Source: Desulfobacterales bacterium (GTDB lineage: Bacteria; Desulfobacterota; Desulfobacteria; Desulfobacterales; JASJAZ01). Taken from it: a DNA stretch of 64,000 nt. A program made the translations under genes and the position numbers. Numbering within the stretch: the first letter of the stretch is position 1; each line of letters begins with the position of its first letter. Positions 1-64,000 of the stretch are shown in pieces. The notes beneath the pieces were generated by a model, which saw only the letters and a list, made by a program, of their open reading frames with translations, was not told the origin of the DNA and ran no database searches. The stretch lies in contig JASJAZ010000072.1 in assembly GCA_030066785.1 (NCBI GenBank), positions 1,066 through 65,065 on the forward strand, written 5' to 3'.

Positions 1-120
1 TATGACGCTAAAGATATAGATGGGGCCGCCCTTGATGCCGATTGTATTTCAATTACACCGATAAAGTGTGATATGACCGATTACCAAATGATCGAGGCCC
101 TGCGAAAGTGGAAAATATAA
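1..120 (+). CDS. surE: 3' end of 5'/3'-nucleotidase SurE (partial, runs off window start)
   Basis: Frame 1 reads YDAKDIDGAALDADCISITPIKCDMTDYQMIEALRKWKI*; D..AL....IS+TP+..D.T matches the SurE C-terminus. Not in the ORF track. Confidence 0.7.
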   Translation, partial: YDAKDIDGAALDADCISITPIKCDMTDYQMIEALRKWKI

Positions 121-287
121 ACCATATTCACCTCGTGCATTAGGGTAGAAAACCTCCCTTAAAGTTACCAAGAGCAGGTGGATTTCTCAAAATGGCACTA
201 TTCATAATGATCCAACTAATTGAGAATCTTGAAATTTGATGAACTTTTATCATTCGAAGATAAATGCAGAGGCATGCAGCGTTTGTC

Positions 288-920
288 ATGTTTATTACTT
301 TTGAAGGCATAGAAGGCGCCGGTAAAACCACGCAGATCAAACGTTTATCGATTCATCTGCAACAAAAGGGTGAAAATTGCATCATTACCCGGGAGCCGGG
401 GGGAACGGCTATCGGCGCTAAAATTCGTGCTATTTTGCTTGATCCCGCAAGCGGTGATTTGGCACCAGAGGCTGAATTATTGCTGTACCTGGCTGATCGA
501 GCCCAACACATCAAACAGGTGATTCAACCTTATTTGAAGGCCGGCAATGCGGTATTATGTGATCGTTTCTATGATGCCACGATGGTCTATCAAGGTTTTG
601 CGCGCGGTTTAAACCCAAGTTTAATTAGGCAATTGCATCAAATCATGTCAATCGATTTGCGCCCGGATATTACCCTACTTCTTGATCTTGCGCCACAGGA
701 GGGTCTTAGGCGCGCATGGGCCGAATTAAAAAAGGGGTCGCGTGTTGGATGCGAATCCCGTTTTGAAGAAGAAACCCTTGCTTTTCACGAAAAAGTTCGC
801 GCTGGATATTTGAAGTTAGCCCACCAAGAACCCCACCGCTTTTGCGTTGTTGATGCACAGGTGGATGAAGAGCAGGTTCATCAACAAATCATTCAAACAC
901 TAGATGAATGGCAAAGATAA
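288..920 (+). CDS. tmk: thymidylate kinase
   Basis: MFITFEGIEGAGKTTQ P-loop, TREPGGT, LLYLADRAQH, CDRFYDAT..YQG; likely start ATG 288 (track ORF starts at 264). Confidence 0.96.
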   Translation: MFITFEGIEGAGKTTQIKRLSIHLQQKGENCIITREPGGTAIGAKIRAILLDPASGDLAPEAELLLYLADRAQHIKQVIQPYLKAGNAVLCDRFYDATMVYQGFARGLNPSLIRQLHQIMSIDLRPDITLLLDLAPQEGLRRAWAELKKGSRVGCESRFEEETLAFHEKVRAGYLKLAHQEPHRFCVVDAQVDEEQVHQQIIQTLDEWQR

Positions 921-999
921 GGATCTTTTTGCGACAGTTTTTTCACTTTATTACAGCACCTGGTAAAGACTATGACCACCGCCCGACAGGCCGTATAAG

Positions 1000-3276
1000 A
1001 TGAACGAATCCATATTGAATTGCATCGGCAATACGCCGCTGGTTAACATTCGGCAATTGAGTCCGAATCCGAATGTAACCCTCCTTGCCAAACTTGAATA
1101 TATGAATCCGGGTGGATCTATTAAAGATCGGGTGGCCTTGGCCATGATTGAAGCCGGTGAAAAATCAGGAGAACTCACTCAAAATAAAACCGTCATCGAA
1201 GCCACTAGCGGCAATACCGGAATTGGATTGGCTCTGGTCTGTGCAGTTAAAGGTTACCGATTGTTGCTGGTCATGTCTGAGGCTGTCAGTTTAGAGCGGC
1301 GTAAAATATTAAAGGCCCGAGGCGCTGATATCCTGCTGACCCCCGGGCATTTGGGAACCGACGGTGCCATTGAAGAGGTCTATCGGATGTTGCGTGAGCA
1401 ACCGGATGCTTACTTCATTACCGATCAATTTAACAATGAGGCCAACTGGCAGGCGCATTATCATGGCACCGCGGAAGAGATCTGGCAGCAGACAAATGGC
1501 AGAGTCGATACGATCATATCCACTATGGGAACTACCGGCACACTCATGGGCCTTCAGCGGCGCTTGAAAGAATTGAATCCGAAGCTGCATATTATCGGTG
1601 TAGAACCTTATCTGGGCCATAAAATTCAAGGCCTTAAGAATATGAAAGAGGCTTATCAGCCCGAGATTTACGATAAAGATCGATTGGATTATAAAATCAA
1701 CATCGATGATGAAGACGCATTTGAAATGTCGCGTAGGTTGGCCAAAGAAGAAGGCCTATTTGTGGGTATGAGCAGTGGTGCGGCCATGGCCGTTGCCTGC
1801 AATGTGGCGCGCGATATGGAAGCGGGCCAGATTGTTGTGATTCTACCAGATGGTGGTGAACGCTACCTCAGCACTCCCCTTTTTGCTGAACGCGAAACGA
1901 TTCAACTCAAATTTTACAATACCTTGAAAAGGTGCAAAGCACCGTTTGCGCCGATTATACCCGGCAAAGTATCGATGTATTCCTGCGGCCCAACGGCCTA
2001 TGCTGAATTAAGTTTTGATGAATGCCGACGGGTTATTTTTTCTGATCTTTTAAGCCGCTACTTGAGTTACCGTGGTTTTAGCGTTCAGCATGTTATGAAC
2101 ATTACCGATTTAGACGACAATACCATTGAATGCTCGGAAAGAGCCGGTGAAGAATTAACGATTTTTACCCAGAAATATATCGATTCTTTTATGAATGATT
2201 TCAATACCCTTGGTGTCAAACCAGCCGAAATGTATCCCAAAGCCAGCGAACATGTAGATGATATGATCCAGTTGGCCAACGTGTTGGTAAAGAAAGGTTT
2301 TGCTTACGAAAAACTGCGCTCGGTCTATTTTGATATTTCCCGTTTCAAGGATTATGGACGACTTTCGGGGATCGATTTAAATAAAATTCGCTTAGGAGCT
2401 ACGGTGGATCTGGATGAATATGAAAAAGATAATCCCCGGGATTTTACACTGCTCAAACGCTGCAAGCTATCTGAATTGAAACGGGGGATATTCGCCAAGA
2501 CCGAATGGGGCAACGTACGACCGTCTTGGCATCTTCAGTGCGCCGCCATGTCAATGCGCTATTTAAGTGCGCATTTTGATATCCATACAAGTCACCGCGA
2601 ACTAATATTTCCGCATCATGAAAACGAAATAGCTATTTCAAAGGCTGCGACCGGCGAGTCTCTGGCCAACTTTTGGCTTCATTGTGACGGTGTGATGGTT
2701 GATGGAAAGCGGGGTGGCAAAAAAGAAACGCCTTATACAATCGCCTTTTTACAGGATCAAGGTTATACCGGTAAGGAAATTCGCTATTGGCTGCTTGCCA
2801 CGCATTATCGCAAACCGGTAAAGTTCTCGCTGGATCGGTTGGAATCGGCCAAACGATCCCTGAAGAGATGGCAAGCCTGTTTGCAGGCGCTTTACCGTAT
2901 TAAAGACGGCCAGCCTTATCCTGACATGGATCAGCTGCTTTATGATATAAAGAATGGATTTCTTGGAGCGCTTGATGACGACTTGAATATTTCAGCTGCG
3001 CTGGCTGCTATTTTTAAACAAATAAAAAAGATCAATACGCTGATCTCCGCAAGAAAAATCGATGATAAAGATGCACAAAAAATATTAGATGCATTTCGTT
3101 CGATTGACACGGTGCTTAATGTCCTCGAGTTTGAGCAGCCGGCAATCGATCTGGCTGTTGCGCAGCTGATTAAACAGCGCGATCAAGCGCGCCGCGCGCA
3201 AAACTGGGAACTTGCCGATAAGCTTCGCCAGCAATTGATGGCCCATGGCATTCAACTAAGGGATGAGAAAATATAA
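1000..3276 (+). CDS. cysM: fusion of PLP-dependent cysteine synthase (CysM-like, aa ~1-297) and a degenerate cysteinyl-tRNA synthetase (aa ~300-758)
   Basis: N-half: NPGGSIKDR (PLP Lys), EATSGNTG, GTTGT, GMSSGA, PDGGERYLST. C-half: FYNTL..CGPT, NITDLDD, WHLQCAAM, FPHHENE, DDDLN and an anticodon-binding tail (ADKLRQQL..GIQLRD). Confidence 0.92.
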   Translation: MNESILNCIGNTPLVNIRQLSPNPNVTLLAKLEYMNPGGSIKDRVALAMIEAGEKSGELTQNKTVIEATSGNTGIGLALVCAVKGYRLLLVMSEAVSLERRKILKARGADILLTPGHLGTDGAIEEVYRMLREQPDAYFITDQFNNEANWQAHYHGTAEEIWQQTNGRVDTIISTMGTTGTLMGLQRRLKELNPKLHIIGVEPYLGHKIQGLKNMKEAYQPEIYDKDRLDYKINIDDEDAFEMSRRLAKEEGLFVGMSSGAAMAVACNVARDMEAGQIVVILPDGGERYLSTPLFAERETIQLKFYNTLKRCKAPFAPIIPGKVSMYSCGPTAYAELSFDECRRVIFSDLLSRYLSYRGFSVQHVMNITDLDDNTIECSERAGEELTIFTQKYIDSFMNDFNTLGVKPAEMYPKASEHVDDMIQLANVLVKKGFAYEKLRSVYFDISRFKDYGRLSGIDLNKIRLGATVDLDEYEKDNPRDFTLLKRCKLSELKRGIFAKTEWGNVRPSWHLQCAAMSMRYLSAHFDIHTSHRELIFPHHENEIAISKAATGESLANFWLHCDGVMVDGKRGGKKETPYTIAFLQDQGYTGKEIRYWLLATHYRKPVKFSLDRLESAKRSLKRWQACLQALYRIKDGQPYPDMDQLLYDIKNGFLGALDDDLNISAALAAIFKQIKKINTLISARKIDDKDAQKILDAFRSIDTVLNVLEFEQPAIDLAVAQLIKQRDQARRAQNWELADKLRQQLMAHGIQLRDEKI

Positions 3277-3277
3277 A

Positions 3278-4273
3278 ATGTTACCCACGCTATTTCCCCA
3301 TACGTATATTCGCGCGGCTGATTTGGAAAAACTGCACTTGCTTTTCAATAGCGTCGTTGTTTTGCAACCGGCCCCAGCCGAACTATCGGAAGCAATGCGC
3401 AAATGGACCGATGAACAGTTTTTACAGACTAGAATCCCCATTGATAAGGACAATCAGAGGCTTGAACAAGTATTGGCCGGTTATCGATCATGGGCAGCGG
3501 AGCAGCATCTGGGAGATTTAGCCTTTTTAAAATCGCATTCGCCAGCCCCCCCCTTTAGAGATGCGTCACTGCCCTCTCAAATTCGTTCGCAAATAGCGCG
3601 TAATCTTAAAAACAGCGAGGACTCATTTAAACCCGATCGTCTTTTAAATGACAGAGTATTCTTATCCATGGCGCATAGTTTTGATCAGCAAAACGATGAC
3701 CTGAGTCAAGATTTAGGTAAGTTTTCTGTGTGGCAGCAAGAGCTTTTATCTGATTTATGCAGCACAGATGCCGTCGCCCTTCACAATTTGACCGATGCAA
3801 AAGTGACATCACACGACAATCGAGAACATTATATGATCGAGCAGCGGCTCAAAGCTTGGGCCCATCTATGGCACTATGATGCATCTCCCTCCAAGGTTTA
3901 CGTAACCACCAGCAAAGATGCGTATGCGCATTTATTTGAATATGCAACTGGGGCGCAAGAACTTATCAATTATGACCATCTGGCCATCCCTCATTATCAA
4001 GCGCCCGAATGGCAGAAATGGCAACAGCGATTTTCAAATCGTATGGTCGACTTACTGTCATGCCAATGGACGCAATCGATTGATCTTCATTTCCTTGAAA
4101 CTGATGACCTGAATCCATCAAGTGGTTTATCCATTTCAATCGGTGGATTTCCTAATAGATCACCGTTAGAAGTTTTTAATGAGATAGCTGATCTCACCAA
4201 TGCACCACAATCTTTATCCCCCGAAAATAGCCACGGCAATACATTGATCATTTATCTTGGCCCACCGAAGTGA
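3278..4273 (+). CDS. hypothetical protein, probably co-transcribed with the CysM-CysRS fusion
   Basis: Long ORF; ATG 3278 lies 1 nt after the upstream stop (alternative start 3263); no motif recognised. Confidence 0.75.
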   Translation: MLPTLFPHTYIRAADLEKLHLLFNSVVVLQPAPAELSEAMRKWTDEQFLQTRIPIDKDNQRLEQVLAGYRSWAAEQHLGDLAFLKSHSPAPPFRDASLPSQIRSQIARNLKNSEDSFKPDRLLNDRVFLSMAHSFDQQNDDLSQDLGKFSVWQQELLSDLCSTDAVALHNLTDAKVTSHDNREHYMIEQRLKAWAHLWHYDASPSKVYVTTSKDAYAHLFEYATGAQELINYDHLAIPHYQAPEWQKWQQRFSNRMVDLLSCQWTQSIDLHFLETDDLNPSSGLSISIGGFPNRSPLEVFNEIADLTNAPQSLSPENSHGNTLIIYLGPPK

Positions 4274-4570
4274 GTTCCTGCAGACCGGCCTTTGAATTTC
4301 ATTCATAAAAATAGCGAATCCCATATTATGCTGCGGTTGCATTAATGCACCATTATATACTTGCCAACGTTTTACCATTGATGAAATTTTAGTTAATAAT
4401 AATAGGTTGTTATAATGTTGATTGTATCTCCAAGTTACTTTTATGAAAAAAAATGTTGAAGCCTTGACTCGCCTTGTTAATTAGTATATGGAGTTTTTTT
4501 CCGAATGTTGGAATGAATCAGGTGATAGCAATCACTTTATGTTATTATTTTAAGAAAGGAGGCTTTATAA

Positions 4571-4759
4571 ATGGCTTTTATCCCGACCGTCGATCAAGAG
4601 AAATGCGAAGGCTGCGAAGAATGTGTTGATGTTTGCCCCGTTGAAGTATTTGAAATGGAAGATGGCAAATCAGTACCGGTTAATGCCGATGAATGCCTTG
4701 GCTGTGAAAGTTGTGTAGAAGTTTGCGAACCCGGCGCAATTACCATCGAGGAAACCTAA
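4571..4759 (+). CDS. 2x[4Fe-4S] ferredoxin
   Basis: CEGCEECVDVCP and CLGCESCVEVCE motifs, very acidic 62 aa, strong AAGGAGG RBS. Confidence 0.96.
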   Translation: MAFIPTVDQEKCEGCEECVDVCPVEVFEMEDGKSVPVNADECLGCESCVEVCEPGAITIEET

Positions 4760-4773
4760 ATATTTATATTTAC

Positions 4774-4807
4774 GTTCCTTCTGTTCCAAATGCGGAGCAG
4801 AAGGAAC
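4774..4807 (+). terminator. stem-loop after the ferredoxin gene, probable terminator or stabiliser
   Basis: gttccttctgttcc-aaatgc-ggagcagaaggaac: 14-bp stem with one G-U pair; weak U tail. Confidence 0.6.
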
Positions 4808-5031
4808 TATTCTCCCGACCTTTTCCTTCCTCTATTAGCATGATTTCCCAATAAAAACTCTAAAATCTAGCCGATTCAGCGATCCATCAATATGATGTTA
4901 TTCTCGATTTATCATATGGTGTATGATGGGTTGTAGCAGTTTCAAATCCCTCTCTGTAGTAATGTGGGCACTCATCCATTAAACCATATACAGCTTGCCT
5001 CTGCCAATATTCTATGATAGCTTCACAGCCC

Positions 5032-5364
5032 ATGAAGCAGTATGTGGTTGATGAGTTAAGACTTGAGGATTATGATAGAATCAAAGATTTTTTAGATGAG
5101 CATTTGGAATCCTCACAAATTGATGGCATCTATTGGTTGCCACTCGATCCGACAATTCTATCCGAGGATCAGATATCCCATACCGATTGCCAGCCTTTTT
5201 ACTTTGCCCTCGATTTAGAACCAGATAAACTAACTTGTGAATTTTTGGTGCGAACAAAAAAAAGGGTTCGATGTAGTTGTATGGGGTATGCCGATCCAGA
5301 ACAATGTCATTGGTTGATGCAATACGTTGATCGTATATTTAGAACTTTGCAGATTAAAATTTAG
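5032..5364 (+). CDS. hypothetical protein (Cys-containing)
   Basis: MKQYVVDELR...YWLPL...HTDCQPFYFALDL...RCSCMGYA; protein-like composition. Track start is 5014. Confidence 0.75.
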   Translation: MKQYVVDELRLEDYDRIKDFLDEHLESSQIDGIYWLPLDPTILSEDQISHTDCQPFYFALDLEPDKLTCEFLVRTKKRVRCSCMGYADPEQCHWLMQYVDRIFRTLQIKI

Positions 5365-5453
5365 CAGCCCACCGCTCAAAAACCATGTTTCCCAATATTG
5401 TTCATGGCATAGAAATGATGCCGGCAGGCGAAATCAAAATGCACAAGCTATAA

Positions 5454-6200
5454 ATGCAATCAGATTTTATCTATAGGCTATACACGTATTTTGTTATAGT
5501 GTGGGTTATACTTCTCACACTTATTTTTGGGATGGCGGCCATCATATTATCTTTTTTTAGCAAAACCGGTAATCTGCCACACTTGGCGGCCAGGATGTGG
5601 GGACGGTTGATTCTTTGGGGTAGCGGCATCAAGGTGTCGGTCAAAGGCGCTGCCAACATTGTGCCCAATCGTTCAGCCATATACATGTGTAATCATCAGA
5701 GCAATTTTGACATTCCCGTGCTGCTGGCCTTTTTACCGGTACAATTTCGCTGGCTGGCTAAAGCCGAATTATTCAGAATTCCGATTTTCGGTCGGGGTAT
5801 GCGCGGTTGCGGTTATATCAGCATTGATCGCTCGAATCGGCCATCTGCATTTGAAAGTTTAGCCCTTGCCGCTCGAAAAATTCAATCCGGCGTTTCGGTA
5901 CTCATCTTTCCCGAGGGTACGCGAAGCTCAGATGGCTGTATCAGGCCTTTTAAAAAAGGCGGATTTGTAATGGCGCTCAATGCCAAGGCGCCAGTGTTGC
6001 CGGTCATTATTAATGGTACGTGGGACATTATGTCCAAAAGCAAGCTATTGATTAAACCGGGCCGCGTTCAACTAGAAATTAAAGAGCCTATTGAGACCAT
6101 AACATATTCGCGTGATAGACTAGAAGAATTAATGCATAACGTCCGAACGGTGATTGAATCATCCTACAATCGGGGAAAACGCTTATCAAAACAATGTTAA
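5454..6200 (+). CDS. plsC: 1-acyl-sn-glycerol-3-phosphate acyltransferase
   Basis: NHQSNFD and FPEGTRS motifs, N-terminal TM segment. Confidence 0.92.
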   Translation: MQSDFIYRLYTYFVIVWVILLTLIFGMAAIILSFFSKTGNLPHLAARMWGRLILWGSGIKVSVKGAANIVPNRSAIYMCNHQSNFDIPVLLAFLPVQFRWLAKAELFRIPIFGRGMRGCGYISIDRSNRPSAFESLALAARKIQSGVSVLIFPEGTRSSDGCIRPFKKGGFVMALNAKAPVLPVIINGTWDIMSKSKLLIKPGRVQLEIKEPIETITYSRDRLEELMHNVRTVIESSYNRGKRLSKQC

Positions 6201-7843
6201 AAGTGATACCGCTGGGAGGCTTGGGTGAGATCGGCCTCAATATGATGGTTTTTGAATATGAGAACACGATTTTTGTAATCGATGCCGGACTCATGTTTCC
6301 GGAAGATCATATGCTGGGAGTCGACTGCGCCATTCCGGACATGAACTATCTTTTTCAAAATAAGTCTAAAGTTACCTGCGTTGTTTTAACTCATGCACAT
6401 GAAGATCATATTGGTGCGTTGCCTTACTTGATTAAAGAATTGAATGTACCGATTTTTGGAACGCCGTTTACCCTTGAAATGGTTCGCTGCAAGCTGGAAG
6501 AGCGCGACCTGGCCGAATCAGTGAAATTGCACCCGATTTCTCCCGAAGAAACGTTGAAGATTGGGCCGTTTGAACTCGAATTTTTTCGTGTGAGCCACAG
6601 CGTGGTGGATGGTGTTGGCATAGCGGTGCGTTCACCGGTGGGCTTGCTGATTCATACGGGCGATTTCAAAATTAACCATTCGGCGATGGATGGTTATTTG
6701 ACCGACGTGAACCGCCTCGCGCGTTATGGTGAAGAGGGGGTCGTCGCCCTTTTTTCAGATTCAACGAATGTTGAAAAAGAGGGCTATACAATTTCCGATG
6801 AAGAGATCGGCAAAACCCTCGCGCGCATTACGGAAGAATGCCAGGGGCGAATTATCGTGGCGCTTTTTGCTTCCAGCATTTACCGAATTCAGCAAATAAT
6901 TAACATTGCCAAGGCCAGGAATAAAAAAGTAGTATTTAGCGGTCGCAGCATTGAAAGCAGTGTCCAAGCCGCCAAAAAGTTGGGTTATTTACGTTTTACC
7001 GATGACATTACGATCGATATTCAGGAGGTTTCCCAATACGCCGATGATGATATCATTATTATAACGACCGGCAGTCAAGGTGAACCGATGTCAGCCTTAG
7101 CCCGCATGGCCGAAGGCTCCCATAAACAAATTAAAATTAAAACTGGCGACTTGGTGATTTTGTCATCAAAATTTATCCCCGGCAATGAAAAGGCCATCAC
7201 AAACATCATTAACAAACTTTACCGGCGCGGAGCGGATGTGATCTACGAGAAAATATCTGCTATTCATGTTTCGGGACACGCCTTTCAGGAAGAACTAAAA
7301 CTGATGATTAATTTGACCAAACCTGAATATTTCATTCCGATTCATGGAGAATACCGACACCTGCATTTACATAAACGTTTAGCTGAAAAGGTTGGCATTG
7401 AACCTCAGCATATATTGCTGGCCGAAAATGGTCGGGTTTTGAGATTTTCTAAAACCGGTGCATCTGTTGAGGAGCATGTGCACACGGGAAGAGTGCTTAT
7501 CGATGGGAAGGGCGTTGGTGATGTTGGGCGAAGCGTTCTTAAAGAACGGCGACTGCTTTCGGAAGACGGCCTGGTGGTTGTCAACATGGCGTTTGATGAA
7601 GAGACCGGCATTATTGTTTATGGTCCGGAACTCGTTTCGCGGGGCTTTGTATTTCCCACCGAGACCGGTCATCTGCTAGAGGATGCCAAGTGTATTATCT
7701 TAGAAATCGTTGAGGAACTGGGACCGGAAGAACCGAACCGCATCGATCGAATTCGTGGGCGGCTGCAAACCTCGCTAAAACAGTATTTTAATTTTGCCAT
7801 TAAGCGCAAGCCGGTGATCCTTCCATTTATATTGGAAGTATAA
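6194..7843 (+). CDS. rnj: ribonuclease J
   Basis: PLGGLGEIGLN, THAHEDHIG, HTGDFK, TGSQGEP, HVSGH, PIHGEYRH. Confidence 0.96.
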   Translation: MLKVIPLGGLGEIGLNMMVFEYENTIFVIDAGLMFPEDHMLGVDCAIPDMNYLFQNKSKVTCVVLTHAHEDHIGALPYLIKELNVPIFGTPFTLEMVRCKLEERDLAESVKLHPISPEETLKIGPFELEFFRVSHSVVDGVGIAVRSPVGLLIHTGDFKINHSAMDGYLTDVNRLARYGEEGVVALFSDSTNVEKEGYTISDEEIGKTLARITEECQGRIIVALFASSIYRIQQIINIAKARNKKVVFSGRSIESSVQAAKKLGYLRFTDDITIDIQEVSQYADDDIIIITTGSQGEPMSALARMAEGSHKQIKIKTGDLVILSSKFIPGNEKAITNIINKLYRRGADVIYEKISAIHVSGHAFQEELKLMINLTKPEYFIPIHGEYRHLHLHKRLAEKVGIEPQHILLAENGRVLRFSKTGASVEEHVHTGRVLIDGKGVGDVGRSVLKERRLLSEDGLVVVNMAFDEETGIIVYGPELVSRGFVFPTETGHLLEDAKCIILEIVEELGPEEPNRIDRIRGRLQTSLKQYFNFAIKRKPVILPFILEV

Positions 7844-7904
7844 GAGGATTTATTCCGCAAGCGGCGTTCATTAAAATACAAGAACTGAGGGTAGAAAAGC
7901 GTTT

Positions 7905-10043
7905 ATGCGTAAAGAAATTATCGGACTTTCACTCTTTTTTCTGGTGATTTTTAGCCTTATTAGCCTTTTATCGTACGATCCTGCTGATCCCTCAATTCAC
8001 AACGCCAAAGCTGCGGGTGACGTTTATAATGCATTCGGATTATTGGGCGCGCACATGGCCGGCTTTCTCATCGGGTTGTTCGGTTTAGGAGCCTTTTGGA
8101 TACCGGCTATTTTCCTGTTGGCCAGCATTCAATTCTTCAGGGGGCGCAGTGGTAACGAAATTTTATTGACATTATCTGGTGGATTAATTTTGGCGATCAC
8201 CACCGGCAGCTTATTGGCATTCAAACAAAAACAGTACCTTCTTTTCGGTGCATCCTTTTCCTCCGGGGGGATTATCGGGATTCCACTGAAGGCCTTTTTG
8301 ACGCGCTACACCAATCCCACCGGTGGCATTATCATCCTCTTGCTTCTCTGGGTTATCGGCCTGATTCTCGCTACAGGATTCTCAATTATGACTTTTCTGG
8401 AGCACTGCCAGCGATTTATGCTGCTGATCAGCGATCGTATTCAGACCGTGACCATTAAATGGGTGGAACGCAGACGTAAAGCGCGAAAACGCACTAAAGT
8501 ATTAAAATCCCAAGTTAAAAAGCGCAAACCGCCGGTTAAAATCAAAGCGCGCGAATCGGTTCCCATTAAGGACACGCCTGCGCCCAAGCAAGAGGTCTTT
8601 GGTTTTATGCAAAACGGTAAGCGTTTTCAGCTACCCTCGGCCAATTTTCTGGATGAGCCAGACACTCCTTCGGTTATGGTGGATGATAAGAATTTATCCA
8701 TGCAATCCAAACTCTTGGAAAAGAAGCTAGAGGATTTTGGCGTTCAGGGCGAGGTGCAATCGGTCATTCCCGGACCCGTCATTACCACTTTTGAATATAA
8801 ACCTGCTTCCGGAGTTAAGATTAATAAAATTGTTAATCTCGTCGATGATTTGGCGCTGACCTTGCGGGCTACGAGCATCCGTGTGGTTGCACCAATTCCA
8901 GGCAAAGCCGCCATCGGTGTTGAAATTCCCAACTCAAACCGTGAAATTGTGCGGTTTAAAGAAATTGTGATTTCAAAGGCGTTTGAGAAATCTAAATCCA
9001 ACCTGACCATTTGCTTGGGTAAAGATATCGTTGGTAATCCGATTGTGGCGGAACTAGATAAAATGCCGCACTTGCTTATCGCAGGCGCCACCGGATCGGG
9101 CAAGAGCGTGGCGCTTAATACGATGATCTGCAGCTTTTTGTACAAATCCAGTCCGGATGCCGTTAAGATCATCATGATCGATCCTAAGCGAATAGAACTC
9201 TCTATTTATGACGGTATCCCGCATCTCATCACGCCTGTGGTTACGGATGTTAAAAAAGCAACCAATGCCCTGTTTTGGGCCGTGCGCGAAATGGAGCGTC
9301 GGTATGAAGTCCTGTCAGAGATGCAGACCCGCAATATCGATCAGTATAATCTCAAAATTACGAAAGCCATTAAAGGCCATCAAACCGATCAACCACAAAA
9401 ACTGCCTTATATTGTTATCGTGATCGATGAATTGGCCGATTTGATGATGGTGGCATCGCGTGATGTGGAAGTGGCTCTGACTCGGCTGGCACAAATGGCG
9501 CGGGCGGCTGGCATCCATTTAATTCTTGCCACGCAAAGACCTTCAGTTGATGTGCTAACCGGTATTATTAAAGCTAACTTTCCAACACGGCTTTCTTTTC
9601 AAGTGTCTTCCAAGACCGATTCGCGGACCATCATTGACACTAACGGCGCTGAGAATTTACTCGGCAACGGGGATATGCTGTTTCTACCGCCAGGAGCTGC
9701 CAAAATCCAGCGAGTACACGGCGCCTTCATATCCGAGGTTGAAATTGCTCGGATTACTAAATTTTTGAAAGACCAAGAAACGCCACAATACAACAATGAG
9801 GTGCTTGAGGCCCGCAAAGAAGCAAAAGAATCCGCGGACGATGTAGAATACGATGAGAAATATGATGAAGCCGTCGCCTTGGTAACTAAAACGGGTCATG
9901 CATCAATATCTATGATCCAGCGGCATCTTCGAATCGGTTACAATCGTGCCGCCCGCATCATCGAAGTGATGGAAAAAGAAGGGATTGTCGGGCCTTCCGA
10001 TGGCGCTAAACCGCGGGAAGTGCTAGTTCGTGGATATGAATAA
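7905..10043 (+). CDS. ftsK: DNA translocase FtsK
   Basis: N-terminal TM domain, PHLLIAGATGSGKS, IDELADLM, ATQRPS, gamma domain QRHLRIGYNRAARI. Confidence 0.96.
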   Translation: MRKEIIGLSLFFLVIFSLISLLSYDPADPSIHNAKAAGDVYNAFGLLGAHMAGFLIGLFGLGAFWIPAIFLLASIQFFRGRSGNEILLTLSGGLILAITTGSLLAFKQKQYLLFGASFSSGGIIGIPLKAFLTRYTNPTGGIIILLLLWVIGLILATGFSIMTFLEHCQRFMLLISDRIQTVTIKWVERRRKARKRTKVLKSQVKKRKPPVKIKARESVPIKDTPAPKQEVFGFMQNGKRFQLPSANFLDEPDTPSVMVDDKNLSMQSKLLEKKLEDFGVQGEVQSVIPGPVITTFEYKPASGVKINKIVNLVDDLALTLRATSIRVVAPIPGKAAIGVEIPNSNREIVRFKEIVISKAFEKSKSNLTICLGKDIVGNPIVAELDKMPHLLIAGATGSGKSVALNTMICSFLYKSSPDAVKIIMIDPKRIELSIYDGIPHLITPVVTDVKKATNALFWAVREMERRYEVLSEMQTRNIDQYNLKITKAIKGHQTDQPQKLPYIVIVIDELADLMMVASRDVEVALTRLAQMARAAGIHLILATQRPSVDVLTGIIKANFPTRLSFQVSSKTDSRTIIDTNGAENLLGNGDMLFLPPGAAKIQRVHGAFISEVEIARITKFLKDQETPQYNNEVLEARKEAKESADDVEYDEKYDEAVALVTKTGHASISMIQRHLRIGYNRAARIIEVMEKEGIVGPSDGAKPREVLVRGYE

Positions 10044-10102
10044 ATTGCAGCTAGGAATCGCCTATGCTCCAAGCAACACGATTCTGATTAACGCAAATTA
10101 AC

Positions 10103-10720
10103 GTGATGGAAATTGACTCACATCTGCTAGAAGCCACCGAAGGTTTTCTTGAAGTTTCCGAAGGCCAGCGTTTGTATGAGGTGGCATTGGAAGCCAGCTC
10201 TTTTGGCCCCTGTTTAGAAGTTGGTAGCTATTGCGGGAAATCGGCCATGTATATCGGCGCCGCTTGCCGCCGTAACAACAGCATCCTTTTTTCGATTGAC
10301 CACCATCGCGGCAGTGAAGAGCATCAACCAGGTCAAGAGTATTTTGATCCGGCGCTTTTTGATCCAAGACAACATCAAATCGACACCTTACCGTCTTTTC
10401 GACGCACCTTGCTAAAAGCGAATTTGGAAGACACGGTGGTGCCGATTGTGTGTCGTTCTGAAGTGGCAGCCAAGCAGTGGGCCACCTTACTAAGTTTGGT
10501 GTTTATTGACGGAAGTCATTCCTATAAAGCCGTTTATACAGATTTCCAATGCTGGCACCCAAAATTAATGCAGGGTGGCTTTCTTTTAGTTCATGATATT
10601 TTCAGTGATCCCACCAAGGGGGGCCAAGCACCCTATCAAGTATATCAGCATGCGCTGCAATCTGATCTCTTTGAAGTACTGCCTATGACCGGGACCTTAG
10701 GGGTTCTCAAACGCAAATAA
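10103..10720 (+). CDS. class I SAM-dependent methyltransferase (Methyltransf_24-like)
   Basis: LEVGSYCGKS, IDHHRGSEE, FIDGSH..Y..D, HD. Confidence 0.85.
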   Translation: MMEIDSHLLEATEGFLEVSEGQRLYEVALEASSFGPCLEVGSYCGKSAMYIGAACRRNNSILFSIDHHRGSEEHQPGQEYFDPALFDPRQHQIDTLPSFRRTLLKANLEDTVVPIVCRSEVAAKQWATLLSLVFIDGSHSYKAVYTDFQCWHPKLMQGGFLLVHDIFSDPTKGGQAPYQVYQHALQSDLFEVLPMTGTLGVLKRK

Positions 10721-10777
10721 TTAGGCTTGCGCAAATAGGTTCTGCTTTAGGCCATAACCGTTATGATTGTCAAGGGA

Positions 10778-11506
10778 TCAGGTAAGAGTCTGTTTCTGTA
10801 AATAAATTACCAGACTTTTTCCCATAATCGGATTTAAAAGGCGGTCAATAAAACCGGTAACCCAAGGCCGTTGCATCATATCCCATACTAGGAAACGATG
10901 GTAAAGGTTAATTAGCCACGAGTCATTGCATTCTAATCCGATCAAGCATTTGAGCCACCAATAGGGTGAATGCAAACTATGGGCAAAGTGGGAGGTTTGT
11001 TTGATTAATCCGAATGATTTAAGTAAATTGATTAAGCTTCTGGCGCGGTAGATGCGAAGATGGCCACCGGCGCTTAGGCGATATGCGCTTGAGAGTCGCC
11101 AACATATTTTTTCTGGCAAAAAACGCGGTACACTGACCACCATTGTTTGGCCTGGTTTTAATACCCGCACGATTTCTTTGAGTGCTTTACCATCGTCAGG
11201 AATGTGTTCGAGTACTTCGCAACAAATCACCAGGTCAAAGTAGTTGGTGTGAAACGGTAATTGGGCAATATGGGAATTTACAATTTGCCAGCGGCCTTTG
11301 ATTCCGCCAACATGTTCATGTAGCTTAAGTCGTTCTTCAGCTTTTCGTAATTCATGAAAACTAACATCCGCACCAATAATCCTCACCCCATCATGGCGCA
11401 GGGCTGCTGGTAAATGCCTCCCGGTCCCGCAGCCCACATCTAAAATGCGATAGGTGGAACCGCGGCCATTGGACATATCAATACGATTAAATTCGATGGT
11501 AATCAT
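10778..11506 (-). CDS. class I SAM-dependent methyltransferase
   Basis: ILDVGCGTGRH, LPF....FDLVICCEVLEHI, RVLKPG. Confidence 0.88.
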   Translation of the reverse strand: MITIEFNRIDMSNGRGSTYRILDVGCGTGRHLPAALRHDGVRIIGADVSFHELRKAEERLKLHEHVGGIKGRWQIVNSHIAQLPFHTNYFDLVICCEVLEHIPDDGKALKEIVRVLKPGQTMVVSVPRFLPEKICWRLSSAYRLSAGGHLRIYRARSLINLLKSFGLIKQTSHFAHSLHSPYWWLKCLIGLECNDSWLINLYHRFLVWDMMQRPWVTGFIDRLLNPIMGKSLVIYLQKQTLT

Positions 11507-12755
11507 TAATGGCCTTCTGGTAAACGCTAACCGTTTTCTGGGCCGCCTGCTTCCAGGTAAAGAGGCGATTGACGCGCTGTCGCCCGGCTTTGCCTATTTG
11601 GGCGGCCCAGCGTGGATGGTCCAAGACCCGTGCAATGGCAGTCGCTAAAGATTTTGTATCGGCAGGTGGTATGATAATGCCCCCATCTCCGACCACCTCG
11701 GGCAAAGCCCCACCACTGGTACTAATGACCGGTGTGCCGCATGCCATTGCTTCGCCGGCCGGCAGTCCGAATCCTTCATATAACGAAGGCACAACCGCAA
11801 CGGCTGCACGCGCGTATTCGGTAACATATTTTCTATCATCGATACGACCGGTAAAAGTGACCATACCGGCGAGACCCAGTTTGTGGATCAGCTTTTCGAT
11901 AGTGCCGTTTCTTTTGGGCGCCCCCACGACAACCAATTTGATGTCACGTAGTTGCGCAAGCATTGCCACAGCTTTGAGCAAAATATGGAGTCCTTTCATG
12001 GGTATGTCGGCGCTATTGGTAACGACGATCCGATTTTTTTCCCGTTTGATGTTAGGAAAGGGGTGGAAGATAGCGGTGTCGATGCCGTTGGGAATTACAT
12101 CAAAGCGACTCCACGGCACTTTATACTGGCGGCATATATCTGTACGTGCGGCCTGTGAAACGGTTATAAGCGACCGGAGGCTGCGTGCCACCCTTTTTTG
12201 CATTGATATGAAAGAATACCAGCGCAAGTGTTTCAGTTTGTGCCAGAACGAAGATGTTGATTTGATCGCAATGCGACAATCAATGCTGATGGGGTGGTGT
12301 ATGGTAGCGACGGTCGGCACATGTTGGCTAAGTGCCCAAATGCCGTATGAAAGGCTTTGATTGTCATGCACCACATCGAAATGGTTTAGTCGGGGATATA
12401 AAAACTGGTATGCCCGCATGCCGAATGTTAGCGGTTCCGGAAATCCCATGCTACAGACACCAATCCATTCGATAAGATTGATGGGGTTTAGCAATTCTTT
12501 TATGGATGGTGTACGAAAAAGGTTCTGCGGATTGTATAGATCCAATCCGGACAGCTTGTGCAGTTTTACACCGCTGGTAAACTTTGGAAAGGGAGGGCCC
12601 GAAACAATTGTTACCTGATGCCCCAACTCTTTGAGTGCTTGGCTCAAGTAATAAAGGTAAACGCCTTGGCCACCGCTGTGGGGGTTGCTGCGGTAGCTTA
12701 AAAGACATACGTTTAGGTTTCTACTTATATTCCTCTGCATGCGAGTACCAATCAT
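11487..12755 (-). CDS. glycosyltransferase family 4 protein
   Basis: YRSNPHSGGQGVY, IPNGID, KG, PSLYEGFGLPAGEAMACGTP. Confidence 0.9.
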   Translation of the reverse strand: MIGTRMQRNISRNLNVCLLSYRSNPHSGGQGVYLYYLSQALKELGHQVTIVSGPPFPKFTSGVKLHKLSGLDLYNPQNLFRTPSIKELLNPINLIEWIGVCSMGFPEPLTFGMRAYQFLYPRLNHFDVVHDNQSLSYGIWALSQHVPTVATIHHPISIDCRIAIKSTSSFWHKLKHLRWYSFISMQKRVARSLRSLITVSQAARTDICRQYKVPWSRFDVIPNGIDTAIFHPFPNIKREKNRIVVTNSADIPMKGLHILLKAVAMLAQLRDIKLVVVGAPKRNGTIEKLIHKLGLAGMVTFTGRIDDRKYVTEYARAAVAVVPSLYEGFGLPAGEAMACGTPVISTSGGALPEVVGDGGIIIPPADTKSLATAIARVLDHPRWAAQIGKAGRQRVNRLFTWKQAAQKTVSVYQKAINDYHRI

Positions 12756-12917
12756 TCTCCATTTAAAGTATCCAGATGGGTATTAATGTTCATCGTCTCG
12801 GCAAACGCTCCCGCCACATAGCGTCTTTTTGGCAAAAGAAATTTCCAGGCAAAATTCACCGAGCGCTTCGCGCTTAATTAAAATTAGTCGATAAAATCGC
12901 TGAAGGTGTTTAAGCGT

Positions 12918-14009
12918 CTAAGGTTTGGAGATCAACCTTTCTAGTTCATCATCGTAGCAGTGAATGATATTTGGCCAGGCATACTTGTCCATCGCTTGTG
13001 AGAGCGCTTGACGAATTCGGTAGTATTTTGCGAGGTCATTCAATACCATGCTCAGTCGATCTACGAGTTGATGAAGGTTTTGATAAAGGCATGTACGGTG
13101 AAACGCTTCAGGTATAATTTCCGGATATGCCAGGCGGTTTGGCAATAATGGCAGGCAGCCAGAGCGAATCGCTTCCACTACTGCCATTCCAAAATTTTCC
13201 TGATCCGCCGTACTGATGACAATCGAACCTCGCCGCAGCCATTCAAGGTACTTTTTTTGTGATTGTACATACCCATACTGAACAATGCGACTTCCCAAGC
13301 GTTGTCGCGCAGCTAAGAAAACTTTGGGCACAATTTGAAAGTTTTCACCCAATAAAGCTACTTGAAATTCGTATCCGCGGGCCAACACTTGCTCAAGCGC
13401 TTCGAAGAACGCATCGGGATTTTTATCGAATTCCCACCGATGGTTCCAGATAATTAAGGGCGGTTCGCGATTAGGTGTTGGTCGGGTTATATTGCCATGA
13501 TTCAATTGGCAACCGGGATGGAGAATACCGGCCTTTTCGCGGATTGCTGGCACGATCCATTTGGGTTTGTATTCCGGCATCATTTCAAGAAAAACAGGTA
13601 GATTATCAAAAAACGCGCAATAGTGGGTATCCGAATTAAACAATACCCGCTTGGCCGTTAAAGCCGTGGTGATATCCGTAAATCCAAAATGAACATCCCG
13701 GGTTTCCCCCGGTGCCAGAGGATAAGTAATCTGATTTTCATGAAAATATGCTAAGGCGGGGGGACAATCCGGTCCGATGAGCGCTTTGAAATCAGCCAAA
13801 CTCATTAGATCTGTTATAACGAGACCATCATATTTTTCGATATTTGACAATTTATGCGAGAAATACAACGCTGCACCGCGCATGCGCCATTTCCAAAATC
13901 GCGCCGGCAGTGTTTCTAAATGAATGCGATGACGTGAATGGGCGATCAGCCCCTCTGCGAACTTGCGATGCGATCCGCCAAAAAATGGTTCTAAAAACAA
14001 AAATTTCAA
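12918..14009 (-). CDS. DUF3524 / GTDC1 (tRNA-queuosine alpha-mannosyltransferase-like) GT-B glycosyltransferase
   Basis: LEPFFGGSH, LPARFWKWRMRG, YFHENQITYP, FNS, WNHRWEFDKNP, ENFGMAVVEA, PNRLAYPE; TTG start. Confidence 0.82.
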   Translation of the reverse strand: MKFLFLEPFFGGSHRKFAEGLIAHSRHRIHLETLPARFWKWRMRGAALYFSHKLSNIEKYDGLVITDLMSLADFKALIGPDCPPALAYFHENQITYPLAPGETRDVHFGFTDITTALTAKRVLFNSDTHYCAFFDNLPVFLEMMPEYKPKWIVPAIREKAGILHPGCQLNHGNITRPTPNREPPLIIWNHRWEFDKNPDAFFEALEQVLARGYEFQVALLGENFQIVPKVFLAARQRLGSRIVQYGYVQSQKKYLEWLRRGSIVISTADQENFGMAVVEAIRSGCLPLLPNRLAYPEIIPEAFHRTCLYQNLHQLVDRLSMVLNDLAKYYRIRQALSQAMDKYAWPNIIHCYDDELERLISKP

Positions 14010-14069
14010 TATGTGCCTCTATAAATCTACCATCAAAGAAAGTGAGGTTAACATAACGATCGTACCGGA

Positions 14070-14558
14070 TTGGTTACCATGCACGACAACCCCTTAACGC
14101 TGGTGGGAACGGAAGCTAAAGTGGGAGATTCCGCGCCTGAATTTGAGGTTATAGATAACAATTTAAATCCGGTAAAGCGGTCTGCTTTAAAGGGCAAGGC
14201 TTGCTGCATTTCTTCGTTGCCATCATTAGACACACCGGTGTGTGACATGCAAACCCGTTGTTTCAACCAGGAGGTCAGCTGTTTCAGCCCCGACACAGAA
14301 ATTTTGACCATTAGTATGGATTTACCGTTTGCTCAAAAACAATGGTGCGGCGTTGCCGGTGTTGATAACGTTACCACATTGTCGGATCATCGCGAGGCGT
14401 CATTCGGCAAGGCCTATGGTGTTTTGATAAACAAATTACGCCAGTTGGCACGGGCGGTTTTCATTGTTGATCGCGATGGATTTCTACAATATCAGCAATT
14501 AGTGCATGGAGTCGCCGAGGAACCCGATTATGCGGCAGTCATTGAAGCCTTAAAATGA
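14070..14558 (+). CDS. tpx: thiol peroxidase (atypical 2-Cys peroxiredoxin); native start codon appears damaged, possible pseudogene
   Basis: PSLDTPVC, SMDLPFAQ..WCG, SDHR..SFG..YGV, LARAVF, EPDY. Confidence 0.85.
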   Translation: MVTMHDNPLTLVGTEAKVGDSAPEFEVIDNNLNPVKRSALKGKACCISSLPSLDTPVCDMQTRCFNQEVSCFSPDTEILTISMDLPFAQKQWCGVAGVDNVTTLSDHREASFGKAYGVLINKLRQLARAVFIVDRDGFLQYQQLVHGVAEEPDYAAVIEALK

Positions 14559-14725
14559 ATCGGTTAAACCTATCAAGACTAACAATCTGCTTTCTTCTCA
14601 TATCAGTTGAGTTATTTAACAATTAAAATCAGATAGACAAGTCTTAACGGTTTTTATGGGAAATAAAGCCTTGGCAACCATGCGCATCCAGAAAGTATAT
14701 TTCACTTGGATGCCAATTGGAATGA

Positions 14726-15313
14726 TTAGGAGCGTATTGCTTCGGAGAAACGCCGGCCCATTTCCTGGGCCTGTTCCAAATATTCAGGATGTTTTTGAAC
14801 ATCTTTTTCAAAATCCAGCCCTCGAAATAACAAAGATTTCCAAAGTGTCATATCCAGCGCATCAAGAAAGTATCGGATGCTCAGCAGTGTACCATCAAAC
14901 AATTTCTTGCCCTTGGTCGCACCGACTGAAATAAACAACCCCTTGCGCCTGCTGGTGTTTTGATTATGCGATTGTTTATCAATCCAGTATTTTTTGACCC
15001 ATAGAGATTGGCAGCGATCCATTAAAATTTTGGTATGCGCACTGACAGTGTAAAAAAAAATGGGTGAGGCTAAAATGAGACCATCACACGCCATTAATTT
15101 ATCATATACTAATTGGAAATCGTCCTGAATTGCACACCGTCCGTTTTGCTTGCATCCATAGATTTCAAGGCATGGCGACATCTTTAGGTCTCGTAACACA
15201 ATATCTTCAACATGGGCCCCATCCTCGCGTGCTCCTTGCACGGCCCGCTTTAATAACAGCGCCGTGTTACCCTCACGGCGCGGACTTCCATAAATCGCCA
15301 ATAGTTTATTCAT
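14726..15313 (-). CDS. flavodoxin-fold protein (iron-sulfur flavoprotein / NADPH-dependent FMN reductase family)
   Basis: GSPRREGNT, PC..IYGC.....C.IQDD, ASPIFF, K.LMDR. Confidence 0.88.
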   Translation of the reverse strand: MNKLLAIYGSPRREGNTALLLKRAVQGAREDGAHVEDIVLRDLKMSPCLEIYGCKQNGRCAIQDDFQLVYDKLMACDGLILASPIFFYTVSAHTKILMDRCQSLWVKKYWIDKQSHNQNTSRRKGLFISVGATKGKKLFDGTLLSIRYFLDALDMTLWKSLLFRGLDFEKDVQKHPEYLEQAQEMGRRFSEAIRS

Positions 15314-15446
15314 GATAAAAATTGCTCCAAATCAGTATATCTTAGCTGATGAAATGGTATTATTAAAAATCACCCGATCTGCAATGGTAGATTTAATATC
15401 TTTCTTAATAATAATTTGCAATAACCGTGTGTAAACCTCTGAAAAC

Positions 15447-15475
15447 TTGACAAAGAATGGGGCTTAACCGATAAT
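15447..15475 (+). promoter_or_regulatory. sigma70-type promoter upstream of the HD-GYP gene
   Basis: TTGACA (15447-52), 17 nt, GATAAT (15470-75). Confidence 0.65.
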
Positions 15476-15490
15476 TCTATAAAGTATACC

Positions 15491-15612
15491 GTCATTTTTT
15501 TAACATTCATCATCAAAATTTAGGCATAACCGTCAAAAAAAATGGCAATTTAACTGTCATTTTATTGACATTTTTGGTAGAAATTCAATTATACCTTGTT
15601 CAGATGTTTGAC
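15491..15612. promoter_or_regulatory. array of GTCA-N6-TGAC-like boxes (FleQ/FlrA-type operator candidates)
   Basis: GTCAttttttTAAC 15491, ATCAaaatttAGGC 15512, GTCAaaaaaaaTGGC 15532 (N7), GTCAttttatTGAC 15556 (perfect), TTCAgatgttTGAC 15599. Confidence 0.55.
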
Positions 15613-15701
15613 AGGTAGAATGGATGAACATGAGAAAGTTTTTCATTTCTTTATTCAATTTCATTCTACATTTTTTTGCTTGAAAACCGATAACTCTATA
15701 T

Positions 15702-17288
15702 ATGAATTCCGTTCCACAGAACAAAAAGATTCTTTTTGTTGATGACGAGGAAAGCATCCTCGACATTGCGCGTGAATATTTTCTACAAAAAGGTTACGAA
15801 GTCCGCACAGCTCATAACGGTTTAGAAGCCCTGCAGATTTTAAAAGGGGAAAAGGTAGACTGCTGCTTCACCGATATTAACATGCCGGAAATGGACGGGC
15901 TTGAGCTGGCGGAAAATATTCGTATCCATGATAACACCATCCCGGTGGTGGTGATGACCGGATATCCATCGCTGGACAATACCATTCAAACGTTAAAAAA
16001 CGGCGTTGTCGACTTTTTGATTAAACCGGTCAATCTTAATCAAATGGAGCTCTGTGTTCGCAGGGTTCTGCGGGAGCGTCACCTATTTATCGACAACGTG
16101 TTATTGCGAAAAGAAGTCGAGAGCAAAGCGCGGCTTGAACAGCTGAATCAAGAATTGCTCTTTAAGGTGGACGAACTCAATATTTTAAATCGAATAATGG
16201 GTGATTTTACGGCCATTAGCACTTCATCTGACGTTTTTCAGCGAGTTGTTGATTTAGCCATCGAAATCATTCATGCGGATCAATCCAGTTTTTATGTGAT
16301 CAATGACGCTGTAAAAAAACCGTTTCGCGTTACGCAAGCAAAGGCGGGATCGGTTGATGCGGAATCAGACCTTGACCATAATGCCATCGAACCGAAAGCG
16401 CCGCATTCTTCAACCGACCCTCATCCAGATTTATGCCAGGGGCAGTTAAATCAGTTATTGCTTGAAATAGTTTCCGACGAGCTCCCTCTTTTGGTGACAG
16501 AAAATGCCGGCACCCAAAAATTGTCACAAGAGACGCGTTCCTTCATGGGCGTTCCTTTGAAAATTAGAGATAAAATATTTGGCGTATTAACGGCCGCCAT
16601 CACCCGCAGCGCAAAGCGTTTTTCTGAAAAAGACTTGTATTATCTGTCCTTTATGACCCAGACCGCGGCTCAAGCCATAGAAAATTTGGCTCTGTATGAA
16701 AACATTTATGAAAATCTTTTTGCAACCCTCTATGGTTTTGTAAAAGCGCTCGAGGCGCGTGATCCTTATACACAGCAACATTCTACCCGTGTTACCAATA
16801 TTGCGCTGGCGATTGGCAAACAAATGTTGTTTTCGCCTGAAGATTTGGATGTTTTGAATGTTGCTGGACGGTTACATGATATCGGCAAAATTGGTATCCG
16901 GGATGATATTTTATTAAAACCGGGTAGACTCACCAAAGAGGAATATGAAAAAATTAAAGAACACCCCTCTATGGGGGCTGAAATTGTGGGTCAACTCGGT
17001 TTATGGGATAAAGAACGCGAGATTATTCGTAGCCACCATGAACGTTTTGACGGTACCGGTTATCCGAATGGCCTGGGTGGCCAAGATATTCCGTTGCTGG
17101 CAAGGGTCATGTCGGTTGCCGATGCATATGATGCCATGGCTTCTGATCGCGCTTACCGTCAGCGTATGAAAACCGAAAGAATTCTCAATATTCTTGAGGA
17201 GGGTGCTGGAACTCAGTTTGATCCTGAAATCGTTGAAGTATTTTTAGCTTTACATCATAAAGGATCCATCGGGATCGATTTGCCATGA
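15702..17288 (+). CDS. response regulator REC-GAF-HD-GYP, probable c-di-GMP phosphodiesterase
   Basis: FVDDE / TDINMPEMDG / KP receiver; central GAF (SFMGVPL..FSEKD); HSTRV, HDIGK, HHERFDGTGYP, ADAYDAM. Confidence 0.92.
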   Translation: MNSVPQNKKILFVDDEESILDIAREYFLQKGYEVRTAHNGLEALQILKGEKVDCCFTDINMPEMDGLELAENIRIHDNTIPVVVMTGYPSLDNTIQTLKNGVVDFLIKPVNLNQMELCVRRVLRERHLFIDNVLLRKEVESKARLEQLNQELLFKVDELNILNRIMGDFTAISTSSDVFQRVVDLAIEIIHADQSSFYVINDAVKKPFRVTQAKAGSVDAESDLDHNAIEPKAPHSSTDPHPDLCQGQLNQLLLEIVSDELPLLVTENAGTQKLSQETRSFMGVPLKIRDKIFGVLTAAITRSAKRFSEKDLYYLSFMTQTAAQAIENLALYENIYENLFATLYGFVKALEARDPYTQQHSTRVTNIALAIGKQMLFSPEDLDVLNVAGRLHDIGKIGIRDDILLKPGRLTKEEYEKIKEHPSMGAEIVGQLGLWDKEREIIRSHHERFDGTGYPNGLGGQDIPLLARVMSVADAYDAMASDRAYRQRMKTERILNILEEGAGTQFDPEIVEVFLALHHKGSIGIDLP

Positions 17289-17387
17289 TTTGGACACCTA
17301 AAGCCCTAAGTTGGCTGTTGAGGTGCTTGGTTTTAAAAAGCGCACACAAATGTTTTGAAAAGACGACGGGTTTCCCATCCATCGTCA

Positions 17388-17396
17388 TGCTATAAT
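17388..17396 (+). promoter_or_regulatory. extended -10 element upstream of the PilZ genes
   Basis: TGcTATAAT about 45 nt before ATG 17440; no good -35. Confidence 0.45.
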
Positions 17397-17439
17397 GTAA
17401 GATTAATACGATTCTCAAGGCTCCGACAAAAGGTGATGC

Positions 17440-18018
17440 ATGGTTGCAAAGGATCAAAAAGAAAAACGTGATTATGTTCGCGCTGTGATTTCGATTCGAG
17501 CAAAGGTAAAATTGATCGATCCAAATGAATTTGATGAAATCCGAAATCGCAAGAACCTCATTTCTACTGTTTTAAGCGAGTGTGAACCAGGTGGGGCTCG
17601 ATCTACCGAAGCTCCGACCACGCAAGGTCTATTTAGCTTGTTTACTTACATGATGCAGATGGATGAGAAATTGGATCGTATTCTTACGAAACTTGAGGGC
17701 GAACAAGTTGAGGAAAGTCGGTTTTTAACGGTTGATACGAAAGACATCAGCGGCTCCGGCGTTAGTATGATGTTTCCCGATAGCATCGAAATTGGTCAGC
17801 TGGTGTATATCACCATGATTATTCCAAACGTAGCCGCTGGATTTTTCAATATGTGCGGCGAAGTTGTCCGCAGCCGGCAAGCAACCGTTGATGGCAAAAC
17901 CATGTTTGATACCGGCATTAAGTTTATCGATATCACTGAAGATGAGCGCGAGCGGTTAATTGCATGTTCATTCAGCCAGCAACGCGAAAGTATTCGGAAA
18001 TTAAAAGACATTCAATGA
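17440..18018 (+). CDS. PilZ domain protein
   Basis: RDYVR (RxxxR) and DISGSG (DxSxxG), GEVVR, GIKF. Confidence 0.88.
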   Translation: MVAKDQKEKRDYVRAVISIRAKVKLIDPNEFDEIRNRKNLISTVLSECEPGGARSTEAPTTQGLFSLFTYMMQMDEKLDRILTKLEGEQVEESRFLTVDTKDISGSGVSMMFPDSIEIGQLVYITMIIPNVAAGFFNMCGEVVRSRQATVDGKTMFDTGIKFIDITEDERERLIACSFSQQRESIRKLKDIQ

Positions 18019-18086
18019 ATGACATAAATCAAGCAGTGTTTTTATTCTCATTTATTATTTAATCGCATTAACTTAGCTCTCCAACC

Positions 18087-18443
18087 ATGTTTGAAGGCGT
18101 CAGCGCCGAACGGCGCAAAAATATTAGAGTTGATTTTAAAACCCGAATCGTTTTACAAGCGGGTGAATCGGAAATTCAACTTCAAGGTAATTCCAGAAAT
18201 CTTAGTCTCAATGGGGTATTTATACAAGCGGTACCTCCGCTACCGATTAATTCTGATTGTACAGTAAAAATATTCCTAAGCGGAACCACGGAACCGACAG
18301 CGATTGAGGCCAAAGGTGCTATTGTGCGCCATGGCAATGATGGTTTTGCTATCACCTTCACCGAATTGGATATTGATAGTTATGCTCTCTTAAAAAATAT
18401 TGTCGGATGCAATGTGACCCTTCCAGAGGAGATGACAGACTAG
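18087..18443 (+). CDS. single-domain PilZ protein
   Basis: RKNIR, NLSLNG, GAIVR..GFAITF. Confidence 0.88.
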   Translation: MFEGVSAERRKNIRVDFKTRIVLQAGESEIQLQGNSRNLSLNGVFIQAVPPLPINSDCTVKIFLSGTTEPTAIEAKGAIVRHGNDGFAITFTELDIDSYALLKNIVGCNVTLPEEMTD

Positions 18444-18601
18444 ATTAACTTATTATTTAACCTTCGCATTGCTAAAGAGTGCTGATAGCTGTAGTAGTTT
18501 CAAAATTATTTGATTGATATCTAAGGGGCATAGACGCTGCTGGGGATGTATAATCCATTTTTGCAAAATGTTTTTCAGCGCTTGATTAGGAGAATTATTG
18601 A

Positions 18602-18976
18602 ATGGATCTTTCTATAAAAGTGCTGGTTGTGGATGATTTCGCTACTATGCGCAGAATTGTGAAAAATTTTTTGAAAGAGATAGGGTTCAAAAATATTATC
18701 GAAGCCGACGACGGTGCAGCCACCCTTGATGAACTTAAAAAACTAAAGTAGATCTTCATTGTTTCTGATTGGAACATGCCCAAAATGACTGGATTAGACC
18801 TCCTAAAGCAGGTTCGTGCGAGTGATGATTGGAAAGATATTCCCTTTTTAATGGTAGCTGTCGAATCTCAGAAACAAAACGTCATTGATGCTGTTCAGGC
18901 CGGCGTTTCAAATTATGTGGTTAAACCGTTTATGGCTGATCAGATTTCAGAAAAGTTGTAGAAGATATTTGAATAG
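18602..18976 (+). pseudogene. cheY: cheY pseudogene (two in-frame TAG codons, compensating indels, T87-equivalent lost)
   Basis: AGGAG RBS; [29 protein letters not shown]...ELKKLK*IFIVSDWNMPKMTGLDLL...MVAVE...YVVKPF...EKL*KIFE*. TAG at 18749 and 18959. Confidence 0.9.
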
Positions 18977-19041
18977 GTCCTTGGGTTGGGTTCAAGAATT
19001 AGTACTTCAAAACAACATCATCAGTTGATTCTAAGGTAATC

Positions 19042-20451
19042 ATGTCGAAAATACTTGTTGTCGATGAGGATTCAAAAGCTGTTGGATCTCTAATCAATCT
19101 GCTAAAATCTGAAGATGATTTTCAGGTCAGTGCCGTCTTAAGCCGAGATCAAGCTTTGAATCGTTTGGCAGATGAATTTTTTCACGTTGTCATAACAGAT
19201 GACAATTCAAATGTGGATTTTGGCAAGAGCATTATTGAGCAGGTTGTCGAACAGTATGCTCAAACCCAATGTATTATATATGCCAGCCAAGGTTCGATCA
19301 CTGGAGCCGTGCAGGCAATGAAAAAAGGTGCCTGTGATTATCTTAACCACCCCTCAGACCCATCCATTATATTATCGACTGTGAAGGCCGCGGTGGCCAA
19401 AGCATCGCTCGACACGCCCAAACGACGCCGGACTGATTCGGCACCGGGAGTGCGTTTTGGAGAATTAGTGGGCGAGAGTCCCAAAATTTTAAAAGTTTTT
19501 AACGCCATTGATAAGGTTGCTAAAACGGACAGTACCGTACTGATTACCGGTGAGAGTGGCACCGGTAAAGAATTGATTGCCCGTGCTATTCATTACAACA
19601 GTGCACGTTGCAATAAACCGATGGTGGTTATTAACTGTGGTGCTATACCCGGTGAACTACTCGAAAGCGAATTGTTCGGACATGAAAAAGGCGCTTTCAC
19701 AGGGGCCCATCGAACCCGTGTGGGGCGATTTGAAATGGCCGATACCGGCACCATATTTTTAGATGAAATTGGTGATATGAGTCCTGATCTGCAGGTTAAA
19801 CTGCTAAGGGTCTTACAGGAACAAAGTTTTGAGCGTGTCGGCAGTACAAAAACCATTCGGGTTAATATTCGCGTCTTGGCAGCGACCAATAAAGATTTAA
19901 TCAGTTCCATTAATGACGGAACTTTTCGCGAGGATTTATATTACCGACTAAACGTTATCCCCGTAACGGTACCGCCTTTAAGGGAACGCAAATCCGACAT
20001 CCCCCTTCTTGTTAATTTTTTTCTAAAAAGACTCGGAGGACGTCGACGGCAAGACCGTCGGCGGATGAAAACCCTGTCGGAAGATGCAGTAAAAATGTTG
20101 ATGGAATATGATTGGCCCGGCAATATCCGCGAACTCGAGAATATGATCGAACGGCTCTCGGTTCTGGTCGAAGAGTCGGTTATTCAGGCCGATGATCTTC
20201 CCGAACGCATTCGGGGTAGAACCACCAAAATGCGTCCAACGGCTCTGGAATCACTCGAAGATGGCATTGATTTCAACGGTGCGGTTGAGCATTATCAAAA
20301 AAGCCTGATTCTAGAGGCGCTAAATCAGACTGATTGGGTCAAAGCAAAAGCGGCTGATCTCTTAAAGATGAATCGCACAACCTTGGTCGAAAAAATAAAA
20401 AAAATGAACCTCGAAGCCGTGCGAGTCTCCAACAAACAAGATTCATTATAA
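19042..20451 (+). CDS. sigma54-dependent transcriptional activator, FlrA/FleQ-like, atypical receiver
   Basis: [39 protein letters not shown], Fis-type HTH ending RTTLVEKIKK. Confidence 0.9.
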   Translation: MSKILVVDEDSKAVGSLINLLKSEDDFQVSAVLSRDQALNRLADEFFHVVITDDNSNVDFGKSIIEQVVEQYAQTQCIIYASQGSITGAVQAMKKGACDYLNHPSDPSIILSTVKAAVAKASLDTPKRRRTDSAPGVRFGELVGESPKILKVFNAIDKVAKTDSTVLITGESGTGKELIARAIHYNSARCNKPMVVINCGAIPGELLESELFGHEKGAFTGAHRTRVGRFEMADTGTIFLDEIGDMSPDLQVKLLRVLQEQSFERVGSTKTIRVNIRVLAATNKDLISSINDGTFREDLYYRLNVIPVTVPPLRERKSDIPLLVNFFLKRLGGRRRQDRRRMKTLSEDAVKMLMEYDWPGNIRELENMIERLSVLVEESVIQADDLPERIRGRTTKMRPTALESLEDGIDFNGAVEHYQKSLILEALNQTDWVKAKAADLLKMNRTTLVEKIKKMNLEAVRVSNKQDSL

Positions 20452-20470
20452 AAATTGGCGTGTTTTATGC

Positions 20471-20484
20471 GTCAATTTTTTGAC
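20471..20484. promoter_or_regulatory. GTCA-N6-TGAC box, candidate enhancer for the sigma54 promoter at 20701
   Basis: GTCAatttttTGAC, 230 nt upstream of the -24 element. Confidence 0.55.
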
Positions 20485-20700
20485 TTTTTTTTACTTTGCC
20501 TTCCTTACGTAGATCCCCCATTTCATCAGGCCTAACATTTCACGTTTCGCAATCAAGCTGTGACCTACATTTTCAACGCAGTTGATTATTCTTAACTATT
20601 TAAAAATCCAAACAAAATTCAAATGATTAACTGTCGCTTAAATGATTACCTGTTTTGACCTGATGGCGGGGGGGCTTGTTGCCTGACCTGTTGTCAGCAC

Positions 20701-20716
20701 TGGCACGCTGTTTGCT
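20701..20716 (+). promoter_or_regulatory. sigma54 promoter for the TPR gene / activator operon
   Basis: TGGCAC-gctgt-TTGCT, consensus -24/-12. Confidence 0.85.
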
Positions 20717-20741
20717 CTGTAAGCAGCCGGAAGGGAGCGTG

Positions 20742-20801
20742 ATGAAGATTAGAAATATAATTAAGTTTCACGATCTATTAGACCCGAATATAAAAATATG
20801 A
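20742..20801 (+). CDS. putative 19-aa leader ORF overlapping the TPR start (ATGA)
   Basis: AAGGGAG RBS then MKIRNIIKFHDLLDPNIKI*; its TGA overlaps ATG 20798. Confidence 0.35.
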   Translation: MKIRNIIKFHDLLDPNIKI

Positions 20802-23335
20802 ACGGCATTCGAACTATCGACATAGTCCCTCAAATTGCGCAACATCAAAAGTCGAAACTTGTTTGTTACCAATCAGGACGGCGTGGCAGTAATCGTTGGT
20901 CTTGGCGTATCCATTTGATGACGTTGCTGGTCCTAACAGTAGTATTGATTCCGTCATTACAGGCAAAGAATTTAAATATTGTCAAGCGGGTTACACTCGA
21001 CCAAAGCGCTGGCATCATTCAAGTCTACTTATCACACAAACCAACGGCCAAAACGATCCAACTTGACCGCAATGAATTTATCATTGCCTTTAAAGACTGT
21101 CGGTTGGCCAATCCGATGGCGGCTGCATCGCAATTACCGCCGACTGTGTCCAAACTTGAGATTCTACAGCTACCCCGTAATGTAGTCGGCTTGCTTTTAA
21201 CCACACACAATAAAGGTTCCCTATCGAAGGCCTCATGGGATGATGTAAAACGGCGTTTGTTAATCGGTGTCGATGCCCCTGCCCAACTAGCCCATACACC
21301 AGATTCGTTGGTTGCCGCGACACCGATATCATCGCTGGATGTGAAGAAGCTTAGAGGGCGAATTTCCACCTTATTAGGCCAGCCTAATTTTACAGAATTG
21401 CCAAAGCCGCTAGATGCCTTCGATCGGTTTTTGGATAGTGTGCAAAATACTACTTGCAGTCGCGCTCCCAAATTGAAAAAGGCCATTGTTTTAAATCAGA
21501 AGGAACAGTGGAAAGCAGCATATCAATTAACGGACCGTTTTATCAGTAAAAAAGCATCTGATCCATGCTTGGAAGCAGCTGCATTTTTAAAAGCCTTTAG
21601 CGCATTTAAAATGCATGGTGACCATGATGTCGAAAGTGGCTTACTGCAAACCATTGATATGTTTAAGACCGCATTGAGTTATTATCCGCAGTCAGTCTAT
21701 ACGCCACATGCATCCGTCGTTTTAGGCAAGATGTCAAAACAACTTAACAACATTGCCGAAGCCCGCGGTTATTTCAAAGTAGTATTAACGCGCTACCCAA
21801 AGTATGAAGGGTTGCCGGAAGTAATGGTTGAGCTTGGTAAAACTTATCTGGCCCGCAATAAGTATAAACAGGCAATTACGCTATTTGAGCGCTTGTTAAG
21901 GGATTTCCCCAACAGCGATTATGCTGCCGAAGCAAAGATACTCTTGGGGCAGGCCCTTTATCAAACAAATCGGTTTGCGGAAGCATTGCAAATATATGAA
22001 AAACTGCTGGAAACGGATCCGGAAAGGATATTAGTAGCACCCGAATTATTGATAGCGATGGGCAATATTTACTACCAAAGTCAAGACTATACCTCAGCCC
22101 GCGAACTGCTGTCATTTGCTTATAATTATTTTCCGGATCTGGAAGATCGTCACCTCGTTTTAACCCGCTTGGGAGATATTCATGGACATCTCAACCAATC
22201 GGAGAAAGCCATTTCAATTTATAAACTGATGATAGAAAAATATCCGGGTACAGACGGTTTTATCATCAGCTCAATGCGATTAGCGGACTATGCAGATAAA
22301 CCCTCTGAGAAAGAAGCGATGTACCAGATGATTCTTTCTGACCATCCCGAGCATTCCATGGCAGATCTAGCCATGGTTAAATTGGCACGGATATGGAACC
22401 AATCCGGTCAATATGCCAAGACGATTGAGGCCGTGCGTAAGTATTTCAGCAAGAGGCGCGGACAACTCCGGGAGGAAGCCATATTCGAATTGCAAAAATC
22501 ATATCTCGCACTCTTTACGCGTTGGCAGTCTGAAGGGCTTTTTGATAAAATTCTGATGCGGTATGAAAAGGATAAATCGCTTTTAAAGCGCTTTGATAAA
22601 CCTGAGCTTTTTATCATTATCGGCGATGCGTATCTAAAAGGACATTTATACTATCGCGCCGCCCAAACTTTGCAAAAAGCGCAAGAAACCATGGCGGACC
22701 AGGCCCAGCCACCGGATTTTGGGTTTAAATTGGGTGTTGCTTGGCAGGAAGCCGGTCAAAATGATTTAGCATTTGAAGCCCTGAGTCAATACATTGAAAA
22801 ATACCCCAATGGCAAGCACCTCAAAGAGGCGCATTACCGTATTGGGCGTATATATTTGAGTAGATCGGAATATCAAAAAGCAGCACGTCATTTCAGCGCG
22901 AAATCATCGTCCCAATCAAAATCATCTCTGGATGCGATTTGCCTGATTGGGTTGGCAGAGAGCTACATCGGCCTGAAACGTTTGCCGGATGCTAAGCATA
23001 ATCTCAATCGAGCGATCAAGCTACTAGCGCAGCAGCCCCACCGCCAGCAGACAGAAATGGGTTATGCTTACCGTTTACTCGGTGATGTTTGTTCCCAACT
23101 TGAATTGCATGACAAAGCTGCCCAAGCTTATGCGAGTGTGTTGAAATTTGGAAACGATGATATCAATGCGGATATCAAACTATTGCTGGCCGATGCCTAT
23201 CGCAATGCCCAAGCGTTTGATGAGGCCGAACAAACTTATGCTGAAATTATTGCAATGGAAGTCCCTTTCTGGACCAACCTGGCCCGCGAAAAACTACGTG
23301 AAATGAAAATTAAAGCCAATTTAAATCAGATTTAA
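20798..23335 (+). CDS. large exported TPR-repeat protein, flagellum-associated
   Basis: Hydrophobic signal-like segment (LLVLTVVLIPSLQA), beta-rich N-domain, many TPR/YbgF-like repeats (A...LG..Y....Y..A...F..LL..YP). Confidence 0.85.
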   Translation: MNGIRTIDIVPQIAQHQKSKLVCYQSGRRGSNRWSWRIHLMTLLVLTVVLIPSLQAKNLNIVKRVTLDQSAGIIQVYLSHKPTAKTIQLDRNEFIIAFKDCRLANPMAAASQLPPTVSKLEILQLPRNVVGLLLTTHNKGSLSKASWDDVKRRLLIGVDAPAQLAHTPDSLVAATPISSLDVKKLRGRISTLLGQPNFTELPKPLDAFDRFLDSVQNTTCSRAPKLKKAIVLNQKEQWKAAYQLTDRFISKKASDPCLEAAAFLKAFSAFKMHGDHDVESGLLQTIDMFKTALSYYPQSVYTPHASVVLGKMSKQLNNIAEARGYFKVVLTRYPKYEGLPEVMVELGKTYLARNKYKQAITLFERLLRDFPNSDYAAEAKILLGQALYQTNRFAEALQIYEKLLETDPERILVAPELLIAMGNIYYQSQDYTSARELLSFAYNYFPDLEDRHLVLTRLGDIHGHLNQSEKAISIYKLMIEKYPGTDGFIISSMRLADYADKPSEKEAMYQMILSDHPEHSMADLAMVKLARIWNQSGQYAKTIEAVRKYFSKRRGQLREEAIFELQKSYLALFTRWQSEGLFDKILMRYEKDKSLLKRFDKPELFIIIGDAYLKGHLYYRAAQTLQKAQETMADQAQPPDFGFKLGVAWQEAGQNDLAFEALSQYIEKYPNGKHLKEAHYRIGRIYLSRSEYQKAARHFSAKSSSQSKSSLDAICLIGLAESYIGLKRLPDAKHNLNRAIKLLAQQPHRQQTEMGYAYRLLGDVCSQLELHDKAAQAYASVLKFGNDDINADIKLLLADAYRNAQAFDEAEQTYAEIIAMEVPFWTNLAREKLREMKIKANLNQI

Positions 23336-23367
23336 TTATATTTGAGACGATTGTTAACGAAGGCGAA

Positions 23368-24744
23368 ATGGCGCTTGATCACCAAATTTTGATTGTTGAA
23401 GTCGATCCCAAAGAAAGGGTTGCACTGCGCAAGCTTGTGGAAGAGCGTGGTTATCATGCCACCACCGCGCGTGATGGAAACGATGCGCAAAAAAAACTTT
23501 TAAATGATGAATTCCCCTTAGTCATTGCCAACTACGTTATTCCAGGCTTCAGTAGCCGGAAATTTTTGGACTGTGTCAAGTCTCACAATGAACAAACCGA
23601 AGTGATCTTTATATCCGATCATGTATCCGTTGAAAGTGCTGTAGAAGCAATGCGATTCGGTGCCATGGATTTTATATGCCGCCCGATCGATACAGACCAG
23701 TTAATTGAACTGGTTAAAAAATCGTTCACCCGCAACGGTAAATCTGTCGGGCACGGGCCCAATTCCGTCTCCGCGACCAAAATTGTTGCCCAAGACCAAT
23801 CCATGCGGCGCTTGATGGATCTTGCCAAACAGATTGCGGACAGTCGCGCATCGGTTTTAATCGAAGGCGAAAGTGGCACTGGTAAAGAACTGTTTGCGCG
23901 CTACCTCCACGAGCACAGCCAACGGTGCCAGAGTCCTTTTATTGCTGTTAACTGCGGCGCGCTGCCTGAAACACTTCTTGAAAGTGAATTGTTTGGCCAC
24001 GAAAAAGGTGCGTTTACCGGTGCCATTTCCCAAAAGCCGGGTAAATTTGAGTTGGCTGATAGGGGCACACTTTTGTTGGATGAAATCACAGAAATGCAAT
24101 TTCACCTGCAGGCCAAATTGCTGCGGGTTCTTCAGGAAAAAGAAATTGATCGCGTAGGGGGCAGACATCCGGTGTCGGTAGATGTCCGCATCATCGCCAC
24201 CACCAATCGCAACATTAGAAAAGCGATTGAAAAAGGTGAATTTCGATCGGATCTTTTTTATCGGTTAAATGTCATTCCGTTCAAGATTCCACCATTGCGT
24301 GATCGCCATGAAGATATCCCGGTTTTGGCACAATATTTTGTTGAAAAGTACAATCAAATTGACGGAAGAAATGTCAAAAGTTTGGCGACCTCAGCCTTAA
24401 ATCAGCTTTTGCAGCATCCATTCCCAGGCAATGTGCGCGAACTGGAAAACATTATCGAGCGCGCCGTTTTGCTGTGCAACGGCGAAACGATTCAACCGGA
24501 AGATTTGTTCATTGGCCATACGTTGCTGGAAACGCCGTCAGATATTTCACAAGATTTTGAATTTGAACAAAATTTAATGTCTTTTCCACTGAAAGAGGTT
24601 GAAAAGAAACTTATTTTTCACACCTTAGATAAGACCAATGGCAACCGCACCCATGCCGCCAAAATGTTAGGCATCAGTGTCAGAACACTGCGCAACAAGC
24701 TGAATGAATACAAAGAAAAAATGGATGCGCTTGAACCCGGCTAA
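23368..24744 (+). CDS. sigma54-dependent flagellar activator, FlrC/FleR-like, degenerate receiver
   Basis: [53 protein letters not shown]; directly before flgB. Confidence 0.9.
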
Positions 24745-24863
24745 CCTTTCGATTTCCGGTCATAAAAAAAATTTTTCTACCTTTGTTGCCTTTATCATTG
24801 CGACATAAGTTTTAGAGTATGCACAATCGCAGTCTAGCGTTCATAGCGTTTTTTGGCATGGTT

Positions 24864-24879
24864 AGGCACATTATTTGCT
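24864..24879 (+). promoter_or_regulatory. sigma54 promoter for flgB operon
   Basis: AGGCAC-attat-TTGCT, 61 nt before flgB ATG. Confidence 0.78.
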
Positions 24880-24939
24880 AACTACTTTGGGTTAAATGTT
24901 GAAGGATAAATTTCATAGCATTGTATCGAAAGGACTATT

Positions 24940-25338
24940 ATGGCCGACTCCTTAGTAACCGATTCAACACTCAATGCGCTTGAAAAGGCTTTGGATATCT
25001 CCACGCAAAGACATACTCTTATTACCAACAACATCGCCAATGTTGATACCATTGGTTACAAACCCAAAGATCTTGATTTTAAAAAAACTTTGCGCAAAGC
25101 GCTTAATAGCAATTCGATCAATTTGCATCAAACCCATCCGCAACACATCCAAGTTGGTTCCGGTGCGACCGGGCAACGCCAAGACGCGGGCACTGTCAAA
25201 GAACTGCAGCGGCGTCCGGATGTCGATAAGGAAATGGCCCATTTGATTGAAAACAACATAAAATTTCGGACAAGCGTTGAAATGCTGCTACGCAAAATGA
25301 ACATGATTCGGCATGCGATTGCGGAAGGAGGACGCTAA
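24940..25338 (+). CDS. flgB: flagellar basal-body rod protein FlgB
   Basis: LITNNIANVDTIGYKPKD, THPQH, DVDKEM. Confidence 0.93.
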   Translation: MADSLVTDSTLNALEKALDISTQRHTLITNNIANVDTIGYKPKDLDFKKTLRKALNSNSINLHQTHPQHIQVGSGATGQRQDAGTVKELQRRPDVDKEMAHLIENNIKFRTSVEMLLRKMNMIRHAIAEGGR

Positions 25339-25772
25339 TGGATTTACTCCAGGCAATGCAAGTCAGCGCCACCGGACTGAGCGCGCATAGATCCAAAATA
25401 AATGTAATCGCTGAAAACTTGGCCAACGCTGAGAGCACCCGTACCCAGGATGATGAACCGTATCGGCGCAAAATGGTAGTATTTAGTGAAAAAAGGCTAA
25501 ACGATTTTAGAAGCGTTTATGGGCGTCTGAAATCGAACCCTTCAGGCGTTCAAGTGACAGATGTCGTTCGGTCTCAAAAAGAATTTCGGCTGGTGCACAA
25601 TCCCGATCATCCCGATGCCGATCCCGAAACCGGATTTGTGTCAATGCCCAATGTAGACCTTTTGACTGAAATCGCGGACATGATGATTGCACGCCGATCT
25701 TTTGAAGCCAATGTAACAGCCCTGTCCAATACCCGCAGCATGATATTGAAGGCTTTGGAAATCGGAAAATAA
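25338..25772 (+). CDS. flgC: flagellar basal-body rod protein FlgC
   Basis: AENLANAE, PYRRK, PDHPDA, MPNV, FEAN. Confidence 0.95.
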   Translation: MDLLQAMQVSATGLSAHRSKINVIAENLANAESTRTQDDEPYRRKMVVFSEKRLNDFRSVYGRLKSNPSGVQVTDVVRSQKEFRLVHNPDHPDADPETGFVSMPNVDLLTEIADMMIARRSFEANVTALSNTRSMILKALEIGK

Positions 25773-25801
25773 TGTTAGCACGTCGATGAGAGGAAAATGC
25801 T

Positions 25802-26092
25802 TTGGATAAGATCAGTATCAACCCCAATTCAATTGTCAACAATCGTTATCTAAAACCGGATTCTGAATTAAAACCCAAGGGTTTTGGGGCTACACTTAAA
25901 CAGGCTGTGTCAAGGGTCAATCAAGCGCAGCTAACCGCCGATTCAGCCGCAAAGCAAGCTGTGCAGGGTGAACTTGGCATTCACGAGGGTATGGTTGCAC
26001 TGAGTAAGGCTGAAATTTCATTAAGGCTGTTGATACAGGTCAGAAATAAAGCCATGGAAGCGTACAACCATATCATGCGAATGCAATTCTAA
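25802..26092 (+). CDS. fliE: flagellar hook-basal body complex protein FliE
   Basis: IHEGMVA..KAEISL..QVRNKAMEAY..IMRMQF; TTG start. Confidence 0.93.
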   Translation: MDKISINPNSIVNNRYLKPDSELKPKGFGATLKQAVSRVNQAQLTADSAAKQAVQGELGIHEGMVALSKAEISLRLLIQVRNKAMEAYNHIMRMQF

Positions 26093-26207
26093 TCCATTTG
26101 ACTTGATCAGTCGGTTGGGCGGAGGCAGCCAATTAAGATCAGCAGGCTAACGTGAAAATCACATTTTTTTTACTAACCGGTTAAGTTTTGGAATGCAATA
26201 AAGAACT

Positions 26208-27791
26208 ATGAATCCAGTTGTCGAACAAACGAGCAGTATTTTGAAATCAATGCCGCTTTCACGCAAAATTGCGATGGTGGCCGTACTCGGGTTGGTGGTC
26301 ACAGGTTTTGCCCTCATGTTTTTCTGGGCCAACACGATCGACTATCAGCCGTTATACACCAATCTTTCACCTGAGGATGCGTCTGAAATCATCGCCAAAC
26401 TAAAAGAGCAACGCGTTGCCTATCAATTAGGTGGTGGCGGCACCATGATCCTGGTTCCTGCAGAAAAAGTGTATGACGTGCGTCTAAGCATGGCGGGGGC
26501 TGGCCTTCCAAGCGGCGGTGCCGTCGGCTACGAACTATTTGATGAGACCGATTTCGGTACCACCGAGTTTGTCCAAAAATTAAACTACAAGCGGGCATTG
26601 CAAGGCGAGTTGGCGCGAACCATTAAACAGTTTCGTGAAATCGTCGATGCCAAAGTCCTGGTCGTAATGCCGAAAAATTCCATATTCATCCAAGAGACCA
26701 AACCTCCTTCCGCATCAGTCTTATTAAAACTTCGATCAAGCATGGGCCAAGAAAAAGTTGATGCGATTGTTCACTTAGTGGCCAGTGCCATTGAAGATCT
26801 TTCACCGGAGCGGGTGACGGTGGTGGATACCAACGGCAAAGTATTGTCGCGAGGAAATCCGGAGGAAAAAGTTGGTTCATTGGCCAGCAGTCAATTCGAT
26901 TATAAATCTGCATATGAAAAGAACTTAGCTGCTCGTATCCAAACGATGCTGGAACAAATAGTGGGTGAAGGCAAGGCGATTGTTCGCGTGAGTGCCGATA
27001 TGAGCTTTGACCAAGTTAACATCAATGAAGAATTATATGACCCTGATAGCCAAGTTATTCGAAGTAAACAAAGCATTGTAGAGTCAGCAGACCAGCGGGC
27101 TGGTTCATCCGGCAGTGTTTCCAGCGTCAATCCCGTGGGTGCTGCTGCTAGTACAACCGCACCTCAGAACCGTTCCGATCGCAGTCAACGCCAGGATGAA
27201 ACGGTTAATTATGAAATCAACCGGACTATTCGGCAAGTTGTCAAACCAGTGGGGACCGTCCAGCGTCTCTCGGTCGCAACGGTTTTGGACGGCTCCTACG
27301 TTTTTGAAACCGATGCTAATGGCAATCAGGTTCGTAAATATGTGGCCCGCACTAAAGAAGAGTTAGCACATTTTAAAACAATCGTTCAAAATGCCATGGG
27401 CTACAGTTCTGACCGCGAGGATCAGGTATCGGTGGAATCGTTTCCCTTTGCCTACATGGATGAGATGACCATGGAAAAATCGCCGGCATTCGATTGGGTG
27501 CCGCTGGTCAAACAGTATGGCCGCACCATATTAAACGTTTTTCTGATTCTGCTGGTGTTCCTATTCGTGGTGCGACCGATGATAAAAACGGTTAAAGAGG
27601 TTAAAAGCACGGTGGTTCAATCACTCCCGGCGGGAGCGGGCCGACCGGATGAATTGCCGGAGCCACCAGCCGCGGCGGGATTACCTGAATTGGCAGATCA
27701 AGATCCCCGTCAAAAAGCGGAAAATTTGGCTAAACAGAATGTTGATAAAACATCTAATCTTATTCGCGGCTGGATCGGAGAAGCAAGCTAG
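26208..27791 (+). CDS. fliF: flagellar M-ring protein FliF
   Basis: GYELFD, FGTTEF, RALQGELART, PSASV, NYEI, RLSVA; two TM segments. Confidence 0.96.
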   Translation: MNPVVEQTSSILKSMPLSRKIAMVAVLGLVVTGFALMFFWANTIDYQPLYTNLSPEDASEIIAKLKEQRVAYQLGGGGTMILVPAEKVYDVRLSMAGAGLPSGGAVGYELFDETDFGTTEFVQKLNYKRALQGELARTIKQFREIVDAKVLVVMPKNSIFIQETKPPSASVLLKLRSSMGQEKVDAIVHLVASAIEDLSPERVTVVDTNGKVLSRGNPEEKVGSLASSQFDYKSAYEKNLAARIQTMLEQIVGEGKAIVRVSADMSFDQVNINEELYDPDSQVIRSKQSIVESADQRAGSSGSVSSVNPVGAAASTTAPQNRSDRSQRQDETVNYEINRTIRQVVKPVGTVQRLSVATVLDGSYVFETDANGNQVRKYVARTKEELAHFKTIVQNAMGYSSDREDQVSVESFPFAYMDEMTMEKSPAFDWVPLVKQYGRTILNVFLILLVFLFVVRPMIKTVKEVKSTVVQSLPAGAGRPDELPEPPAAAGLPELADQDPRQKAENLAKQNVDKTSNLIRGWIGEAS

Positions 27792-27793
27792 CA

Positions 27794-28810
27794 ATGAATA
27801 TGAAAGTAGATCCTCAAAACTTAAGCGGTGTTCAAAAGGCGGCGATCTTTTTACTTAAAATGGGCGAAGAATATGCCAGCGATATTTTACAAAAGATGAC
27901 GGATGAAGAAATTAAGAAGACAGCCACGGCTATGGCGGAAATCGATGAAATCCCGCCTGAAATGCTCAATGCAGTTATGAGTGAATTTATCGAAAATTAT
28001 GAGGACACTGACCGTTTGATAGTGCAGGGTGAGAGCTTTATAAAAAATGTCATCGATAAAAGTCTTAGCAAACAAAAAGCTGAGACAATTCATACCGAGT
28101 TGAATAGGCGCAGGCGCGACAAGCCTTTTGCTTGGTGCCAGAATGTGGATGTAAATACTCTGGCGACACAGATCAGCGGTGAGCATCCGCAAACCATTGC
28201 CATGATTTTGGCCTATTTACCACCTGATATCGCGTCAGAGATATTGATCACGCTTTCTGATGATCTGAAAGGCGACATTGCTGTACGCATTGCCCAATTA
28301 GGTCAGGTGCCCGAGGAAATTGTAGGGGCTGTGGACCGGGCGTTGCGCGAAAAGGTGGGCAAAATTGGGGGGAGTGGATCTGAGGCTGGCGGTGTGGAAA
28401 CGCTGGTGGGAATCTTGAATTCTGTCGATCGCTCAACTGAAGAAATCATTATGGAATCCATCGAAGATGAACATTCCACTATGGCTACCGAAATCCGGGA
28501 AATGATGTTTGTCTTTGAAGATCTTACCAGTATTGATGACCGCGGAATGCGTGAAATTCTTAAACGTGTCGAAAGCAATCAACTGGTGCTTGCAATGAAA
28601 ACTGCCAGTGAAGAGATGAAAGAAAAAATATTCGGTAACTTATCATCGCGTGCAGCCGAGATGCTACGTGAAGATCTGGAAGTGATGGGACCGGTTAGAC
28701 TGACTGAAGTTGAAGAAGCTCAGCAAGCCATTATCCGTGCTGCCAAGGAATTGGAAGCTGAAGGTACGATTGTTTTAGGCGGCAAAGGAAAGGAGGATAT
28801 CCTTGTCTGA
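27794..28810 (+). CDS. fliG: flagellar motor switch protein FliG
   Basis: QKAAIFL, EHPQTIAMIL, GGVE, MFVFED, SSRAA. Confidence 0.96.
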   Translation: MNMKVDPQNLSGVQKAAIFLLKMGEEYASDILQKMTDEEIKKTATAMAEIDEIPPEMLNAVMSEFIENYEDTDRLIVQGESFIKNVIDKSLSKQKAETIHTELNRRRRDKPFAWCQNVDVNTLATQISGEHPQTIAMILAYLPPDIASEILITLSDDLKGDIAVRIAQLGQVPEEIVGAVDRALREKVGKIGGSGSEAGGVETLVGILNSVDRSTEEIIMESIEDEHSTMATEIREMMFVFEDLTSIDDRGMREILKRVESNQLVLAMKTASEEMKEKIFGNLSSRAAEMLREDLEVMGPVRLTEVEEAQQAIIRAAKELEAEGTIVLGGKGKEDILV

Positions 28811-29570
28811 TCATGTTGCCCGACCTGATAAGCAAACCGCTGACTGGCAGCAGCTTAACCTGGACCGGCTTGAAAAGTTGAATTCCAATGACATACAGGT
28901 TCTCGATGTTCAAGCTAATTTGCCGGAAGATTCATTCCGCATCTTTTATGATAATTCTCGAGAAATAGGGGCTCCAGACGAGTTTGTCAATCTGCAAGAC
29001 GATGCTCTGAATCAAGATCCCGATGCACTCCGGTCAACGGCGACGACTACCCCGCCAGGGGAAGTAGATGCTGAGATCGTGGAGGCCAAAAAAGGCATCG
29101 ATGAAGCCACCCATAAGTTGGAAATGATGCTGAATGCGATTGAATCTTACTGGGATCACCTAATTAATCATTATGAAGAGCAGCTTCTCAAACTCATTTG
29201 CCAAGTGGCCGAAACAATAATTTACACCCAAATCGGTTTAGACCGGGAAGTTGTAAAGCGCACAATCTTAAATGTGTTTAAAACAATACCGCAACCAACC
29301 AATGTCAGCATTCATATTCACCCGGATGATTATGAACAAATCGATACCGCCAAAGCTGAATTTTTTGAAAATATCCAAACCCTGAAGCAGGTATCGGTTG
29401 TATCCGATACCACCATCACACGAGGTGGCTGCAGGGTTATGTCGGATGTCGGCGCGGTCAATACCGACATCGAAGCAAGGCTAGAGGATGTCAAAAGCAG
29501 CTTAATGGAAGCCTGGGCGGCACACACCAATACAGAGGATGATCACCTAAGGCAGGCTTCTGATGCTTAA
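28803..29570 (+). CDS. fliH: flagellar assembly protein FliH
   Basis: C-terminal IHPDD...D..ITRGGC.V.SD.G.V; between fliG and fliI; TTG start. Confidence 0.85.
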   Translation: MSDHVARPDKQTADWQQLNLDRLEKLNSNDIQVLDVQANLPEDSFRIFYDNSREIGAPDEFVNLQDDALNQDPDALRSTATTTPPGEVDAEIVEAKKGIDEATHKLEMMLNAIESYWDHLINHYEEQLLKLICQVAETIIYTQIGLDREVVKRTILNVFKTIPQPTNVSIHIHPDDYEQIDTAKAEFFENIQTLKQVSVVSDTTITRGGCRVMSDVGAVNTDIEARLEDVKSSLMEAWAAHTNTEDDHLRQASDA

Positions 29571-30891
29571 CACATCACCGCGTATTGACTGGCAGCGCTA
29601 CCATCATGTTTTGGAGCAGTGCAGCGGATTTAGTTTAGAAGGCCGAATTGTTGAGGTAGTCGGTCTGATAGCCGAGGGCCATGGTCTTGGAATGAGCGTT
29701 GGCAGTCTTTGCAGCATTGAAAACGAAATGAACGAAGAAATAATGGCTGAGGTTGTTGGTTTCAAAGAGAATCGTGTGTTGCTAATGCCCTATGGTGATA
29801 ACCGCGGCATACGCCCTGGCAGCCGGATCCGTTTGATTCACCAAAATCCCCAAACCCCGGTCGGCAATGACTACCTGGGAAGAGTTCTGGATGGCCTTGG
29901 GCAACCGATTGACGGTTTAGGCTCAATTCAACCGTCAGCGCAATATCCGCTCTACGGCAAACCACTGAATCCTTTGGAACGTGAACCGATCAAGGAACTG
30001 ATGGATGTGGGCATTGCCGCCATCAACACCATGGTTTCGTTAGGCCAAGGCCAACGCGTTGCCATTTTGGCAGGCTCAGGGATCGGCAAAAGCATTTTAA
30101 TGGGAATGATGACACGTCATACTTCCGCTGATGTCATTGTGATTGGATTGATCGGTGAACGCGGACGGGAAGTTAAAGAATTTGTAAAGAATATTTTAGG
30201 CGCCGAAGGATTAAAACAATCTGTGGTTGTGGCCGCCACTTCCGATGCACCGCCGCTAGTCCGTATGCGGGGAGCCTATCTGGCAACTACCTTAGCGGAG
30301 TATTTCAGAGATCAAGGCCAAAATGTACTGTTGATTATTGATTCGATTACCCGGTTTGCCATGTCATCACGCGATGTTGGTCTAGCGGCCGGAGAACCCC
30401 CCACCAACCGTGGCTATACACCTTCTTTTTTTGCGAAATTGCCGGCTCTGTTGGAGCGTGCCGGCAATGTTCAGGGTAAAGGCAGTATTACCGGTATATA
30501 TACGGTATTGGTTGAGGGCGACGATATTAATGATCCGGTGGCGGACACGGTGCGATCCATCGTAGACGGGCATATTGTGCTGTCACGTAAGCTTGCCAAT
30601 CGTGGTCATTATCCCGCAGTGGATGTTTTAGATAGCGTCAGCCGCGTAATGCGCGATGTTGTTGATGAAGAACATTTAACGCTGTACCAAAAGGCGGTGG
30701 AGACGCTGGCCGCATATGCCGATGCCGAAGATATGATTACAATTGGCGCTTATGTGGATGGATCGGATTCCCGTATCGACACGGCCAAAGTGTTGGTTCC
30801 CAAAATCAATGCCTTTATGCAGCAGGAAATTGGCCGTAAAATTCCCTACGAACAGAGTTTGCAGCAGCTGCGCATAACACTCGGAGAATAG
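29563..30891 (+). CDS. fliI: flagellar export ATPase FliI
   Basis: AGSGIGKS, LIGERGREV, DSITRF, GEPP, DGHIVLSR. Confidence 0.96.
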   Translation: MLNTSPRIDWQRYHHVLEQCSGFSLEGRIVEVVGLIAEGHGLGMSVGSLCSIENEMNEEIMAEVVGFKENRVLLMPYGDNRGIRPGSRIRLIHQNPQTPVGNDYLGRVLDGLGQPIDGLGSIQPSAQYPLYGKPLNPLEREPIKELMDVGIAAINTMVSLGQGQRVAILAGSGIGKSILMGMMTRHTSADVIVIGLIGERGREVKEFVKNILGAEGLKQSVVVAATSDAPPLVRMRGAYLATTLAEYFRDQGQNVLLIIDSITRFAMSSRDVGLAAGEPPTNRGYTPSFFAKLPALLERAGNVQGKGSITGIYTVLVEGDDINDPVADTVRSIVDGHIVLSRKLANRGHYPAVDVLDSVSRVMRDVVDEEHLTLYQKAVETLAAYADAEDMITIGAYVDGSDSRIDTAKVLVPKINAFMQQEIGRKIPYEQSLQQLRITLGE

Positions 30892-30895
30892 CGCC

Positions 30896-31348
30896 ATGAA
30901 AAGATTCCGATTTAAATTAGAGCCGCTACTGCAGTTTCGACAGCATCTGGAAAAGAAACAACAGTTGGAGGTTGCGCGTGCCTATACAGCGGTTATTAAC
31001 TGTGAAAAATTAATTGAAAAATACCGACAGCAGGCGCGCGAAGCGACCCAGCAATTGGACAAAGAGATTGAAACCGGTATCGATGCCTCCCGCATTTTAA
31101 GATATCAATCTTTTTTAAGCGGATTGAATGCGGTCATGGATACCGAAGAGAATCGTCATAAGGGCCTGGTAGCCAAATTATCTGATGCGCAAGGGCAGCT
31201 AGCGCGGAAATCAAAAGCAAAAAAAATATTAGAAAATCTTAAAGATCGGCATCAAACAGGTTTTTATGCCGATCAGTTAAAAGCCGCGCAGAAAGAATAT
31301 GACGAAATGGCTTTGCTGAAAAAAAATAGTAAGGACGCATACCTATGA
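30896..31348 (+). CDS. fliJ: flagellar export protein FliJ
   Basis: MKRFRFKLEPLL, coiled coil, QKEYDE. Confidence 0.9.
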   Translation: MKRFRFKLEPLLQFRQHLEKKQQLEVARAYTAVINCEKLIEKYRQQAREATQQLDKEIETGIDASRILRYQSFLSGLNAVMDTEENRHKGLVAKLSDAQGQLARKSKAKKILENLKDRHQTGFYADQLKAAQKEYDEMALLKKNSKDAYL

Positions 31349-31998
31349 AGACAAAACGCCGTTCATACTTAAAAGCGATATTAATAGGATTTCTATTCGC
31401 TAAGATAGCCTTCACACTTTGTTATTTGGCTAGCGCCTATTCCATCACCGATTTTTTATTCCATAACAGTGAAGCGATAGCTCAGGATAAATCCCAAGTG
31501 TCAAAGGTTGATCAGAAGAATCAGTTGCCGCTAAAAACCTCCGCTGAAACTGATAAAGTTTATTCCAGTGAACTGAGCAGCAGGTTGTTTGCATTAGAAG
31601 AAAAGCGGCAACGTTTAAAGAAAGAAGAAAATCGATTAAACGCACAGCGCAAACAACTTGAGGAGCTTAAAAAAGAAATTGAACAAAAAATAGGAGAGTT
31701 AGCCCAAATCCAACAGCAGATTGAATCTACTCTGGAAAGGCGACAAGCCGCGCAGACCGAAGTTGAACAACGCCAAAAGTTAGCACAGGAAGCCAAAATT
31801 AAACGATTGGTGAAAGTTTACACCAGTATGAAACCCAAAACGGCGGCCGCCTTAATCGAAAAGATGGACATGGATGTGGTTTTAAAATTATTTGCGCGCA
31901 TGAAAGGCGAACAAATCGGCAGCATTCTTACCTATGTCAATCGTGATCGGGCGGCTAAAATATCCGAGCTGCTGGCTCCGAAATCAAGCGCCGGCTAA
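31345..31998 (+). CDS. MotE/FlbB/YlxF-like flagellar protein (coiled coil plus MgtE-N-like domain)
   Basis: N-terminal TM, coiled coil, LVKVYTSMKPKTAA, GSIL, AAKIS. Confidence 0.8.
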   Translation: MKTKRRSYLKAILIGFLFAKIAFTLCYLASAYSITDFLFHNSEAIAQDKSQVSKVDQKNQLPLKTSAETDKVYSSELSSRLFALEEKRQRLKKEENRLNAQRKQLEELKKEIEQKIGELAQIQQQIESTLERRQAAQTEVEQRQKLAQEAKIKRLVKVYTSMKPKTAAALIEKMDMDVVLKLFARMKGEQIGSILTYVNRDRAAKISELLAPKSSAG

Positions 31999-32385
31999 TT
32001 GCTTTTGACACCGTCTGGGTGCGTGTCATTCTAACTTAGACCCAGGGCCTGGATTCACCTTAAAAAACTTTTCAAAAAACCCATCGCATTGATAAAAATT
32101 TAATCCAGCCATCAATAGGCTGAAAAGGACTAGCCGACACGTCAATTATTCCATCAACCTAATCATATATAGGCGTTTCTCTGCCGCTCACCCTTTTAAG
32201 CGTAAAATGAGTTTCTTCATGCCCACTTTTCATCATTAATTGCTTTGACATGAATTGAATGTTTTTTTTCCACGATATCATTTCTCAGAGTCTGTTGCCA
32301 TCCGAATTGATCGTTGTTAATAGAATAGAATTTCTGGCACGGCATCCAATCCTATCGCACTATAATCGTTTTATCTGAGCCAACA

Positions 32386-32431
32386 GGGAAATATTTGCCG
32401 CTCACTTCTGTTTGGCAGGCAAATTTTTCTA
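32386..32431. promoter_or_regulatory. GGCAA-N4-TTGCC-type boxes upstream of the fliK sigma54 promoter
   Basis: GGGAAatatTTGCC 32386 and GGCAAatttTTCTA 32418; the first matches the reverse complement of the box at 36695 at 13 of 14 positions. Confidence 0.5.
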
Positions 32432-32518
32432 TCCATATCCTTTGGCGCAACGGCCGGTAAAATCGCACTCCTTCTTATAGTTCTGAAAATATTCATAAAA
32501 TTTACAATCATAAACACT

Positions 32519-32534
32519 TGGCATGTGTGTTGCT
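32519..32534 (+). promoter_or_regulatory. sigma54 promoter for fliK-flgD-flgE
   Basis: TGGCAT-gtgtg-TTGCT. Confidence 0.82.
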
Positions 32535-32614
32535 CAACAATGGGTCAATCAAATCCAGATGTATTCTTAAAAACGCTAAATTTCATACGGAAATTGCATT
32601 AGAGAGCAAGCATT

Positions 32615-34342
32615 ATGGGAGAAGCTAACTTAAAGGCCGCGCCGCAAATTACCAAATTAATGCAACATATCACGCGCGCCTCCAACAAAAGCGAGGCCTC
32701 TATTCAAGTTCGCGAACGTTTTCAAGCCATTATGCAGAGCCTAATCCGCCAAACAGATATGGGTTCTGAGAAAGCTTTTTTTAATACGGAAGATGTGAAC
32801 CGATTGAAAAAACTTGATGGCAATGTTTTGTTGCAACAGCTTCGCAAAACCCTCTTGCGGGGCGGCCGGCCTCTTGAAAAGCAGTTTATCGATTCAGAGC
32901 ATTTGTCACACCTTGCGGATCTGCTGACGGCTGCCGGAGTTAGTGCTCAAAATGCAAACCAGTTTATAAATTCTTTAAAAGCACGCGTTGGCAACCGTGC
33001 CCTGTCGCTTGCCACAATATTTAACGAACTGGCTAATTTAGAATCACTGCAATCTGTAAAAAATCCTGACATATTAATGGAATTGTCGGCACTACCCTAC
33101 ATGGAAACCATTTTACAGGGTTTAGGGCTTTCCCCGGAGCAGATATCGCAGGCATTTGATGGAGCGGTCGATCACACGGGTGGTATTGGGCTGAACCGGC
33201 TGATTGCCAATTTAAAGCAGATTGATGCGCGGAGCGTTGATTTATCGGATCCTGCCAAGCAAGCAATGTCTTCCCAAAAACTTGCTGAATTGCTGATGCG
33301 GGCCGACCTGCTAACCAGATCAGAAGGTATTGATGCCCAGAGTCCCTCCCACGTAGAGTTTGGCAAGGCAATGAATTCGTTGCTTTTTTCCGAGGAAACG
33401 ACAGGTTCCGCGGGCCGCCAAGACATTTTAACCTTGCCGCGCCTGATAGCCAAACTGGAAACAATGATGGTGACTCGTGCTCCACTTGGTGTCTCTGAAG
33501 AAACGATTGCTGAAAGAATAAACCTGTTCCTTGAAAAAATCACCATTCCCACCTCGAGTGATTCCCAATCATCCCAGCTGTCGACTAATCTGAAAAACCA
33601 GATTTTAAGGCTGCCACATGCTGATCGGAATAATGCCGCTAATTTTAGCCGACAAAACCAAACGCCAGATTTAAGTGCGAACAGGCAAGTTAAACTCGCA
33701 GCAAGATCCGCCAAGGCCACAGACGGTTTCAGCATGCAGCAATTGGCGGTGGGTGTTAGCAATGATGAAAGCTCATTTGGTTCTAAATTGGAAGCAAAAC
33801 AAGTTGAAGCGTTGCAGGATCGGTTGGCCTTACTAGGCGGCCAAGGAGATAAAAAAGTCACTTGGGAGTCGACAATAACAGCGCCCGCATCCAAGTCCGG
33901 AAGCGCAACCCTGCCAGCCTACGTGTTAAACCAAGTGGGTCGCCAGTTAATTCGTTCACATTTGGCCGGAGAAAATGAAATCCGTCTGCAGCTCAAGCCC
34001 CCTCAATTGGGTCGCTTGCAGATGTATATAGAGCGCGTTGAAGGTGTATTGAAGGTTGAAATAGCCTCGGAGCTGCAGGCCACTAGAGATCTACTGTTAG
34101 CCCACAGCCAGGAATTAAAAGCACTATTATCAGATCAGGGGCTACGTGTGGATCGAATCGATGTGAATCTCAACGATCAATTCGAACACGCCATGACATT
34201 TAATCGGCAGGAATCCAACCAATCAAGAGGTAGAAAAAATAAAAGCGCAGTCCCAAAAAACATGTCGGCGGCACCTTCAGCTAATACGGAAGCACAACCT
34301 CCAAAATTTGTAAGCGATGGTATGGTTGACTTGGTGGCTTGA
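32615..34342 (+). CDS. fliK: flagellar hook-length control protein FliK
   Basis: C-terminal IRLQLKPPQLGRL...LKALL..QGL.VDRIDV; precedes flgD. Confidence 0.9.
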   Translation: MGEANLKAAPQITKLMQHITRASNKSEASIQVRERFQAIMQSLIRQTDMGSEKAFFNTEDVNRLKKLDGNVLLQQLRKTLLRGGRPLEKQFIDSEHLSHLADLLTAAGVSAQNANQFINSLKARVGNRALSLATIFNELANLESLQSVKNPDILMELSALPYMETILQGLGLSPEQISQAFDGAVDHTGGIGLNRLIANLKQIDARSVDLSDPAKQAMSSQKLAELLMRADLLTRSEGIDAQSPSHVEFGKAMNSLLFSEETTGSAGRQDILTLPRLIAKLETMMVTRAPLGVSEETIAERINLFLEKITIPTSSDSQSSQLSTNLKNQILRLPHADRNNAANFSRQNQTPDLSANRQVKLAARSAKATDGFSMQQLAVGVSNDESSFGSKLEAKQVEALQDRLALLGGQGDKKVTWESTITAPASKSGSATLPAYVLNQVGRQLIRSHLAGENEIRLQLKPPQLGRLQMYIERVEGVLKVEIASELQATRDLLLAHSQELKALLSDQGLRVDRIDVNLNDQFEHAMTFNRQESNQSRGRKNKSAVPKNMSAAPSANTEAQPPKFVSDGMVDLVA

Positions 34343-34433
34343 CGCTAGCGGTATTTCAGTACTTATGACAAATCTCATATTATAGCGGTAGATCTGCAAA
34401 TAGACGCAACAATATAAAAGGAGCGAACACGCA

Positions 34434-35126
34434 ATGTCTTCAGAATCAATTATAAACAGGTATCAACCGGTAGACGACCTTTTCAAAGGTTACTCCCAGG
34501 AGGTTGGGAAAAAAGAAGATCCGTTAGGCCAGGAAGCCTTTCTAACAATGTTGGTAGCGCAACTTGAGCATCAGGACCCACTGAATCCGATGGATGGCAC
34601 CGACTTTACGGCCCAACTGGCACAATTTTCAAGCCTGGAACAATCTTTTAAAACTAACGACACACTGGAGGCTATTCTTGCTGCCGTTAATACCGGCAGC
34701 GAAGAAAATTTACTGGACTACATCGGTAAAAATATACGCAGTGAAGACAATGCGATTACGGTGAATAACGGTCAAGCGTCGCAAGGCTCATTCAGCCTCA
34801 ACGAATCTGCCGAGGTTGTGGTCTCTATTTACAGCCCGGACGGACGTGAGATTAAGCGCATATATCTCGGTCAACGCGATGCGGGAATGCATGAGATTAT
34901 ATGGAACGGTACCGATAGCCAGGGTACGCAGGTGGCCGATGGTTCCTATACATATGCAATTGCAGCTATCGGAGACGGAGGCAATTTGGTTCACAGTCGG
35001 CCTTCCATCACGGGTGAGGTGACCGGGGTTACTTATGAACACGGTGAGCCCTACCTATTGCTGGATCAACGATTGGTGCATCCGCAGACGATTACCAAGG
35101 TTTGGCAGGCAACAGAGGAGACTTAG
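34434..35126 (+). CDS. flgD: flagellar hook capping protein FlgD
   Basis: [33 protein letters not shown]. Confidence 0.95.
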
Positions 35127-35193
35127 CAATTCGCAACATCCAATATTAATGCAGAACAACTATTCATCAAATCAGTAGCAAAGGAGAAATAGC

Positions 35194-36597
35194 ATGTCAC
35201 TCACCAGTTCACTTTTTTCAGGTATTAGCGGTTTGGCCACGCTGGGAAACTCGATGCAAATTATCGGCGACAACATTGCCAATGTTAACACCGTGGGCTT
35301 CAAGGCCAGTTCCTATGCTTTTCAGGACCTTTTGTCCCAAGCGACGGCTACCCAATCGGGTACTTCTCAAATCGGCCGCGGAACTGCCTTGGCCGACATC
35401 TACTCGTCATTTGAACAGGGATCTTTTGAATCCACCGGCAATACTACCGACCTTGGCATCGGCGGCGCCGGTTTTTTTCAGTTGCGCGAGGGCGGCAGCA
35501 ACCGGCTGTTCTATACCCGGGCAGGCAATTTTCGTTTCGACCAAAACGGTTATCTCATCAATCCGGAAGGGTATGTGGTGCAAGGCTGGCAATTAGACGC
35601 CAATGCCAACGATGTTGGTTCGGTAACCGATATACAACTAGCGTCATTTACATCTCCGCCCGCAGCCAGTGACCATGTCACCGTTATTAGCAATCTCGAT
35701 TCGGACGCCATTAGTTTGACTGCTGATATCTCGGCATCATGGGATGGAGCAGCCAGCCCTTCCATTATAGGCAATAACTATGAATACCAATCGACTGTAA
35801 AAATATATGATTCTCTGGGAAGTACGCATGATATCACCATTTACTATGATAGGGCGGCCGGTCCATCAACCTGGGAATATATTATAACCTGTAATCCAGT
35901 CGAAGATAGTCGTGCAGGTTTTGGAGGGGGTAATCAATATGACGGCTTGTTGGCAAGGGGCACCATTGCCTTTTCGGATAGCTCGGGAACGATTACCCCG
36001 GCAGGGTTGACCATGCAAATTTGTGATGACCCTACCGCCCCGACCTGGCCGGCAGCCACCATGAACACCAATGGATATTTTACATTTCAGCCGGATTTCA
36101 TCGGCGGTGTGCCCCAGGATATTGAATTTGATCTTGGCACAAGGTGGGATGGTACTGCATTTGTTAACGAATCATTAACTTCCACCCAGTTTGCGCGTTC
36201 TTCCACCACCACCTTTCAATCGGCCAATGGTTATGGCGCCGGCGATTTCCAGGGTGTCGATGTAGATGTGGATGGTGTTATTACCGGCATCTATTCCAAT
36301 GGTCAATTGATTCCGTTGCATCGCGTCGCACTGGCGAAGTTTTTAAATCAACAGGAACTGCACAAAGAGGGTGGTAATCTGTACAGCGAAACCAACGATA
36401 GCGGACAAGCCATTACCAATCACCCAGGCACTAATGGCTTGGGAGACATTTCACCCAACTCATTGGAGCAGTCCAATGTCGATATCGCCAACGAATTTGT
36501 TAAAATGATTACCAGCCAAAGAGGTTTCCAGGCCAATTCTAAAATTATTACCACTGTCGATCAGATGCTGGCTGAGACAATTCAAATGAAGCGTTAG
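35194..36597 (+). CDS. flgE: flagellar hook protein FlgE
   Basis: GDNIANVNTVGFK, YTRAGNF, IYDSLGSTH, LEQSNVD, QRGFQANSK. Confidence 0.96.
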   Translation: MSLTSSLFSGISGLATLGNSMQIIGDNIANVNTVGFKASSYAFQDLLSQATATQSGTSQIGRGTALADIYSSFEQGSFESTGNTTDLGIGGAGFFQLREGGSNRLFYTRAGNFRFDQNGYLINPEGYVVQGWQLDANANDVGSVTDIQLASFTSPPAASDHVTVISNLDSDAISLTADISASWDGAASPSIIGNNYEYQSTVKIYDSLGSTHDITIYYDRAAGPSTWEYIITCNPVEDSRAGFGGGNQYDGLLARGTIAFSDSSGTITPAGLTMQICDDPTAPTWPAATMNTNGYFTFQPDFIGGVPQDIEFDLGTRWDGTAFVNESLTSTQFARSSTTTFQSANGYGAGDFQGVDVDVDGVITGIYSNGQLIPLHRVALAKFLNQQELHKEGGNLYSETNDSGQAITNHPGTNGLGDISPNSLEQSNVDIANEFVKMITSQRGFQANSKIITTVDQMLAETIQMKR

Positions 36598-36620
36598 AAG
36601 TCTAGTGTGAAAATGGCAAG

Positions 36621-36651
36621 GCGGTGGCAACTATTTAACAGTTGCCACCGC
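36621..36651 (+). terminator. stem-loop after flgE
   Basis: gcggtggcaact-atttaac-agttgccaccgc: perfect 12-bp stem, no long U tail. Confidence 0.55.
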
Positions 36652-36655
36652 GTTC

Positions 36656-36708
36656 GTCATGATTTTGACACACCTACCTGCGCGCAATGCGCATGGCAAC
36701 TATTTCCC
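36656..36708. promoter_or_regulatory. candidate enhancer boxes for the motA promoter
   Basis: GTCAtgatttTGAC 36656 and GGCAActatTTCCC 36695 (also GGCAActatTTAAC at 36626). Confidence 0.55.
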
Positions 36709-36787
36709 ATCCGGCTTGCCTAGTAAATCTATATCATAACAGTATGTTAGCGTCATATTGGTTCACCCTACGCATTAGTGGCCGAAT

Positions 36788-36803
36788 TGGCACAGAGGTT
36801 GCT
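36788..36803 (+). promoter_or_regulatory. sigma54 promoter for motA operon
   Basis: TGGCAC-agagg-TTGCT. Confidence 0.85.
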
Positions 36804-36884
36804 GTATCTGTTGGGTGTCAATCTGTCGGCAAGGACCTGCATGTAAACAATTCATCTTTCAAATTGTTTAAGAAGAGTTGATCT

Positions 36885-37649
36885 ATGGATATTGCAACTT
36901 TAGTCGGTATCATTTCAGCATTTGGGCTGGTTTTATCGGCCATCCTGATGGGCGGCGGTATTACGTTGTTTATCAATATTCCTTCAATGTTAATCGTTAT
37001 CGGCGGAACCTTGGGAACCACGATGATTAACTATCCGCTAAAAGATGTCTTGGGCGCAATAAGTGTTGTCAAAAATGTCTTTTTTACTAAAGGCATGGCG
37101 ATTGATGAAATCATCACGAAGTTTGTCGATTTCGGTGCTAAAGCCCGTCGGGAAGGCATCCTTGCTTTGGAGGCTGACGTAAACGATATTGATGATGAAT
37201 TTCTTAAAAAAGGATTACAGCTTTCAGTGGATGGACTGGAACCTCAAGCAATCCACGGGATTATGGATACGGAGATCGATGCACTCAGAGAGCGTCACCA
37301 ATTAGGTGCCGAAATTTTCACAACCATGGGAACTTTTGCACCGGCGCTTGGGATGATCGGGACCTTGATTGGCCTGGTTCAAATGCTGCAATCCATGGAT
37401 GATCCCAATTCTATCGGCCCAGCCATGGCGGTTGCACTTTTAACAACCTTTTATGGTTCCTTAATGGCCAATTTAGTTTGTATGCCGGTTGCCGGCAAAT
37501 TGCGGACACGCAGCAAAGAGGAAACGCTTTCCAAAGAGATGGTGATCGAAGGCATCATTTCCCTGACCAAAGGAGAAAATCCGAGAATTTTGGAGCAGAA
37601 AATGTTGGCCTTCATGCCACCCAAGTTACGACAAGCCGCATCAAAATAG
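36885..37649 (+). CDS. motA: flagellar stator A subunit (MotA/PomA type)
   Basis: ARREGILALE, APALGMIGTLIGL, MAVALLTTFYG, GENPR. Confidence 0.95.
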   Translation: MDIATLVGIISAFGLVLSAILMGGGITLFINIPSMLIVIGGTLGTTMINYPLKDVLGAISVVKNVFFTKGMAIDEIITKFVDFGAKARREGILALEADVNDIDDEFLKKGLQLSVDGLEPQAIHGIMDTEIDALRERHQLGAEIFTTMGTFAPALGMIGTLIGLVQMLQSMDDPNSIGPAMAVALLTTFYGSLMANLVCMPVAGKLRTRSKEETLSKEMVIEGIISLTKGENPRILEQKMLAFMPPKLRQAASK

Positions 37650-37708
37650 CATTATCAAGAGCCGAGACAGGGACTACTGCTTCAATTGATCAATGGTATT
37701 AAACGCTG

Positions 37709-38461
37709 ATGGCCGCCAAAGCAAAGCAAAAGGCAGCAGAAGAACCGAAATCAGATCTGATTCAGATCATGACAGTATCGTTGTTTATTATCCTGCTGGC
37801 CTTTTTTATTTTGTTGAATGCGTTTGCTACCATTGATGATATACGCCAGCGTGAAGTGTTGGGCTCCATCATGAAAAGTTTCGGCATTTTGTCAGGTGGA
37901 AGTTCGCTGATTGAAGGTCAAGGCGATACGATTGTGCCGCCGAAGTTGCAGCACTCCCCTGAAGATATCGATCTCTCTCATCTTTATAAATTGGACGATA
38001 ATCTGCTAGTCAACATTGATATGTTTGCCAATAATAATGGCAACGTGGTGCGGATTCCTGCCGATTTATTGTTTCAAGGCCATACTGCACGGCTGAAGAC
38101 CGCGGCCGAACCTTTGCTAATTGAATTGGGGCGTACGATTGCATCCAATCAGTATCCGGTGGAAATTAGTGGGCATTCGGATAATGCCTACCGAATTTCC
38201 GGAAAAAAGATTTCCAAACGAGAATTGACCAGCATGCGCGCCTATCAGGTGCTGGGATATCTGGTTGATAGAACCGATATTGCACCCAAACGATTAACCG
38301 CTTTTGGTTGGGGTGCGCAGCAACCGATTGTATCGAATCAAACCCCGGAGACCCGGGCGTTAAACAATCGGATTGAAATTCTTTTTGTTAACCAGAAAAC
38401 CGTTCGTAAACCTAAGGGGGTGTTTACCTTCAAAGACTTTTTCTTCAAAGTCTTTGAATAA
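37709..38461 (+). CDS. MotB-like OmpA-domain protein lacking the ion-binding Asp
   Basis: TM IMTVSLFIILLAFFILL, OmpA-like GHSD..RA..NNRIEI. Confidence 0.85.
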   Translation: MAAKAKQKAAEEPKSDLIQIMTVSLFIILLAFFILLNAFATIDDIRQREVLGSIMKSFGILSGGSSLIEGQGDTIVPPKLQHSPEDIDLSHLYKLDDNLLVNIDMFANNNGNVVRIPADLLFQGHTARLKTAAEPLLIELGRTIASNQYPVEISGHSDNAYRISGKKISKRELTSMRAYQVLGYLVDRTDIAPKRLTAFGWGAQQPIVSNQTPETRALNNRIEILFVNQKTVRKPKGVFTFKDFFFKVFE

Positions 38462-38482
38462 AACACCGCAATAACGAGTCAA

Positions 38483-39226
38483 ATGGCTGGAAGCAAAAAT
38501 AATAAAAGCGCTGAAGGTGTCAAGGCCGATCCAAATGCATGGATGATTACTTTCGGCGACTTGCTCATGTTACTACTGACCTTTTTTGTTTTGCTTTTGA
38601 CAATGAAGTCCATGGACGGCGGGCGTCTTAAAGAAGTCTTCAATCAGTTTTTAGAAACCCATGGTCCTTTAGAATACAACGATACTTCGGGAAAACCGAA
38701 TGCTATTGAAATCGGTGATCATTATGCGAAACCGATGCAAATTCAATCGAGTGCCATGCTGCGTGAACTCATCAGTATGTTGCATGACATCGAACAGATC
38801 ACAGACAAGCAGGATGAAGTGAAGAATCTAAATGATATTTTAGATATTACGGAAGATGATCGCGGTGTGATTGTCACCTTGGCCTGTGATGATTTGTTTG
38901 CGCGTGGCAGCGCCGATTTAAAGCCTGATCGAGTGGATATTCTCGACAAAGTTGGCGACCTATTGCGTTATGCAACTAATGAGATTTTAATCATGGGCCA
39001 TACCGATGACATGCCGGTGAACCCTTCGGCCTTTGACTCAAATTTGCAGTTGTCTTTTTATCGGGCACTAAGCGCATTCCAATACATGACCGATAACCTG
39101 GATTTCCGACCAGATCGTATGGCCGTGGGTGGTTATGGCCAGTTGAGGCCACAATATCCTAACGATAGCGAAGCCAACCGAGCCAAAAATCGCAGGGTCG
39201 AATTTATATTACGCAAACTAACATAG
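38483..39226 (+). CDS. motB: flagellar stator B subunit (MotB/PomB type)
   Basis: WMITFGDLLMLLLTFFVLL, GHTDD, LSFYRA, NRRVE. Confidence 0.93.
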   Translation: MAGSKNNKSAEGVKADPNAWMITFGDLLMLLLTFFVLLLTMKSMDGGRLKEVFNQFLETHGPLEYNDTSGKPNAIEIGDHYAKPMQIQSSAMLRELISMLHDIEQITDKQDEVKNLNDILDITEDDRGVIVTLACDDLFARGSADLKPDRVDILDKVGDLLRYATNEILIMGHTDDMPVNPSAFDSNLQLSFYRALSAFQYMTDNLDFRPDRMAVGGYGQLRPQYPNDSEANRAKNRRVEFILRKLT

Positions 39227-39240
39227 AAAGGGACAAGCCA

Positions 39241-39765
39241 TTGGCCGAACAGAATCAAAACCAACCAGACGCAGGCGCTGGGAACGCTGAAGTCAAATCT
39301 TCGAAATCTTCCATGAAATTTATCATCATCGGCATCGTGGTCGTGATTTTGGCCGCTGGTGGATATATCGGCTGGACTAAATTTATCAAACAGCCTGCCG
39401 AAGCCAAGGAAACAGTCGGAAAAACTGCATCAGTACAACAATCGGAACAATCGGGGGATTCCATTGGGCAAGTTTTTGATCTGGAAACCTTTCTCGTTAA
39501 TTTGGCTGATCGTGGCGGCAAACGCTATTTAAAGACTAAAATTACGCTGGAATTATCTTCAGAGCTAGCTGTTGAGGAGGCCACAGCGCGAATGCCGCAA
39601 CTGCGCGATGGCATCCTGTTGTTGTTGAGCAGCAAATCAATGGAGGAAATTCAAGGGATTGAAGGCAAAATTGCCTTACGCAGCGAATTGGTAATGCGTG
39701 TCAATCAAATTCTCAAACAAGGTAAAGTGCGGAATCTATACTTTACCGAATTCGTTATTCAATAG
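39241..39765 (+). CDS. fliL: flagellar protein FliL
   Basis: TM, LETFLVNLAD, RYLK, LRD, YFTEFVIQ; TTG start. Confidence 0.94.
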   Translation: MAEQNQNQPDAGAGNAEVKSSKSSMKFIIIGIVVVILAAGGYIGWTKFIKQPAEAKETVGKTASVQQSEQSGDSIGQVFDLETFLVNLADRGGKRYLKTKITLELSSELAVEEATARMPQLRDGILLLLSSKSMEEIQGIEGKIALRSELVMRVNQILKQGKVRNLYFTEFVIQ

Positions 39766-39774
39766 TCTATTCGA

Positions 39775-40752
39775 ATGAGTGAAATTCTAAGCCAAGAAGA
39801 AGTCGATAGCCTGCTCACAGGTCTAAGTTCAGGTAAAGTCGAAGCCGAAACAGATGCGCCCCCTGAACCTGAAGGCTTAAAGCCGTATGATTTTACTAGC
39901 CAGGACCGGGTGATTCGCGGCCGCATGCCGACCTTTAAGGTTATTAATGACCGGCTCGCCCGTCAAATGGGCAGCAGTCTATCAAAACTGTTGATGACCA
40001 ACGTCGACATAAGCGCAAGTAACATGGAGACTTTGAAGTTTTCTGATTTCGTGCAATCTCTGCCGGTTCCGACCAGTTTGCATGTCTTTCGGATGTTGCC
40101 CTTCAGGGGCCATGCATTGTTGGTGATGGAGAGTCAGTTAGTCTTCAATTTGATCGACACTTTCTTTGGCGGTTCAGGCAATGGCAAAGCCAAGATCGAG
40201 GGTCGCGAATTCACACCGATTGAAGAAATGATGATTCGCAAGGTAGTAACAGCATTGCTTGAAGATATGGTCAAAGCCTGGAGTCCAGTTGAAAAGGTAA
40301 CCCCCCAATTTGTTCGCTCTGAAGTTAATCCGCAATTTGCAACGATTGTGCTGCCGGCTGATTTGGTTATTACGGCGAAGTTTGACGTCGAGTTAGAGCA
40401 AAATGCGGGAAAGGTTACGATTTGTCTGCCATATGCCATGATTGAACCCATTCGCCATAAGCTTTCGTCGGGTTTTCAGAGTGAAGCCTTGGAAATTGAT
40501 CACGAATGGCAGAAACGGGTTAAAGACCAGATATTAAACTCGATGGTGGATATTGCCGTTCAATTAGGTACCACTCAAATTACAGGGGAACGCCTGATTC
40601 ATTTTAAGGTTGGTGATGTTATTCAATTGGATCAAAACGCATCGCGAAGCTTGATCGGGCTGGTGGAAGATGTACCTAAATTAAGAGGGTTTGCCGGAGT
40701 CCGGAACAAATACCAAGCATATAAAATAGAACAAAAATTGACATTGGAGTAA
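39775..40752 (+). CDS. fliM: flagellar motor switch protein FliM
   Basis: ILSQEEVDSLL, YDF, GRMP, FFGG.G, REFTPIE. Confidence 0.96.
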   Translation: MSEILSQEEVDSLLTGLSSGKVEAETDAPPEPEGLKPYDFTSQDRVIRGRMPTFKVINDRLARQMGSSLSKLLMTNVDISASNMETLKFSDFVQSLPVPTSLHVFRMLPFRGHALLVMESQLVFNLIDTFFGGSGNGKAKIEGREFTPIEEMMIRKVVTALLEDMVKAWSPVEKVTPQFVRSEVNPQFATIVLPADLVITAKFDVELEQNAGKVTICLPYAMIEPIRHKLSSGFQSEALEIDHEWQKRVKDQILNSMVDIAVQLGTTQITGERLIHFKVGDVIQLDQNASRSLIGLVEDVPKLRGFAGVRNKYQAYKIEQKLTLE

Positions 40753-40756
40753 AACG

Positions 40757-41119
40757 ATGGAAGAGACCGCTAAAGTTGAAACACCTGAAAATGAAATCCC
40801 CAACCAAGAAGCAGAAGTAAAAGCCAATCCGTCAGCGGCCCCGGCACAGGAAACTCAAGACCGGGAGATTGATTTTATTTTGGATATTCCATTGGAGTTA
40901 TCGGTCGAACTAGGTCGGACACGTATGCTAGTAAACGATTTATTGCAATTGGGACAGGGTTCGGTCGTTGAATTGGATAAACTGGCCGGCGAGCCGCTGG
41001 AAATATATATTAATCGGAAACTGGTGGCGCGTGGTGAGGTTGTAGTGGTTAATGAAAAATTTGGTATACGGCTGACCGATATCGTTAGTCCGATTGAGCG
41101 TGTTAAGAGCTTGCATTGA
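40757..41119 (+). CDS. fliN: flagellar motor switch protein FliN
   Basis: ILDIPLELSVELGR, GEPL, ARGEVVVVNEKFGIR. Confidence 0.96.
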   Translation: MEETAKVETPENEIPNQEAEVKANPSAAPAQETQDREIDFILDIPLELSVELGRTRMLVNDLLQLGQGSVVELDKLAGEPLEIYINRKLVARGEVVVVNEKFGIRLTDIVSPIERVKSLH

Positions 41120-41217
41120 TTACAACCATTATAAAGTATTGGAACTGCCAGCATTAAAATCGCGTATTTTAGGGAACAATTTACGAACTGATAAAGAGCT
41201 GTCTTCTGGATGACATA

Positions 41218-41625
41218 ATGAATTCTCTGGTAACTGATCCTTCTCAAACACTTACAACCGATCTATGGTTCACCCTGATTAAAAGTGCAGCCATGCTATG
41301 TGTGGTATTGGGGATCCTGCTGGCAGTTCTTTTCTTGATACGTCGCTTGTTTTATCAGCAAAGCCGGAATTCTGGCCAGGGTTTGATTAAAATGCTGGCG
41401 ACCTACAGTGTGGCGCCCAAGCAGCGGCTTTTGCTCCTGGATGTGTTGGGCGAAAAAATCCTGGTTGGTATCACACCGCAGAGCATTCACCGGATTGCTA
41501 CCCTGCAAGACGCTGGTGAAGTCGAGATCCCGAATCCTGCGCTTACTTCCGGCTTTTTCAAAGAGATTTTTCAAAGCGCTTTCAAAAAACAAACCCAAAA
41601 TAAACCGACGGCAGGTCCATCTTGA
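41218..41625 (+). CDS. fliO: flagellar biosynthetic protein FliO
   Basis: Single TM then PKQRLLLLDV...ILVGIT; between fliN and fliP. Confidence 0.88.
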   Translation: MNSLVTDPSQTLTTDLWFTLIKSAAMLCVVLGILLAVLFLIRRLFYQQSRNSGQGLIKMLATYSVAPKQRLLLLDVLGEKILVGITPQSIHRIATLQDAGEVEIPNPALTSGFFKEIFQSAFKKQTQNKPTAGPS

Positions 41626-41743
41626 TGTATTGGACACTCAATCCGCTGTCAAAGGGTTCTGAATCTTATTTGGTAAGTTTTGGCAATATGATGAGATGGC
41701 GGGGTTTCGATAAAGATCCCCAACATATACTATTCTATTTGAG

Positions 41744-42502
41744 ATGATACGAAGAATAATCATTATGGCGGTTTTCTTGCCTCTGGTTTGCGGTGTTTTG
41801 CCGGCATTTGGTGCTCCGCTTCCGCTGCCTTCGGTCCAAATTGGGGTCGGTGAAGCAGAGAATCCGGAAGAAGTATCGGTGGTTTTGCAAATTGTTGCGT
41901 TGCTGACCATCCTGTCCTTGGCGCCCGCCATTTTGATTCTTATGACATCCTTTACGAGGATTGTGGTTGTATTTCACTTTCTGCGACAAGCCTTGGGTAC
42001 ACAGCAATCTCCACCCAATCAAGTGGTGATCGGATTGTCACTCTTTATTACTTTTTTCATTATGACACCGGTTTGGCAGCAAGTTTACGGCAAGGCCCTG
42101 CGGCCTTACTTAGACAAGGAAATTTCGTATCAGGAAGCGTTCGACAATGCCAAGACGCCGGTGCGCCAATTCATGTTGTACAACACCCGTGAGAAGGATC
42201 TGGCTTTATTTGTCAATGCATCCCGATCTGAAAAACCCCCAACACCTGATGATGTCTCTCTGTTGGTGTTGATTCCGGCGTTTGTCATTAGTGAATTAAA
42301 AACAGCCTTTATTATTGGCTTTGTGTTGTATGTACCATTTTTGGTTATCGATATGGTTGTCGCCAGTGTGTTGCTGTCCATGGGAATGATGATGTTGCCG
42401 CCCATCATGATATCGTTGCCCTTTAAAATAATGTTGTTTGTTTTGGTTGACGGTTGGAATTTACTAGTAGGTTCAGTCGTCAAAAGCTTTGGAGTTGCAT
42501 GA
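41744..42502 (+). CDS. fliP: flagellar export gate protein FliP
   Basis: TSFTRI, RQALGTQQSPPNQV, SELKTAF, GMMMLPP, DGW. Confidence 0.96.
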   Translation: MIRRIIIMAVFLPLVCGVLPAFGAPLPLPSVQIGVGEAENPEEVSVVLQIVALLTILSLAPAILILMTSFTRIVVVFHFLRQALGTQQSPPNQVVIGLSLFITFFIMTPVWQQVYGKALRPYLDKEISYQEAFDNAKTPVRQFMLYNTREKDLALFVNASRSEKPPTPDDVSLLVLIPAFVISELKTAFIIGFVLYVPFLVIDMVVASVLLSMGMMMLPPIMISLPFKIMLFVLVDGWNLLVGSVVKSFGVA

Positions 42503-42503
42503 C

Positions 42504-42773
42504 ATGACGCCTGAATTTGCGGTCACATTTGCCAAAGATGCCATCATGCTGACGGTCATGGTTGCCATGCCCATGCTGGGCCTTGGATTAATCGTGGGAC
42601 TGGCCATCAGTATTTTTCAAGCCACTACTTCCATACAGGAAATGACATTGTCGTTTGTGCCTAAAATCCTGGCGGTGTTGTTTGGGCTGCTATTTTTTGC
42701 GCCCTGGATGTTGGAAAAACTGGTCAGCTATACCAATAGAATTTTTTCCAATATTCCCATGTATATTCGCTGA
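42504..42773 (+). CDS. fliQ: flagellar export gate protein FliQ
   Basis: GLAISIFQATTSIQEMTLSFVPK; start ATG 42504 (track start 42489). Confidence 0.95.
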   Translation: MTPEFAVTFAKDAIMLTVMVAMPMLGLGLIVGLAISIFQATTSIQEMTLSFVPKILAVLFGLLFFAPWMLEKLVSYTNRIFSNIPMYIR

Positions 42774-42810
42774 TTTGCGAGGATGCGTCAGCTAATGGTT
42801 CGAGATACAA

Positions 42811-43596
42811 ATGCATATTTACGGTTTTGCACCCGAAAGCTATCAAATCTTTTTACTGATTCTGGTCAGGGTCAGCGTCATATTGTTTTTGTTTCCGGTT
42901 TTCAGCAGCGGCATGCTGCCCAGCTTGGCTAAAGCCGGTTTAGCCTTTATCCTCACACTGATACTTTATCCCGTTTTACAGGTCGATCCCGCCCAGTTCC
43001 CTCGACAACCCTCCGATGTGATCATTTTGCTGGTAGTCGAATTTTTTATCGGCATGGTGCTTGCGCTCGGGGTACGCTTGTTTTTTGGCGCCATCGAATT
43101 GGCCGGGCAAATTATCGGTTTCCAGATGGGGTTTTCCATCATTAATGTCATCGACCCCCAAACCGGTACGCATGTATCCATTATGGGGCGCATCGGCAAT
43201 TTGGTGGTGCTGCTCGTTTTTTTGTTGATCAACGGACATCATTTGCTGATTTCAGCGTTAGTGGAAAGTTTTGCCGTGATTCCCTTTGGAATGCTTCGCC
43301 TACAAGGTGGTTTTTTTACCCAACTGATCGATTTATCGGCACATATGTTTGTACTCAGCATCAAGATCGCCTCGCCGGCCATGGTGGCGCTTCTATTTAC
43401 CAGCGCAGCGTTTGGGTTATCGGCTAAATTTGCCCCCCAAATGAACATTCTTATAGCTGCTTTTCCAGTGAAAATTGTTGTGGGGCTTATTTTTTTTGGC
43501 ATGTCACTGCAAATTATACTTGTGATGACCAAAGCATACGTGGCGCAGCTTCCCGCCTTGTTTTCTTCTTTAATTGCTTGGATGGGAACCGGTTGA
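42811..43596 (+). CDS. fliR: flagellar export gate protein FliR
   Basis: AGQIIGFQMGF, DP, NGHH, APQMNI...FPVK. Confidence 0.95.
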   Translation: MHIYGFAPESYQIFLLILVRVSVILFLFPVFSSGMLPSLAKAGLAFILTLILYPVLQVDPAQFPRQPSDVIILLVVEFFIGMVLALGVRLFFGAIELAGQIIGFQMGFSIINVIDPQTGTHVSIMGRIGNLVVLLVFLLINGHHLLISALVESFAVIPFGMLRLQGGFFTQLIDLSAHMFVLSIKIASPAMVALLFTSAAFGLSAKFAPQMNILIAAFPVKIVVGLIFFGMSLQIILVMTKAYVAQLPALFSSLIAWMGTG

Positions 43597-43612
43597 GTAG
43601 GGAATTCTCGAA

Positions 43613-44680
43613 ATGGCCAGAGATGATTTCCAAGAACGAACTGAAAAGGCGACGCCCAAAAAGCGCGAAAAGGCACGGGAAGAGGGGCAGGTTGCCCGCA
43701 GTATGGAGATACCCTCGGTCCTGGTACTAATGGCGGGCATGATCGGGATGTATTTTGGTGGCTATTTTCTTTTTCACAATATTTCCGGTGCCTTGCGGCA
43801 TAGTTTTTCCTTTCAGTCCATCCCGGCAGGCGATTTTAACTTTTTTTTGCAGATTCTTTACCGATTCTCAAAAACATTTTTCTTGATTGTCCTACCGGTT
43901 ATGAGTGCGGTGCTGGTCACCGCACTCGTGGCCAATTTGGTTCAGGTTGGATTCAAGCTCTCTGCCAAAGCCATCACACCGAAACTCTCGCGTTTCAATA
44001 TCGTCAATGGATTCAAACGATTGTTCTCGGTGCGCTCGCTGGTTGAGCTGATCAAATCTATTTTGAAACTGACACTGATCGGCATTACCGCATATTTGGT
44101 GATTAAGAGCCAGGTAGGGCAAATGATGAATCTTTACGATACCAGTATCGCCAATATTCTGCTGTTTGTGCTCAAAGGCATATTTCGGTTTTTCATGGCG
44201 GTTTTGCTGGCCATGATTTTACTGGCAATTTTGGACTATGCTTTTCAACGATGGCAGTTTGAAAAAGATATTCGCATGACCAAACAAGAAGTCAAGGAGG
44301 AGCACAAACAGGCCGAAGGTGATCCGCTGGTTAAATCACGCATACGCAACATCCAATATCAGATCGCGCAACGACGTATGATGCAAGAGGTTCCAGAGGC
44401 CGATGTGGTGGTCACAAACCCCACCCACCTTGCCTTGGCCATCCGCTACGATCAGCTATCAATGAGCGCTCCCCAAGTGGTGGCCAAGGGCGCCGGTAAC
44501 ATCGCTGAGCGGATTAAAGATATTGCCAATGAGCAACATATACCGGTGATTGAGAACAAGGAATTGGCCCGAAACTTGTATAAAATAGTAGAGGTCGGCC
44601 AGGAAATTCCTTCCCAATTTTTTATGGCAGTGGCGGAGTTGTTGGCCTATGTTTATAAACTTAAAGGAAAATCAATATGA
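43613..44680 (+). CDS. flhB: flagellar export protein FlhB
   Basis: RTEKATPKK, EGDP, VVTNPTH autocleavage motif. Confidence 0.96.
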   Translation: MARDDFQERTEKATPKKREKAREEGQVARSMEIPSVLVLMAGMIGMYFGGYFLFHNISGALRHSFSFQSIPAGDFNFFLQILYRFSKTFFLIVLPVMSAVLVTALVANLVQVGFKLSAKAITPKLSRFNIVNGFKRLFSVRSLVELIKSILKLTLIGITAYLVIKSQVGQMMNLYDTSIANILLFVLKGIFRFFMAVLLAMILLAILDYAFQRWQFEKDIRMTKQEVKEEHKQAEGDPLVKSRIRNIQYQIAQRRMMQEVPEADVVVTNPTHLALAIRYDQLSMSAPQVVAKGAGNIAERIKDIANEQHIPVIENKELARNLYKIVEVGQEIPSQFFMAVAELLAYVYKLKGKSI

Positions 44681-44867
44681 TACTAAATTCGCGCGATTTG
44701 AGAGGCGCCAATTGATTGGTTTGGGTTTGTCAACCATCCAACGGCCAATGCCAAAACTCAGACACTTCCATGGTGGTCTATCCTTTAGGGACCATTTTGA
44801 AACACAGTATCGGAGTTTGGCCGAAAGCGAATTTAATACCATTACAAATTCCGTTGCGGGGTAACGT

Positions 44868-46961
44868 TTGGAAGCCGGGACAGACAATAAAAGGTTTTTG
44901 AATGGTGTTTCAGGGGAAACACCGAATATTGTGCTCGTTATCGCCGTCATCGGTATATTGGCGGCCCTTGTTTTGCCGGTGCCCGCATTCATCCTTGATA
45001 TGCTGCTGGCATTAAACATCACCACTGCTATCATTGTGCTGGTCACGGTGATGTATGCCAGATCCCCCCTCGAGTTTTCTATATTTCCGTCGTTGCTGTT
45101 GGTTTTAACCTTGTTTCGACTCAGTCTGAATGTGGCCTCAACCCGCCTGATTCTGCTGCATGGCAACGAAGGCCATCTGGCCGCTGGTGCCATCATCAAA
45201 TCATTTGGTAATTTTGTTGTCGGCGGCAATTATGTCGTCGGTATGATCGTGTTTCTGATTTTAGTGTTGATCAATTTCATTGTCATTACCAAAGGCGCTG
45301 GCCGGATAGCCGAGGTGGCGGCACGCTTTACCCTGGACGCCATGCCCGGGAAGCAAATGGCCATCGATGCCGATTTAAATGCGGGGCTAATTGATGAGAA
45401 TGAGGCCAGAGCCCGTCGCGAAGAAATAGCACATGAATCTAAGTTTCATGGCGCCATGGATGGTGCCAGCAAATTTGTTCGCGGCGATGCCATCGCCGGT
45501 ATTATCATTACCTTTATCAACATTATCGGTGGTTTCATCATTGGTGTATTGCAACAGGAAATGCCAATGGTGGTTGCGGCACAGAATTACTCGCTGCTGA
45601 CCATCGGCGATGGCCTGGTGTCACAAATTCCAGCGCTGGTAATATCCACGGCTGCCGGTATTTTAGTATCACGCGCGGCTTCCAATGACCGCATGGGTAA
45701 AGAATTCGGGAAGCACATATTTACCAATGCAAGTCCAATTTACATTGGATCATTTGTGGTTTTTCTTTTTGGCTTGGTTCCGGGTATGCCGGCCTTGCCA
45801 TTTATGGTTCTGGGGACTCTTTTAGGCGGCAGTATCTATCTGTTTCAAAGAAGTCGACCTCAGGTTGTCGAAACGGCCCTTGTGGCCGCAGACGCGGAGG
45901 AACCGGAACAACTTGCGGGACCTGAAGATGTGGAGCACCTGCTAGTGCTTGACACCATGGAACTCGAGGTTGGTTATGGCCTGATTACGCTAGTGGATAC
46001 CGAACAGGACGGCAGTCTGCTCAATCGCATCCGCGCTATCCGCAGACAATTCGCATCGGAAATGGGGCTCATTATACCCCCGATTCACATCCGCGATAAT
46101 TTGAAGCTGCGACCATCTGAATACCGGTTGGTGATCAAAGGTGTTGAAATGGCGCGCTCCGAGGTCATGACCAATCATTTGCTGGCTATGAATGCCGGCG
46201 AAACCCCTGAGACCATTGAAGGCATTCCCACAACCGAACCTGCCTTTGGGCTTCCAGCACTGTGGATACCTCCAGAAAAAGAGGAAGAAGCCAAATTTTC
46301 CGGTTTCACGGTCGTGGACGCCTCCACTGTGGTTGCTACACACTTAACTGAGATTATTCGCAGTAATGCCCCCGATCTCCTGGGACGGCAAGAAGTCCAG
46401 CACTTGCTCAACAACTTGTCGAAAACAAGCCCGAAGGCGATTGAGGAATTGGTGCCAGGTCTTATGTCGGTGGGTCAGGTGCAGAAAGTATTGCAAAACC
46501 TTTTGCGCGAACGAGTATCGATTCGTGATTTGCTGACCATTGTCGAGACCCTGGCGGATTTTGCTCCCATGAGCAAAGATCCGGATTTGTTAACTGAGTA
46601 TGTGCGCCAAAAGCTAGCGCGTATGATTCTAAGCGACTATGTGCAGCCGGATGGTATGCTGCAAATCATTTCCGTCGATCAAAAAGTCGAAGACATGTTG
46701 AGCAATGGGATTCAACATACCGATCATGGATCATACCTGTCGGTTGAACCTGGTGTCATTGAGGCCGTGCTGGCATCGACCCGCAAAGAAGTGGAACGTG
46801 TGACGGCTCTGAATATTCAACCGGCGATTCTGTGCTCACCGGTTTTGCGCCGTCACCTGCGCAAGATTGTGGAGCAGATTGCACCCTCTGTGGCGGTCTT
46901 ATCCCAGGCTGAAATTATTCCCAACATTCGCGTGCAGTCCGCAGGGAAGGTTCAGTTATAA
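44868..46961 (+). CDS. flhA: flagellar export protein FlhA
   Basis: RIAEVAARFTLDAMPGKQMAIDADL, GAMDGASKFVRGD; TTG start. Confidence 0.96.
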   Translation: MEAGTDNKRFLNGVSGETPNIVLVIAVIGILAALVLPVPAFILDMLLALNITTAIIVLVTVMYARSPLEFSIFPSLLLVLTLFRLSLNVASTRLILLHGNEGHLAAGAIIKSFGNFVVGGNYVVGMIVFLILVLINFIVITKGAGRIAEVAARFTLDAMPGKQMAIDADLNAGLIDENEARARREEIAHESKFHGAMDGASKFVRGDAIAGIIITFINIIGGFIIGVLQQEMPMVVAAQNYSLLTIGDGLVSQIPALVISTAAGILVSRAASNDRMGKEFGKHIFTNASPIYIGSFVVFLFGLVPGMPALPFMVLGTLLGGSIYLFQRSRPQVVETALVAADAEEPEQLAGPEDVEHLLVLDTMELEVGYGLITLVDTEQDGSLLNRIRAIRRQFASEMGLIIPPIHIRDNLKLRPSEYRLVIKGVEMARSEVMTNHLLAMNAGETPETIEGIPTTEPAFGLPALWIPPEKEEEAKFSGFTVVDASTVVATHLTEIIRSNAPDLLGRQEVQHLLNNLSKTSPKAIEELVPGLMSVGQVQKVLQNLLRERVSIRDLLTIVETLADFAPMSKDPDLLTEYVRQKLARMILSDYVQPDGMLQIISVDQKVEDMLSNGIQHTDHGSYLSVEPGVIEAVLASTRKEVERVTALNIQPAILCSPVLRRHLRKIVEQIAPSVAVLSQAEIIPNIRVQSAGKVQL

Positions 46962-48098
46962 ATGGGCGTTAAAATATATAGAGCCAAGAGTATTCAAGCA
47001 GCGATACGCCGCATCAAGGCCGATCTGGGCTCGGATGCATTGATTCTGAAGACGCGCCGGATTCCACCTGAAAACGGAAGTTCGTATGCAACCGGTTTAT
47101 TTGAGGTGACTGCCAGTGACCGGTATGGGGACAAAAGTTCCGGGATCACCATGAATGTTGCAGCCCGAAGAAACTTTGAAGATCAGGCCACGTCTGGTAT
47201 TCGTTTTGATGTCGATCAAGGACCTGAAAAGTATGCGGTCGATCATTGGGAAGTCCTGCGGGATGAAATTTTGCAAATAAAAGATATGTTTTTTTTAATG
47301 AAACACTCCGCAGCAATGCCAAGCTTTCTTATGACCCATCCCGAAATGCTGGAGCTTTATGCACGGTTGGTTAAGGCCGGTATTTCTGAATCGCGTGCCC
47401 AGGCAATCATTAAGCAAAGCCTTGCGTCGGCGCAGCCCAATGCCGCCGCTAAAAGCGTGGTAAAAATTTTATTGAATTACGTGGAAGTGTGCGATCCGTT
47501 TCAAAATCTAAACGGTCATGCCAAGCTAGCTGCTTTTATTGGCCCCACTGGTGTGGGCAAAACCACAACCATAGCTAAATTGGCAGCCGAGTTAAGTCTA
47601 AAACGCAAAAAACGGGTGGGAATTGTCGCGGTGGATAATTATCGCATTGGTGCCGCTGATCAACTTAAAACCTATGCGACAATCATGGGTTTGCCATGTC
47701 TTGCGGCGTTTACCCAACGTGATTTGGTCAGGGCCATCGGAAAATTCCGTAACAAGGATGTTATTTTAATTGATACTGCCGGTCAAAGCCACCTGGATAA
47801 TAACCGGCTGCAAGAATTAGCCATGTTGATGTGCGGTGATCTGCCGATTACTTCCCATTTGGTTTTAAGTGCCGGTTCTAAGTCAGAGGATATGAAGGAA
47901 ATCACAGCCAATTTTAGCCAGCTGAAACCACAGAGCTACATATTTACGAAGTTTGATGAAACCCGGCAGCATGGTGCCATCATTGATCAACTATGTGAAA
48001 TGCAGTTGCCCATATCGTATGTCACCAATGGACAGCGAGTGCCAGAAGACCTTGTCACCGGTCATCAACGGACCGTTTTACGCATGATATTGAGTTAA
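46962..48098 (+). CDS. flhF: SRP-family GTPase FlhF
   Basis: GPTGVGKTTT, DNYRIGA, DTAG, TKFDE, GQRVPED. Confidence 0.94.
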   Translation: MGVKIYRAKSIQAAIRRIKADLGSDALILKTRRIPPENGSSYATGLFEVTASDRYGDKSSGITMNVAARRNFEDQATSGIRFDVDQGPEKYAVDHWEVLRDEILQIKDMFFLMKHSAAMPSFLMTHPEMLELYARLVKAGISESRAQAIIKQSLASAQPNAAAKSVVKILLNYVEVCDPFQNLNGHAKLAAFIGPTGVGKTTTIAKLAAELSLKRKKRVGIVAVDNYRIGAADQLKTYATIMGLPCLAAFTQRDLVRAIGKFRNKDVILIDTAGQSHLDNNRLQELAMLMCGDLPITSHLVLSAGSKSEDMKEITANFSQLKPQSYIFTKFDETRQHGAIIDQLCEMQLPISYVTNGQRVPEDLVTGHQRTVLRMILS

Positions 48099-48239
48099 TC
48101 GGGAAAAAAACAACACCACCGGTTGGTGAATACATAAAAAAGTTTCAAGGTAGGAATGAAAGGCGCAAACAAAATGAGCATGGATTCAGGACTTGGCTTA
48201 TAGTGTTTTTGGAGGGTTAACCAGCAGAGGGAGACACAC

Positions 48240-49166
48240 GTGGATCAAGCAAGCAGTTTACGGAAAATGGTGGAAGCAACTGGCAAGCGTGACCGGTTGA
48301 ATCGGCTGGAGACCGCAGTGGAAAACCCGGAGAATGTTCCCCGCGTCATCGCTATTACCAGTGGCAAGGGAGGCGTCGGAAAAACCAACATTGTTGGCAA
48401 TATGGCCATGGCGCTCTCCGCAATCGGCAAAAAGGTTTTGGTACTGGATGCAGATTTGGGTTTGGCCAATATCGATATTATTTTTGGCATTCATCCCCAA
48501 TACAATATTGGCCATGTACTAAACGGAGAAAAAGAACTGTCTGATATCATCGTTGATGGTCCTCCGGGTATCCGGATTATCCCCGCGGGTTCAGGATTTG
48601 TTAATTTGACTCATTTGACTGAGGGGCAAAAACTGAGCCTACTTAGCGAATTTGAAGCCCTTAACGAAATATCGGATATTTTTCTGATTGACACCGGTGC
48701 TGGAATTTCTTCCAATGTTTTGTATTTTAACTTGGCCGCGGATGAGTGCATTATCGTGGCCACGTCTGAGCCGACATCGATTACCGATGCTTACGCAATG
48801 ATTAAGGTCATGTCTTCCCAGCACAACGCGAAGCATTTTAAATTGCTGGCCAACATGGTCAAAAGTGAAAGTGAAGCAAAATCGGTTTACAAAAACCTAT
48901 GTCAAGCCGCCGATCGTTTTTTATCCGGTGTGGCAATCGAATACCTTGGTTATATCCCGCGGGATGAAAAAATATGCGATGCCGTTAAACAGCGTCGCAC
49001 GGTGATGGATTTTTGTCCGGCGTCGGCTTCCAGTTGTCAATTTAAGAAACTGGCCCAGCGACTTTGGGAGTCACCCAAGCGTTCTGATAATGTCGGCAAC
49101 ATTAAATTTTTCCTGCATCGTTATATTAGTGCCAAAACAAACACAGCCGACCAACATGCACTATAA
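48240..49166 (+). CDS. flhG: MinD-like flagellar number regulator FlhG/FleN
   Basis: DQA..LR, SGKGGVGKT, DADLGLAN, EPTSITDAYA. Confidence 0.94.
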   Translation: MDQASSLRKMVEATGKRDRLNRLETAVENPENVPRVIAITSGKGGVGKTNIVGNMAMALSAIGKKVLVLDADLGLANIDIIFGIHPQYNIGHVLNGEKELSDIIVDGPPGIRIIPAGSGFVNLTHLTEGQKLSLLSEFEALNEISDIFLIDTGAGISSNVLYFNLAADECIIVATSEPTSITDAYAMIKVMSSQHNAKHFKLLANMVKSESEAKSVYKNLCQAADRFLSGVAIEYLGYIPRDEKICDAVKQRRTVMDFCPASASSCQFKKLAQRLWESPKRSDNVGNIKFFLHRYISAKTNTADQHAL

Positions 49167-49277
49167 TGCAACCGACACCCAATAGCTCGATGGTGTATTT
49201 TGCTAATTATGCGATAAAAAAGAGTATCTAACCATTAGTGTTAATGCAGTCAAAGCTAGAAAGGTCCAAAAAGGATC

Positions 49278-50045
49278 ATGCCACGTAACCAACAAAATCA
49301 AGCTGCCAAGGCCATATCCGGGGCATTCAGCCCGGAAGAGCGCGAACTGCTTATCGTTAAATATGCTTATTTGGTTAAGCATTATGCGGGCCGCATGGCG
49401 ATGCGATTACCCTCCAGCGTTTTGTTTGATGAACTGGTCAGCGCCGGCAGCGTGGGATTAATTGATGCCATTGACAAATTTGATCCCAGCAAGGATGTCG
49501 ATTTAAAAACCTATGCCTCCTATCGCATCAAAGGGGCCATACTGGACGAGTTACGCAGTATGGACTGGTATTCGCGGCCGATGCGCAAGAAAATGCAAGA
49601 CATCGAAAAAGCGATGACCGCGGTTGAGGCCCGCGAGGGGCGTCCCGCTAAAGATTGGGAGATCGCTGAAGAGCTGGGAATGGAATTGGAGGCCTACTTT
49701 AAGATTCTTTCAAATATTCACAATATCGCGCTTTTCAGTTTTGATGAATACATCAAAGATGATGCTAACGACATTCTGGCCAAAAAATCATTTCAAGATA
49801 AAATTATGAGCGATGATGACCCGGACAAGCATCTTGCCAAAGAAGAGATGAAACAAGTGGTTGCTCGCGCCATCCGAAGTCTATCGCAAAAGGAACAGAC
49901 AGTAATTTCTCTTTACTACTATAATGAATTGACTTTGAAAGAAATCGGGGAGGTGCTCAGTTTAACCGAGTCAAGAATTTGTCAAATCCATACCATGACA
50001 CTCATTAAACTCAGATCACGACTAAGGCAATACTTCCAAAACTAA
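49278..50045 (+). CDS. fliA: flagellar sigma factor sigma28
   Basis: GLIDA..KFD, RIKGAILDELR..DW, LTLKEIGEVLSLTESRICQ. Confidence 0.95.
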   Translation: MPRNQQNQAAKAISGAFSPEERELLIVKYAYLVKHYAGRMAMRLPSSVLFDELVSAGSVGLIDAIDKFDPSKDVDLKTYASYRIKGAILDELRSMDWYSRPMRKKMQDIEKAMTAVEAREGRPAKDWEIAEELGMELEAYFKILSNIHNIALFSFDEYIKDDANDILAKKSFQDKIMSDDDPDKHLAKEEMKQVVARAIRSLSQKEQTVISLYYYNELTLKEIGEVLSLTESRICQIHTMTLIKLRSRLRQYFQN

Positions 50046-50101
50046 TTGGAAGATAAAAGACCCTTGACGATTTAGAAACGCCATTTGATCAGTGACCATT
50101 T

Positions 50102-51106
50102 GTGCCGGCAAAACTCATGAAGGAATCCAATGCGAATACAATCGATGAGGCGCTCATATCTCAAAATGATATCGATCAACTTTTAAAAGATGTCGTAGAG
50201 CCTGATGAGCCTGCGGGGTCTAGTGATATCGTTGAAAACACACAAGATGCGGAGACACAGGCGGCGCCGTTAGATCCAAACAAGGGCCCCAATAGTGCTA
50301 AGCCACAACAAAAAGGAGATTTGGATTCATCGTTAGGGCAGGCACAAGGGCCCCAAGCCACTGACACCCATCATGCTAGTGCCGAAAAGGCAAATAAAGC
50401 TACCGGTACTAAAGAAATTGAATCAAGCCTCGTATCACAAGATGATCTTGATGCGCTATTAAGCGATACCTCTGAACAAGCGCAAGCTAAGGATGACGAA
50501 GCCCCGGATCGCATCATACTGGAAGAACCGGACGAAGAAGAACCGGCTCAGAAAGAAGAACCAGATCCGGCACCAAACGTAAAATCACCAACCAAGCCGA
50601 TGGTCAAAGGGCGCAAAAAACGCTCGACCATTATATTAGTCATTGCGGGCATATCAATGTTTGTGGTCGGTGGGTGGGTGATTCTTAAATTGTTAAACCG
50701 GACGCATGAACCGGAAACTCAACCAGTGCAACGTTTTCAGATCGTCACTCCGAAAGCGGCCAAATCATTGGCCTCGCGGGTAATGCCTAAGCCGCTGACA
50801 GATGACAATTTGGTCCAGTTGGAAGAATTTGTTGTATTCGCGCCTCCTGAAAAGCCAGGCATCACATTTCTTCGATTGAAAGTATCGCTGACAATGAATG
50901 ACCCGATGCTGGCCAGGAAAATCAAAGCCAATCGGGTTTTTTACAGAAGTATTATTTTTAATCGCCTCAATGATGTAGTGGCAACTAAACATGTAAGGGA
51001 GATTGAGCCACGTAGAATTGAAAAGTTGCTTGTTGAAGCGTTGCGCCCGTCTCTGCCGGGCAGAGCTCTTAAAAAAATAATGTTCACTAAATTCATTGTT
51101 ACCTAA
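50102..51106 (+). CDS. FliL-like membrane protein with long acidic N-terminus
   Basis: Acidic, low-complexity N-terminus with two SQxDxDxLL motifs, KKR plus TM, C-domain LEEFVV...FLRLKVSL...FTKFIVT resembling FliL; alternative start 50117. Confidence 0.7.
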   Translation: MPAKLMKESNANTIDEALISQNDIDQLLKDVVEPDEPAGSSDIVENTQDAETQAAPLDPNKGPNSAKPQQKGDLDSSLGQAQGPQATDTHHASAEKANKATGTKEIESSLVSQDDLDALLSDTSEQAQAKDDEAPDRIILEEPDEEEPAQKEEPDPAPNVKSPTKPMVKGRKKRSTIILVIAGISMFVVGGWVILKLLNRTHEPETQPVQRFQIVTPKAAKSLASRVMPKPLTDDNLVQLEEFVVFAPPEKPGITFLRLKVSLTMNDPMLARKIKANRVFYRSIIFNRLNDVVATKHVREIEPRRIEKLLVEALRPSLPGRALKKIMFTKFIVT

Positions 51107-51107
51107 A

Positions 51108-51407
51108 ATGGCGTCTATATCAGACTTAAATATCGTTATTCAACAAGGCGGCAAGGTCCAAGAAGTGCAGAATCCCCGGCAGGGCCAACTGGATCCGAAT
51201 CATGTGATTGCTCACCATCAGATTAAAAAAGTAGACAAGAAGAAGAAAACGGTTAAACAGTCACAAGACGCAGATCAAGTTCAACCAGATGCCGAGAACC
51301 CCCAAAAGTCTAAACACCGTAAACAATCTTCTTCTCGCGCAAAAATGGCAAAAGGCAAAAACGCCCTAGCCAAGAGGCGCGGGCGATTAATTGATACCGT
51401 CGTCTAA
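51108..51407 (+). CDS. small basic hypothetical flagellar-cluster protein
   Basis: ATG 1 nt after the upstream stop; ends GRLIDTVV. Confidence 0.65.
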   Translation: MASISDLNIVIQQGGKVQEVQNPRQGQLDPNHVIAHHQIKKVDKKKKTVKQSQDADQVQPDAENPQKSKHRKQSSSRAKMAKGKNALAKRRGRLIDTVV

Positions 51408-51484
51408 TCACGTTCTAGCGGATGAAACCAGTTTCGATGAGATTAACAGTTGGTTTAAGGCAAAATGCTGAATCAGGTTGAAAA

Positions 51485-51970
51485 ATGGAAATTTTTTCGC
51501 TTAAATTTTGGATTTTTTTTCAAATGCTGGTCGACGTATTTTTGGTAGTTATGGTGATTTATTTTTTAAGAAATATGCGAGCCGGCTGGCATCGCGAGGC
51601 GACAACGGCAGCATCAGAACGGATTATTACAATGCTGGAACCTCTATTAAATGAGGCCGATCGTACGACTCGGACCTTTACCAATCAATTGAATGAAAAG
51701 AAAAGCCTTATCCGTGATTTAAATGAAAAACTAGATAGCCGCATCATTAGCTTGAATTTACTTTTAAATCGATCCGAAGCGTGGCTACAAGACCCATCAC
51801 CTAAGATGGCGGTGGCGGCTAAAACCAATGTATGTGATCAACAGGAATCCATTATCCAGATGCATGCAAAGGGATTGAATGCCGCCACCATTGCTCGCAA
51901 GCTTTCCATGTCACAGGGTGAGGTGGATCTTGTGATAAATCTGAAACAGAAATTTCAATCCATGCAATAG
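51485..51970 (+). CDS. DUF2802/SwrB-like membrane protein
   Basis: N-terminal TM, coiled coil, C-terminal HTH-like IARKLSMSQGEVDLV. Confidence 0.7.
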   Translation: MEIFSLKFWIFFQMLVDVFLVVMVIYFLRNMRAGWHREATTAASERIITMLEPLLNEADRTTRTFTNQLNEKKSLIRDLNEKLDSRIISLNLLLNRSEAWLQDPSPKMAVAAKTNVCDQQESIIQMHAKGLNAATIARKLSMSQGEVDLVINLKQKFQSMQ

Positions 51971-52044
51971 ATCATTACGGAGACGTGCATGCGATATCGA
52001 ACGCATCGGTTTGATCCCACCTAATTCATTGGTAGATAACCGCC

Positions 52045-53142
52045 ATGGTCGCCTTTGTCATATCCTCTTCTGAAATTATTCTGCAAAATTATCGGCAGGC
52101 AGAGTTTCAATTACCCTCTGCAGCGAAACAAACCATGCTTGAGGCCAAGGTGCTGTCTGTGAAGCGGCCTGATTATGCTGAACTCTGGGTTCAGGGTCAA
52201 AAAGTGCGCGCTAAAACGTATGCGCCTTTACAGCGAGGCCAACAGATAAAGCTTGCCCTGACCAAGGCCGGCCGCCAACCAATATTTAAGCTGGTGTCAA
52301 CCAACGGTTCGAACCATTCAGGCCTTCCAAACCATAGTGCCGGTTTCATCGATGGATCCCAAATATTTGCTAAGCTGACCGCGGTCATGAATTATTTTAA
52401 TGAACGATCAGATCCAAATGTGACCTCAGCATCTGTCAAACAGTTTATTGCTCGCATCCGGGCTATCGCCTGGCAATCAGAAGACGGCAACATTGACCAC
52501 CTGAAATCCATGGTTAAAAACAGCGGGCTAATGTGGGAAAATAAACTGGCAAGATCGTTGACGGCGGCACAACAATTGTCGCTAAACCAGGTTGACCGGA
52601 TGATTGCCGATGATTTGAAAGCATTGGCGCTAAAAATCGGCCAAACGACAGGAACATCGGATAGCGTTCTTGGGCGTGGGCTGCAATCTTTTAGTGAGGC
52701 ACTTGAAAATCTGCAAGTTCTAAACAAGCTAACCGCCGAAGAGTTTGGGCGCTACCTATTGCCGCTGCCGCTAGTGGAGAACACGGATTTTTCACTGGGG
52801 CAATTGCTGATCGATATCGGAACGCGTGCGAAAGCCCGCGCTGAAAGAGGTCCTGATTTGATTCGGTTGGCATTTCTGTTGGAGATGTCGAATCTTGGGA
52901 AAATTCGGGGTGATTTCACGGTTCAGCATCAGACCGTACAGGGTACTTTCGATGTAACCTGCAAAGATACGCAGACCCTTATGGTAAATAAGCGCAACGA
53001 TTTAATCGCTAAGCTAAATGAACTGAATTTCAATCCCGGTGATATTCAGATTAATTTACTCTCTTCGGAAACGGACTTGGAGCAATCTTTTATTGACCAG
53101 ATGACCATGCCGTCGGACAAGATGGTTAACATCGTCATATGA
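52045..53142 (+). CDS. FliK-like domain protein (YlqG-like)
   Basis: SGLMWENKL, DDLK, LLEMSNLGKI; directly before a FlhB C-domain gene. Confidence 0.65.
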   Translation: MVAFVISSSEIILQNYRQAEFQLPSAAKQTMLEAKVLSVKRPDYAELWVQGQKVRAKTYAPLQRGQQIKLALTKAGRQPIFKLVSTNGSNHSGLPNHSAGFIDGSQIFAKLTAVMNYFNERSDPNVTSASVKQFIARIRAIAWQSEDGNIDHLKSMVKNSGLMWENKLARSLTAAQQLSLNQVDRMIADDLKALALKIGQTTGTSDSVLGRGLQSFSEALENLQVLNKLTAEEFGRYLLPLPLVENTDFSLGQLLIDIGTRAKARAERGPDLIRLAFLLEMSNLGKIRGDFTVQHQTVQGTFDVTCKDTQTLMVNKRNDLIAKLNELNFNPGDIQINLLSSETDLEQSFIDQMTMPSDKMVNIVI

Positions 53143-53255
53143 CAGGTTGGTTTTGATTTGCTAATGACAGCTAATCCCTGGTCTGTAAATGCTGGACTAA
53201 CCGTTCTGAGCAGCACTGGCCGCAGCCGAACTTTATTTAGCGCTAAGCCATAAAA

Positions 53256-53540
53256 ATGTCTGATTTTCCAAAATATCCTCGCAAAAAAGCGGTGGCATTA
53301 CGCTATCAACCGCACAAAGATAGTGCTCCCAAGGTCACCGCCAAAGGTACCGGTCCGGTTGCCACCCGTATTATTGAACTCGCCCGCGAACACGGTATCC
53401 CCATAAAAGATGATCCCGATTTGATTGAAGTGCTGTCCAAATTGGATATCGATGACGCCATCCCCGCCAGCGTGTACGTGGTAGTCGCCGAATTATTGGC
53501 ATTTGTATATTCCCTCAACCGGCAAAAACAACCTAGCTAG
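53256..53540 (+). CDS. stand-alone FlhB C-terminal domain protein (FlhX/YlqH; EscU/YscU/HrcU family)
   Basis: KAVALRY...APKVTAKG.G..A..II..A.EHGIP...IP...Y.VVAELLAFVY. Confidence 0.92.
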   Translation: MSDFPKYPRKKAVALRYQPHKDSAPKVTAKGTGPVATRIIELAREHGIPIKDDPDLIEVLSKLDIDDAIPASVYVVVAELLAFVYSLNRQKQPS

Positions 53541-53553
53541 GTAGTTTTTGCCG
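53520..53553. repeat. 34-bp near-perfect palindrome over the FlhX-like stop codon (terminator or operator)
   Basis: cggcaaaaac-a-acctagctaggt-a-gtttttgccg; one mismatched pair. Confidence 0.6.
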
Positions 53554-53638
53554 TGCCTGCTTCTTTTGCACCAAGATAAATTTATCCCATTTTAAGCGAC
53601 AACATAAGGTGTTTGCTACAGCGAGACTGATCTAATTA

Positions 53639-53651
53639 TAACATATTGAAA
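53639..53651 (-). promoter_or_regulatory. possible IHF site upstream of the flgF promoter
   Basis: Reverse strand TTTCAAtatgTTA vs WATCAAnnnnTTR (one mismatch) in an AT-rich tract. Confidence 0.3.
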
Positions 53652-53718
53652 TAGTTATATTAAATATAAAATTTGCAACACCTAAATTTGGATTCGAATT
53701 TGAATAAAAATAAAATCT

Positions 53719-53734
53719 TGGCATTCTAATTGCT
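53719..53734 (+). promoter_or_regulatory. sigma54 promoter for flgF operon
   Basis: TGGCAT-tctaa-TTGCT. Confidence 0.83.
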
Positions 53735-53775
53735 AAGTCTTGGTATCAAATTAAACGGCAAAGGAGACTAAAGCA

Positions 53776-54453
53776 TTGCTACATCAGATGAGAATGCCGG
53801 TGACCGGCGCTAATCGACAAAGAATGAAATTCGATATGTTATCCAACCACCTGGTAAATTCCTCAACGGTTGGTTTTAAAGGCGACATCCTGACATTCGA
53901 TGATGCCATGGGGATTCAGATGCACAATAATTTTAAACAAGGTGAACTGCAGCGTACCGGCAATGAGCTTGATGTAGCCCTTAACAGTAATGGTTTTTTT
54001 GCGGTGGAAACCCCTGCCGGTACCCGTTATACCCGCAATGGCAACTTTAAGTTAAGCGATGAAGGCATGTTGCTAACGCAATCTGGATATCCGGTGTTGG
54101 GTGACAGTGGACCCATTAACATTGAAGGTAACGACATTAAATTTAACGAGAATGGTGATGTCAATGTCGATGGCCAAATTGTTAATCGGCTAAGGGTTTC
54201 GACTTTCAAGTCACCGGATAAATTGCGCAAAGAAGGCAGTAACCTTTTTGCCTATGATGGTCCCGAAGGAGATGCATCTGAGCCCGAATGGGTTCAAATG
54301 GCCCAAGGGTATGTTGAAGCACCCAATGTCAAAATGGTGGGAGAGATGACCAATATGGTGGAAACCGTGCGAATATTTGAGGCTTTTCAGAAACTTATGC
54401 AGACCTATGATGATATGGCCGGAAAAGTTATCAGCGAGGCCGGAAGGATATAG
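53776..54453 (+). CDS. flgF: flagellar rod protein FlgF
   Basis: STVGFK, TGNELDVAL, YTRNGNF, PNV; AAGGAG RBS then TTG start; precedes flgG. Confidence 0.9.
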   Translation: MLHQMRMPVTGANRQRMKFDMLSNHLVNSSTVGFKGDILTFDDAMGIQMHNNFKQGELQRTGNELDVALNSNGFFAVETPAGTRYTRNGNFKLSDEGMLLTQSGYPVLGDSGPINIEGNDIKFNENGDVNVDGQIVNRLRVSTFKSPDKLRKEGSNLFAYDGPEGDASEPEWVQMAQGYVEAPNVKMVGEMTNMVETVRIFEAFQKLMQTYDDMAGKVISEAGRI

Positions 54454-54531
54454 TTTTATCCTTACCATCGGCCACTGACTTTCAGAATAAAACCAGAATA
54501 AAGATCAGAGTGGATTTGAGGAGGAAAACAT

Positions 54532-55314
54532 ATGCTCAGAGGATTATACACGGCGGCTTCCGGTATGGCATCCCAGCAAATGCTCATTGACGTTATTTCA
54601 AACAACATTGCTAATGCCAACACCACTGGATTTAAAAAAAGCCGATGCAATTTTCAGGACTTAATGTATCAGACGCTATCGGTGGCTGGCGCCACAACAG
54701 CCGGCGGGGGCCAGATACCGGTGGGCATTCAAACCGGCATGGGGGTTTCGGTGGCCGGGGTTCAAAAAGTTAACACCCAGGGTGATTATCAGCAAACCGG
54801 CAATGAATTGGACTTGGCCATCGAAGGCAAAGGATTTTTCAGGGTGCAGACCGGTGATGAAGAACGATACACGCGAGCCGGTAACTTTACGGTCGACAGC
54901 GAAGGCTTTCTCACCACCGCCAATGGTGACCGCCTACAGCCGGAAATATCTGTGCCGCAGGACACCGTCACGATTTCGGTTCAACCCAATGGAACCATGA
55001 CCTTCTACGGCCCCGGCAGCCAGGAACTGGGTACCGCCGAAGTCGTTCTTTACAATTTCATGAACCCTGCCGGTTTATATGCGACCGGCCGCAATTTATT
55101 AAAGCAGACCGACGGCTCGGGTGATCCCATTGAAGGTACACCCGGCAGTGACGGATTCGGTACGATATCCAATACGTTTCTGGAGATGTCCAATGTCAGT
55201 ATCGTCGAAGAAATGGTGGCCTTAATTGTGGCCCAACGCGCCTATGAGGCCAGCTCCAAAGCCTTGCAGACCGCTGAAAATATTTTGCAAATGACCAATA
55301 ACGCCAAACGCTAA
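54532..55314 (+). CDS. flgG: flagellar distal rod protein FlgG
   Basis: SNNIANANTTGFKK, FQDLMYQ, YTRAG, LEMSNV, QRAYE. Confidence 0.95.
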   Translation: MLRGLYTAASGMASQQMLIDVISNNIANANTTGFKKSRCNFQDLMYQTLSVAGATTAGGGQIPVGIQTGMGVSVAGVQKVNTQGDYQQTGNELDLAIEGKGFFRVQTGDEERYTRAGNFTVDSEGFLTTANGDRLQPEISVPQDTVTISVQPNGTMTFYGPGSQELGTAEVVLYNFMNPAGLYATGRNLLKQTDGSGDPIEGTPGSDGFGTISNTFLEMSNVSIVEEMVALIVAQRAYEASSKALQTAENILQMTNNAKR

Positions 55315-55344
55315 GCCGCAAACTTTAGATATAGGAAAAATATC

Positions 55345-56382
55345 ATGCGATCTGATATTACGCACACAAATCGAAAGGAAGCTACCTTGATACTTGTTTG
55401 TCGGGCCATACGCTATTTGGCAGTGGCTTCGATCTGTAGTGGCTTCGTCTTAATTTTTAGCACTCTTGCCATTGCAACGGCAACAGCCCCGTCGCCAGAA
55501 GTAATTGTAGTCAAAGAATACATCCAAGTCCCGGACGATCACATTAAACTTGCATCGATAGCTGACATCCAGGTGCCTGGCAGGGTCAAAGACAAAATTG
55601 GTCGCATTTCCCTGGGTACGGCACCCCGACCAGGGATGGAAAAGATTCTGCCGGGCCATTGGGTGGCCTCTAAAATCCGATCGCGCAAATGGGTCGGTGA
55701 GACGGTTCAGGTTATTGTACCCCGGCAGGTCCATGTGACCCGTGCTAGTCAAACATTGACCGACGAGCGGTTACAAGCAATTTTTCAAGATTATATTCGT
55801 ACCCAACTCAAAGATATTCAATTTAATATCAGCCGCTTTAAAGCGCGCGGAATGAAAACCTTGCCGGCCGGCGAGTTGAGCTATCAAATACAACCAACCC
55901 GCACAAAAAAAATCATGGGGCAGACAAATCTCGGCCTGTCTCTCGCTGTGAATGGGAAAGCGGTAGGTCGTTTATCATTGTCGGGCTGGGTGGATCGTTT
56001 TGAAAAAGTTGTTTGTGCGCAGCGCGATATAACCCGCGGCACCATCATATCGGCGGACGATTTGATCCTGGAGTCTGTTAACATCGCCAAAGCACCCATG
56101 GGTGTATACCATCGCCTTGAAGATGTGATTGGCAAGCGAACTCGCCGTGCCATACGGGTCAATTCGATCATTCGAGGACCGATGATGGAAACCCCACCGC
56201 TGATATTCAAAGGAGATCGCGTTAAGTTGGTGGCCAAAATCGGTGCCTTGACGGTCCGAACAATTGGAATTGCCAAGAATGAGGGCGGCAAGGGTGACCA
56301 GATTCGTGTGGTGAATATCAGTTCTAAAAAAACGGTCGTGGGCCGGGTCATGGATGCGGCTACGGTCGAGGTCGTATTTTAA
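55345..56382 (+). CDS. flgA: P-ring assembly chaperone FlgA
   Basis: Signal-like N-terminus, SAF domain, PLIFKGDRV, G..GDQIRVVN..SKK.V.G.V. Confidence 0.9.
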   Translation: MRSDITHTNRKEATLILVCRAIRYLAVASICSGFVLIFSTLAIATATAPSPEVIVVKEYIQVPDDHIKLASIADIQVPGRVKDKIGRISLGTAPRPGMEKILPGHWVASKIRSRKWVGETVQVIVPRQVHVTRASQTLTDERLQAIFQDYIRTQLKDIQFNISRFKARGMKTLPAGELSYQIQPTRTKKIMGQTNLGLSLAVNGKAVGRLSLSGWVDRFEKVVCAQRDITRGTIISADDLILESVNIAKAPMGVYHRLEDVIGKRTRRAIRVNSIIRGPMMETPPLIFKGDRVKLVAKIGALTVRTIGIAKNEGGKGDQIRVVNISSKKTVVGRVMDAATVEVVF

Positions 56383-56393
56383 GGAGGTTTAGC

Positions 56394-57131
56394 GTGAACA
56401 ATCGTTTTATAAAACATACCAAGGGGATTCTGTTTGGCAGTCTTTTTGTAATTTTGCTTGGTTGCTCTTCATCAAGTCCGATGGTTCAACCTCAAAAACT
56501 GGCCGCTTCCAATCCTCCGCCATTTAAGCCTTTCTTGGCGATGCCGGTTCCGGCCGAAGGTTCTTTGTGGACGGACAATGGTGAATTATTATTTGTGGAT
56601 AACAAAGCGCGTCGGGTGGGCGATACTATTACCATTGATATTGTAGAGAATGCATCCTCGGAACTAAATGCCAATACTAAAGCTGATCGGTCTTCTTCTC
56701 TGGAAGCCAATATTGAAGAATTTTTGGGCTACATCCGTTACCTGGAAGAAAAGAACCGGCGCTTCAAGCGTGACAAGGATGGCAACCTGGTCGATTCTTT
56801 GTTCAAAGGCAGTTTGGAGAGCAAATTCAAGGGCGATGCTAAAACTGACCGTGATGGGCGCGTGACAGCTTCCATCAGTGGTCGCGTGATTGAAGTGCTG
56901 CCCAACGGCAACCTGGTGATTCAAGGCCGCCGCGAGATGAAGGTTAATTTTGAGGTTCAGGTCATTACGGTGACCGGAATAGTGCGACCCAAGGATATTG
57001 ATGTTGATAACCGCGTGAAATCGACTTTTCTGGCCGATGCCCGTGTCGAATATTTTGGCAAAGGTGTGCTGGCTGACAAACAAAAACCTGGTTGGGGAAC
57101 TCAGGTGCTGGATAAAATCTGGCCGTTTTAA
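56394..57131 (+). CDS. flgH: flagellar L-ring protein FlgH
   Basis: Lipobox LLGC, GSLW, KARRVGD, VLPNGNL, GIVRP.DI, ST..ADA. Confidence 0.95.
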   Translation: MNNRFIKHTKGILFGSLFVILLGCSSSSPMVQPQKLAASNPPPFKPFLAMPVPAEGSLWTDNGELLFVDNKARRVGDTITIDIVENASSELNANTKADRSSSLEANIEEFLGYIRYLEEKNRRFKRDKDGNLVDSLFKGSLESKFKGDAKTDRDGRVTASISGRVIEVLPNGNLVIQGRREMKVNFEVQVITVTGIVRPKDIDVDNRVKSTFLADARVEYFGKGVLADKQKPGWGTQVLDKIWPF

Positions 57132-57153
57132 ATATCGGGAGGAAATTAGACAG

Positions 57154-58299
57154 ATGCATCGGATATTCAATCGATTTGCTGCTCGTGTGACCATCGTGTG
57201 GATAATTGTTTTGATCATGCTGGCTCTGACCGGTTTCGGACAGTCGGCTGACGCTTCCCGCCTCAAGGACCTGGTATCCATCAAAGGTGTGCGTTCCAAC
57301 CAACTGGTGGGATACGGTTTGGTGGTCGGTCTGGAAGGCTCCGGTGATAAAGCCGGAACTGAATTTACCATTCAGTCCCTGGTCAATATGTTGGAGCGTA
57401 TGGGTATCAATGTTGATCAAGACGATGTCAAAGTGAAAAACGTGGCAGCTGTAATGGTTACGGCCAAAATGCCGCCGTTTGCGCGTGTTGGCAGCCGGAT
57501 CGATGTCGTGGTGTCTTCCATCGGTGATGCCAAAAGCCTGTATGGCGGGACCCTGTTGATGACGCCCTTGAAAGGGGTTGACAATCGGATCTATGCGTTG
57601 GCGCAGGGACCTTTAGGTGTGGGCGGTATCGCGGCTAGTGGTGAAGCCGGCGGGGGTGTGAGTATCAATCACGCCCTGGTGGGCCGGATTGCCAAAGGAG
57701 CCAGTGTGGAACGTGAAATTCCGATAGATTTAAACGGAAAAGATGCCATCACCCTCGCGTTGCATAATCCGGATTTTACCACCGCTATAAGAATGTCGGA
57801 AACAATCAATAAAGCCATCGGATCAGATTTTGCTCAGGCGATTGACTCGGCCACTCTGCAAGTCAAGGTGCCGGTGGAAATGCGTGATAATGTCACCCGC
57901 TTTATCGCTCAAATCGAACCGCTGGACGTGGTGCCGGATATGATTGCTAAAATTGTGGTCAACGAAAAAACCGGCACCGTCGTCATTGGTGAACATGTCC
58001 GTATTTCAACAGTGGCAGTATCACACGGTCTGTTGAGTATTTCGATCAAGGAAAATCAGAATGTTTCGCAACCCGGACCATATTCCGGATTTACCGATGC
58101 CGAGACGGTTGTAACCCAAGATACGGATATTCAAATTTCAGCCGAAGAAAACAAAGTGTTAATTGTTCCCGGCGGCTCCACCATCGGTGAATTAGTGCGT
58201 GCCTTAAATGCCATCGGTGTGGGTCCCCGGGGATTAATCGCCATATTTCAAAGTATCAAGGCCGCAGGTGCCTTGCAGGCTGAAATTGAAATAATCTAA
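57154..58299 (+). CDS. flgI: flagellar P-ring protein FlgI
   Basis: RLKD, GVRSNQLVGYGLVVGL, GDAKSL.GG.L, AGALQAE; start ATG 57154 after GGAGG (track start 57037). Confidence 0.96.
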   Translation: MHRIFNRFAARVTIVWIIVLIMLALTGFGQSADASRLKDLVSIKGVRSNQLVGYGLVVGLEGSGDKAGTEFTIQSLVNMLERMGINVDQDDVKVKNVAAVMVTAKMPPFARVGSRIDVVVSSIGDAKSLYGGTLLMTPLKGVDNRIYALAQGPLGVGGIAASGEAGGGVSINHALVGRIAKGASVEREIPIDLNGKDAITLALHNPDFTTAIRMSETINKAIGSDFAQAIDSATLQVKVPVEMRDNVTRFIAQIEPLDVVPDMIAKIVVNEKTGTVVIGEHVRISTVAVSHGLLSISIKENQNVSQPGPYSGFTDAETVVTQDTDIQISAEENKVLIVPGGSTIGELVRALNAIGVGPRGLIAIFQSIKAAGALQAEIEII

Positions 58300-58352
58300 C
58301 AGTGAACCGCCGAAAAACGTTACAGGTGTTATAAACATCAAAGGATAACGAT

Positions 58353-58703
58353 ATGACCATTAATTCGATCAACTCCAATGTGCCCACAGGCACAACCAAA
58401 ACCGTGGATCAAACCCAAAATGCCAAACTGCGCCAAGTCTGTGCTGATTTTGAGTCGGTATTTCTGAACTACATGTTACAGGCCATGCGCAGTACCCTGC
58501 CGGGCGATGATGTGTTCGGCAAAAGCTTTCAGAAAGATATGTACGAATCCATGTATTTTGAAAAAATCGCTGAAACCGTCTCGGGCAACAAGGGATTGGG
58601 TATTGGCGAGGCTTTGTACCGTCAGCTCAGCAGTTATTTGCCCTCCACACAGATTATAGATGAGGCAGCAAAGAGTGTGGATATGAACAACTCCGAAGAA
58701 TAA
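58353..58703 (+). CDS. flgJ: rod-binding (single-domain) FlgJ
   Basis: C.DFESVF...MLQAMR, MY, GLGIGEALYRQL; no muramidase domain. Confidence 0.88.
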   Translation: MTINSINSNVPTGTTKTVDQTQNAKLRQVCADFESVFLNYMLQAMRSTLPGDDVFGKSFQKDMYESMYFEKIAETVSGNKGLGIGEALYRQLSSYLPSTQIIDEAAKSVDMNNSEE

Positions 58704-58750
58704 GGAAATAAGGGTACCATTGAACCTCCGATTTTCAGAATCGAAACATT

Positions 58751-58777
58751 ACAGAAGTCGGGATGATTTGCCGATAA
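58751..58777 (+). promoter_or_regulatory. probable sigma28 promoter for flgN-flgK-flgL
   Basis: Perfect -10 GCCGATAA at 58770-77, 34 nt before flgN ATG; -35 region is poor (ACAG). Confidence 0.5.
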
Positions 58778-58811
58778 CTAGATAAGGAAGCGATTTACCG
58801 GGAGAATCATT

Positions 58812-59306
58812 ATGGATATTGTTACGGCCAAAATCGAAACATTATTTCAAGAAAAATTATTATTATATCAGGATTTGCTGGAAGTCTTGAAACAGGAAGC
58901 CGCCTGTCTGGGCGAGGTGGATGTGGACAGGTTATGGCAGTTTTCCAAAGCCAAACAGGACTTGGCCGTTCGTATTGACGAAATTCGCCATCAGATTTTA
59001 GCGGTTTTAACCGACGCTTCGATTGAACATGGCATGGACACGTCCTCTTTTAACGTTTCCAAAATTATGACCCTGTTATCGGCCCCGCTATATCAAACCT
59101 TGCGCCGTTTCAATATGTCGCTAATGACACTCAAAGATGAAATTCAGACCCTGGCAGCCCAAAATAAACGGTTTGTGGAAGATTATTTAAAAATATTAGA
59201 TGATTTGATGGGAATTATTACGGCCACTGATCAGAATGATCCGGTATACGCCGCAACTTCGCATACCGATCGGCGCGCAAACCTTTTACTGCACACCGAG
59301 GTTTAG
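58812..59306 (+). CDS. flgN: flagellar chaperone FlgN
   Basis: Helical, L..E...L...D.D.L....K, N..F, Y near C-terminus; directly before flgK. Confidence 0.82.
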   Translation: MDIVTAKIETLFQEKLLLYQDLLEVLKQEAACLGEVDVDRLWQFSKAKQDLAVRIDEIRHQILAVLTDASIEHGMDTSSFNVSKIMTLLSAPLYQTLRRFNMSLMTLKDEIQTLAAQNKRFVEDYLKILDDLMGIITATDQNDPVYAATSHTDRRANLLLHTEV

Positions 59307-59308
59307 CT

Positions 59309-61063
59309 ATGTCGGGAATTACCACGCTTTTAAATATCGCCAAAGGTGCGCTTGCCGCCCAGCAATATGGCTTAAATGTCACCGGTCATAACATTGCCAA
59401 TGTGAATACACCCGGTTACAGCCGCCAGAACGTACCCCACACGTCGGCCATGCCGTATCAAGCCGGCGGCTTTTTGATCGGAAATGGCGTGGAGGTTGAT
59501 CAGATTCAACGTTCAACGGACCTGATGCTTGAAAATCGACTTCGCCAGAGCAATTCGGACTTGGCTGGATTTGAAGAAATTGCCAATTATATCCGCATTC
59601 TCGAAAATGCATTTAATGAGAATACGGATGACAGCATGAATCAGTTGCTATCCGATTTTTGGAATTCCTGGCAGGATTTATCCAACAATCCCCAGGGTAT
59701 TCCTGAAAGGGTGGCGGTGTATAATGCCGGCGTCCGTTTGACTGAAAAATTCGATGCCTTGAATGCGGAGCTTTTGAATGTTGAAACTGAAATGACTCAG
59801 GAAGTGGAAGTTTCCATTACTGAAATTAATAACTTAACAGTCCAAATAGCTGATTTAAATAAACAAATCGTGGTGCTAGAAACAACCCGATCAGCCAACG
59901 ATTTGCATGATAAACGGGACGTATTGGTGACCCAATTGGCTCAGCATATCGGAATCCGTGTTTTTCCTCAAGATAACGGCGCCTATACCATTGTTACCGG
60001 AAATGGCAACACTTTGATATCAGGGGTTGATGCTTATCGGCTAGAGCTTTCAGGTGGTCGTGTATACTGGGAAGGCTCGGCTGGTATGATGGACATCACA
60101 GATCGTATTGAAGGTGGTAAAGTGGGCGGATGGTTAGATATGCGCGATGAAATCGTGGCCAAATATAAGACCGATTTGGATGAATTGGCCCATGGTTTGG
60201 CCTGGTCTGTTAACCTGCAGCACAGCCAGGGTGCTGGCTTGGAATACTTTGATGCGCAGTTGATCGGCAGTTATGCCGTCACAAACCCTGCGGCCGATTT
60301 ATCGCTCACAAGCACCCTTGATTTTGGTGATAAGATCGATTTTACCAAAAATTTTAAAATGTGGATCAAGGATAATACACCGGCAGCACCGGTGTCTGTG
60401 GAAATCGATCTTTCCACTTTGGCCACACCATCACTAAATGAATTTGTGGCGGCTTTCAATGTGGCTGCCGGCGGGCGTGTGCTGGCCAGTGTCAATGCTG
60501 ACAACCAATTACAATTCCAACCCCAAGGTACCAATCAATTTGCATTTGGCGACGACGGTTTTGACGATTCCGGGTTTGCGGCCGCGCTTGGCATTAACAC
60601 CTTTTTTCAGGGCCATGACGCCATGACCATCAGGGTCAATGAGGTGTTGAAAGATCCGGAATACATCGCCGCGGCCAAATTGGACATCAACGGCGCGTTC
60701 GGTGTGGGCGACAACCGCAATGCCCTAGCCTTGACCGACGCGCAGCATATGCCTGTCAGCATTGATCAATGGACCTATATTCGCAATCAACCGCCCACCA
60801 GTAAAACCGTTTCAACATCATTTGACGAATATTACCGCACCATGGTCAGCTCGCTAGGTGTCAAAGCATTGAGCACGTCTCGCGACGTGGAATTTAACCA
60901 GACGATGGTAACGAAAATCGGTGAGCAGCGGGATTCCATTTCGGCGGTATCGCTGGATGAAGAGATGGTCAGTCTAATGAAATACCAGCATGCGTATGCC
61001 GTGGCCGCCAAATTGCTCACCATGGCTGATGAAGTTCTTGAGGATCTGGTTAGGGCTAAATAA
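59309..61063 (+). CDS. flgK: hook-associated protein FlgK
   Basis: GHNIANVNTPGYSRQ, NDL.D.RD, SAVSLDEEM..LMKYQHAY. Confidence 0.96.
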   Translation: MSGITTLLNIAKGALAAQQYGLNVTGHNIANVNTPGYSRQNVPHTSAMPYQAGGFLIGNGVEVDQIQRSTDLMLENRLRQSNSDLAGFEEIANYIRILENAFNENTDDSMNQLLSDFWNSWQDLSNNPQGIPERVAVYNAGVRLTEKFDALNAELLNVETEMTQEVEVSITEINNLTVQIADLNKQIVVLETTRSANDLHDKRDVLVTQLAQHIGIRVFPQDNGAYTIVTGNGNTLISGVDAYRLELSGGRVYWEGSAGMMDITDRIEGGKVGGWLDMRDEIVAKYKTDLDELAHGLAWSVNLQHSQGAGLEYFDAQLIGSYAVTNPAADLSLTSTLDFGDKIDFTKNFKMWIKDNTPAAPVSVEIDLSTLATPSLNEFVAAFNVAAGGRVLASVNADNQLQFQPQGTNQFAFGDDGFDDSGFAAALGINTFFQGHDAMTIRVNEVLKDPEYIAAAKLDINGAFGVGDNRNALALTDAQHMPVSIDQWTYIRNQPPTSKTVSTSFDEYYRTMVSSLGVKALSTSRDVEFNQTMVTKIGEQRDSISAVSLDEEMVSLMKYQHAYAVAAKLLTMADEVLEDLVRAK

Positions 61064-61098
61064 TAGATGTTATGAAAAAGTAACCAACTGCAAAGGGG

Positions 61099-62340
61099 AT
61101 GATGATGCGGGTCGCGCATTCAACTCTGTATAATACCAACATGCTACGGTTGGGCGATCTGACCAGTCGACTCAGTCTTGCCAATGAGGTGGTTTCCACT
61201 GGTAAACAGATCAATAAGCTATCAGATGACCCCACCGGGTTAAATCAGGTATTAAACATCAAAGCCAATCTGGCCAATCTGGAACAGCTTAAGCGCAATA
61301 TATCCGAGGGACGCACCTGGCTGAATTCGGCTGAAACCGCCCTCGCAACAACCAAAGAATTGGTCACCGATACCAAGGTGTTGGCCTTGGCAATGGACAA
61401 CGACTCGGTGAGTTCGGCCGATCGTGCCGAAGCTGCTGCGACTGTAAGGGGCACTTTGGAGCATCTGGTTATGTTGGCCAATTCGGACTTAAATGGGCGC
61501 TATATTTTCGCCGGCACCCGGATTGACACGGTACCTTTCCAACTGGATACAACGGTAAATCCGCCCACGGTCACTTACCATGGCAACGACAGTGAATTTG
61601 CTGTCAAGTCCGGTCGTAACACCACCGTCGGTGTCGGTCATGACGGGGAAAAAATTTTTTGGGAAGATACCCTGGAGGTCGATGCTACCAATAATCGCAT
61701 TGATTTTAGTGAAGACGGTGGCACGACCCAGTTGGTGGCCACGATCCAAAATGGCACTTATACCGCCGATGCTCTGGCCGCCGAAGTGGAGCGCGCCCTG
61801 GAAGCTGCATCGGGTGTGGGGCGGGATTTTACCGCCACCTATGATGCCAATACCCGTCAGTATGCCATCACCAATGATGATGCAGGCAATCTGCAGATGC
61901 TGTGGAATTCAGGTGCCAACACAGGTACCAGTATTGCCCCCGATTTGGGCTTTGATCCGACTGCCGACGATGCGGTCGGTGGGCCCTACACCAGCGACAG
62001 GGAAGCACGCTGGGGTATTTTTCAGACCTTAATCGATCTTGAGGGGTATCTGCAGACCGATGATCGCAATGGCATTAACCGGTCTCTTTCACGGTTGGAT
62101 GCTAATCTCAACCATATGATTGCCGGCGTTTCATCCATTGGTGAAAAAGAAAGCCGCCTGGATGTTAAAGAGCAGATTATCGAAGATTTAATCCTTTCAT
62201 ATGAGGAAAAGCGTTCGAAAATCGAAGATGCCGATATCATCGAGGCGGTTTCCAAACTGCAAGCTGCTGAAATGGCGTATCAAGCCGCCCTGGCTTCAAC
62301 GGCCCGGATCTTAAGGTTAAGCCTGGTAGATTATATGTAA
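61099..62340 (+). CDS. flgL: hook-associated protein FlgL
   Basis: STGKQINKLSDDP, NGRYIFAG, EDAD, YQAAL, SLVDYM. Confidence 0.95.
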   Translation: MMMRVAHSTLYNTNMLRLGDLTSRLSLANEVVSTGKQINKLSDDPTGLNQVLNIKANLANLEQLKRNISEGRTWLNSAETALATTKELVTDTKVLALAMDNDSVSSADRAEAAATVRGTLEHLVMLANSDLNGRYIFAGTRIDTVPFQLDTTVNPPTVTYHGNDSEFAVKSGRNTTVGVGHDGEKIFWEDTLEVDATNNRIDFSEDGGTTQLVATIQNGTYTADALAAEVERALEAASGVGRDFTATYDANTRQYAITNDDAGNLQMLWNSGANTGTSIAPDLGFDPTADDAVGGPYTSDREARWGIFQTLIDLEGYLQTDDRNGINRSLSRLDANLNHMIAGVSSIGEKESRLDVKEQIIEDLILSYEEKRSKIEDADIIEAVSKLQAAEMAYQAALASTARILRLSLVDYM

Positions 62341-62446
62341 TTGACCGCAATTATCCCAATGCGATGCAGCTTGTTAATTTTTTCATTTTGCATTACGATT
62401 AGTCCAGCTTAGGTTTATGCTTACTTTTAATCGCCAGGGAGGGCGT

Positions 62447-62692
62447 ATGCTGGTCTTAACGCGTAAAATTGGAGAAAGTATTCATATCAATGATGATATT
62501 GTTGTCAGTGTTGTCGAGGTAAGTCGGGGCAAGGTTCGAATCGGTGTAGAGGCACCCGGCGATGTATCAATTCTGCGCAGTGAAATATATAGCCGTATCC
62601 GTGAGGAAAATATTGAATCCTCCGCCAGCAAAACCGAGACGTTGACGGATGCGGTTAAACTTCTAAAAAGGAAAATCCAGCCAAGGAAATAA
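62447..62692 (+). CDS. csrA: carbon storage regulator CsrA
   Basis: MLVLTRKIGESIHI..VRIGVEAP..V.ILRSEIY; GGAGG RBS before ATG 62447. Confidence 0.95.
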   Translation: MLVLTRKIGESIHINDDIVVSVVEVSRGKVRIGVEAPGDVSILRSEIYSRIREENIESSASKTETLTDAVKLLKRKIQPRK

Positions 62693-62693
62693 A

Positions 62694-63131
62694 TTGGAGC
62701 TGACCACCCAACAATTTGGAACCGTTCAAATCGACGACGAGAAAATTTTACAGATGCCGGCTGGTATGCCGGGCTTTGCAAACTTAAAACGGTTTATTGT
62801 TATCGAACGCGAAGAAATTACGCCGTTTTTCTGTTATCAGTCGGTGGATCAAGCGATGCTGTCGTTTATCATCATCAATCCATATCTGATTGAACCGAAC
62901 TATACCGTGGATGTGAGCGCAGGTTTGGATGAGATCGGATGGACCGGCAGCGAGCCGGCAGATATTAAGACCTATGTTATCGTCAATACGTATGATGGAT
63001 TGCCGGAAAAAATGACGGCTAATCTTCTGGGCCCTTTGCTAATAAACACCACACGCCGCGAAGCGGTTCAAAAAGTCTTTCCCAATTCGCCCTATTCTCA
63101 CAAGCATCCCTTATTCGGCCAAGCGGAATGA
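62694..63131 (+). CDS. fliW: flagellar assembly factor FliW
   Basis: FG, GMPGF, QS, INP, MTANLLGPLLIN, Q; TTG start. Confidence 0.93.
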   Translation: MELTTQQFGTVQIDDEKILQMPAGMPGFANLKRFIVIEREEITPFFCYQSVDQAMLSFIIINPYLIEPNYTVDVSAGLDEIGWTGSEPADIKTYVIVNTYDGLPEKMTANLLGPLLINTTRREAVQKVFPNSPYSHKHPLFGQAE

Positions 63132-63217
63132 GGGCAAACACCAACAAACGGGTGCCGGTGTCTTACGGCCCGCTCAGAAGCAGTCGTCATCCGGTTATAT
63201 CTTCCGTCGAAACGAGC

Positions 63218-63598
63218 CTATACCTTTTTATCAAAAAGGATTCCCAGCATTTCTTGCATTTTAGCGGCCAGGTTTAAAAGGCCTTCCGGCGGAATTTCCC
63301 GGATGAGGTCATTGGTATCCTTGTTAATGACCTTGATCATGGTGCGGCCGGTGGTTTCGTGAACGGAAAACTGCAGCCCCACATGATGCAGCATATCCAG
63401 ATCATTTGTCAGCGTTTCCAGCATTTCCTGGCTGGCCTCAGCTGCCTGTTCGGTCTGGGCCTCTTTTTTTTCAGCAGGTTGCTGCATTTGCTGGGCTTTC
63501 AGGGCCTCGTTACTTTGCACCACTTTAGCGCGCGCCATAGATCCCGAAGAAACTTCCGGACTGCTCGCTTTTAAAGTACTTTCAATTGCCCCAAACAT
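63218..63598 (-). CDS. flaG: flagellar protein FlaG
   Basis: LQFSVHETTGR..IKVINK.T..LIREIPPE..L......GILFDKKV. Confidence 0.93.
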   Translation of the reverse strand: MFGAIESTLKASSPEVSSGSMARAKVVQSNEALKAQQMQQPAEKKEAQTEQAAEASQEMLETLTNDLDMLHHVGLQFSVHETTGRTMIKVINKDTNDLIREIPPEGLLNLAAKMQEMLGILFDKKV

Positions 63599-63624
63599 GG
63601 ATTCACCTCTTTTCGTTGGTTAAT

Positions 63625-63951
63625 TTATGTGCGACTTTGGGTGCCATACATGCCGATTATGTTTTTGCGATATCTGAGCCGACTAAGGTCTTTAGCCATC
63701 TTATCGCGATGGGCCTCGATCTTTTTAATGGCCTCATCGACCTGTTTTTGAGTATGACGTATTTGCGACACTATTGCAGATGATCGCGGCAATTCCATCT
63801 GCTTAAGCTGTGTCATGGCGGCCTGCTGCTGATCCATCAGGCGGTTCAATGTCTCCGTATTCGGGCCATCAGCCTCAAGAGCGGCGTGCACCTGAGTGGC
63901 GTTTTCAAAAATGTCGCGGTACACCTGTTGGCAGGCATCAGACGGCAACAC
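63625..63951 (-). CDS. small helical protein, FliT-like
   Basis: AAGGAGG RBS, GTG start, helical, C-terminal Y; follows the probable fliS. Confidence 0.55.
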   Translation of the reverse strand: MLPSDACQQVYRDIFENATQVHAALEADGPNTETLNRLMDQQQAAMTQLKQMELPRSSAIVSQIRHTQKQVDEAIKKIEAHRDKMAKDLSRLRYRKNIIGMYGTQSRT

Positions 63952-64000
63952 GCAGGCCTCCTTGATCAGCAGTTTCTGTTAAATGCGGACCATTAACTTC
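63938..64000 (-). CDS. 3' end of a gene running in from beyond the window, probably flagellin chaperone FliS
   Basis: Minus strand reads EVNGPHLTETADQGGLRVAV*, overlapping the next start; G-L-x-V-A-V tail and position fit FliS. Confidence 0.45.
   Translation of the reverse strand, partial: EVNGPHLTETADQGGLRVAV

Follow-up and report, generated by a model that had tools for sequence, protein, structure and literature searches.

HisZ is a HisRS paralogue that serves as the regulatory subunit of HisG, the first enzyme of the histidine pathway, and makes HisG histidine-sensitive. In GCN2, a HisRS-like pseudo-synthetase is fused to a kinase and senses uncharged tRNA. MshC keeps ATP-dependent chemistry and has no anticodon domain. 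SepCysS is a fold type I PLP enzyme; PALP enzymes are of fold type II. According to the accessible part of one report, the known CysRS paralogues are MshC and CysRS*, the second of which is found in Desulfobacterales, aminoacylates and has no anticodon domain (PMC9437257). No description of a fusion between a cysteine synthase and CysRS was found in the literature searched, the scope of which excluded subscription journals and supplements, and the accessible portions of PMC2922099, PMC9437257, PMC5388404, PMC5424206 and PMC8762117 do not mention one.

Such a fusion is present in the window, which is the whole 64,000 nucleotide stretch of DNA analysed, from a Desulfobacterales genome that is 92.9% complete (Table 1). 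The sequence-only reading had proposed a single ORF joining a cysteine synthase to a CysRS-like half, and the Pfam domains in the 758 aa product bear this out: PALP (residues 7-284, 9e-71), tRNA-synt_1e (317-618, 6e-77), DALR_2 (654-709) and CysS_C (714-757). Homology to CysRS structures spans residues 303-756 (8QHP, 3e-92; 1LI5, 9e-74). The fusion scores 355.6 bits on the NCBIfam cysS model TIGR00435, over the cut-off of 340, and is therefore labelled 'cysteine--tRNA ligase' in databases; on the MshC model TIGR03447 it reaches 173.6 bits against a cut-off of 485.1. Assembly artefact was considered as the origin of the fusion and rejected, because 120 independent homologues show the same single frame, as do most of the 132 genomes in which a fusion-type match occurs.

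The fusion shares its domain order, Zn ligands and anticodon-binding residues with canonical class I CysRS (TIGR00435; 1LI5/1U0B; 8QHP). It differs in being without HIGH and KMSKS, in its altered HGGG, in the changes E513Q and G509S and a 4-residue insertion that are fixed in the family, and in that a PLP enzyme is attached to the CysRS-like half and the genome has a true cysS as well. With CysK/CysM (TIGR01136; Mycobacterium tuberculosis CysK1, 3ZEI/2Q3B; Salmonella CysM, 2JC3) it has all of the PLP-site motifs in common, but it adds a 460-aa CysRS-like extension and persists where no cysE was found. MshC and CysRS* have a common descent from CysRS with the fusion, which appears to be the reverse case, with the chemistry lost and the anticodon domain kept.

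Table 1. Coordinates of the fusion gene, its parts and its neighbours in the window.
Feature	Position	Strand	Basis or remark
Thymidylate kinase (tmk)	264..920	+	Directly upstream of fusion, conserved; context only
Fusion ORF P0001, 758 aa	1000..3276	+	Cysteine synthase + CysRS-like putative pseudo-synthetase, single ORF
PLP domain, fold-type II, CysK/CysM-type, residues 1-296	1000..1887	+	PALP 9e-71, TIGR01136
PLP Lys K42	1123-1125	+	Within SIKDR
Inter-domain linker, 12 residues, 290-301	1867..1902	+	pLDDT <50 in AF2 model
CysRS-like Rossmann/CP/SC-fold core, residues 303-620	1906..2859	+	tRNA-synt_1e 6e-77; aligned to 1li5, 8qhp
Zn/cysteine-site span	1984..2628	+	C329 (1984-1986), C514 (2539-2541), H539 (2614-2616), E543 (2626-2628); also W510
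HIGH remnant SFDE, residues 338-341 (E. coli 37-40)	2011..2022	+	Alignment to 1li5
KMSKS remnant RGGKK, residues 571-575 (E. coli 266-270)	2710..2724	+	Alignment; low-confidence loop
Helical bundle + C-terminal anticodon-binding domain, residues 621-758	2860..3273	+	DALR_2, CysS_C
Anticodon-reader set R727, R731, W736, D740, R743, D755	3178..3264	+	E. coli R423, R427, W432, D436, R439, D451
c1, conserved gene, 331 aa from ATG 3278	3278..4273	+	Next after fusion; candidate partner

The PLP domain had been described as intact, and SIKDR (residues 40-44), TSGNTG (69-74) and GTTGT (177-181) are all in place. The close-relative sample contains 121 sequences, with the 120 homologues listed sharing 66-99% identity and the same architecture (749-768 aa, 98-100% query coverage, a single ORF each). 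In all 121, K42, TSGNTG, G177, T178, G180 and T181 are invariant, and residue 179 is S, T or A. The PLP half scores 367.5 bits on the cysKM subfamily model TIGR01136, above its cut-off of 344.15, and is under the equivalog cut-offs for both cysK (323 against 351) and cysM (352 against 394). Its best PDB matches are at 8e-79 and 6e-71. No solved relative named as O-phosphoserine-specific is among the best 60 PDB matches of this half, so the use of O-phosphoserine is still put forward as conjecture. The C-terminal Ile tail of CysE or of CdiA-CT inserts into the CysK site; an autoinhibitory tail of this kind in the fusion was rejected, the last residue being Ile in just 15 of the 121.

Residue numbers of E. 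coli CysRS (1li5) were transferred to the CysRS-like half by a residue-by-residue alignment, which agrees with the motif changes given by the sequence-only reading. HIGH reads SFDE, KMSKS is lost, DDKII has become DDNTI (residues 372-376) and HGGG has become HTSH (529-532). K574 is a Lys at the K269 site, the second KMSKS lysine, where the family consensus is Glu. All four Zn ligands are present in the window copy, and the C-terminal anticodon domain (DALR_2/CysS_C) is likewise retained, as had been claimed. E. coli C28, W205, C209, H234 and E238 correspond to C329, W510, C514, H539 and E543, and H234 and E238 are Zn ligands in the E. coli enzyme. C28 and C209 are given as its Zn ligands in the accessible part of PMC5660078. 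R427, W432, D436 and R439 of CysRS are named as anticodon-binding residues in the part available of PMC13449415.

The selective loss of motifs seen in the window copy extends to the family. Among the 121 close relatives, the HIGH positions have the consensus HxGE (H in 105, G in 108 and E in 115), with His or Asn at residue 341 in none of them, and the KMSKS consensus is K-V-D-E, with Glu at 574 in 99. Close homologues that keep HIGH and KMSKS beside a relaxed window copy were accordingly not what was found. With these motifs eroded, the anticodon readers are kept, three Zn ligands (C329, C514, H539) and W510 are invariant in 121/121, and the fourth ligand, E543, is present in 108/121. Some states of the window copy are rare, namely Ser338 (4/121), Asp340 (6/121) and Asn374 (2/121). 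It is an extreme of its own family at the catalytic motifs, and DDNTI and SFDE are traits of its lineage, not of the fusion family.

A total of 132 of the 401 genomes sampled from the phylum have a fusion-type match, with a fusion-length frame in nearly all 132. The search for a separate canonical cysS in the window genome, proposed as a check on the view that the CysRS half is probably not the cell's synthetase, identified one on another contig (443.6 bits, with HIGN and KMAKS), and this makes it very unlikely that the CysRS half is the cell's synthetase. The genome has one tRNA-Cys(GCA). A separate canonical cysS is also present in 10/10 carriers checked from other orders, and 126 of the 151 genomes of the window's order have at least 2 cysS-type matches. 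Four MAGs of this order (G001, G135, G092 and G099, 75-94% complete) yielded no cysS-type gene besides the fusion; incompleteness may account for these, but some lineages may still retain a degree of charging activity.

A bifunctional enzyme, producing cysteine and also charging tRNA-Cys through non-canonical motifs, would agree with these four MAGs, with the score on the cysS model, with K574 at the K269 position and with the motifs of certain related fusions, which have HLGN and KMSRS or, in P0125, HIGN and KMSKS. However, HIGH is wholly lost and HGGG is HTSH in the window copy, in the family consensus Glu replaces both the canonical His or Asn at the fourth HIGH position and the second Lys of KMSKS, and canonical cysS accompanies the fusion in the window genome and in every other-order carrier checked. 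A synthetase of this kind is highly improbable, and in the window's order the fusion is very unlikely to be an ordinary cysteine--tRNA ligase. Near-canonical HLGN with KMS[KR]S occurs in seven fusions from other orders, and these might still be active.

The genes for the rest of cysteine synthesis were surveyed in 71 genomes of the window's order that are at least 90% complete, 64 of which carry the fusion. Searches of 16 of the 64 carriers found no standalone cysK and no cysE-like gene, and five of the 16 (96-100% complete) were still without both when re-checked at E 1e-10. Where cysE is found in carriers of this order it is usually beside a standalone cysK; in the window genome a cysE-like gene adjoins cysK. 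For roughly a quarter of carriers, then, no CysK/M-type synthase other than the fusion was found, nor any cysE.

Conservation was followed across the phylum in 64 fusions, of which 63 reach the C-terminus. The PLP lysine motif is present in 64/64, a full H-x-G-[HN] in 7/64 and KMS[KR]S in 13/64. At the Zn site C329 is retained in 57/64, C514 in 59/64 and E543 in 50/64, with replacements in 7, 5 and 14 fusions respectively. In the 63, R727, D740, D755 and an aromatic residue at 736 are present in every sequence, R731 in 61 (Lys in 2) and R743 in 62 (Lys in 1). L108, P0126, P0129 and P0130 are without HIGH, KMSKS and Zn ligands and have kept the readers, with Arg-to-Lys changes in two of them. 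Across the phylum's fusions, the residues for anticodon contact are near-invariant, as is the PLP lysine, and HIGH, KMSKS and the Zn ligands decay along paths that differ between lineages. By residue correspondence, the best-conserved functional residues of the putatively dead half across the fusion clade are those that contact the GCA anticodon in E. coli CysRS.

Since the readers stay in fusions in which Zn ligands have been replaced, tRNA binding, and not cysteine binding, would be the best-conserved property. The earlier suggestion of a tRNA(Cys)- or cysteine-binding module thus stands for its tRNA part, with readers near-invariant phylum-wide, and is weakened for cysteine, as the Zn/Cys site is lost in some fusions. 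These counts also bear on whether the module senses cysteine only, in the manner of HisZ, with free cysteine bound in the Zn pocket to feedback-inhibit the synthase and the anticodon domain as baggage. The Zn-site conservation in close relatives is in its favour. Cysteine inhibits CysE, the usual feedback point of the cysteine pathway, and this point would be missing in the 16 of 64 carriers in which no cysE was found. Against this, several fusion lineages are without Zn ligands although the readers are kept in all 63 sequences, and HisZ has no anticodon-binding domain, whereas here that domain has the most conserved residues. A sensor for cysteine only is therefore unlikely.

Fourteen fusions of different families share on average 75% pairwise identity in the PLP half and 67.5% in the CysRS-like core. 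For the whole CysRS-like half the mean is 62%, compared to 64.6% in canonical cysS, a figure skewed towards conservation because the 20 best-scoring cysS of the same order were chosen. The window copy is slightly more divergent in this half (59% against the 62% mean), which does not indicate relaxed selection. From these comparisons the putatively dead CysRS half is under purifying selection. An inert scaffold, serving folding, oligomerisation, localisation or recruitment of the product of the next gene, c1, with no binding of tRNA or cysteine, would be compatible with catalytic motifs that are dispensable, as is the Zn site in some lineages. The anticodon-binding domain is, however, the least conserved part of the fusion, with a mean identity of 50%, and the readers inside it are invariant or conservatively replaced in 63/63. 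An RNA contact is thus hard to dispense with, and a scaffold is quite doubtful.

When 120 fusions were compared with 71 canonical sequences, fusion-specific invariant residues were identified near the old active site: E341, R344, Q513 (canonical E), S509 (canonical G) and R533. There is also a fusion-specific insertion, L-K-R-G, at 493-496. As judged from these residues, the old active site is remodelled and has not undergone plain decay.

The SepRS/SepCysS system, like the fusion, has a PLP enzyme linked to tRNA-Cys, and in the accessible part of PMC5424206 it provides a precedent for tRNA-bound cysteine synthesis. A tRNA-dependent chemistry might likewise be proposed here, in which the dead half holds aminoacyl-tRNA-Cys and the PLP domain modifies the residue, for example by beta-replacement to Cys-tRNA-Cys or by forming a persulfide on it. 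Retention of the Zn pocket and anticodon readers, the flexible tether between the domains and the persistence of the fusion where no cysE was found are consistent with this. The fusion differs from the SepRS/SepCysS system in that the PLP domain is PALP and SepRS was not found: the best TIGR00470 match in the window genome reaches 31 bits where the cut-off is 381, and the same search was negative in G001, G135, G092 and G099. No known enzyme would therefore load a precursor on tRNA-Cys. In addition, a canonical cysS is present, and where the fusion is the sole CysK/M enzyme, all the free cysteine that the cell uses must come from it. K73 and K76 (KIIK) and K266 and K269 (KMSK) have been tied to the persulfide synthase activity of CysRS in the accessible part of Akaike et al. 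2017 (PMC5660078), and in the window copy these are N374, E377, R571 and K574. Such chemistry is therefore improbable, and the earlier proposal that aminoacyl-tRNA is presented to the PLP site gained no support, with no SepRS found, a low-confidence linker and a pTM of 0.58. A specific form, in which tRNA-Cys docks by its anticodon, the Zn pocket takes its 3' aminoacyl end and the PLP domain, perhaps with c1, makes or modifies the residue, is a long shot. If true, it would be a second, SepRS-independent, tRNA-linked route to cysteine or persulfide in sulfate reducers.

Of the 22 same-order loci with enough contig, 21 have the c1 gene directly 3' of the fusion and in the same orientation, and in the window an alternative ATG at 3263 would give c1 a 14-nt overlap with the fusion. 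It is present in 66 of the 71 genomes of the window's order. A word-index search for homologues gave only 2 proteins, and profile searches were needed for the distribution, which by family across the phylum parallels that of the fusion. In G026, G058 and G077, all near-complete, c1 is elsewhere in the genome. The housekeeping gene tmk is as conserved upstream of the fusion as c1 is downstream, and shared ancestry is a confounder in linking c1 to the fusion. No Pfam or NCBIfam domains were found in c1 and the five relatives scanned. Its AF2 model (pLDDT 74.7) had no Foldseek match in the PDB at E <= 0.001; the best row of a wide VIA-align search was a DUF1537 domain (Z 5.0), and nucleotidyltransferase-like and GT-B folds gave weak rows. 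Complex prediction for fusion residues 1-640 with c1, run without controls and with the anticodon domain left out, scored 0.00, a value that speaks neither for nor against a complex. From its context c1 is a candidate third component of the fusion system. Window positions 1-6000 gave no Rfam matches at E <= 1, and promoter and terminator scans were close to shuffle expectation.

With the ATP motifs gone, the anticodon-reading residues kept and the PLP enzyme intact, the fusion is more likely to be a cysteine synthase that binds tRNA than the 'cysteine--tRNA ligase' of the databases. The reading preferred here, with a probability of about one half, is that a module which binds tRNA-Cys and does not charge it links cysteine synthesis to the status of tRNA-Cys or of cysteine. 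The CysRS-like C-terminal two thirds would be a catalytically dead paralogue on a cysteine synthase in which the PLP motifs are all present, and residue conservation suggests that it binds tRNA-Cys by the anticodon. In the window's lineage the retained Zn pocket probably accommodates cysteine, either free or as the cysteinyl end of the tRNA, with no adenylation or charging. The flexible linker would tether this half to the PLP domain and so couple synthesis to the status of tRNA-Cys or cysteine; allosteric coupling is structurally unsupported, as the AF2 whole-model pTM of 0.58 gives no confidence in the inter-domain geometry. The PLP half is probably independent of CysE, and for this reason may use O-phosphoserine as acceptor in place of O-acetylserine. 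The c1 product would be a possible third component beside the fusion.

Coupling of this type would resemble that of the HisRS-like domain of GCN2 or of HisZ-HisG. The fusion has features of a pseudo-synthetase regulator, with motifs lost beside a true cysS and the effector enzyme covalently attached. As with HisZ-HisG, a seemingly inactive synthetase paralogue is coupled to an enzyme making the same amino acid, with the real synthetase alongside. HisZ, however, is a separate subunit that binds the amino acid and is without an anticodon domain, whereas here the attachment is covalent and the readers are best kept. Like GCN2, the fusion would have a dead aaRS domain on an enzyme and, as proposed, a signal that is tRNA binding without charging; GCN2 differs in being eukaryotic and not specific to one tRNA, and in acting through a kinase instead of through the enzyme that makes the cognate amino acid.

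A third of the sampled phylum genomes (132/401) carry this gene under the label of an ordinary cysteine--tRNA ligase. Metabolic reconstructions would need correction on two counts: the fusion should not be taken as a second source of CysRS, and in around a quarter of carriers, with no cysE found, it is the only CysK/M synthase found. The fusions form a graded series, from near-canonical HLGN/KMSRS through HxGE/KVDE to fusions in which the Zn site is lost altogether, the readers being fixed or conservatively replaced throughout, and so provide a natural experiment in the passage from synthetase to pseudo-enzyme. If the dead half reads tRNA-Cys, a bacterial biosynthetic enzyme would be wired directly to its cognate tRNA, and the control of biosynthesis by tRNA status would be testable with one purified protein.

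The frame fusing a PLP-dependent cysteine synthase to a CysRS-like half scores above two NCBIfam cut-offs, that of cysKM (367.5 against 344.15) and that of cysS (355.6 against 340). Alignment to E. coli CysRS (1LI5) bears out the sequence-only reading that the CysRS-like half has lost its ATP motifs and kept its Zn site. HIGH has become SFDE at 338-341, KMSKS is replaced by RGGKK at 571-575, DDKII reads DDNTI and HGGG reads HTSH. The Zn-site residues C329, C514, H539 and E543 stand at the E. coli C28, C209, H234 and E238 positions, and W510 at that of W205. The PLP domain was also read as intact, and it does keep the lysine, the Asn loop and the Gly loop. In CysRS, H234 and E238 are Zn ligands. 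PMC5660078 gives C28 and C209 as ligands too. Because the two defining features HIGH and KMSKS are absent, the fusion falls outside the CysRS family in a functional sense.

Features of the locus and conservation of motifs and residues in the fusions
Feature	Position	Strand	Remark
tmk	264-920
Fusion ORF, 758 aa, single frame	1000..3276	+
PALP	residues 7-284 of fusion		Pfam
tRNA-synt_1e	residues 317-618 of fusion		Pfam
DALR_2	residues 654-709 of fusion		Pfam
CysS_C	residues 714-757 of fusion		Pfam
c1, 331 aa from ATG at 3278	3278-4273	+	starts one base past fusion TAA
116-aa ORF	5014-5364	+	no Pfam family
cysE-like gene beside standalone cysK	G000:C152:7271-8803 (L047/L010; G000 is the window's genome)		168 bits; TIGR01172 cut-off 210.65
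PLP motif S[IV]KDR			kept 64/64
Full H-x-G-[HN]			kept 7/64 fusions
KMS[KR]S			kept 13/64 fusions
C329			kept 57/64 fusions
C514			kept 59/64 fusions
E543			kept 50/64 fusions
R727 (E. coli R423)			kept 63/63 reaching C-terminus
R731 (R427)			kept 61/63, K in 2
Aromatic at 736 (W432)			kept 63/63
D740 (D436)			kept 63/63
R743 (R439)			kept 62/63, K in 1
D755 (D451)			kept 63/63

The 64 aligned fusions are 58 loci from 58 genomes, the window included, and 6 cluster representatives. One locus (L068) is truncated and stops short of the C-terminus, so the residues matching anticodon contacts are counted over 63. A 2026 study (PMC13449415) mutated four of these positions (R427, W432, D436, R439), which on the basis of 1U0B it took to be the residues by which E. 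coli CysRS binds the anticodon. The replacements of the ATP motifs are lineage-specific, with HxGE and K(V/M)DE in the window's order and HLGN or HLGL with KMSRS in others. In locus L108 and cluster representatives P0126, P0129 and P0130, HIGH, KMSKS and the Zn ligands have all gone but the anticodon positions are kept, with the substitutions R731K in P0130 and R743K in P0129. The alignment suggests that the fusion clade could do without charging from early on, and that selection acts to keep the contact with the anticodon. A CysRS-like half that senses cysteine alone would account for the Zn site of the window's copy and leaves these anticodon positions aside; it is unlikely.

The window's assembly is 92.9% complete. 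A separate canonical cysS, which the sequence-only reading had proposed looking for, is present on another contig (443.6 bits, with CGPT...HIGN and KMAKS), and the fusion is not needed as a synthetase by this genome. Residual synthetase activity, for which the score above the cysS cut-off could be cited, is very improbable beside this gene and the lost motifs. The persulfide-synthase activity of CysRS needs four lysines, according to PMC5660078, and three of them are gone from the fusion in the alignment. The genome has one tRNA-Cys(GCA) and a standalone cysK (451.7 bits), immediately preceded by a cysE-like gene.

The best 120 homologues listed are all fusions, of 749-768 aa and 66-99% identity; those named, from Desulfobacterales and Desulfonema magnum, are labelled 'cysteine--tRNA ligase'. 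With the window copy these make 121 sequences. In them the positions of HIGH hold H (105), x, G (108) and E (115), with H or N never at the fourth, and those of KMSKS hold K (108), V (85), D (99) and E (99). No sequence departs from C329, C514, H539, W510 or K42. The window copy lies at the extreme end of this variation: S338 is seen in 4/121, D340 in 6/121 and N374 in 2/121. Its branch is not long in a FastTree tree of CysRS halves. By topology, all fusions except P0125 form one clade nested among HIGN-type CysRS. P0125, a cluster representative of 768 aa with HIGN, HTGG and KMSKS intact, groups with the canonical CysRS P0154 outside that clade; it may be an independent fusion, possibly truly bifunctional.

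Of 401 genomes sampled across the phylum, 132 have a fusion-type match (E <= 1e-110), almost always in an open frame of about 760-850 aa. Among 151 order genomes, 126 contain at least two cysS-type matches and 19 a single one; the other 6 contain none. A canonical cysS scoring 530-600 bits is present in all 10 other-order fusion carriers checked. Two loci, L042 (G028:C35) and L043 (G032:C79), hold a short CysRS paralogue, its open frame 503 aa long in the first and 448 aa in the second. It preserves HIGN/HVGN and KMSKS, and its Zn site is altered (WNIQD / WNVQD; HHDY for HHENE). The match gives out near model position 400, apparently leaving no C-terminal anticodon domain. This paralogue may be the Desulfobacterales CysRS* of PMC9437257.

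Mean pairwise identity among 14 fusions, each from a different GTDB family, is 75% in the PLP half, 67.5% in the CysRS-like core and 50% in the helical and anticodon part. The whole CysRS-like half, at 62%, compares with 64.6% for a set of 20 canonical cysS from the window's order, these being the top-scoring ones, which biases the comparison to conserved sequences. The window copy is 74% identical to other fusions in the PLP half and 59% in the CysRS-like half. Between 120 fusions and 71 canonical CysRS, fusion-specific fixed residues surround the old active site (E341, R344, S509, Q513, R533, I546), together with a fixed L-K-R-G insertion at 493-496. The old site thus looks, on these alignments, remodelled and not drifting. 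In the AF2 model of the fusion (mean pLDDT 86, pTM 0.58), pLDDT falls below 50 at residues 290-301 (the linker) and 572-577 (the KMSKS loop); the tether between the halves looks flexible in it, and it supports no claim of an interface. An inert scaffold would agree with the loss of the catalytic motifs and, in some lineages, of the Zn site; it is unlikely, since the anticodon positions are kept although the part around them is the least conserved (50%).

Of 71 order genomes at least 90% complete, 64 have a fusion-type PLP match, 52 a standalone cysK (at least 410 bits) and 53 a cysE-like gene (158-210 bits), which mostly adjoins cysK. Three are discordant, with cysE only in G023 and G060 and cysK only in G030. 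Neither gene was found in 17, and 16 of these carry the fusion. In five of the 16 (96-100% complete) no cysE was found at E 1e-10, bar one 44-bit hexapeptide-repeat match. The fusion is therefore the sole CysK/M enzyme found, probably acting without CysE, in about a quarter of carriers, and its acceptor would be other than CysE-made O-acetylserine. CysM and CysK-type enzymes using O-phosphoserine are known, and O-phosphoserine is the obvious candidate. SepRS was not found in the window's assembly (top match 31 bits, cut-off 381), and tRNA-dependent chemistry by the fusion has a low probability. All 53 cysE-like matches lie below the TIGR01172 cut-off, so a divergent type of serine acetyltransferase seems present in the order. 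G014, G051 and G058 have PLP matches of the fusion's score class (350-374 bits) whose frames span just 302-340 aa, so the PLP half seems to occur unfused too; in G058 (2 contigs) canonical cysS is the sole cysS-type gene found.

The neighbour c1 has an alternative ATG at 3263, giving a 14-nt overlap with the fusion. It matches no Pfam or NCBIfam family, and its AF2 model (pLDDT 74.7) has no convincing match to known folds. Of the 22 same-order loci whose contig runs on for at least 1 kb past the fusion, 21 have a c1 homologue as the next gene downstream, in the same orientation (exception G026; L063 and L064 end too early); in L072, outside that count, c1 comes 55 nt after the fusion. It was found downstream of the fusion in none of 35 other-order loci parsed, six of which have murJ next. 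Profile searches found c1 in 66/71 order genomes, as a single match except in G001 (three fragments) and G009 (two), and in 39/151 phylum genomes. Families with c1 are also fusion-positive (f97, f106, f108 and f113, 4/4 each; f92; f105), and none was found in the fusion-free families f90, f91, f93-95, f99-104, f107, f109 and f110. Families f96 and f98 have the fusion and no c1 found; five c1-positive genomes lack the fusion at the threshold used. In f108 a c1-like gene is directly upstream (G169, G210, G246, G278). The link is one of phylogenetic profile at family level, confounded by shared ancestry, and the housekeeping gene tmk upstream is as syntenic as c1. In the order, tmk is the last gene before the fusion in a conserved housekeeping block that also has lptD (opposite strand), surE and an HD and OB-fold protein (loci L056-L066). 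The 116-aa ORF has a homologue in the same place after c1 in G036 (L115). In the MAG G001 (91% complete) the fusion frame (L068, G001:C5) breaks off ahead of the anticodon domain. The c1 homologue that follows is fragmented and carries in-frame TGA stops, and neither canonical cysS nor SepRS was found.

Table 1 and text passages of a review of duplicated synthetases (PMC9437257) give CysRS* and MshC as the only CysRS paralogues, and the full-text literature searched, which leaves out subscription journals and supplements, holds no account of a cysteine synthase-CysRS fusion. HisZ and GCN2 likewise couple a pseudo-synthetase to an enzyme. We give a probability of about one half to the reading that a functional cysteine synthase here carries a module which binds tRNA-Cys and does not charge it. 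The CysRS-like half would be this module, in the window's lineage probably also holding cysteine through Zn, and the tRNA-Cys or cysteine status so registered would be coupled to synthesis by the PLP half.
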